DNA of 64,000 nt from Hydrolagus affinis (Eukaryota). Shown here piece by piece: positions 1-64,000 of this stretch. Every line of letters begins with the position of its first letter. Position 1 is the stretch's first letter. The stretch spans positions 1-64,000 of the forward strand of contig JAAILG010000838.1 of assembly GCA_012026655.1 (NCBI GenBank), written 5' to 3'. Both the position numbers and the translations under genes were made by a program. The notes under the pieces are model-generated. The model did no database searches. It worked only from the letters and a program-made list of their open reading frames with translations, and was not told the origin of the DNA.

Positions 1-750
1 CTCGGCATCACGTTCGACCATAAACTCTCCTTCCTCCCTCACATCCGTGCCTTGACCGGCACCGCTTATTTCCACCTGTGCAACATTGCCAGGCTCCGCA
101 ACTACCTCACCCCCCACGCTGCCGAAACACTCGTGCACGCATACATCACCTCACGGCTGGACTACGGAAACTCTCTCCTCGTCGGCCTCCCCAGTTCCTC
201 CATTCACAGGCTGCAGGTCATCCAAAACTCTGCGGCCCGTGTACTATCCCGCACCTGCCTTCGCGACCACATAACCCCCACCCTCGCCCGTCTCCACTGG
301 CTCCCCATCCTCCAGAGGATCGAGTTCAAGGTCCTCACCTTCAAGGCCTTACACGGCCTTGCCCCGCCCTACTTAACCAACTTACTTTCCCCCTATAAGC
401 CCACCCGGACGCTCCGTTCAGCAGGTCTTGGCCTGCTCCAAGTCCCCCGCCCGAATCGCCCCACCATTGGAGGCCGGGCTTTCAGTTTTTCCGCTCCCTG
501 TGGAATTCCATCCCCCAATCCCTCCGTCTTGTTTCTTCCCTTTCTTCTTTCAAGGCCGGTTTGAAGACTTTCCTCTTCAACCGTGCCTTTTGTTCCCCCC
601 CGAATTTTTCGACCTCCCCTACGTGTTTCATCCCTTCCCGAACACTCCCCTCCCAGCTCGGGTCACACGCCTCCTGTGCAGCGCCTTGGGACGTCCTCCC
701 GACGTGAAAGGCGCTTTATAAGTTTAAGTTGTTGTTGTTGTTGTGGTTGT
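1..750 (+). mobile_element. L2/CR1-group LINE 3' fragment (ORF2 C-terminus and (GTT)n tail)
   Basis: ORF has LVHAYITSRLDYGNSLL, LHWLP..RIEFK and APPYL motifs; ends in a gttgttgtt tail. Confidence 0.9.
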
Positions 751-1831
751 TCTGGTGTTACAGTTTTCCTAATCTACCCATGGCACTTATTACGGAAGTG
801 GTGTGATGTTATGCAGTACATATAAAAGTTTTTCGGAGGCCGATAGATGCACCTGAATATCAGGTTGCTTTTCCCAGTCCTTTTACCTAGTTCTGTTATC
901 GGTTAATAGGCAGATAATAGGCTTGTATCCTCTACCGCACCAGGCTTTACGAGCCTACCATACCCATCATCACCCAGCTCCATTGGTTCCTTATCTCCAA
1001 GGGCTGAGTTCAAGATCCTCATCCTCTAAGGATTCTAATAGATGTCAACTTTTCACTTTTTCATCTCCCTTCAAAGAAAAGAACGGCCAATGCATATGAG
1101 ATATTGCTGCAAATAGTTCTTCTTTATCTGTCAGAGCTTCTAAGCATGATCTCAAACCTCAGGTAAGTTCCGTGAAGCTGTTGGCTGAAATCTGGACTGG
1201 AAACTATGGGATGGATTTTTACTGCAAAGGAACTGAGTTTCAAGGAGGAAGGGAAGGCTAAGGTCTATACCAATCTATTCCTTTGCATTTGGGGGATTAA
1301 GTCATCTGAATTAAGCAGGTTACGGAACCTCTCCTGTTCCTTAAACACGTTAGTGACTTGGGTTTGTAGACTCAGGCCAAAATAATGTAGTTACAATTTC
1401 ATATGATACCAAGTTGGGGGGATCTTTAGATTTCAAGGAGTTTAATAGGAGATACATGTTGGCTGATATCTGCTTCAGTGATTTTAAGTCAGATATTAAA
1501 CACAAATTGTTGACATATCCTTCTCATGATGTATAATGCTGTGTGAAATCCATAATTATAAATGTCCTCCTTGTGATATACTGTCTTATCTGATTGCCTC
1601 TTGAATTGCTGACAAAATCTGCATGAGACTATGTATTAATCATTCTCAGTATAAAGTCATTAAATTTGAACTGTACTGTAGAAAGGGTAATGTCATGAAC
1701 TTAACACAAGAGCCAAGTGGTGAGTTTCGGTGATGGGAGTGAGAAGCAGTAGAGAGATCTATGTACAGGTTGCGTTAGAGTGAGTGTAAAAGGGAAGGTA
1801 TCAAATGGTATTTTTTTAATTCTCTCTCCAG

Positions 1832-1951
1832 GTGGATCTCAAGCGAACCCTTACATTCCGAAATTCCAAGCAGACTTTCACTGGAATCCCTATCATAGCG
1901 GCAAACATGGATACAGTCGGGACATTTGAAATGGCCCAGGTTTTGAGTAAA
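1832..1951 (+). CDS. GMPR: GMP reductase 1, coding exon 2 ([40 protein letters not shown])
   Basis: Acceptor tctctctccAG at 1830-1831, 120 bp phase-0 exon, donor GTgggt at 1952. Carries the [12 protein letters not shown] motif of GMPR/IMPDH. Exon 1 is not in the window. Confidence 0.96.
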
Positions 1952-3549
1952 GTGGGTAATACCAATTATATCAAATTTGACCTTACCCTCCGGAACTCGC
2001 TCCCTCTGTTACTCCATCTCGCCCCTCTCTCTATCTGACTTTCCAAGCCTACCTTTAAAACCTACCTATTTGAATGCATCTAGGGCCGTTGCCCCCTCTT
2101 CCTTGCTTTGTGTTCCCCTGCACCCGCGTGAAGCGCTTGAGACGTTCCGTATGTGAAAGGTGCTATATGCATACAAGCTATTATTTCATTATGTATGACA
2201 TTATGTGGTCCTGTAGCTCAGTGGTTAGAGCTTGAGACCTGTGTTTCGAATCCAGGCAGGTCAGGGAGAAACCTTGGGCAAGATTTCTTCCTCCATACGC
2301 CTAATAATAATCCCTCCCCCACCAAAAGAAAAAAAAATTGGTACTTGGTAATTTAATCCACGATTGTTTCAATCAATCAAAACTTACATTTATATAGCGC
2401 CTTTCATGTCGAGAGGACATCCGAAAACGCTGCACAGTCAGGTAAACCTACCTATTCGAGTGCGCCTAGGACCGTTGCTCCCTCTTCTTGTTTGTGGGAC
2501 ACTGTTGTATGCAATTGGCTGCCGAGTTTCACCCACAAATATTCACTTTACAGTATATTCTGTGAGGCGTCTAGAAGACATGAAAAGCGCTTTATCAAAT
2601 GCAAGAATTATTATTATTATTCACAAAGAATATACACAGGGCACTTGGTCCAGTCCACAGCAGTGTTTATACTCCACGTAAGTCTTCACCCATTGCATAT
2701 CCCTCCCATTTCTATTCCCCTCTCCCTCATTAATCTCTCATACACCATTGTAAAAATTATGCACATATGTAAAGAAGAGTCTGCATTGCAGCAGCACACA
2801 GGATTTTACTGTGAGGCACCACTTACTTGTGAGCATTCTTTTGCCAATATGTGGTGTTAGCTTCAAAATCCTTTGCTTTGAAATCCAATGCTGATTTGTG
2901 GCCTGTGGGAATTACTTTTCTGTACACGGCTTACTGCTGTTTTCTGATGTACTGCATTGCTCAGCTCTTGGGTTTAATCTGCAGGAGAAACAATTCAGAA
3001 TAATTCATCAAAACTTTGTTGCTTTGGAAGGAGAAGCCTGCAGTCCCTCCGCCTCGTCCCTACCTAGCCTCCTTCAAGTCCTGCCTCAACACCCTCTTCT
3101 TCAACGGTTCCATCTGTCACCCCAAAACCCCTCCTTTCCCTCCACTCTCCCCTATTCTGACCTCACCTCGGGTCTGAAACATTGTGCCTTGGGACGTCCT
3201 CCAGACATGAAAAGCGCTATACAAATGTAATTTTGTTGTTGTTGTTCATCTCAGTAGAGATAGTGAGTGCATTTAAGTTGCCTTGAGGTAGTAATTGATG
3301 ACGATTGTTAAGAGAGGGAATGGGGGAGAGATAATGAAAGCTTCTTTTATCTATTGACACTGAACAGAAAAACAGTCATTTTTGATCAGCTGGTCGTCTG
3401 ACACATGCGGAAACCCAACTCCATGCTTAAGATTATCCAAACCAGATTGAGAATTCCACATCTGCACTTCTGTTTATCTGAAAGGAGTGCACACTCTCTC
3501 CCCAGCGGGACACACCCTAGTTATGTAGTTCCAGGAAGCATTAAATATA

Positions 3550-3771
3550 CAAAACACAAAATACTGCAGATGCTGGAAATCTGAAACAGAACAAAGAGCT
3601 GGGAAAACTGAGCAGGTCAGGCAGCATCTACAGAGGAAGGAAAGTGTCAACGTTTCGGGTCATGGCCCTTCGTCATAACTGAAAGTGGATCCGAAACGTT
3701 GACTCACTTTCCTTTCTCTATAGATGCTGCCTGACCTGCTGAGTTTTTCCAGCTCTCTGTTTTTGTTTCAG
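3550..3771. mobile_element. Penelope-like inverted-repeat (hairpin) element
   Basis: Arms about 3581-3660 and 3688-3771 are imperfect reverse complements (agcaggtcaggcagcatcta / tagatgctgcctgacctgct). Flanked by cattaaatata / cattagatata. Confidence 0.7.
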
Positions 3772-5497
3772 CATTAGATATAGTTTGTCAAGAGCCAAAC
3801 CTCGGGGTCCGCAAGTGTACTAGTGGGGATTAATTAGTTTCCAGCTGGGACAAATTTACCCAGTGGGGCTTTGGCTTGTTAAATCTTAACAGGTTGAGTG
3901 GGAAAATCCCAGTTTAGGTTTCTCTCGTGTTGTTGCTGAAATTGTGCATGGTATGGGTTTTCAAATGGTAAATACATAGAGTGAGGAGAGCGATGAAAGG
4001 GAATCTTTCCTCATTCATGTGTTTAAGAATGTTTCCAAACCTAAACATTACAAGCAGTAGTAAAGAGCATGGCACAGTTTTATTTAGCAGAGCATGTAAC
4101 AAGAGAAATCTACGTACTTAATCTATTACCACATTTCCACAGCTAAACAGAGCTAACCCGCCAGGGACCTTCTCTCCTTATCACTTAAGGTTTGATTTAA
4201 CAATCTTTGGGAAGGGATGCAGGTTGGGTTAGTCATTGAGTGCACAGGAGGTAGTGTGTTTTGAGACTCGCGTGGACTCTCGTGTAGAAACAGTAGCATA
4301 GCCTTGCTGAGACTATTTGCATTCAATACAAAAATAGACATGTGCAAATGGGAGAATTAAAGGTGTCCTAAATTCTGCACTGCACAAACAAGTTTCAAAT
4401 ACTTATATGCTTGCATAACCTAAACATGTTGCAACATTAATCATAAATTATACTCTGTACTCATGCAAACAGTGAATAGAGATGATTACATGCAGGTTTA
4501 GTCTAAGCCAAGAGTACTGGAGTGAGTCATGCTGGAACTTCACTCCATAAAGAAACACCACTGCACAAAGCCATGACCCCCAACCAGGCAGAGAAAACAA
4601 CAACAACAAAATTGCACTTATATAGCACCTTTCACGTCGGGAGGATGTCCCAAAGCGCTGAGAAAATGCTTAAGACACAACCTCAATTGAGATAAACTAC
4701 CTGCAAGTGGGTTAAATCATGGACCAAACCACCAACTGGCAGTATGGTAAATTGTGCCATTTCCCTCAGCTCACTAACTAATCTGTAAGTGACATACAAC
4801 CAACTGAGGTATGATTGGTATGCATGGTTGGCAATTTCATTTAATTTGTTCTGCAGTGTAGGAAGCATCACACGCAAGATTTGAATAGTGTAATAGTCCT
4901 TTCATTTGAATGTCTTTACATGTCATGGCTCATAGTGTTTTCACGGCCTTTAACAACAACAACAACAAAATTGCATTTGTATAGCACCTTTCACTTCAGG
5001 AGGATGTCCCAAGGTGCTGAATTTAACTCTAAAGTGTAGTGACTGTGAATTTACAGGGAAAAGCCACAGCCAATTTGCACATAGTAATGTCTCACCAACA
5101 GTGACCAATTTAGTTGGGAATTGTTAGACAGGACACCAGAGAGAAACTCACATCTCTTTTTGAATAGTGTCGTGGGATCTTTAATATTCACTAGACCAGC
5201 AGACAGGACCTTGGTTTAACAGCTCATCTGAGTAAGGCACCTTGCGCAATGAACACATCCCAGCACTCCATTGAGGTGTCAGCCTAGACTGTAAGTTCAA
5301 AGTTCCAATATAGAGCTTGAACCCACAACCTGCTGACTCTTAGAGACAAGATTGCTATACAAAGTTTATTATCATTATTATACATGCTGGGAACACTCAA
5401 TGCCGGAGTTCCCACACTCAGTATTGTAGGCTGTGCAAATACAATAGTCCTTTGGTTTTACCCCACCTCTAGGCATTACATTGTATTGTATGATTTT

Positions 5498-6520
5498 CAA
5501 CAGCAACAACAACAATAACTTTGATTTATATAACGCCCTCCATGCCAGAAGGCATCTCAGAGCGCTTCACAGTAGCAGATCCCGGGACCGAGCCAGGGGC
5601 GGGGGTATAAAGATGTATAAAGGACCAAAGGCGTGGTCAAAGAGAAAGGCCTTTAGCTGTGACTTGAAACTGGGAAGAGAGGGGGCGAGGCGAAGGGAGT
5701 GAGGAAGGGAGTTCCAGAACCTTGGGGCATAGTGGCTGAAGGCACAGCCACTCAGGGTGGAGCGGAGGATTCAGGGGACATGGAGGAGGCCAGACCTGGT
5801 GGAGCGAAGGCAGCGGGTGCTGGTTTGGGAAGAGAGGAGGTCAGAGAGGTAGGGGGGTGCAGAGGAGTAGAGGGACTTGAAAACAAGGGTTAGGATCTTG
5901 AAGTCGATCCTCTCAGGGACAGGGAGCCAGTGAAGTCTGGTCTGGGGTAATGGGGGAAGCGAAGCTTGGTGCGCGTGAGTATACGGACAGCAAAGTTTTG
6001 AATTAGCTGGATTTTGTGGATTGTGGTGGCGGGCAGACCGGCAAGGAGGGCTTTGCAATAGTCCAGCCGAGATGTGACAAAGGTGTGGACCAAGGTTTGA
6101 GTGGCTTTTGGGGTGAGGTATTTCTGGAGACGGACGATCCATCGGAGGTGGTAGAAGGCGGTGCTGGTGAGGGACCGGATGTGGGGGAGGAAGGACAGTT
6201 GGGGGTCGAACCTGATGCCTAGGTTGCGCACAGGTTCGGAGAGTCTTAGGGGCAGGCCGGAAAGATGGAGGAGGTGAGAGTCGTGCGAATGGAGACATTG
6301 ACGAGAGCCAAAGAGTATGACCTCTGTCTTGTCAACGTTCAGCTGCAAGAAATTTGCAATCATCCAGCTCCTGATGTCTTGACAGGCAGGCTGACAGAAG
6401 ATCAGGGGACTGGGGGTCGTAAAGTGAAGTGGAGAAATAGAATTGGGTGTCATCCGCGTACATGTGGAAGTGTGCCCCATCTCTACGGATGACATCCCCA
6501 AGAGGGAGCATATAGATGAT
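5498..6520 (-). mobile_element. L2-type LINE 3' fragment, about 1 kb, frameshifted RT C-terminus
   Basis: WMIANFLQLNVDKTE, SRLDYC and LHWLPVPERIDFK motifs; (AAC)n tail at about 5498-5518. Confidence 0.9.
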
Positions 6521-7249
6521 TTTCCTCAGAGGCTTGCTGGTGATTTGTCCCTTTTACGTTTTAACCGTTCCATTCTATTGCCTGTCCCTCCTGTGCAGCA
6601 AGCACTCGAATAACATTACAAATTCTGCATAATATTTCAGAATAGATTTTTAGGGCACACAAAATATTAATAATGCAGAGTGTAGTGGACATGGAATGTC
6701 TCAGTAATTGACTGCAGATTACCTATATCTCAGGAGACTTGCAATGAAGTCATCCTATCATAAATCTTCTTGCATGAATGTCACCACTGATCAGCAGGAG
6801 ACAATGCAGGCTTAGTTTGCCTTGTCGGTATAAACACATACCAATACAAAATAACATCCCTTCAATGGGTTTAGAAATCCTCACGTTTATATTTGGAACA
6901 ACATGAGCTCTTTGGCACATGTAGTACCAGTGATAAGCAATGTGTAGGAACAGGAGAAATGTCATGTGAGTAGCACGATAGAAAGGAAAAGCAGCCAACC
7001 TCTTGTTAAGTAAGACAATTTTCAACTTTGTCCTCTCTGACTGACCTCTCTCCGCACACAGCTGCTCCACACCCCCTCCCACCTCCATATACACACAACA
7101 CACACACACAACATGCACACACAACATACACATGCTCACAACACACACATACAACACAACACATATACATAAATACAAATCTTTTTCTGATTTTTTTTTG
7201 GTACAAAGAAGACATTTTGTTCTCGCATTGAAGTCCATGCACATTGTGT

Positions 7250-7672
7250 CAGTCTGCTGCATTGGTAGCACTCTTGCCTCTGAATTCAAAGCTTGTGGGT
7301 TCAATCTCCATGTGGGATTTGGAATCACATGGTCGAAGTTGACATTTCAATGCAGTACTGGGTGGGTTGTTGCATTATTGGAGGTGCCATCCTTTGCCAA
7401 CTGAATTCCGATGCCGGTTCAGGTGGACGCTAAGGATCCCATGGCACTTTTCGAAAAGAGAATAGTTTTTCCCAGTGTCCTGGCCAAGGAATCCCCGCAA
7501 TAAAATTGGTCACTCACTGCATGATTGTTTGTGGGACATTACTATACGCAAACTGCTGATATGTTTTGACTACAAAATGCACAACTAATCCACTTTACAT
7601 TACATCCTGTGAAGCACTTTGAGATGTCTCAACGGCAAGATAAGGAGCTTTATAAAATGCAAAAATTATTAT
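7250..7672 (+). mobile_element. Older, longer DeuSINE-like element (SacSINE1/AmnSINE1-like layout)
   Basis: ggtagcactcttgcctctga...gggttcaa head, ggaggtgccatcctt and gatcccatggcact blocks. Related copies at about 4990-5355(-), 14210-14630(-), 33565-33925(+), 39490-39865(-), 57660-58070(+) and 62750-63085(+). Family name is from memory. Confidence 0.65.
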
Positions 7673-8789
7673 TTTTGTAAAATCTTACAGAATTCTGCTT
7701 TAAGCAAATGTACCGAGTGAGTGATTTGTCTCTTGAAGGAAATACTTTTCCTCACCATTCTCAATATTCTAAAACATATAATGGGAGGATGTGAATCTGG
7801 ACATTATAGACCTTTTATCTGTAAAGATTGAAGAACCAGGCAGGCACCATTAATGCTTATAGGAAGATTACAGAGAGAAAGAGAACTTGTTTTCAATTTG
7901 GAGTATTCAATTATTTTGAAATGTTCTACCCTCTGTTCCTGGACCCCAGCCACCTCTTGGTGGAGTGTTGGTCCACTGGGATTGGTTGCCCTCATTTTTG
8001 ATGTGTGAGTTTTTCCAGTGAGTTAAAGACTGACCTCTCCACCCACACAGCTGCTACACATCCCCATACACACACACCACACACAACATACACACAACTT
8101 AACCACACAACACACACATACATAAACACCACGCATAACACACACACACAACATGCACACATACACACAAAACATACAACACACGCATACAACACAACAC
8201 ATATGCTAAAATGTGTTGAAGAGAGATCAGGTCCAGGAAACTCAATAGATTTTACTCTTCTAACCCAGGGAAGGTCCAAGCCGGTTTAGACAGCAAACTT
8301 AGAATGGATTGGATCGGGATCCGAGCCAATGAACTGCAGTTTTACATCATTGTGTTTATCCCATCAAGTGCTATGATTTAATTTTTGGTCAGACGGGTTT
8401 CTGATGTTGATGGGTGTTGATGCATGCCATCAACACCCTGGAAGGACGCATCCTCCTTACCTAATTCTGGAAAGTATTAGGCGCAGGTTAGGAAGAGCCG
8501 AGGCTTGGGGACTCCAGAGTGTGCATTTGGGGAACTGCTGGAGCGATATGAGTTGATCCAAGCTGAATAGATCAAAAGTCATGGGACATGTTAACATCTT
8601 TATTTCAATGGTCAGAGTGAACAATGATAATAATAATCCTTGCATTTGATATAGCGCCTTATCACGTCTTCTAGACATCTCACATCTTCACAGAATATAT
8701 TGTAAAGTGAATTGACTATATTTTGTGGGCGATGGTGATTGCATTTAAAAGTAAAAGTGTCCAGTAATGCTTGGTTTTCTCTTTTTCAG

Positions 8790-8873
8790 CATGCGATGTT
8801 TACCACTATTCATAAACACTACGCACTGGAAGACTGGAAGACTTTTGCAGCTTCCCATCCCGAATGTCTGGAG
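8790..8873 (+). CDS. GMPR: GMPR coding exon 3 (HAMFTTIHKHYALEDWKTFAASHPECLE)
   Basis: Acceptor ctttttcAG, 84 bp, donor GTattt. IHKHY motif; translated by hand (not the frame shown in the ORF track). Confidence 0.95.
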
Positions 8874-9122
8874 GTATTTGTTTAGGAATGGCTCTGGGAT
8901 ATTTAGGACAGTGCCATTTTGTTGTAGCAGCACAAGGACTGGCAAAATGAAAGCATACATTGGGGTGGAAATTGCAAGGTGTGTTGTGATAGTTTTCATA
9001 CTGTTGATCAAGGTGGTCTGGGTCAGTCAATAATTATAATAATAATGGCCCTTACATTTGAAGTAGCGCTTTATATCATCGAGACATCTCTTAAGTGCTA
9101 TATTCTGAACTGGTATAAATGT

Positions 9123-9638
9123 AGAGTCCTATAGCTCAGTGGTTAGAGAACTTGCCTTGCAAGTGAGAAACCTGGTTTTGATTCCAGGTAGGGCGAAATC
9201 TTAGGCAAGTTTACTTACTCCACATGTCTGATAATAATTCCTTGAAAAAAACAATAATAATTTGGTCATGACTGTTTGTGGGATGCTGCTGTGCACAATT
9301 GGCTACTGTGTTTCACCCACAAATATACAGTCAATTTACTTCACACTATATTGGACTTATATGGAGCCCTGTAACTTAGTGGTTAGAACACGTGCCTTGC
9401 AAGCGAGAGACCTGGGTTTGATTCCTGGCAGCGTGAAACCTTGGGAAAGTTTCCTTACTCCACACTCCTGATAGTAATCCCTCACACAAAATAAATTAAT
9501 TTGGTCACACAATTGGCTGCCGCGTTTCGCCAACAAACATACAGTTAATTCACTTTACAGTAAACTCTGTGAAGTGCTTTGAAATGTCTAGAAGATGTGA
9601 AAAGCGCTGTATCAAATGCAAGGATTATTATTATTATT
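9123..9638 (+). mobile_element. Two tandem SINE copies (about 9123-9355 and 9362-9638)
   Basis: Two successive tRNA-like heads and bodies; the second ends in (ATT)n. Confidence 0.8.
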
Positions 9639-10631
9639 ACTTTGTATGCAAACACTGCAACTAATTTGCACACAACTGTGTCCCACAAACAGCCATGGTT
9701 TGAATTTATTTGGGGATTTGTTGGCGAGGACGTCAGAGAAAATGGTTTCTCTTTTTGAAATAGTGCCACATTAACACTCACCTGAGAGGCCAATCAACTG
9801 GCCTCTGTTTAATATCTCTGCCAAAGGATGACACCTCCGACCAATACATCACCCCCAGCATTGCACTGGAATGTCAGCAAGTCCTGAGGTGGGGCCCAAC
9901 CCCACAACCTCCTGAACTCAGAGGTGAATGCGCTGCCACCTAAAACACTGTGTGGCGTGGGGGGAGTCAAGGCACACAGTAGTTGACTCCTCCCACGCCA
10001 CACAGTAGTTGGGATCGAATCCTGTTCACAGCCATCTTTGGAGCTGTTGTTGTGTTTGACTGACATTTGAGGGCTGTTTATGGGATAGCTGGTTACCTCA
10101 GTTAGTTTTGTTAGGTTGAATTTGGGAGGCTGCACTCAAATGCTGTAAATGCCAGGTTCAGTTGGGTGGGGGAGAGGGTGGGAATAATTTCAGCCCAATC
10201 AATCGTGACTACGTTCACAATTGAGACATGGATAGGGACGGAGGTTTTGACGTTAATATCACCAGTGAGAATGATTTGCCTTGTCACCCAGCCCAAATCA
10301 TCATAACCAGAACAAAAACTGAAAAGAAAACGGGTCTTGTTTAAGATTTCCATTACAGAATCAAGCTGTTTCTGTAATGAGTCCAGTGTCCTGAACTCAA
10401 CTACCCTTTTGTGTAACACATTAATTGCCTTCTCAGTTAAGATATTTTTCTGACTGTCTGTTATGAAATTGTCTGCATAGCCGTGGATCTGTGCTGCCCT
10501 GGTTACGGTTAAGAATTTTATCAAGAAAAGTATGTTTCGTTTGGCTGATCAAAAAAGAGAAAGCAAGAATGCAGATTAATTTGTACTTTTTCATCCTTTT
10601 CATACCATGCACAATAGAATTAACGTAATGT

Positions 10632-10720
10632 CTCTTCCTTCCTTCCTTCCTTCCTTCCTGTCTGTCTGTCTCTCTCTCTCTCTCTCACTCTCTCACTCTC
10701 TCTCTCTGTCTCCTCTCCCC
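10632..10720 (+). repeat. (TTCC)n/(TC)n pyrimidine microsatellite upstream of the GMPR exon 4 acceptor
   Basis: Read directly from the sequence. Confidence 0.9.
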
Positions 10721-10748
10721 ATATCTCTTGTTGGCTTTCTATTTTCAG

Positions 10749-10922
10749 CACATAGCTGTGAGCTCAGGCACTGCTCATGCAGACTTCGACAAGCTTTGTA
10801 CTATTCTGGAAGCATTCCCATCCATCAAGTACATCTGCCTGGATGTTGCAAATGGTTACTCTGAATACTTTGTGGAATTTGTTAAGACTGTCCGGGCCAA
10901 GTTCCCGAATCATACAATCATG
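10749..10922 (+). CDS. GMPR: GMPR coding exon 4 (HIAVSSG...ICLDVANGYSEYFVEFVKTVRAKFPNHTIM)
   Basis: Acceptor attttcAG, 174 bp, CLDVANGYS motif. Ends ATG|GCaagt, a GC donor. Confidence 0.94.
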
Positions 10923-12573
10923 GCAAGTATCACACCATTCACAAAGTATTATGATACAAACTTTCTTTCAAATCCACTGCACTATGGAATAATAACAATC
11001 CTCGCATTTGATACAGCGCCTTATCGCATCGTTGGAACGTCTCAATGCGCTGTATACTGTAAAGTGAATTGACAGTATTCCCACAGTGTCCCACAACAGT
11101 TGTGGATCGAATAAACCCTCTTAGTATTAAATCACCATTAGAAGATCACAACATAGAGTTACTTGGATAAAGAGGCTTTTCAGTCCATCCTTCCAGAATA
11201 CCCACCTACTGACTTTTCATTACAGCGTCAAGCTGTTTCTTTAATGAGTCCAGTGTTCTGACCCCAACAACCCTTTTGGGTAACATGTTGATTGCCTTCC
11301 TAGTAAAGATGCCTTTTCTGGTGTCTGTTATGAAATCGTCCTCATAGCCCTGGATCTGTGCTCCCTGCCCTGCTGCCTAGGTGTACCTTCAAATATTGCT
11401 CTGGGTTTACTGCATCACAATAGATTGTCCAGGGCTGTTGCACGGAGTAGAAAACTCCGTACAAAGTGAATAAAAATAATAATAATCCTTACATTTGTGC
11501 CTTTCACATCAGGAGGGTGTCTCAAAGAGCCTTAGATTTACAATATAATACAGGCTGTATTCTTTAGGTGAACTTAGCAGCCATTTTGCACACAACTATT
11601 AGAGGAAGGAGCCAAGTTAAGGTGTTTCTGCACAGGAGACAGAGCCCCCAGAGGAACGGCAATCTTGTGAATAGAGTCGGTTTAAGGTGATAGAGACAGA
11701 TTGCGTGTGAAAACTGTTATCAAAAGGACATTAGATATCTATTTGGCAAGGAAATTCAGGCTAGAAGATAATAGTAGTGCATGAGTTCTTATTTAACTTG
11801 TTTAACTTTGGTCCTGGCCTGATGGACTGCAATCATCTTTTCCAACCTTGTACATTACTATTTAACTCTGATTATTCCCTGACAAAAGATTGGATTTTGT
11901 GAAGAAATTGCTCCCCCACTCTTTATTTCAATGCTTTTCCTATTCATTTTCTTCATCCTAAGCCAAACCCTGTACTCATGGCAATAACACAAACTGAATA
12001 AATCAGACCTGGGGGAATTTCTGCTTTACAGGCTCAACAACTTTTTTTTGAAAAAAGATCAAATGTTCAGTTCTCCCTTTCAGGCTCTGCGCTTCAGGTC
12101 CTATATCATTCAAATAGAGCTGGATTGGGGCCTGGATGACACTCGGTAATCTAGGTGGACGCGCATGCTTAGATGCATCACAGAGGCCTCTGGTCTATTG
12201 GAGGGCCATGGACTCCCATCTATCCCTTCACAGGATAAGTAGCGAGGCAGGGTGGGAGACCACAGTATGGCCCCCCCAATGGACCAGAGGGCTCTGTCAT
12301 GCATTTGAGAATGTGCCAACCTCCGTCAAGTGCCTGCTGCAGTCAGGAGGCATCTGTAATGCAAGAAGCCATCTTACAGGAGTAGGTATCTGATCAATTT
12401 TACATTGTTAGTACTGTACTTACAAGGATTTCTAGAATGTGACAGGTTACATGTTAAGTGGAGGTAAAGTGGATTCCATTATTATTTTACATGGGAAGCA
12501 GCTGGGATATTGACAGCATGACTACTGAAACTAGCTAAGCCAGTGTCTTGGCTTAACAGGAATTGACTGTAAT

Positions 12574-12885
12574 CAGTACAACCTCAATAATTCAACATTC
12601 CGAAAGCCGGCAACTCCCTAAAACTGGCAAGATTTCAAAATACAAACAGTATTAACTTTTTTCCGATGTCTGGCAAGTCCCCAAAATTTCGGAAAGCTGC
12701 TTGCAGTTCACGCTGGCGCAGCTCTGTTATCTGGTGCTGTGAGTGGAGCTCGGCCATAGTTTGGCTTCAGTGCTGTGTTTACAGCACACGTGGTGTATGG
12801 GGCGGGGCTTCCCCAGCCATTTATAGGGTAGGTTCTAAATACCGGCAAACTCCGAAATCCGGGCCGTGTTATTGACATTTTACTG
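12574..12885. mobile_element. Tigger-like MITE related to 57340-57629
   Basis: TIRs cagtacaacctcaataa / ttattgacattttactg; shares the internal caagatttcaaaat...gatgtc...gctgcttg block. Confidence 0.65.
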
Positions 12886-13604
12886 TTGTTATTCTACCAC
12901 TAGAAAGATATGTTTAAGACCAGGAAGACATGAGGCTACAGTCTGAACTCCAGCACAGCTTATTTATTACAGTTGTACTGTGAAAAATAGTGAAAAGTTG
13001 TTTTCTTTGCCAGTTGGAGATAGTTTGAAGATTTACCATCTCTCTCATACCCTAAAGTACAATCAGTGCCTAGCCCACACTCCTTCAAACATCTTGATAA
13101 CCACATTTGGCATGAAACCACGATACGCACATTCAATTTTCATTGCAAAATAAGATGAGAACCCCATTGTCATCTAACCATTATACACAGTCCTCTCCAC
13201 TGTAGGTCCAATATTTCACTCAGATGGAGTGTCGCTGTGAAACAATACTCACCCTGTCAAGCTTTTTGCTGAAATAAACCCTTCAGACAGGGAGATCGAC
13301 TTCACAGTGAATTAATGAAATGCTTGTACCACTGCATTTGTTGCCTTGATGATTTATACTAGTGTTCGTTGGGCAAAGGGTCACCAAGTACACTGAGACA
13401 CATACTCAGGAGTACGTTTGCTGTGCCTCTGAGCCGGTGTCCCTACAGACAGTTTGATGATGAGCAGGGATTCAAGGTGCAACCCTAATTGGCTGCCTCC
13501 TCACAACAGTTGTGACATTGCTTATCCTGATGTGTAGACTGTTTTCTGATGGCTTTGTTATTGTGTCTTACAAAATAATTATTTTAGTTTTTTTCAAACC
13601 CAAG

Positions 13605-13686
13605 GCTGGCAATGTGGTGACCGGGGAGATGGTAGAAGAGCTCATTCTCTCAGGAGCTGACATCATTAAAGTTGGCATTGGCCCAG
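13605..13686 (+). CDS. GMPR: GMPR coding exon 5 ([28 protein letters not shown])
   Basis: Acceptor cccaAG, 82 bp, donor GTaaat. AGNV and KVGIGPG motifs. Confidence 0.96.
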
Positions 13687-14699
13687 GTAAATGAACAAGC
13701 AAGCAGACTTTCAGGCTACGCAGAGCCGTGGAATATGCAAAGCTCCAACCTCTTGCACGTTGCTCTTTTTCAGTGCTTTGGGATGTCCTCCTGACGTGAA
13801 AGGCACTATACAAGTGTAATTTTGTTGTTGTTGTTGTTATGTGTCCTACAGTATTAATCTATTACTATGCACTTCAGCACATCAGTGTGATAATTGAAAC
13901 AATTGTTTTAATTCACTCTAATACTCCTTTCACATTACTATCTTAACTTTGGAAGCAACTATTAGTGTACAAAGACCTGTTTTACTAGTTCTGGAAGTAA
14001 GCTTCAGAGCCAGATCAACTGTCTGTGCCCGAGCGAGTGTTGTATTCAAAGCTGCCTGTCTGGTGACAAACAGCTGATCAATGCGTCCCTCTCAGATTGA
14101 ACCTTTGGGACTTCTTCAGCACTTTGGGACATCATCCCGATGTGAAATGCGCTCTATAAATGTCATTCTGTTGTTGTCTTACTCCTAGACTCAAGATCAC
14201 TACATCTAAAAATAATAACAATTCCTTGCATTTGATATTGCGCTCTATCACATCTTTGACACATCTAAAAGTGTTTTATGGTATTTACTAGAGTATAGTG
14301 ACTGTGTATTTTATAGGCAAACCACCAGCTAATGTACATACAGCAGTGTCCCATAATGGCTATAAAGTGAATGACCAATTTTATTAGGGAGGTAATTGGC
14401 CAAGACACCGGGAGAAACTCTTTTCCCTTTCCAATTAGTGCCATAGGATTATTAGACTCCACCTGAACAGGCAGACAGGGTATAGGTTTAACATCTTATC
14501 TGAAGGATGGCACTTCTGACAATGTATCGCTCCCCCAGCATCACACTAAATTGTCAGTCTGGACTGTGAACTTAAAGACCTAATACAGGACTTGAGCTCA
14601 CAATATTTTGAGGTGAGAGTGTGAGCCAGGCTATCACCAAGTCTATAAGGTACACTGCTAATGGTTCAATGGACAAATACATATGCTACTGAGCAATCC

Positions 14700-15095
14700 A
14701 AATTAGTAACATCGGGGAGGGTCGGGGGAGGGGGAAGGAGAGTGGGAGAGGGGGAAGAGTTAGTGGGGGAGCTGAAGGCGAGGTTGAAGAGGAAGGTCTT
14801 GAAACCGGCCTTGAAGGAGGAAAGAGAGGAAGCAAGATGGAGGGGCTGCGGGATGGAGTTCCACAATGTTGGAGTAGAGAGGTTGAAAGCCTGGCCGCCA
14901 ATGATTGGGTGGTTAGGGCGGTGGACGCGGAGGCCTGAATCTGCTGAACGGAGGGGGCGGGCAGGCTGATAGGGAGACAACAGGTCAGAGAGATAGGCGG
15001 GGGCAAGACCGTTAATGGCCTTGCAGGTGAGGACGAGGATCTTGAATTCAATCCTCTGGGGGATGGGGAGCCAGTGGAGACTGGCGAGGGTGGGA
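14700..15095 (-). mobile_element. L2-type LINE 3' fragment
   Basis: LHWLPIPQRIEFK...GGQAF...PTLWNSIP in ORF 14666-15187. Confidence 0.85.
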
Positions 15096-16967
15096 GGGTG
15101 GGAGATAACTAGAGATAATAGAGGAAATATCGCTAAACACTGTGCAGAATGTGAGATATTCGATCCTGTTAGAAGAAGCTTTGTCAAGTTATTTGACCAA
15201 GTAGAAAATCAGCCTTCATCAATGCTCATTGAGAGGCCGCAATAAAATTTAACAGGATTTCATTCTGCAGATGTCAATTGATACAGATGTTTCAGAGCAT
15301 TTTACAGTACAGCCCCTTCATAACTCGCTTCACTGGAGTGAGAATTCACTTATAACGCGGTTGGTATGAGGATCCATTCATTGCATGAGCAACAACAACA
15401 ACTTTGATTTATATAGCGCCCTCCACGCCTGATGCGTCTCAGAGCACTTCACAGTAGCGGATCCCGAGGCCAAGCAGCTGGCTTCTTGCTTCCCACATGC
15501 TAGCCAACATTAGCACTGTAGTACAGTAACTGGTTTCCGTGTTGCATCACTGCTTGTTTTGCTTCCCATGTGCAAAGCCGTTTTTCTTTTAACAGAAAAA
15601 TGATGACCAGGTTATTAGTTTGAAAGTCAGACCTATGCAGAGAGTGAGTTGGCTGGCTGGCTGTGCTCATGAGTAGTGTGTTAGTAAAGTAAAACCCGTT
15701 AGAATTTATGGATTCCAGACACTGTGATAACAGTTGCACTGTATGTGGGTTTAGGAAGAATGGTTACATAACGATTTGAGATAGGTTTCCTGAAGTGAAA
15801 GACACCGTGTACTGTATATAAATGTAAATTGCATTGTGTTACACATAGCAATGGATTTCTTCCAAAAAAGGACCAACGAGGTGTTTAGATTCTGTGACAG
15901 TAATGAAACTTCGTTAAAAAATTAGACAAACGTAAGTTTACCGGCTGTAGGTTACATCGATTGGATTGAGAAAAACAATTTGTGAACTGTGCAGTATGTC
16001 ATCAAAATGTATTTCCAGAAATGAAATGAATTTGTTAATATAGGTGGTGTGATGTACCAGACTAGCATAAAATGCGCAGATGTTAAGAATAGGTTCAGGG
16101 TGATACAATTGTAACCATAGTAACCGTACAGTAAGCACATCCAAGGCAATTGCAATTCTAATAATATATATAACATCTCGCAATAATGACACCAGTGGCA
16201 TATACAGGAAGGCACTCATAAAAGATCGACATCACAGCCAAGCTTATGGGTCTGTTAAGGTTATATAGTATGTGGCAGCAAGTGATTTTGTGACTGGTGA
16301 TAAACATCACATCCAAACCCAAAAGTGCTTGCTGGGGGTAGGGGGCAGTCAATGCACGCACACATTTGGGTTTTACAAATTAAATTCAGGTGAACGCCAT
16401 TTGTAAGCAATTGACTTTTGAACAAAATGCTTATTAATCTGTGAAAATTGCTCAGAACTGTGTTCTTCTGCGTTTCCGAAGTGAAATGAAGTTGGGATAA
16501 CCGTGGAAAGTGTCGCGTTACCAGTCATTTCTCCAGTAAATAGATTGATATTCTCAGTGAGCTTCACTTTGCAGAAATACGTTGGAAAGTGACTGCGCGT
16601 GACAGTAGGATCTTATCTGCATTATCACATGCTTATGTGTTCACTCCCACACGGACTTTCAGATGAGAAATCAACTGTAAGGGGAGGCATTTGCACGCAA
16701 TGCTTCAGGTTGTCAGAATAACAACAAGGGAAATATTTTTGCAGTGCTGTTTTGTGTTGCGTTTTCCAATGTGAATGCAATGGACATAATGCCAGGATAT
16801 TGGGATAATCTCCCAACCCACAGCCGTCTGGTAAGAGTGCTATTCACTAAGCCGGGTTGACACATTATGTCAAAGGCTATGTTAAATGAAGAACCTACGG
16901 GATTAAATCCACCTTAGGTCCAACTTTAGGTCCTTAGGTCCTTAGGTCCTATCTATAACCAGGGCTT

Positions 16968-18170
16968 ACTCTGCCTCCTTATCCTCCTGGACCAGTCCGC
17001 TGTGTTCGACACAGTCGACCACACCATCCTCCTCCACCGCTTGTCCTCTGTCATCCACCTCAGTGGGACCAGCACTCACCTGGTTCGAATCCTACCTCAA
17101 ACCACCAGCAGCACATCTCACTAGTTACCTGTGGGGTACCCCAGGGATCCATCCTCGGCCCCCTCCTCTTCCTCATCTACACGCTCCCTCTTGGGGATGT
17201 CATCCGCAGACATGGGGCACACTTCCATATGTATGCTGATGACACCCAACTCTACTTTTCCACTTTACTTTGCGACCCCCCAGTCCCCTGATGTTCTGTC
17301 AGCCTGCCTGTCAGACATCAGGAGCTGGATGAGCGCGAACTTCCTGCAGCTGAATGTCGACAAGACAGAGGCCATACTCTTTGGCTCTCGTCAACGTCTT
17401 CATTCGCACGGCTCTCACCACCTCCACCTTCCCGGCCTGCCCCTAAAACTCTCCGAACCTGTGCACAACCTTAGCGTCAGGTTCAACCCCCAACTGTCCT
17501 TCCTCCCCCACATCCGGTCCCTCACTAGCACCGCCTTCTTCCACCTCTGATGGATCGCCCGTCTCCGGCGATACCTCACCCCAAAAGCCGCTGAAACCTT
17601 AGTCCATAACTTTGTCATCTCTTGGCTGGACTATTGCAACGCCCTCCTCGTCGGACTCCCCTCTACCACAATCCACAAAATCCAGCTAATTCCGCCGCCT
17701 GCATACTCACCCACACCAAGCTTCGCTCCCCCATTACCCAGACCAGACTTCACTGGCTCCCTGTCCCTGAGAGGATCGACTTCAAGATCCTCACCCTTGT
17801 TTTCAAGTCCCTCCACTCCTCTGCACCCCCTGCCTCTCTGATCTCCTCTCTCCCCAAACCAGCACCCGCTGCCTTCGCTCCACGCTGGTCTGGCCTCCAT
17901 GTCCCCTGAATCCTCCGCTGTACCCTCGGTGGCCGTGCCTTGAACCACTACACCTCAAGGCTCTGGAACTCCCTTCCTCACTCCCTTCGCCTCGCCCCCT
18001 CTCTTCCCAGTTTCAGGTCACAGCTAAAGACCTTTCTCTTCGACCGCGCCTTTGGTCACCTTTCTACCCCTGCCCCTGGCTCACTCCCGGGATCCGCTAT
18101 TGTAAAGTGCTCTGAGGCACCGTCCGGCATGGAGGGCGCTATGTGAATCGAAGTTGTTGTTGTTGTTGTT
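16968..18170 (+). mobile_element. L2-type LINE 3' fragment, about 1.2 kb, with degenerate RT core
   Basis: Contains [28 protein letters not shown] and YADDTQLY, then the C-terminus and (GTT)n tail. Has stops and frameshifts. Confidence 0.92.
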
Positions 18171-20504
18171 TTCCTCTGTAGCATTTAGAACGTCCAGAAG
18201 TTGGCAAATTATTGAATTTAATCTTAATTGAAACTCGATTTAAATTGAATTTGAATCTGTGCCCAGATGGATTTTTAAAGATCCCACTGCATTATTCAAA
18301 AAGGGAGGGGAGTTTCTCTTAGTGTCCTGACCAAAAAATCCCCCAAATAAACTTGTTCCCTCACTTCACAGCTCTTTGCAAGATGTTGCAACGCACAAAT
18401 TGGCTGATACATCAGCCCACAAAATACACCGCACACCATTTTACAGTATATCATGTGAAACGCTTTGAGACATCTCGGAGACCCGATAAGGGATAATTAT
18501 ATATTAAGAATACAGTAAACCTCACATGAATGAGTTGGGGCCATACATTTAATATGATTTGTGCAAAGTATGAGTATGTTAAACTTGCTTACAATATAAA
18601 CTGTTGAACTGAACTTGAGCAGATGTACATTTTAGGTAATTATGCAATTCATACAGATCAAACTTAGGTAAGTTTGACTATATATCAAATGCAGGGATGA
18701 TTATTGTTTTATTATTAACTTTGAAGCTGTATTTCTAAAGTTCTTAAAATCATTTACAGAAAAACAACTTCAAAATTAAGGCTGTTCAAAATACTCTTGC
18801 TGCACCTTACTTCATGTCATTCTCACAAGGTTGTATATGGCCCCCCCAGGCAGTGTGGAGAGTGATGGGAGGCAGAGCTGTGTGGGAGGTAAAACAAAGA
18901 AGTTAGAAATAGTTCTCGGGATGGAACAAGTCATAATAATAATAATTCTTGCATTTGATACAGCGCCTTATGACGCCTTCGAGACGTCGCAAAGTGCCTC
19001 ACAGAATATACTTTAAAGTGAATTGACTATATTTGGGGGGCAAATCACAGCAGCCAATTGCACATAGCAGTGTCCCAAAACAGTTATGGATTGAAGTGAC
19101 CAATTTTTCAAAAAGGAATTATTACTCCCGGAAAAGCGATACGCCAATCAACAACCAAGTTCCTATTTACTGCTAGGTAAACAAAACAACAAAAATAACA
19201 ACAACGTTACATTTGTAGAGTGACTTTCATTTTGGGAGGATGTCCCAAGGCGCTGAACAATCGTGTCAGGACCCGAGCATGTAGGGTGCGAGTGGGGGGC
19301 AGGGTTGGGATGAGGAAGGGTAAAGAGGGAGGAGGGTGGCTATAGGCACGGTCGAAAAGGAGGGCCTTGAGTCAGGCCTTGCAGGAGGCAGAGGGATTGT
19401 AGGATGGAGTTCCAGAGAGTGGGGGCAGAGAGGCTGAAAGCCTGGCCACCGATGGTTGGGCGGGAGACAATGAGCAGGCCAGAGCTTGTGTGGAAACTTG
19501 CCCAACATTTTGCCCTGTCTGGAATCAAATCCAGGTCTCTTGCTTGCGAGTCAAGTGCTCTCAACCACTGAGCTACAAGATTCATTCCCTAGGGTGGATG
19601 TGGCCTGCAGGCTGCCAACTTCACCACGCTGGTTTAAATCTATCATTGGATCGGCTCAGGGCACTGTGCAATTGCACATGTTGCATGGTCCTAATATTGT
19701 CCCTGGTCCTGGCCAACAATCCCCCAGAATAATAAATTAGTCATTCACTTCACGGCTGTTTGTAGGAGAATACCGTGAGCATAAATGGCTGCTGTATTCG
19801 CCAAATGTACACAGTCATACATTTTACACATAACTTTGTGAAGCCCTTTAGATATTTTGAGATGACAAGGCACGGTATCAAATGTATTATACATAATGTC
19901 TTAAATATTGCACAACTTAATATTTAAACATAAAATTGCAATGGAGCCTGCTGTTACATACTACATAAACTTGTAAGGTATCAGAACAGTCTTTGCTCTA
20001 TTTTTTAGATAAAGTTTAATTTATTCTGTATGTAGAAGGCTTCAGGTTTGATCCTCAGACTGCCTGAGTTTACAGATCTCAGCAAGGCATTAGTTCTTCT
20101 GGATAATGAAGGGGAAACTAACCAGTATTGTTCTCATTGTTGCTCTCAAGTGATCACTGTGAAGGATTGAATGTGCAAACAACCCTCGGTGTGACTAAGG
20201 AAGAAAAAAATGAAATTTGGATTAGTTACTGAAGGGGGACTAACACCTCATACACTTGGCATGTTTCTCCAGGTGTTCTGGCCATCAATTCCCCAAATTA
20301 AATTAGTTACTCAATCCATTTCTATTTTGGGGATAATATAGTATGCAGATTGACTGCTGCGTTCGCCCACAAAGTACCCACAGTGACTGCATTTTAAGTG
20401 TATCATATGAAGCTCCTTGACGCGCCTTGACAACGTTGAAAAGGCACTTTACCAAATGAAGGGATTATTTATTATAATGTACTAATGATGTATACATTGC
20501 ATAA

Positions 20505-20813
<309 letters not shown>

Positions 20814-20980
20814 TAGACTTCTATCAGGTTATTCTTAAGACTTTATCACATACGCTTTCAACTGCCTTACTGAATTCAGCTTCAAGAGAAGACCTGTGAT
20901 AAATTGAATGTTCAATGAGTTGAGCTTGATTTAATTTAAAACAATGCTACACTGTATATGTGTCTATATGTAGATGAGGG

Positions 20981-21018
20981 TATATATATATATATGTGTG
21001 TGTGTGTATATATATATA
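20981..21018. repeat. (TA)n(TG)n(TA)n microsatellite
   Basis: Read directly from the sequence. Confidence 0.9.
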
Positions 21019-24000
21019 CACAAATCCTCTTAAACCAGTGAAATTCTAGAACATTTTCCTTCCACCAGGTTTATTTTTCAGATCACTGCTAAATTATGCT
21101 GATTGGACAGTCATTTTCTGCCATTGTGTGCCATTGAGTGTATCCTTGTTTTTAGTTTCACGAGATTTGCATTGAGTGAGTCTATGTCTCACAGACTGAC
21201 TCTGTGATGTTTCACTTTACATTAATGCAGTATTTACATTATGGCTGTGCAGCCTTGAAATGTGGCGCTAAATCTGGAGATATTGTGCACTTTGAGCCTC
21301 CTGCACCTCGACATTGTCTCCGGGACTTTTGGTAGAGTGTTTGTGGTAACAGAAGTATGTGCACAGCTTGATGTTATCCCCTTATTCTTATGTGACATCT
21401 TGAATGTGACAATCAGCACAGGAGATAAGCAGGGTCTCCTTGGAGCTGAAGTGACATTCTTGGCAATGGAACATCGAAATTGAGCCTAGCATCTGTCGTG
21501 GTCTTGGTAGTCCAGTCCCTGAGCCAGGCGTCTGCAGTACTCGAAGACACTGTTGATGACAGTTCATCCAGACTGGCTCATTGGCAGGGATTCTTCACAC
21601 TCACCTCCTATTAACTCTGCAAGTCGAAGCCCTAATGAGTAGTGTGATCCTAGCTGGACAAGCAGTGAGAAAGCTAGCCAGACTGTGCTATATGATTTGA
21701 TAAACTATATGACAAACTATATGATTTGAACATGTTAACTATCATCATTACCTCAAAACACACGCTGGGTTACTCAAGCCCTGGCTCTTGCCAACCAGTG
21801 CCAAATACTCTCTGGAACTGGGTAAGCAGGATCTCTCCAGGTGGTACGTGCGCATTCTATTGCAAACCTGAGAATTTCCATGTTGGAGTGGCAAACATGG
21901 AACTCTCTTGTCTGGTTTGGATATTCTTAATGTGGAGTTGGGCTCCTGTGTGTGTCAGATACCAAAACATTGGCATGAAAAATGCTGCTGATTTGAATCT
22001 TCAACTGGCGATAGGACAAACCATTCGCCTGAAGTCAGGGGTGGCCTGTGCACTCATAAACTGGGCATTAAGGAAAGATTTTAAGTCCAGGCAGAGTTTA
22101 TTGCATCACACGTTTTATTTGACCCTTCTGTGTTCAAGGCTCACTTCAGAGCTTTGAGCTCATAGTCTAGACTGACATTCCATTGAAGTGCTGGGGGAAG
22201 TGCTCCATTGGTGTCATCTTTCAGCTAAGATATAAAACCAAGGTGATGCTTGCTTGTTACAGTAAATGTGGCACTATTTGAAAAGAGAAGGGGAGTTTCT
22301 CCCAGTGCCCTGGCCAGCAATCTCCTAGATTAAAAAATGTGATTATTCATTCGGTCATTCATATGTTCATCAGCCACTTTTTTGTTTCCCACATCCTATG
22401 CATCTGTACTTCAGGAGGCAACAGAAGTTAGATGAAATGAGAGGACAAATGCTAGTGCTATGATGATGGCTTATGTTATTTTTCCATGAACAAGCAGTAA
22501 CAGTGGTACTGAAGATTTTATGTTCACCGTGGACAGTATCAGCTATTGGGGAGATCATCCAGTGCCAAAGTGGGTCCAGGTACCTTTACTGGTGGGAAAT
22601 TTACATTCTTTTGATGCTATCCATGACAAACCTGTAGTGGAGAAGTGGGATGGGATACAGATCCTATTGAAGCACTGTAATGGATTAACCTTGTATTGCC
22701 ATGAATCGTTCTGCTGGCTTCAACAACAACAACTTGCATTCATGTAATGCTCTTTTACGCCTGGTAGCATCTCAGAGCGTTTAGCAATTAATTACTTTGA
22801 CTGCGAGCCAAGGGGCAAGTGGAGGTAACCGTAGGCATGGTCAAATCTCATTGAGACTTCAAGGGTTCTCACTGCTGGGCATGTGAGCCACAGGATCCTT
22901 CGTGGTCTTCTCAGCTGTTCCTCCCACATCAAAGCAGAGTGACATCGCACAATGTGCAATAGGCTTTTGTGGACTAGAAACAGAATACAGGTGTTACCCA
23001 ACTTAATCAAAGGCAAAAGAGATAAGACATCACTGTCATGAAGAGCAATCGAAGAGTTGCTTTGTTGTAAACTGGTGACTGCAACATTCTAACTGGGGAT
23101 GCTCATTGCAGTCGGTGAAGAGATAGATTACTCACCTTCAGGTGACATGGCCGATGTTTGAGCCCAAGATACCTTCTGCAAAGCTATGGCTGTCGACAAG
23201 AAGTCTTCTCTTTCAATTGTAATGAAAGCGCAGTCTTATTTTGTCTTAAAGAACATCAGTTATTTATAACTCTACCAAAAGAAAACAGACTGAGAAGTCA
23301 TTGAAGTTCCGAGGCAGAGAGGGGGAGGCAGAGAGGGGACACGGAGTATACTTTCACTCAAGGGAATTATAACTACATGAAGTATACACTATACTGTACA
23401 CTGAATACCACAAGTGGCCTCAAATATCAAATGGAAGGATTCTAAGTAATGCTCCCATTGTAATACTTTAACAGAAGACAAAATTACAAGACAAGTGTTC
23501 AGTGAAGGTATTTGGGCTGTACATTAGGTATCTTCCAGCACCACTCAATAGATGTTGAACAAAATAGTAACTTGCATTCTTACAGCACTATATCATGTTG
23601 GAATGTCTCAAAATTTTACAGTAATTATTTTCAAGCTGTTTTGCACAATAACCATAAAGTAAATACAATACAATTTTCATTTGTATAATGGTTTTCAATT
23701 CAGGCAGGCATCTCAAAGCGCTTGGAAGTGAATTACTAGTTTAACTGACAGATTTTTAGCCTGGTCACAGGGAGAAACTTTGCTTTCAAGCAGTTATTGT
23801 GCTATTACAACAGAGACATAGATTTTGGATCAGAGAAGATTTGAAAGCTTATTGGGCTGGAGAAGCACTGAGTAGAGGGAGGAATGTGGGGAATTGTGGA
23901 CAGAAAGTTAGGGGATGGATGATCAGGGAAATCAGAGTCATAGTCAAGGTTGAAAGAATCAGAGATAGAGACAATATGTAAGGAAAGAAAGGAGAGCAGA

Positions 24001-26044
24001 ATCAGTCATATGGAATGGATGAGTGAGGAAAATAATAATGATTCCAAACTATTGTCTAATACTCTTCTAAAGAATAAAATCTTAGGAGTGTCTGTCCAGG
24101 AATACATACCGAACATGGTCTCTAGATGGCGATGTAGGATATCATGTTTGAGCCTTCAGTTCAGACAGGTATTCAGCATGAAAATACTCGCACTTTAAAA
24201 AGTTGAACTCTGTGAATACAACAGTGAGGGCAATAAAGTCAACCTACAAGAACAATACTGTTACAGCACAGCAACATTCTACCCAACCAGTCCATGCTGG
24301 TGTTTATACTCCACGAGTCTCCATGACTCACCAACAACCCTTTATTCCCTTCTTGCTTATGAAAGTGCCAGGAATGTTTAGTACTACGAATCTATGAGGA
24401 AAGAATGACTGTACATTTAACAGATCCTGCACCTGTTTGATCAATAACGCGGGGCCCTATGCAGCCTCACACAGCACTCGAGCCTGAGAGATTCCCAACA
24501 TAGAAATCTATCTTTATACCTATAATTTACATTTTCAAGCTCTACTTCAGGAACTCCTGCACATAGTCAGCTTGCTGTAGAGGAACTGAAGTCTGCTGGG
24601 AAGCCAGAGAGTTCCAGAGAGTGGGAGCAGATACACTGAGGTCCAACCTCCAATGGTGGGGCAGGCAGGCGGAGGGGGGTGGGTGGGGGGCGAGACACAA
24701 AGCAGATCAGGGAGCAAATGAGTTGGGCACCTTATGGAGCCAGTGCTCTCCTTCTGTTATATTGTAAGATCAGACCACTGAGTTACCTGGAATGTTCTCA
24801 CCACCTTGAAGAGGAATTGTGAACATGAGAGAGTAGCGACTGGTATCATGTAATGTATCAGGAGCAGATAAATAATAATAATACTGTAATAATGTTTGCT
24901 TTTGAAATAGATATGGCAAGAGATTGATTGGACAGTTTCTCTCACGTAGTAATTTTAGACACACTTATCATATTCACAAAATTAAAATAACCTTGATCAT
25001 TCATGCCAGTTTGTGGGGCATTGCTGTAGCCAAATATACCTGATGCATTTGCCTACAACATGCACAGTCAATATATTTTACAGTGAATCATTTATATAAT
25101 AATTCTTGCATTTGATATAGCTCCTTATCATTTTCTAGGTGTTGCAAAGCTCTTCTCAGATACTGCAAGGTGAATTAGCTGTATAATTTGTGGCCGTGCA
25201 ATGAAGCACTTTGAAACACTGTGAACTGATGTGAAACAACAAGAACAGAATTACATTTGTATAGCGCCTTTCAAGTCGGGAGGAAATCCAAGGTGTTGGA
25301 AAGCACTATATCAAATCTAAGCATTAGTTATTATTTCTGTACATTTGATATGATGCATAAAACATAAAAAATCTCAAAGCATATCCCAGTAATTACTGTT
25401 AATTGTAATGATCATGTGTTTGTAGGCAAATACTCCTGCCAATTTGTACCCAGCAACCTCCCACAAACAGCCATGATGCGATTGATCAATTTTATCGGGG
25501 AGAATATTGACACCAGGAAGAAATCTCCTTTCAAATAACGTCACAAAATCTTTAACATCCATCTGAACCTGCAGATGGCGAGAGCGGCTGGGTTAAAGAA
25601 GTCCATCCTCTTTCTTCCATTATACCATCTCTGCTGTCCTCCAATTTCGGCATCAAACTGTTTCTTAAATGAATCTTGTGTCCTGACCTTAAATCACCCT
25701 TTCGGGTCATTTGCTCCAGATGTTACTTTCATTTGGGTTGATATCTACACTCCAGCCACATCTGGCAACATGAGGCAAAGTTCCTTTATAAATAACTGCA
25801 AAGATTTATAGTTTTTTTTATTGCAACAAAAACATTTGTATCTGACTCCTCTCACAATATTTGAATGTGTACTTTAATCAAGTGCCCAACTGGCTGATGC
25901 GTTTCACCCCAAAAATCTACCACTTTACAATGTGTTCTGTGAAGCTTATTGAGGTTTCTCAACAATGTGATAAGGCACTATATCAAATGGAAGGATCATT
26001 ATTATTATTATTATCATTTACATTTTCCTACTTCATATTTTATG

Positions 26045-26333
26045 TGGAGTGCTGAAGCTCAGTGGTTAGAGCAGTCACCTTACAACTGAGAGACCTGGGT
26101 TCAATTCCAGGCAGGGCAAAACCTTGGGCAAGTTTCTTTAATAATAATCCCTCAAAAAAAAATTGGTAATTTCAATCCACGACTGTTTGTGGAACACTGC
26201 TGTGCACAATTGGTTGCCGTGTTTTGCCCACATCTATAGTCAATTCACTTTACAGTATATTCTGTGAAGCGCTTTGAGACGTCTAGAAGACATGAAAAGC
26301 GCTATATCAAATGCAGGGATTATTATTATTATT
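26045..26333 (+). mobile_element. Near full-length copy of the same SINE family
   Basis: Head gctcagtggttagagc...gggttcaattccagg, Deu-like body, (ATT)n tail. Confidence 0.85.
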
Positions 26334-27809
26334 ACTGAAGACTTATGGTCGGATATGATAGTCTACGAGTAGACACATTTCCTCAATAATTCCCCTGACA
26401 TAATCAAGAAGAATTTTGTTTTTTTGCACAGATGGTTACTAGAACGTGGATTGCTTTAGCGCAAGTAGCAGATGAAGCCTTGTGCATACCAATCTCTGAA
26501 AGAGAATTGGATAAATACTTGAGGAAAAATAATGCTGCATTGAAGTTTATGGTGATAAAGTTGATGGAGCAGGTGAATGGGATGAGAGTAGATAGCTCCA
26601 GAGAGGTAGCTAGAACCAGCAATGATACGATATGCAGAAGCATAACCTCCATCTGTGCTGAAAACATTCTGGGACTGAAATAACTGGGCTGACAGCCAAA
26701 GATTGGCTGAAGCAGGTGCTGAAACAATTCTGGCTTCTGTGTGAGTCGTCCTCCCAATCTGGTAGGATGAATGAAGCTGTCCGTCACATATAAACCATTT
26801 AAAAACCAGAGTTTCATGGTCTACATAGTTGAATGGGAATTATTCTCCCTTTTTTCCCTTGTTGGATGTGATGGCGAAGACAATACAGAAAATTCCTATG
26901 TCAGAAAAATAAAAACCTACTCAGTGATGAGAAGTTGGGGGCAGACTCACAGAACAGAACAACCTCTCAAATGAAGCATTAGCTTCTTACTCCCATTGCT
27001 GGAGGGTCAAGGAAAGATCGACCCACCATTCCAGATATGCAAACAACAATAATTTGCGTTTATATAGCTCCCTTCACATGGGGTAGTGTCTCGGAGCACT
27101 GAACCACTGAAGAGCTTGACGCCGAGCCGAGGAGAGCGAGGATGTGATTAAGCACAATCGAGGATGAAGGTCTTCTGATACAATCGGAAGACCGTCAAGG
27201 AGGAGGCAACGTAGAGGGATTGAGGCAGGGTATTCCAGTGTAGTTCCTGAAATCCCGGCTGCTGATGGTGGAGAGTAGTGGACAAGCGATGGGGAGTGGA
27301 GTGTGAGCAGGTTGGAATGAAATGATGTGTACAAAATTGTGAAAATCTTGATATCAATCCATTCTGAAATAGGGAGCTTGGCAAGGGCTGGAGTGATGCA
27401 GCGTTTGATACAGGTGAGGATACAGGTGGTGTCATTTTGAATTTAAATTGATTTTATGAATGATGGAGCTGGGGAGACCAACGAGGAGTGCATTGGAATA
27501 ATTGCAGCATGATGTAGCAAAACAGGACAAGGGTTTCAGCTGCATTGGTTGTGAGGTACAGTCAGAGGTGGAGCAAAGCTGTCTTGGTCAGGGACAGATG
27601 TGGGGTAGGAAGGACAGCTGGGGTTCAAAACTGTCATCTATGACACATGTGTCAACAGTCAGCTGCAAAAAGTTGGCACTCCCAAGTAAAACAGCAGTGC
27701 CTTGGCCCCAAATAATAATATAAGAAGAATAATTCTGCATTTGGTAAAGTGCCTTTCATATCAGTAGGATGTCTGAAAATGTATTAACTGAATGTTGTAG
27801 GCAAAATAC

Positions 27810-28385
27810 TACAACAATAACAACAAAATTACATTTATAGAGCTCCTTTCACATCAGGAGGACGTCCCAAGGCGCTGAACAGTTACGTTGGGACCCGAGC
27901 GGGGGGTGGGAGGAAGGGTCAGGGTAAGGGTGGGGGGAAGGAAAGTAGGAAAGGGGGGAGAGTTAGGAGGGCAGCAGAAGGCACAGTCGAAGAGGAAAGT
28001 CTTGAGACTGGCCTTGAAGGAGGATGCGAGGCGAAGAGATTGCGGGATGGAGTTCCAGAGTGTGGGGGCAGAGAGGCTAAAAAGCCTGGCCACCGATGGT
28101 AGGGTGGTTCAGGCGGGGACATGGAGCAGGCTAGAGCCTGCTGAGTGGAGGGGATAGGGAGACAGCAGGTTAGAGAGGTAGGCGGGGGCAACGCCATGAA
28201 TGGCCTTGAAGGTGAGGATGAGGATCTTGAATTCGATCCTCTGGGGATGGGGAGCCAGTGGTGACAGGCGAAGGTGGGAGTGATGTGGTCTCGGAGCCTA
28301 GTGCGGGAGAGTACACGAGCTGCAGAGTTCTCAATACTGTAAACTGCAGTTTGTGAGGGGAGGAGCTGGGAAGGCCGACGAGATT
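27810..28385 (-). mobile_element. L2-type LINE 3' fragment (an older related copy lies at about 27045-27670)
   Basis: SAPTLWNSIPQSLR motif and AAC tail; same family as the copy at 1-750. Confidence 0.85.
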
Positions 28386-31300
28386 ACAGCGAGGTTTCAG
28401 ACTAATTTCAAGGTATTTGCATATATTGAAGAACTGGAACTAGCTGACAGAAAAAGGGACCCATTCCCTTTTCCTGGTTCTATGCATGTGTGATTGCCAC
28501 TGGCAGAATTTAATAAAAAGCACTGGCACCCCCTTTGTTAAGAGCCTATTTGTCTATGGCGAGGAATAGTAAAGGAGAGCTGAAAAACGTGTCCAACTGA
28601 ATATTATCTTTAAACACTCACCACAAAAATACTTTTGTAAGGCAGTAAAATAAAAATAATAATAATATCCTTACATTTGATATAGTGCCTTATCAGATTG
28701 ATGAGACGTCTCAAAGTGCTTCACAGAACATACTGAAAAGTGAATTGACTGTATATTTTTGGTGCAAAACGTGGCAGCCAATTGCACACAGCAGTGTCCC
28801 ACAGTCAAGGATTGAATTTATTAGGATAGATAACTTAAGGAGCCTTGAGAAATATTTGCACCAGCAGAGTGAATAGGTCTCATGAGGTCTCACTGGAGGA
28901 TTAGAAGGATGTTTTTTTAGCTGCTGCCAGACAAATAATAATCCTTGCATTAAGGACCTGAGTTAGGTCATAGCTGAAGAAGACTAGTTGGTCCTGGCAG
29001 ATGTTTTGTGGACATTTTAATCATCATTTCTGCAGGTTCACTGAACAATTTAAGATATTTGCTCTCTGAGCAACTCCCTGGAGGGGCAACCTAGGAAAAC
29101 ACCTGGAAATTAATAATAACTTCCGCTTCTGTGCACCTTACATGTAAAATAAATGACTCAAAAGCATTTTACAAAACATAATTGATTAGAAATGAAAGTG
29201 AACATTGTTCAATGGACACACAAAGTAACCATTCTATACCACCCAACATCTCATGAACAACAATGAGATGAGCAGCCAATTTGTCTGAAATTGGGCATAA
29301 ATTTGGAGAGGGGGAAACTCAGTTTTGGTTGGTGCCTGAGGCAACAGAAGCAGTTGAGCTGGTACCTTCTTGTGTGGACCCAGAAATAATAGTAATAATA
29401 ACAATAATAAACCTTGCATTCGATATAGTGTCTTATCACATCTTCGCGACGTCTCAATGTGCCTCACAGAATATACTGTAAAGTGAATTGATTGTATATT
29501 ATGTGGGCAAAATGGGGCAGCCAGTTGCGCACGGCAGTGTCCCACACAGTTGTGAATTGAAGTGACCAAATTATTACTATTAATGCGGGAAAGATTCCAC
29601 CCAGTGTTAATTGTAAATCCCAGAGATAGATTGTTGGAACGGAATGTACGTTCTCTGCCTGGAGGGATGCAGCCTGATTACCTAATTCCAGATTGTACAG
29701 TACTGTATTAGGCGCAGGTTGGCGAGAGCCAAGGCTTGAGGACCCCGGAGTGCACATGGAGTCTAACCAGTTAAAACCATGTATCTTACAATTGATATTG
29801 CTGTCCAGCAAACTTTCCTGCTACTTGTCCAGCTAGGACCACCCTTACCTTATTTTAGGGCTTTGGTTTGTACGGTTAACAGGAGCTGAGCGGATGACTC
29901 CCTGTCCCCAGTGACTGATCTGCCCTTCCAGGGCCCGCCAACGAGCTAGGCTGCCTGTGCTGTCATCATCAGTGCAATACTGCTGACCCACCTGCCTCAG
30001 GAACAGCATTACGGAGACCGTTGCAGATGACTGGCTTGATTCTGATATTCCATTGCCAGACATGCTACAAAGAGACCCTGCTTACCACACCCCGAAGGAG
30101 GACAGTCACCAGCTGAACGTTCAAAATCCATCAAGCCTAGGTTTGAGCCTCACTAGGTGGATGGTAGGTACAATGCACCCCCTGCAAGCTTCCCAGTGGG
30201 CAACACATTCTCAGCATGAAATACATGAGATCATTGCCACTGTCTTCCTGTCCGCAGCTCGAGGAAATGTCCCTTCCCATTGACTGATGGCTCCACCAAA
30301 CAGAGATGAGGAGTTTAAACAGCAGCAGCTTGACTTTCCGCAGGCTCTGATTGTACATGTGTTCATAAACTCCAAATCCAGATAACATCTTCTAGCAGCC
30401 TTCCCCTCAAGCCTCAGTTTCCTCCTTAGTTATCTGGCAGGCATCTACCTTCAGCGCTGGGGGAGAAGACCTTTACAGGACAGCTTGTGATGTGCCAGCA
30501 TCCTTGATGTTCTCAAGGTCCAAGTCAATGTCGTGTACCAGGCTTACTCAGCACCAGCTGCTTAATCATGTCCCCATGTGTGTGGCTTTGTCTCCAGGAT
30601 GCTTACAAAATCAACCACAACAAAATTAACATTTGTATAGTGCCTTTCACATTGGGAAAACGTCCCGAGGGCGCCGGACAGTCAATATTTCAGACCCGAG
30701 CTGGGGTCGGGATCAAGGAGGGTGGAGGGAAAGGAGGGGATTTGGGGTGACCGATGGGAACCATCATTGAAGAGGAGGGTCCTGAGGCCGGACTTGAAGG
30801 AGGCTAGGGAGAGGGTGAGGCGGATGGACTGCGGGATGGAATTCCAGAGGTTAGGGGCAGAGTGGCTGAAGGCTCGTCTGCAGACGATGTGAGCAGGGGG
30901 TGATTCTGGATTGTGACCAGGAACGGGAATCCAGGCTATTTGCTCTTTCCCCAACCCAGAGGGGCTGAGACCGATTGGAGGACCCAACTGTTGCCACGGC
31001 AACACAGGGATTTTCCAATTATTTTCTAGGTTTATCCACTAAAGGCAGCCGGCAATGGAAGGCCAAGAATGATGTTGCCGCAGTATCTTGCAGATGAACT
31101 TGTCAACAGCCTCAGCCTACATGAATGTGCTGACCACAACATACCCCGCAATTTGCAAACATCTGCCAGAAAATCGTCAGCAAAGATAGATAGAAAGCTG
31201 ATAACTCGAATTTACAGGCCGAGCACAAGTGATGGGGTTTATCACTATTTCAGTTGCATTTATTCATAGCAGGAGTGGTTAATAACAATGTGGAATCGCA

Positions 31301-31943
31301 AATAAGTGGGAGTGTATCACTTAGATTCACTCCGGAAGTAGATTGTGTCAGTTAAGAGTTCCTGTAGGTTAGCATGCTGTACTTCCAGTCAACAGAAGGA
31401 GTCACTGTTTACTTTGTTACATGCTGCATTTAGACCCAGATGTGTTTTTAAAAAAGGCTTCTCTCACAATGCAGTTGTCATGGTACAACTGATCCCAATG
31501 GCAGGAGTAAAATGAGTGAAGATGATTTGTCAGGAGGCAATTTGGAGGTGAGCAGCGAAGGTCATAGGATTCTAGTTTAAAATCCTTCAGAGAAACAGAT
31601 GTCACTGGAATTGGTTACATACGTGGAATAAAGAAGGAAATGTAATGCTTCCCATGCTGTAATACTATGTATAGCACTAAACGTCTGGTAGGGAATCCCT
31701 CTCCTCTAAATAATTAGTTTTCAGTACGCATGGGAATAAAACCAATCAAAGCTGCCTAGCTGTTGTTTTCAATAGTGGTAACTAGTTTTAAGATCATTGA
31801 CTAATTTGGCAATGCTCGTTTTGTTAATAAAAGTTCATTTTTCATTCTAAAACAATTATGCCAGTGGTGACGTGATGTGAACTGTTCTTGTTACTGATGG
31901 CGCTTTGCTGGCTAATAAGATCCATTTCCCTCCTTTCATGAAG

Positions 31944-31986
31944 GATGGTGGTTGCAGCTGCCCAGGTGATGTTGCCAAAGCCTTTG
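31944..31986 (+). CDS. GMPR: GMPR coding exon 7 (DGGCSCPGDVAKAFG)
   Basis: Acceptor catgaAG, 43 bp, donor GTaaga. DGG phosphate-binding motif; phases match exons 6 and 8. Confidence 0.95.
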
Positions 31987-33421
31987 GTAAGATTTACATC
32001 TCATAATTTTAATTAATCCAGCAGTACACCCATCCGTGTATGTATCTTCACTCACCTCCCCAACTTAGATCTACCCAGGGGCGCTCATGAGTGACGTTAT
32101 GAACTTTCTGCATGCGGAACAGACAACCATTCTGTTCATTAAAAGGCCTTCATACGATACTTTAGATCAAAAGACTTCTTTCCTAAATGCAATATTCACC
32201 AGTTACCCCACTTACAATAGAACCTGTGAAGTGCTTTGGGCATCCTCCCACTGTTAATATATATGTGTCTGCATTACCTCGTGAGTCAGAAGGTTGTGGC
32301 TTCAAGCTCCTTGAACCCTTGGAGCTTGAACCCACTTGGGACTTGGAATCAGATACCTTGGGGCGTGTTACATTGTTGGAAGTGCTATCCCTCGGATGAA
32401 ACGTTAAACCAAGTCCTGTCTGTCCGCTCAGGTAATAATAATCCTTGCATTTGATATAGAGCCCTATTCAAATATTGAGATATGTCAAAGCACTTATCTA
32501 TATTTTGTGAGCGAAACACAGGCACCAATTTACACAGCAGTGTCCCACAAGCAGTCATGGATTGAGTGACCAATTTATTATTTTTTTAAGAAGTTATTAC
32601 TCCAGAAAAACAATTTGCCAAACAACTAACAACCAGGTTCCTACTTACTGCTAGGCAAACAGAGACGTGGAGTAAGGGTATTTGCCCAACGTTTCACCCT
32701 CAAGACTAAATCTCTCACTTGCGAGTCAAGTGCGCTAACCACTGAGCTACAGAACTCCACAATTTGATAGTAATTTGATCACGTACCACTATTAGTTATT
32801 CGGATAGATTCATCAGTGGACTAAACCCTGCTGACAAGACGCCAGTTAAACCACAGTCCATTGTGTAAATGGATAGAAAGGTTCACTCCAGGATTGTTTT
32901 TCTAAAAAGATTTAAGTATTATTAAAAAGTAGGACAGTTACTAATTTTAATTGAGCTATTTTGGGGATATGATTATGCATTGATCTGACCTTTGCCAAGA
33001 GATATATTGAGTCGGAGTGATTAGAAGGCAGTAATACGATCAAGGGGTTCAAATGATATCAGAAACAGCTTGAGTAATTTGTCAGTTACCTGATTCCAAC
33101 GGTTGAATTACTGACGGTGCTCCTTCACTGCCCTTCCAGGATTGATTTTTTTAAAATTAGATGACATAATAACCTCTTCCATTCTCACCCTTGGGGTCTC
33201 ACCAGGTGTTGTTGCAAATATTGTGCACTTCCAGCTGAAGAGTTACAAATAAATCCGATTTTCTTCCCATCAACATGGCGATAGCCAAAAACTGTGTTGC
33301 AATACTTAATGGTGTGTAGAATAATTACTTTGTGTGTAGACTAATTACTTTGCACCAATGCAGAGAGTAATATCTCCGCTAATTGGTTTCTGTGTGTTTG
33401 CATGCTTGTTTGTGTGCATAC

Positions 33422-33445
33422 GTGTGTGTGTGTGTGTGTGTGTGT
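33422..33445. repeat. (GT)n microsatellite within a TG/TC low-complexity tract
   Basis: Read directly from the sequence. Confidence 0.9.
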
Positions 33446-34718
33446 TTCTCTCTCTGCCTCTCCAGCTCTTTTGTGTCTTTGTGTGCATTGCTCTCTCTCT
33501 CTCTTTCTGTCTATTGTGTATGTGCGCGTCTTTACCTGGCTCTCTCTTTCCACAATCGCATGTGTCAGTCGGGCTCAGTCAAGTACTTTGAATTTACATA
33601 ATCTAGATTGGAGGTGCACTGTTTTGTAGGAGGTGCCATCCTTTGGATGAGATATTAAACCAAAGTCCTGTGGGCCTGTCAGATGGACATTAAAGATCCT
33701 ATGGCATTATTTTAAGAGTTTCTTGCAGTGTCCTAGCCAACAAGCCTCCAGACAAAATTGGTCACTCGTGTCCTGAATGGCTGTGCGCTAATGCTACGGA
33801 CAAATTGTCTGCCACATTTGCACAAAAATGTAATGTCACTACACTACAGTAAACCCTGTGAGGTACTTTGAGATTTCCTTCTAACATGATATGGTGCAAT
33901 GTTAAAATTGAGAATTATTATTATCTTTCTCCCCATCTCTAACTTTGTGGATGCATGGGTATTTTTCTCTCTTTTTCTTCGCCTCTGCTTCTCTAGCTCT
34001 GAGGTGTGTATGTGTGTTTCTCTGTGTCTCTAACTCTGTGCGTGTTTCCCTCGCTCTCTCTATGCCTCTCTGGATCCCACACTAGGCTCCGAGAGCCTAT
34101 CACCGACAACCTCTCATTCTCCACTGGCTTCTCATTCCCCAATGGATCGAGTTCAAGAACCTCACCGTAATCTTTGAAGCCCTTCATAATCTTCCCCTCT
34201 GCGACCTCCTCAACCTTACTGATCTGTCTGTTCCCTCCACTCAGTGGGCACCAACTGGCTTCATGTCCCTCGGGACTATTGGCGATCGGAGTTTCAGCAT
34301 ATCTGCTCCAACTCTCTGGAATTCCATTAACTCCCCCTTCCCTCTCCCCCTGGCTCGGTGCCAGCCACCGCTACTGTCACGTACTCAGGGACACTACCCC
34401 GCGTGTAGGGCGCTATATAAATTCAAGTTGTTGTCGTCGTTAAGGCCTTGGGGCATTCTCTTTACGAGAACGGAGCGATACAACTGTAAATTTGTAGTGT
34501 ATTTATTTTTGATAATGTTTCCCACTCTAACAGAATTAATTGTGTGTTAGTTGGGGGTGTGGTGGGGGGCACTGGAGTCGGGACCTATTCAGGTTCAAAT
34601 CCCTGACTGTCCAGTGCCTTGGGTCATTCTCCTGACGTGAAAGGTGCTTTACAAATGTAAGTTGTTGTTGCACTCATAATGGCTATGTTACTGAGCCGCT
34701 CTCTTGGTCTGTTTGCAG

Positions 34719-34878
34719 GAGCCGGAGCTGACTTTGTGATGCTGGGAGGAATGTTTGCTGGTCACGATCAGTGCGCCGGAGAAATCGTCGAGAAAAACGG
34801 CAAACTGATGAAGCTCTTCTATGGGATGAGCTCTGATACAGCCATGAAGAAGCACGCTGGGGGAGTGGCTGAGTACAG
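34719..34878 (+). CDS. GMPR: GMPR coding exon 8 ([21 protein letters not shown]...[21 protein letters not shown])
   Basis: Acceptor gtttgcAG, 160 bp, donor GTaatg. FYGMSS motif. Confidence 0.97.
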
Positions 34879-35917
34879 GTAATGGGACTTGGAACAACAA
34901 ACACCACTGTGTTCACTGACACACGACGCGAAGGGCTCTATACAGTACAAACGTAATTTGTTGTTGTTAACAAACACAGTAAAATGCCACCGTCTCTTCA
35001 TGGAAGAGTGTGCACGTTTTTTTATGCGCAAGCTTAGTTCTTTAGAAACTTTGAAAAAAACGACAACCACTTGCATTTATATGTTGTCCTTCACCCGTGC
35101 ACCACCTTTCATGTAGAAAATGCATTTCACAGAGACTTTGAAGAAGTCAAACCTGGAAGAGATGAATGAATGGACAGGGGTTTGGGAAGCATTTGGATGA
35201 GATATAAGTTCAGTAATAAATAGTGTTAGCGATGAGGCACAAGTTGAATAACCAAATGTCAATAATAGCCAAAATTTGCAAAACATTCCAATAAGTTTTT
35301 CATCAACTTGCCTTTAAAAACAGCCAATGTGCTTTACAGTAAACTCGGCAAAGCGCTTTGAGACATTTTGACATGATCTAAACTGCTGTATCAAATGGCA
35401 AGGATTTATTGTTATACCATGGAAGGTTACTTTGCGATGATAGAAATACAGTATTTATAGCAGCAAAAACAAGCTGAGGTATCACTACTTTGTACACAAA
35501 CATGACAAAATGGCCTTGGATAGTTACCATGGTGGCAGACGCCACTTAGAAATGGATTTCAACCTTTTTAATGGAGTTTTCTCTTTTTTCTTAGAAATGG
35601 ATTTAAACCTTTTTAATGGCGTTTTCTCTGCAGCTTTCATATTTTTTTAACCTTACAGCAACAGTAAATGTTAGGAAACTTGCCCAAGGTTTTGTCCTGC
35701 CTGGAATCGAACCCAAGTCTCCGCTTGTAATGCCTTTCCCATCAGGAGGACCTTGTTCGTCAGCGTGGATCAGTTGTTAGAAGTCCTGCCTTTGAGTCAG
35801 AAAGTTGTTCCAACCCCATATTGGGACTTGGATTTCATATAGTCTAGTCTGACACCAATGCGGTGCCGGATTTTCTGTATTGACAGAGGTGCTGTCCTTT
35901 CAATGAACCATTCTACA

Positions 35918-36192
35918 TGTGAGACCTGTGTTCGAATCCAGGCAGATCAGGGTGAAACCTTGGGCGAGTTTCCTTACTCCACATGCCAATAGTAATCCCT
36001 CCAAAAAAAAACACAATAATAAAAATTGGTCATTTCAATCCACGACTGTTTGTGGGATACTGCTGTGCGCAATTGGCTGCCGCGTTTCGCCCACAAATAT
36101 ACAGCCAATTCACTTTACAGTATATTCTGTGAAGTGCTTTGAGATATCGATAAGATGTGAAAAGCGCTGTATCAAATGCAAGGATTATTATT
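35918..36192 (+). mobile_element. 5'-truncated SINE copy just upstream of GMPR exon 9
   Basis: B-box gttcgaatcc, body and ATT tail. Further copies lie at about 2207-2620(+), 18933-19578(-, interrupted by a LINE) and 32433-32759(-). Confidence 0.8.
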
Positions 36193-36249
36193 ATATTTAT
36201 TACATGACTCTATGTAACACCTAGGTTCACTCTGTTCTTTTACACCCAG

Positions 36250-36430
36250 GGCCTCGGAAGGTCGGACAGTGGAAGTCCCATACAAAGGAGATGTGGAAAG
36301 CACCATCCTGGACATTTTAGGAGGACTGCGCTCCACTTGCACATACGTTGGAGCCGCTAAACTGAAGGAACTGAGCCGAAGAACCACATTCATCCGAGTC
36401 ACTCAACAGTTTAACCAAATGTTTTCTTAA
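36250..36430 (+). CDS. GMPR: GMPR last coding exon 9 ([59 protein letters not shown])
   Basis: Acceptor cacccAG, 181 bp ending in TAA at 36428-36430. [12 protein letters not shown] motif. The GMPR1 (not GMPR2) call rests on adjacency to ATXN1. Confidence 0.95.
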
Positions 36431-36823
36431 TTTGGAATCTGATACACTGATAGAAACTAAGGGAGAGTTTCATTTGCACAGCAGTCTCTTAAGTTAAGAG
36501 TTTAAATTTCATTTTATTTTAAAAGACGCACAGTGCAATAGTATTTAATTAACCATTTTAAACCTGCTGAACAAATTGTAAATGTTGTCTCCAGAAGACC
36601 ATTATAATAATAATCGTTAGATTTGATATAGCGCTTTTCAGTCTTTTAGACATCTCAAAGCGCTTCACAGAATATGTTGTAAAGTGAATTGAGTGCACAG
36701 TATATTTGTGTGCGAAACATTGATCAAACAGTTACATTTGCACTAACTGTGTTTATCTGCTTTGTGCAGTCAAAGAAATTGTTTGGCTGTGAGGTGTTCT
36801 TTCACTGGAGACAAATCTTGTTC

Positions 36824-37590
36824 AATAAAGACTTTAGTGCATTGCTTTCAGATATTTATTTAAATGCACCGCATTCTTGTTCAGTGCAAAAATGATCTCC
36901 AATTTTTAGCATGCCTTTTTCAGGAGGTTACAAGTTTAGATAAGTGTAGTTAAATGTATTCTGCGGTGCAAAAAGTTATTTATTTGAGGTTGGTTTTATT
37001 TTATGATTGTGCTAATGGGGCGGCAAATGGAAATTACATGCCTCAAGTAAAGAGTTCATTTCAAATGAACACAAGGAATATAAAAAGTATGGTTTAGCCT
37101 TTTAAAAACTGCACTACGCCAGCACATTTTTAAATAGTAGAATCACAACAACAGTAGGAAAAAGCCTCTCACATTCAACCAGAGACAAGTTCCCCAGGAA
37201 AGCAAGGCGCCAACGTTTTAGTACTATTGTCTGAAATTGATGAGTATTTCTGCTCGGTTTGTGTGTTCTTGAATCGAAGGGTACACCTGGCTGCTTTATT
37301 TCATTTTGTTTTCAGAGACACTTCAATGTACTAAAATTCTGAAAATCAAAATAAACGGTATTTTTCACTTAGATCCCTGCTGCTGTTCAAGGCTTTGGCA
37401 ATTACAATAGCCACAAGTAATTTCTGGAGTAAGACATTCCTTTTACTGCAGTTTTGACAAATAAAATTATTTGCTTTCCCGTGCTCTGTGTGTTGTTATC
37501 TAAACCTACAATAGTGTTGAATCTTAATCTGGAATTAAATAGACAGGCTCTGAAAATCTAGTTGTTTTATACATAGGGAATCCTTAATAA
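36824..37590 (+). promoter_or_regulatory. Candidate GMPR polyadenylation signals
   Basis: AATAAA at 36824, 37350, 37460 and 37585. The one at 37460 is followed by a GT-rich tract. The site actually used cannot be determined from sequence. Confidence 0.45.
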
Positions 37591-40255
37591 AGTTTTACTA
37601 TACTTAGTGTCACCGTGCAATCATCTTACATGAGATTGCCCCAAGGAGTTAGTCACATAACAAAATTACATTATAGAATGCTAATCATTCTCTAAGAAGG
37701 TACAACACATTTAGCTGCACCATATACATCTTTTAAATCCCTTTTTAACTGGCTGGGGATTGGTGTTTTGCGTTTTCATCTCGCCAAAACAGCTGCATTG
37801 AGAAAGGCAACTGGCAAGTAAGTCCCAGGTAGCGGGAAATGTGAAGCTAGATTGCTTTTCCACAAGGGAAAGTAAATAACAACAACAAAATTACATTTGT
37901 ATTGCATAACCAATAAACAAGGATTTGGTTAACTGTTCAAAGAGCCATGATATAAAAGGGCACAAGAGAAGTAGGCCATTCAGCCTCTCGGGCAGGTTCT
38001 GCCATTCTTTAATATCCATGACTGATCTCTACCACAACTCCAATTACCCCCCAAAAAGAAGTTAAAACTAACCCAGATGAAGTAGGGTGTATCTGCGCGC
38101 GCGTGTGTGTATGTGTGTATGAGGCCTAATTTATTTCAAAATATCTGTTTACAATACAATTCACACTTTTGTGATGGATGGACACTAACAATTCTGCTGG
38201 GCACCGGGGTTGACGGTGGGCTTTACAGCCCCAAAAGATATTCATGTCTTACAAAAAAATTTGCAAGTTGGCATTCCATTCCTGTAGCAATTCTCACTTT
38301 GTGAACCACATCTCTGCCAAGTGGCATTTTGACACAAACTCATTCACAAAGCTAAGTGCTCCCAACTTGCCCCAATCACTTCAAGAGTAAAAGGTGTTCT
38401 TTCCAACGTGGTGTCCATTTCATCTTTGTTCTTAACCTCTCTTGTTTCTGTATTTATCTTCAAAGTGAAATCAGTACAAACATGGAAATCACAACAGACA
38501 TTATAAGTTACACATCCTCTTTGAAAAGTTAGGAAAGTTATGGTTGGAAAGTTGCAGACGAACAGGAATGTTTAGGCAAGCAAGAGTCACAGCGAGATTC
38601 TGTTGTTCAACTCACAGAATTAGGAAAACAACAAATAAACAAAATCGGGTATAAAGATAGAATGTGCTGAAAATATGTTGCAAGATGATAGGTTAATGCC
38701 TACAAAATACAGTCACTGGCCTTTACAGTATATCCTATGAAGTGCTATGAGCTGTCCTCCCCACATAAAAAGCATTCTATAAAATGTCAGTTTATTATTT
38801 TATAGGAGAGCACTAAAGATGAAAATGTCAGATGAAATCCAGTCATTTCACTTTATATAAAAGTGTGACTTATACAATTCTGACATCCGTGGCTTTGATA
38901 AGTTATGCTTTTAAGTTCTGCCAGCACAGGTTTCGTCTTCAATGATCCCTCTCCTACGGTTTTCAACATTTGTACTCCTGGTTCACTGCCTTGCTGGTGT
39001 TGCTTCTCTCTGCAACTACAATAAGATTTCTGTGGCTTGGACCACATTGTGGGGTCTAATTCATTGTATTTCTGATTGAGGAATTTGAGTAGCATAAATT
39101 GGGACTCCCTGCTAAACACACATGGGATACACAGACTACATCTCACCCAATCTGCTTCAAAGTGGATTTTCTGCGTTCAACAGATCAATGTAAATTTTAA
39201 TGGAATTCCTTGTGAAGAACTATCACTAACCAAATCTCATGAATGTGTACACTGTAATCAGATAAGAATAACCCTTGCATTTGATACAGCGCTTTATCAC
39301 GTCTGTGAAACGTCTCAAAGTGATTCACAGAATACTGTAAAGTGAATTATTTTGTGAGCGATATACGTGTAATAAGTGCATTAATTGGTGTTGAAGAACA
39401 AGTGAACACTGGAAATGGATAATAGATGTACATGTTTTAGATAACAGATGTTTGCTGGAATAAGATATGAGGTGTGCATCGGAATTGTGATCATCCTGAT
39501 CCTCGCATTCGACATAGTGCCTTATCATGTCCTTCAGATGTCTCGAAGCGTTTCACAAATTTTAAAGATTACCTATGTGTAGGCAAATTCAGCAGCCAAT
39601 TTGTGCCACATCAATGTCCCACAAACAGAAAGGAATGACCAATTTGTATCTGGGGGATTTGATAGTCAGGACACCCGATGAAACTTCCTTATCTTTTCAA
39701 ATAGTGCAATGGGATCTTCAAAGTCTCATCCAAAGTTTGGCACCTCCAAAAATGCTGTGCACCCCCAGCACTGCATTACGAGCGGCAGTCTACACTATTA
39801 GCTCAAATTCCCCAAATGGGTTTTGAACTCAACCTTCTGACTCAGGTGAGGCGAGTGCTACCAACTGTCTGTCACCTGATTTTGATAATAGGTACACTGG
39901 CATCAGGTATTCATTAAGGTACAGAAAGCGGCCAGCTTTCATACTAAAATTAGAAACTTAAATTCTTTTTAAAAAAATGTATCGTCTTTCTATTTTTGTT
40001 AGTACTTCTGCAATCGCTATGAATTTCAGCGAGATAAATGCGAGGATGGTGAGGAACCATGTCTGTGTGCAAGGTTGCTCTGCAATGGGGGCAAGGCACC
40101 GCAATAAAAGGGAAACATCACTCACATTAACATTATGATAATGATAATAATAATCCTAGCAATTGATATAGCATTTCATCATGTCATCAAAATGTCTCAA
40201 AGTGAACCACAGAATATACAGCAAAGTGAATTGACTATGTTTTGTGGGTGAAGAT

Positions 40256-40652
40256 TAGTGTCCGGCGATATATCGGTATAATTTTTCATATCGATATGCC
40301 GATATCGGAAATTTGAATATATCGGTATATCGAAAAATTTGCTATATAAAAAAAATTGGTATATCGCAAATATCGGTATATCGTGTCCGGCGATATATCG
40401 ATATATCGGTTATATCGGTATAAAGCGAACTTTTTCAACTTACCTTGTCGCCGGCATTGCAAACCTCCTGGGCCTAGAGCACGGAATGCACGCGCACATC
40501 CAAATGCGTGCGCACCCCCGAATGCATGCGCACCTCCAAATGCGCACGCATGCGCAGGATAAAAAAAACTCGCGATATCGATATATCGGTATATATCGAT
40601 ATGGGCAAACCAATATATCGATATCGGAAAATTTCCATATCGACGGACCCTA
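40256..40652. mobile_element. Non-autonomous hAT DNA transposon (MITE), 397 bp
   Basis: Perfect 8-bp TSD GTGAAGAT (40248-40255 and 40653-40660). 16-bp TIRs TAGTGTCCGGCGATAT / TAGGGTCCGTCGATAT (14/16). Subterminal ATATCG arrays. Confidence 0.9.
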
Positions 40653-40726
40653 GTGAAGATATAGTTGGGAATATAAAGGTCTGAGAAAAGAATCACCACG
40701 AGAAACAAGCAACTAGAGGAAACAGT

Positions 40727-53013: not shown

Positions 53014-54816
53014 CTGCGTCCTGTGCTCTCCGACCGCAAACTGCAGAACAGCAAAGCCGCTGTTGTGGCCGTCCTCAACTCGCTCCACGGTGCTCGAGTC
53101 AATCTTCAGGTCACTGCTGATCTCAGCGCTCTGTATGAAGTCCTCGGTCTTTAAGTCTTCGACTCGCTTGAGCTCTCCGTTAGCGAGCTGGATGATCGAG
53201 CCTTTCATGAAGTAGGGGGGCAGTTGGTTGGGTGTGGTCATGGGGGAGCTGACTGACTGCACCGGGGGCAGGTGCACCTGGGCCTGCACGATGGTGGTTT
53301 GGTAGGCCGGCTGAGGGACAAGTGATTCAGGGTTATAGTTCTCGCTCTTGGAGGTGGCCGTGCGGACGAATGGGTGAGGCACTGCAGCAAACTGAGGAGA
53401 CGTGGTCACAATCGTAGATGTTACTCCTGATCCATCGGCCGCCGAGCCACACACAGGAATGAGGGTGCCTGGGATCACGAGGTGCTGTTGCATGTTCCCG
53501 TGGTAACTAAGTGCTTGTTGCTGGCTGCTGATGTAGCCGATGAGAGGCTGCTGTGGAGCGGGATACACGGCACTGGAAGGTAGTCCTATTGGGAGATGCT
53601 GTGTGGGGTTATGTGTGGTCTGAATGACAGTATGTGGGGGAAAGGCTGCCTTGCCGTGATTTAAGTTAGTCTTATCGTACACTGCCAAAGGAGAGCTTCC
53701 CCTGTCTATGGCCTGTTGGACCTCCAGATCTGTAGTAGGCGTATGACTGTTCGGTATAATCATTACTGAGGTCCTGCGACCTAAAGTTTCGTGTGCATTA
53801 TAATCAGCAGTACTTGGGTGGACAACCACATGGGCTCCATGCCTGATTTCATAGTGCCGAGCCATGGGCTTGCTTCCTGCCTTTTCCATGTTCATTTCTG
53901 AGCTGGGGGAGATAGCATACCTCCTGTTTTTTTCCATTTCGCCATTCAACACTTCCCTTCTTGAGACAATGTGCTTGGTGTCTTCAGCCTTCCTGGCAGA
54001 CTCCCTCGATGAAACGTGGTACCCGGGATTGGCATACTGAAGGACTACCTGCGATGGGGCACTGACTGTGAGGCTGTGCGGAATCAGTGTAGGGTGAGAG
54101 TGCAGAGGGACTGCTGCAGGGGAAAGACATCGGGTCAAGTTTGGAGAGGAGCTTGGAATCTGCATGTACTGGCTTTGCAATGAAGGAGAAGATCCTGTGA
54201 TCATTCCAGACGGTCTGACCATATGTTGCTCAACCTTATGCTGGGATGGGCCACCCATGTTGGTAAGGATGGTAGAGTAGGGTTCCAGGTGGGAATACTG
54301 AGATGGAGTGGCAGAAGAGGAAGAGGTCGTCGGGGAAATCAAAGGGGATGGGATGAAGGCAGCAGGTCCCGGATATGGTCCACCGTAATGTGACCCAACA
54401 AACTGGAAAGCAGTGGGCTGCAGCGGGGCATACTGTACAGGAGACACGGAGGTTCCTGGCTGTGATAGTGCAGAGGACGAATAGACAGCACGAAGGTGCG
54501 TTACCCCCGGAGTCGCTCGAGTGTTGCCAGGTGACGAATAGTCCACAGGTGACGCAAGTGGTTTATAGAGTGCTACTGCTTGTGGTAAGCAAGTCTCCAT
54601 CGCCATTTCTCCTATTGTCTTGGCATGTCCGTACCTCATGCCGACACTGCTTTGGCTGCTCGCTACGTTGGCAAGCCATGCTAGGTTTTCACTGCGACTG
54701 CTGTCACTCACAGGAGCTGCTGCCACCACCTTCTCCTCCAACGGCAGACAGCTGACAGGAAACTCTCGCTTTTTGGGTGGTAAGCATTCGTTGCTGCGCT
54801 CCTGGTTCGATTTCAT
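53014..54816 (-). CDS. ATXN1: Ataxin-1, first coding exon (601 aa, MKSNQERSNECLPPKKRE... through the N-terminal part of the AXH domain)
   Basis: ORF 53008-54816 with the diagnostic N-terminus and the AXH start LPPYFMKGSIIQLANGELKRVEDLKTEDF. Donor CAG|GTatga at 53013. Confidence 0.97.
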
Positions 54817-54982
54817 TTTTATAGACTCACTTAGTGTCTGTTATGCTTGGATTCTAGTTTGAGAAATTGGATGTCACATTTGTTTTCTGGCAGCTCGACC
54901 CAAAATGATCCAAGAACTACATGAGGCATCATTTCCTCTAGCCAGAATTTTTTTTTATATACACACACAGCTGCTCTGGAAT
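54817..54982 (-). other. ATXN1: 5'UTR portion of the ATXN1 start-codon exon, containing a 33-codon uORF (54831-54932)
   Basis: Polypyrimidine tract ctctcttttcatttCAG followed by a second CAG 7 nt downstream, so the exon starts at 54982 or 54975. Confidence 0.7.
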
Positions 54983-55979
54983 CTGAAATGAAAAGAGAGT
55001 TTCAAAAGTTTCACACTTAACAAACAAGAGGCATTTGCCAACTCAAGCAACGGTAAATTTACAAACTGATGAAAATTGACAGTTGTGCTAACATAACTGT
55101 GTATGTGGAACCCCATTTATGCTTACTGCCTGCTCTGAAAAGTTTATTTTAAATCCAGGGCTTTGGAAATATAGTCAGTGCAGATTCACTTCCCCACCCC
55201 ATTCCCTCAATACTAACATGCCAGGCGGGTGAAGTACAAATAGGGTACCACATACAGAGCAATCCTCAGTAATAGTGAGAGCAAGCTGCACTTCAGCAGA
55301 TTCACAGTACGCCTTTTCATTGATTGGTATCACTGAGATCTACCTCATCTCATTCATGAAAACCTGGCTGATTTAAATATTGGCTGCGGAGGAAGAGGGA
55401 GGATGGGAGAACCGCACAGGCAAGATGCTGTACAACTCTTTACAACTGGTTGCAACCACCCCGAAACCCAGGACAAGGCTGATGCCTTTTCATATTAGCA
55501 CCTAAAATTCCAACGTTATTTGCCATTTCAACCTGGAATCGCAAGTAGACTAAATGGGTGCATACCATCACAGTATGTATTACTGCTTATATAGAAAATC
55601 AATTTTCAAGCTTAATTCTGATCAACATGAAAGACACACGATTCACACGTTAAAAACTCAAACACATTATTATATAAAAACATAAAGACAGCATTGTCAC
55701 GAGTGTGCTCTAGATTATTCCTAAGAAGGAAGGGTCCCTGCCCTCAGTGATCAGTCTTCCCTTCCAAGTCCTGCTCATGAGCCAGGCTGGTTGTGCTGTC
55801 ATCAGCAGTGCCTGGAGTATTGCGGACCTGCTTGGCTCAGGAATTGGACGATTGACACCGCCACAGAGGTTTGGCTCAATTCTGACATTTGGTTGCCAGA
55901 CATGGCAAGCACCTCAGAATCATTCCTCCTTTTGTGAAAAGTGTCTTCTAATACTGGCGTAGCACCCACAGCAGTTGGT

Positions 55980-56289
55980 TATAATAATAATAATCCTTGC
56001 ATCTGATGTAGCGCCATTGACATCTTCTAGACTTCTCAACGCACTTCACAGAATATACTGTAAAGTGAATTTACTGTATATTTGTGAGTGAAACGTGGCA
56101 GCCAATTTCACACAGTAGTATCCCATAAACAGTCATGAACTGAAATTACGAATTTATTGCTGTTTGTTTGAGGGATTATTATCAGCTGTGTAGAGTAATG
56201 AAACTTGCCCAAGGTTTCACACTGCCTAGAATCGAACCCAGGTCTCTCGTTTGCAAGGCGAGTGCTCCAACCACTGAGGTATAGGAGTC
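55980..56289 (-). mobile_element. Full-length copy of the same SINE family
   Basis: tRNA-like head at about 56225-56289; TAA tail at 55981. Confidence 0.85.
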
Positions 56290-57339
56290 TGCAATTCTGG
56301 TTCCTGAATCACATGAGAAGTTCTATAATATGAATATAATACTGTAGTAAAGCTTTCTAAAGGTGTGGGTGTGTGTTAGGGAACAATATTTTATAGGTCA
56401 GATAATTGCAGGGGTGGGGCCTCAGGTGGAATATACATAATAGCACAAATAATAATATAATAATAGTTGGCTCAAATAACCAGTTTCCATGCTGAATCTC
56501 TCTCTGAAAGTGTGTGCATACACGCACTCACTCACGCATACATCTGTATAGCAGAGCTATCAGAATGCAAACTTTTCAAGTTATGAGAAGAGCCTCGGTG
56601 GAAGTGAGAAGCAAAACTCAAAAATAAAACAGAGGAAAATTTTAATTATTTGAACGTTATTTGAAATTATCTGAAGCTCAAGTATTTACAGAAGACATCA
56701 CTCTGAAAGATCCAGGTATTGACAATTTTGAAAGGTCACAATAAGTCACATCATTGCCCAAAAATACTTCAGCAGTAATTCCAGAAATCATTTTCCTTCA
56801 ATATAAAAAAGAAATTTCCGTCCAGAAATTATGTGACTGAAAAGGACCAGATCAGGAAGGTTGATAAATGAATCATTGGGTGGATGTTGTCAGGCATTGA
56901 GAAGACAGGAACTGGTAAACTTTCCAACTGTTCCCACTGAAACATATCAGCTATTTTGTACATGTTATCTTGAAACAGTTGGCTGTTGGGAGTGTGCCAC
57001 CGACTGTAACACAATCTTAGCAGTTCTAGTGACTGTATAAACAACTAGAGCTTTGCTTGCATGATTCAGGATGTCATTAAGGCTCTCTCCCTCGCTCCAA
57101 CTTTGTTACAGTGCCGGAAAGCACTCCCGGCCAACTGTTGTACTATATATAGCAATGTACGTCTTCTGAGGTTCACGTCAATCACATAGGTCATGGGACT
57201 AATAGGCATTCACTAATGTACAGGAGCAAACACATCTCTAAGTTCAATCATAAATCAATCATCCTACTACATGATTATCACCAGTCATAAAGCAGAACGC
57301 TTCATTATTGCGAACCACTATAGATCTATCACTATAATA

Positions 57340-57629
57340 CAGTAAAACCTTGATAATCCGATATTCTGAAATTTTCAAGATTTCAAAATCCATACAGTAT
57401 AAAAAAATTTCAGATGTCCAGCAAATCCCCCCAAATTCTGAACAGCTGCTTGTGAGAGATCTATAGTTGTGTTTTGCTCGTCACCCCAAAGGGAAACAGC
57501 TCAAGTGACTACTTATCAGAGTTGACTAGTTATCTCAAAAATAGAAAGTACTAATAGCCGGGATATTAGAGAGTGATTAGTTATGCAGAATTGACACTTA
57601 TCCCTGCGTGAGTTATCAAAGTTTCACTG
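57340..57629. mobile_element. Tc1/mariner-pogo (Tigger-like) MITE
   Basis: TA|CAGTAAAACCTTGATAA ... TTATCAAAGTTTCACTG|TA, i.e. imperfect TIRs with a TA target duplication. Confidence 0.7.
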
Positions 57630-58194
57630 TACTGCAGACAATCACTACAAAGCACCACCTTGACTCTGCTGGTAGCACTCTCACCACTGGTCAGCTGGAT
57701 GTGGGTTTTAGCCCACATTGCGATTTGAGCTCACAGTGCAGTCCAGTGCAGTACTGAAAGTGCTGAATTGTCTAATGGGGCCATCCTATTTATGGATGAG
57801 GTAACAAACTGAAGTTGCCTGTATTGGGAGGATCTAATAATCCCACGACACTATTTGAACAGAGAGGGAAGACTCTGGGTGTCATGTTCATAATCGAAAC
57901 CAATCAGATAAAGTGATTATTCCTTGTATGGATGTTTCAGAGGCCATGCTGTGTACATACCTTGTTTGCAAATAACTGCTATATTTGCTTCTAAAAAAAG
58001 TCACTAGAATTGACAGTAATTAGCATAACATTTTGACGTGATAAGGCGCTATACATTGTAAGTTATTTCCTCCCCTGTTGCCTGAACCTACAAGCTTTGC
58101 TGTTTCTCTAGAGCGCAGCCACATTCTGGTATCTCATCTGAGTGGCCATTCTTTATGTCAGTCAATTAATGTGGCAGGAGGATCCAACTACAAA

Positions 58195-58748
58195 TCACAA
58201 CAACAACAACTTCAATTTATACAGCGCCCTCCACACCGGATGGAGTCTCAGAGCACTTCACAGTAGCGGATCCCGGGACCGAGCCAGGGGCAGGGGTAGA
58301 AAGATGACCAACGGCGTGGTCGAAGAGAAAGGTCTTTAGCTGTGACCTGAAACTAGGAAGAGAGGGAGCGAAGCAAAATGAGTGAGGAAGGGAGTTCCAG
58401 AGCCTTGGGGCATAGTGGCCGAAGGCACAGCCACTGAGGGTGGAGCGGAGGATTCAGGGGACATGGAGGAGGCCAGACCTGGTGGAGCGAAGGCAGCGGG
58501 TGCTGATTTGGGGAGAGAGGAGATCAGAGAGGTAGGGCGAAGAGGAGTGGAGTGACTTGAAAACAAGGGTGAGGATCTTGAAGTCGATCCTCTCAGGGAC
58601 AGGGAGCAAGTGAAGTCTGGAAAGGACTGGGGTAATGGGGGAGCGAAGCTTGGTGCGGGTGAGTATGCAACAGAGCTTTGAATTAGCTGGATTTTGTGGA
58701 TTGTGGTGGCAGGGAGACCAGCGAGGAGAACATTGCAATAGTCCAGCC
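58195..58748 (-). mobile_element. L2-type LINE 3' fragment
   Basis: Near-identical by eye to 5498-6070; (AAC)n tail. Confidence 0.88.
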
Positions 58749-59856
58749 TAAGGCATGGACCATGGATCACAGCTGCGCTTATAACAGATAGTATGTATTA
58801 CATAATAATAATCCTTACATTTGATATAGAGCCTTATCGTATCATGGAGGTGTCTCAAAAAGCTTCACTGAATATACTGTAAAATGAATTGACTGTTTAT
58901 TTTGTGGAAGAAACGTGGCAGGTAGTGGGACAGCATGACCTGTCCTTGCCTGACATCCCCACATACAAACTTCCAGCAAGGGTCAGTAAACAACCAGCAG
59001 CATAAATGCCGAGCGAACTTCCTTCTATCCATTCCAGGGACATTGAAGTCAATTGAGGCATCCCCATTGCTTCAGCAACCGAGGTCAGCAATTTCCTATC
59101 ACAGTAGAAAGCAGATTGAACCAGAGAACGTGATATGCATAGCACAATGGGACATCACATGCACTTACCACTGAGTCATTGAGAAGGAAAGCACTTATGT
59201 TTTTACAATTAGCCTTTGAGACTAATATACAGTAGAAGGAACATCAGTTGCATTTACAGTTGAATGGTGTTTTCTATCAGTCATTCCAGTACTATGCTTT
59301 AATTGAAACATGCATCAGCAACTTGAATTTATAGAGCCCCCTCTATTCAGGATGGTGCCACAGAACATTTAACAGTAATGGAGCCTGACACCGAGCCAGG
59401 GAGAGGAAATAGGTGACCGTGAATTCGATCAAAGAGGAAGGTCTTCAGCTGTAATCTGAAAATGGGCAAGGTGGATAGTCTCAGCCAGGGATTGAGGCCT
59501 CAATTCTATTAAGACTCTGTGAATTCATATCAGTTTGGCTCAGTTGCGAGCATTTCACAAATGCAGTCGTTATACTTTAGAGTAAAAATCCTGAGAAGAA
59601 AGTTGAGATGTTTCAACATATGATACATCAAATTCATGGATTATTATAATATTTTTCCTTCCAACCTCTGGATTTGGGACCCAAATTACAGTCTAATCTC
59701 ATAGTATGGGCCATCACTCCACAGTAACACTGGGAGAGCTCTGGTGTATTGTCACAGGTAAATTCATATTTCTGTTGAGACATTGGCGCCATCCATCTGG
59801 CTCTATTTTGAAGAAATACAGAATATTCCCATTTGTTGTCAATCTGTTTGTTGTGG

Positions 59857-60000
59857 GTTTTTCCTCTTACTCACTAACCCAACCACTACCTCAGCTGGGA
59901 TCAGGTAACAGCACAGATGGTCGTCGGTTCAAATCTCAGTCTGTGCTGTTACCTGATCCCAGCTGAGGTAGTGGTTGGGTTAGTGAGTAAGAGGAAAAAC
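59857..60000. repeat. Perfect 61-bp inverted repeat with a 22-nt spacer
   Basis: 59857-59917 is the exact reverse complement of 59940-60000. Confidence 0.97.
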
Positions 60001-61688
60001 AGTTAGGTTTCCAGCTGCTAATCACTCTTCAAAGACCAGGGCTGTGTGTCATGTTTATATTTTAGATAAAAATATGTCCATTAGTATATCAACGCTAATG
60101 TATAATATACAGTAAATACATTTATAAGTCAGCATCAAGCTGTTGAAATGCCTCACGCAGACACACACATAGACATACATAGACAACTTCCCCCTCCACT
60201 GCAGTCAAATAATCTACTGGCAAATACTCACTGCCAAGCCACACATATGAACAACCACCACTTGCCAATGAATGAATTGTGCCGCACACTAGAGGGAAAA
60301 GGAGTAAGAAACCTCTAGGAGGATGGGGAGGGAGAAACTGGACTGATAAAATGCATGGAAAATGTTTCAAAAAGTGCTTTGATGTGGTGGAAAAGTTGAT
60401 TGTTTAAATTCCGAGCATATATTGTAGGTGGATTGTGGGGGGAAAAGGCAGCCTTTGCCAGAACTGAAACTGGTTTAAGCCGCACCCATTATTATGAACC
60501 CAGCACTGCCACAGTAATGCCAAACTGAAAAGGCTCACACATTCTGAAGCACTTGGTCGTCTTTACACAACCCATCCATCTTGTTATTGTTGCAAATATA
60601 ATAACGCCCATTTCACTGAGTTGTAGTTGAATGAACAGCAGCACAGCCCAGAAACAAATCCAATTTGTTTCCTCTGCACAGCTGCAACTGAAGAGAGCAA
60701 ATACGGCCTAAACTACTCACATAGCTCAAAGTCAAGGCACTTTCATTTGACTCTGCTTAATACTCTTCTGCCAAAAACAGCCATAGTGCAACCTCTTTGG
60801 TCAACTTGACGCATTCTGCTAGTCAACCCAAAATACACTTTTATAATTGTTGGTTTGGCACTAAAAATACAATCTACAGTTACTTAGTCACTAGACTTGA
60901 CTTTGGTATTGAAAAACTATTCATAAATATTCATAAATTCATAAAGCTTAAGCGACAGGATGCTTCGTGGCAAAGAAACGGTTTTAATCAGATCAAATAC
61001 AGAAGTTTTACTGAGCACATTAGAGCTTCAGTGTCGATCAGAGGAAAAAAAAACTTGTGTGATAAAAGGAAATTTTGTAATAATAATAATCCCTGCATTT
61101 GATATAACGCCTTATCCCATCATCAATACAACAACAACAACAAAATTATACTTCTATAGTGCCTTTCACATCAGAAGGCACTGGACAGTCACTGTTTCAG
61201 ACCTGAGTTGGGGTCGGGGGCGGGGAGGGTGGAGGGAAAGGGGAAGATTTGGGATGACCAATGGGACTGTCGAAGAGGAGGGTCTTGAGGCGGGACTTGT
61301 AAGAGGCCAGCGAGGGGGTGAGGTGGAGGGACTGCGGGATGGAGTTCAAGAGATTGGGGGCAGCGTGGCTGAAGGCTCACCCGCCAATGGTGTGGTGGGT
61401 GGGTCGGGGGACATGGAGCAGGCTGGAGCCTGCTGAGCAGAGGTGATACATCTCAAAGAGCTTCACAGGATATACAAGATACACGGCAAAGTCATGTGGC
61501 TGTACATATTTTGTTGTCTAGCTCATTTGATATTTGTCTAATAAATAAAACTTTATATTTTACAACAACTTGTATTCATATAGCAGCTCTCACAAAATAG
61601 CGCTTGTAACATGAAAATGTTAATTTCATAATCATTTAATTAATGTTAAATATGGTAACTATGTATTTGTAGTGCGCAATCAATTTGC

Positions 61689-62010
61689 GTGGAGTCCTGT
61701 CGCTCAGTGGTTAGAGCACTCGCCCTACAAGCGTGAGATCTGTGTTTCGAATGCAGGCAGGTCAGGGCGAAACCTTGGGCAAGTTTCCTTACTCCACAAG
61801 CCTAATAATAATCCGTCCTAAAAAAAAACCGTATAATAAATTGTTATTTCAATCCACGACTGTTTGTGGGACACTGCTGTGTGCAATTGGCTAGCGCGTT
61901 TTGCCCACAAATATACAGTCAATTCACTTTACAGTGTATTCTGTGAAGCGCTTTGAGACGTCTAGAACACGTGAAAGCGCTGTATCAAAATGCAAGGATG
62001 ATTATTATTA
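61689..62010 (+). mobile_element. Full-length tRNA-headed SINE with Deu-like body and (ATT)n tail
   Basis: A-box-like gctcagtggttagagc, B-box-like gtttcgaatgc, body tgtttgtgggacactgctgtgtgcaattggct, LINE-like 3' stem and attatt tail. Confidence 0.85.
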
Positions 62011-63696
62011 TAAGAACTTTAACTCTCAACTGAACAGGCAGCTGGGACTTCTGTCTAAAATCTCATCCAAAGGACAGTATCTCCAACAGTGCAGCACCAC
62101 CCCCAGTACTGCACTGCGGTGTCAGCATAGACAAAACAAGCTCCAAGTTCCAGCATAGGGATGGAACCCATAATCTGCTGACTCAGAGGCGAATATCCGG
62201 CCAAACGAGCCAGGCTGACACACATCTCCAAGGAAAGCATGTAGAAAAAGGAAAGGACCACAGAAGGATTCCTAGAATCACTGGATGTGGCCATGCCGGG
62301 GAGGGCACGAGGAGAATACATTAGAAGAGACAAAATGAAGATGCTGGATCAAGTAAGAGTGAAGCAGGAAATCGCAGAGCTTTGAGATGCCCCAGAGAGA
62401 GACAGTGGAGAATGACAGATTTGTCAACAGCATTGAAAGCAGACAAGAAATCCAGGGGGAACCAGGAAACACAGGGAGCTCCAGTCACAGATCGAGAGGA
62501 TGCCACTTGTATTTTTAACTAGGCCCGCATCAGTACTATGAGCAGAGTAGGATTGAAGAGAGCGGTGGGAGTGGAAGGCACAACATGTTCCTTCAGACCC
62601 AGAGGCGAAAATACTACAAACTGATGCAGGCTGACATCTAATTTTATCAAATAAATACAATTAAACAACTCACGAAATCTCAAATCTAACTCTTAAAGTT
62701 GTATAAATTTCAGACTGTTGCCACTGAGTGGTGCCACAGGTTTAGCTCTGCTTGGCTGGCTCAGTAGCAATCTCATCTCTGAGTCAGAAATCACAATGGG
62801 ACTTTGAGCTCAGTCTAGGTGGACACTCCAATACATTATCACTACATTATCAGAGGCTCTGTCCTTGGGATGAGATGTTAAAACCAAAGTCTCGTCTGCC
62901 TGTTCATGTGGACATTAAAGATCCCATGACACTTTTCTCCTAATTTCTTGGCCAACAATCTGAGTTAAATTGGTGATTCAGGTCATGGCTCTTTGTGGGA
63001 CACTGTTGTGCGCAAGTTGACTGCCACATTTGTCTACAAATTCGCAACCACTAAACTTGACAACAATTACCTATGAAGCACTTTTTGTCATATGGTTATA
63101 TTAATGAATCCCCCTGTGTAGGCCTCTCATTTATACTGTGAGTCGCTGCTTAACGCATGCTATAAATACCGAATTACAAGATACGTGATGCCTTTACATT
63201 AGTCAGCTCATTAGGCTACTTATCCAAATTTCAGGATATTTTCTTCAGAGCATAGCTTTCTGAGAGATTTAGATAATTAATTTTTTTGACAATAACAAAA
63301 CTTGAATTTGCAGCTTTAGCTAGTTTCAGCTCTCAGCCACTAGTTCAGTTTTCACCCTGTGCATTGGGATGTCTCTCCAGACTGAAAAGAAAGTTTCAAA
63401 CTAGGTCCAGTAACTTAGTACAATACTAAATTGTTCAACAACTGCTCATCTTATCCAAAGCATTCCGGGACACTATCCTGGGTGGAGGCCACTATATAAA
63501 TGCAAGTTATTGTTGTTGTTGTTATTATCCTGTAACCTTAATTTAAAATGAGATGTACAACTTCCCAAAATCTTAACATGCCATTATTTTAACCACAAAA
63601 TATAGTCAATTCACTTTACAGTATATTCTGTGACGCGCTTTAAGACCCCTCTACAACGTGATAAGGCGCTATATCAAATGCGACGATTACTAGATA

Positions 63697-64000
63697 CAGT
63701 AGAAGCCTGTTTATCCGTGACCTGATTAACCGTAACTTCCGTATAACCGGCACCGCAAAAAAAAAGTCCGCATTCGTTAAACGGGAATTTATCCAGAAAA
63801 ATGCATTTTTTGGGTGTTTTGTGTTGCGTCAGTATTTTGGAATGCTGCTACTAGGTGCCTGATGGTGACGCTAGCTCAGAATGCTGCCGGTACTGTAAAG
63901 CAATGCACTCTCCGAAGTGTACTCTTTGAGAGGCAGAGCTGGGTAAGTTGATTAATTTAGATTTAATTTAGCCACAGAACAGCAAAACACACACACCCTG
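63697..64000. mobile_element. Probable left end of a Tigger-like element running off the window
   Basis: TA|CAGTAGAAGCCTGTTTATCCG followed by repeated taaccg motifs. Right TIR not visible. Confidence 0.45.

Follow-up and report, generated by a model that had tools for sequence, protein, structure and literature searches.

The ATXN1 locus and its upstream open reading frame

The window analysed here is a 64,000-nt stretch of a Hydrolagus affinis contig, and its minus strand carries a gene for ataxin-1. The encoded protein is 94% identical to Callorhinchus milii ataxin-1a, 75–78% identical to the best-matching shark and ray proteins, and approximately 50–56% identical to those of lobe-finned fish and tetrapods. 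In a phylogenetic tree it groups with Callorhinchus ataxin-1a (99/99), far apart from the paralogue encoded in the same genome, and Pfam recognises ATXN-1_C and AXH domains in it. These affinities identify the source of the window as a chimaera-type cartilaginous fish. The first coding exon contributes 601 codons (53014..54816, minus strand), which cover ATXN-1_C and the first half of AXH, and is followed by a GT donor after 53014. The last coding exon, placed by tblastn at 44453..44983 (minus strand), corresponds to Callorhinchus residues 604–780 and is 97% identical to them. Judged by identity, phylogeny and domain content, the host gene is ATXN1 and not ATXN1L. In the intron behind the first coding exon, at about 52480–52400 on the minus strand, there is also a tRNA-like stretch that, by eye, probably belongs to a tRNA-derived SINE.

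Ahead of the main start codon, the first coding exon includes 166 nt of 5' UTR (54817..54982, minus strand), made up of 50 nt, an upstream open reading frame (uORF) and a 14-nt gap. The uORF (54932..54831, minus strand) is ATG-initiated, runs for 33 codons and ends in TAA. It opens with two tandem ATGs, the first with G and the second with A at position -3; the main ATXN1 ATG (54816) likewise has A at -3. The two starts are offset by 116 nt (2 modulo 3), so the uORF and ATXN1 lie in different frames. Two further out-of-frame ATGs occur within the uORF, at 54922 and 54879, each with a stop codon directly after it. The 166-nt UTR part is not predicted to be more structured than its shuffles (z 0.31). 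An earlier, sequence-only reading had proposed a 33-aa peptide at 54831..54932, with its stop 14 nt short of the ATXN1 ATG and lying within the exon that carries the ATXN1 start. The sequence gives exactly this peptide and spacing, and the RNA data described below place both starts in one exon. An ATG-initiated uORF close to 29 codons in length, here 33, is thus found in the 5' UTR of the spliced first coding exon.

The ATXN1L-type paralogue of this genome (contig G000:C26420, locus L004, 6050-4305, minus strand) has the same large first coding exon, with the same end position within AXH. Its presumed exonic UTR, bounded by an acceptor inferred from sequence, contains no ATG before the start codon, and therefore the uORF is not common to the ATXN1L-type gene in this exon.

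Transcription of the leader

Evidence for transcription comes from RNA of very close relatives. In run X10, a stranded poly(A) library from relative C, binned read depth across the uORF is 9–14, based on a sample of 58 reads that are all at least 95% alike and come from about 27% of the run. These reads share a single orientation, which in most stranded libraries corresponds to minus-strand RNA. Depth falls to zero beyond 54993, and nine reads leave the window sequence at 54983. Contigs from runs X3 and X5 (relative A; their RNA status is a guess) leave it at the same position and continue into nearly identical loose sequence. The exit point shared by the three runs coincides with an AG dinucleotide (54983..54984, minus strand) next to a visible pyrimidine tract, which marks the splice acceptor of the first coding exon. 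The uORF is present in spliced message, at least in very close relatives of H. affinis.

The loose sequence beyond the acceptor occurs only once in the genome, on contig G000:C79732 (locus L005), where it is followed by a GT donor. A preceding untranslated exon of approximately 111 nt can be placed there (849-739, minus strand) from the loose ends and the donor, with its own acceptor inferred. This exon holds two further short uORFs of 9 and 4 codons. Joining it to window position 54982 creates a start codon at the junction, with a stop directly after it, and the same junction is seen in the loose ends of relatives A and C. The leader is AUG-rich here, as has been described for human ATXN1.

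Chance occurrence and variation among close relatives

Dinucleotide shuffling of the 166-nt UTR part produced a complete ATG-initiated frame of at least 33 aa in 262 of 3000 cases, and such a frame was present in 49 of 744 tiles of 166 nt taken elsewhere in the window. Since frames of this length arise by chance in 7–9% of such stretches, the presence of the uORF alone is weak evidence. The case for it rests on conservation, and the orthologous uORF described in the next section is stronger evidence.

Close relatives offer little resolution. The uORF shows zero differences in relatives B and C, and a single one over 102 nt in relative A, the non-synonymous change V5A. Over 378 nt of the neighbouring coding sequence, relative A has 17 listed differences, 10 of them synonymous, with changes near the contig end left unlisted; the difference rates of uORF and coding sequence give a Fisher p of 0.14. 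No synonymous change was seen in the uORF of relative A against 2.2 expected (P ~0.11, from few sequences and one change). These data suggest slow evolution of the uORF, short of significance, and carry no coding signature at this distance.

An orthologous uORF in a distant vertebrate

Metagenome contigs were scanned with the first 50 residues of ATXN1 as query, and at least one of the 594 candidate stretches listed was confirmed as an ATXN1 locus (L006). The best BLAST matches of its protein are ATXN1 proteins (28–35% identity), while the paralogue gives only a 20-residue match. In the tree it falls with the bony vertebrates (92/99) on a long branch, and our guess is that its source is a ray-finned fish.

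The L006 exon opens like that of the chimaera, with AG and then ATTCC. After 39 nt of exon (50 nt in the chimaera) comes an ATG that begins a uORF of 29 codons. Over the first 24 nt of the two uORFs, 19 positions are identical, a level reached by one of the 127,952 24-mers of the window, namely the uORF start itself. In the alignment of the two peptides there is a single gap, of four codons, and 7 of the 29 aligned residues agree. This alignment score is above that of 19,829 shuffles and is matched or beaten by the other 171 of 20,000, and the in-frame pairing is the best of the nine possible frame pairs. A caution against a strong reading comes from 236 unrelated window ORFs of 25–40 aa, two of which score at least as well against the L006 peptide. 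One aspartate and one phenylalanine each keep their distance from the stop in both peptides. With its 29 codons and the 19 matching positions in the first 24 nt, a homologous uORF is present in this distant bony-vertebrate ATXN1 locus.

The similarity is concentrated at the start of the frame. With the first eight residues taken away, the chimaera and L006 peptides show no significant similarity, the score being reached in 5480 of 20,000 shuffles, and an unanchored DNA alignment of the two sequences missed the homology. Some coding constraint seems to act on the peptide, most of all at its start. The L006 uORF stops 139 nt before the main ATG, compared with 14 nt in the chimaera, and its frame offset differs as well. 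A stop position conserved relative to ATXN1, as the sequence-only reading had proposed, is not supported by these data. The same reading had put forward a human peptide whose 29 residues equal the published length and which, in an ungapped comparison by eye, agrees with the L006 peptide at 9 of 29 positions; by this agreement the proposed string is plausible.

Within the L006 uORF, an out-of-frame ATG begins a 10-nt sequence shared with the main ATXN1 start (782-791 and 1001-1010). It opens an 8-codon ORF, and the matching ATG in the window meets a stop directly; the resemblance is probably due to chance.

Searches for relatives of the peptide

Database searches returned no credible relative of the chimaera peptide. 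A word search of protein databases found none among entries of 27–88 aa and one candidate, not significant, among those of 89–2000 aa. No Pfam family was found for either the chimaera or the L006 peptide, and the Atlas gave no usable match for the chimaera peptide. The N-terminal extensions of 120 ATXN1 homologues do not contain it, and in prokaryote genome contigs none of 600 candidate stretches was confirmed. HMMER, run against 1.84 billion representatives, gave a single match, P0122 (E 2e-10); this plant hypothetical protein was rejected because weak matches of 21.6 bits each sum over approximately 12 tandem repeats.

The published ATXN1 uORF and Alt-ATXN1

A uORF in the ATXN1 leader is already in print. 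According to the legend of Fig. 4B in Mudge et al. (bioRxiv 10.1101/2021.06.10.447896), GENCODE annotates as protein-coding a Ribo-seq-supported uORF of 29 aa in the human ATXN1 5' UTR, with a strong PhyloCSF signal for coding evolution across vertebrates; chicken, Xenopus and zebrafish are shown. Four other ORFs of the ATXN1 leader are described there as having no such support, three of them in six 'additional' UTR exons, and from the wording of the legend the 29-aa ORF apparently lies in the first coding exon. Like the chimaera frame, the GENCODE element starts at an ATG, spans some 30 codons of the ATXN1 5' UTR and seems to belong to the first coding exon. Both it and the L006 uORF have 29 codons, compared with 33 in the chimaera, and cartilaginous fish are outside the species named in the legend. 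On the strength of position, length and the L006 comparison, the chimaera uORF is very probably the orthologue of the GENCODE element.

The suspicion of the sequence-only reading that the uORF might already be catalogued was therefore correct, and most of its novelty is gone. Its claim of peptide-level conservation held in part: a vertebrate-wide uORF with coding-type constraint finds backing in the GENCODE legend and in L006, but the central K-C motif of the chimaera peptide is missing from the L006 peptide.

The uORF must be kept apart from Alt-ATXN1, a 185-aa product of a nested frame that starts 30 nt inside the coding sequence (Bergeron et al. 2013, as described in PMC10193022 and PMC9712206). 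Each adds a further reading frame to the ATXN1 message, but Alt-ATXN1 is nested in the coding sequence whereas the chimaera uORF lies upstream of it, and so they are separate elements. At the position given for human Alt-ATXN1 in PMC10193022, roughly 30 nt past the ATXN1 ATG, the AUG is kept in both the chimaera locus and L006. The frame closes after 27 codons in the chimaera (54704..54787, minus strand) and after 4 codons in L006 (position 1030); the long nested ORF is therefore not conserved in these two loci. Identity of the uORF with Alt-ATXN1 was ruled out on its upstream position and on the 27 codons, rather than 185, that follow the nested AUG. A preprint on TOGA2 (10.64898/2026.06.30.735536) likewise annotates the 29-aa uORF, and the legend of its Supplementary Figure 32 labels that uORF Alt-ATXN1 and credits it with the function of the nested frame. 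The two ORFs seem to have been confused there, and the uORF peptide may therefore wrongly pass as characterised.

Judged by titles and the opening lines of abstracts, no paper testing the function of the ATXN1 uORF peptide was found in a mostly open-access literature. In file 2 of the catalogue of PMC10032668, the two 'ATXN1' matches listed, out of eight, both refer to ATXN1L.

Other work bears on the leader as a whole. The human ATXN1 5' UTR was reported to lower reporter output approximately 10-fold (PMC7462065, PMC7462066), and upstream AUGs have been named as contributors to this repression (Manek et al., cited in PMC7462065/PMC7462066). In zebrafish, atxn1b is reported to rise on loss of Upf1 or of the EJC (PMC7310861). 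A functional miR760 site is reported 42 nt ahead of the human ATXN1 AUG, where a 3-nt deletion was used to test it (PMC7462065/PMC7462066); in the Outlook article the last predicted uORF lies upstream of this site. Should the 29-aa uORF end near the AUG, the site may fall in its last codons (the equivalent of window 54831-54870), in which case the deletion would also alter the peptide. The miR760 seed match is absent from the UTR parts of the chimaera and L006.

Possible roles of the uORF

We favour a reading in which the chimaera ATXN1 leader carries an orthologue of the GENCODE uORF that more probably than not throttles ataxin-1 synthesis in cis. Part of the scanning ribosomes would initiate at the tandem AUGs, both with a purine at -3, and make a short peptide. 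Reinitiation is disfavoured by short gaps and by longer uORFs. Termination would leave 14 nt to the ATXN1 AUG, probably not enough for efficient reinitiation, and ataxin-1 would then come mainly from ribosomes leaking past the uORF. This mechanism is put forward with the same moderate confidence as the reading itself. The concentration of conservation near the AUG fits a cis throttle, but the exact geometry invoked for it is not conserved in L006, since both the gap and the frame offset differ there. Termination at the uORF stop would also take place approximately 1.8 kb before the last exon junction, possibly exposing the message to nonsense-mediated decay, a link that we consider possible but on the whole unlikely.

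The strong PhyloCSF signal reported by GENCODE suits a plain throttle no better than it suits a peptide with a function of its own. The uORF might mainly encode a small, stable, trans-acting protein, with repression as a side effect and ATXN1 bicistronic in the manner of MIEF1/MIURF and SLC35A4/STREMI. Besides the protein-coding call and the vertebrate-wide PhyloCSF signal, this would account for a length held at 29–33 codons, differing by whole codons, while the spacing from the main ATG differs by a factor of ten, and for the D and F kept equidistant from the stop. Precedents are known: HRURF, MIURF in MIEF1 and STREMI in SLC35A4 are, like the ATXN1 element, conserved small ORFs ahead of a main coding sequence on one mRNA. 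Protein functions are described for MIURF and STREMI, and pathogenic variants are known in HRURF; for the ATXN1 uORF peptide, no functional test was found in the sources consulted. Against a trans-acting product, the chimaera and L006 peptides agree at only 7 of 29 aligned residues, with no significant similarity past codon 8, and the peptide has neither a Pfam family nor an Atlas match nor a credible relative in protein databases. ATXN1 is also not named in the main text of a bicistronic-transcript screen or of a 2026 microprotein paper (PMC13303939, PMC13275300), and the GENCODE authors themselves take PhyloCSF as a sign of protein evolution and not of function (10.1101/2021.06.10.447896). 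We therefore hold a mainly trans-acting product, the main rival to the throttle, to be rather unlikely, while noting that the two roles can coexist, by analogy with STREMI, reported as both a protein and a cis regulator.

Coding constraint would also be explained, with no need for a free peptide, if the nascent chain stalled its own ribosome in a sequence-dependent and possibly signal-responsive way and so blocked scanning to ATXN1. Conserved-peptide uORFs of this stalling kind are found in AMD1 and CPA1, and a ribosome halted at the chimaera stop, 14 nt short of the main ATG, would sit over that ATG. Arrest peptides usually keep the residues near their C-terminus. Here the shared part is the first eight codons and the C-terminal end is not significantly alike between the chimaera and L006, where, moreover, 139 nt separate the stop from the ATG, and stalling is accordingly given a low probability. 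Lower still is that of a conserved RNA or splicing element close to where the exon begins, with an AUG in it by chance and the open frame incidental. Such an element would suit the concentration of conservation with L006 in 24 nt, the 7–9% of random stretches with ORFs this long and the lack of synonymous changes in relative A (not significant). It sits poorly with a frame that is open for 29–33 codons in both lineages, with the published Ribo-seq and PhyloCSF support for the human element and with a UTR fold that is not unusual. Both are less probable than the cis throttle.

Significance

The ATXN1 uORF is already known; since 2021 the literature has held it up as a model case of a conserved, protein-coding uORF. 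What is new is only its extension to cartilaginous fish, where it is intact in a holocephalan and transcribed in very close relatives, together with its lack in the corresponding presumed exon of the ATXN1L-type paralogue of this genome. Being found in a holocephalan, the uORF dates to the ancestor of jawed vertebrates. The chimaera copy, with 33 instead of 29 codons and its 14-nt gap, is a divergent natural variant that would be useful for swap experiments.

A larger claim, that the uORF makes a functional microprotein of jawed-vertebrate age acting in trans on ataxin-1 biology, with the SCA1 gene bicistronic throughout its history, is in our view unlikely. If it were true, some effects ascribed to the 'non-coding' ATXN1 5' UTR, perhaps including that of the miR760 site-2 deletion, would be peptide changes. 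ATXN1 is dosage-sensitive (PMC7462065, PMC7462066), and therefore an element that would set its translation matters.
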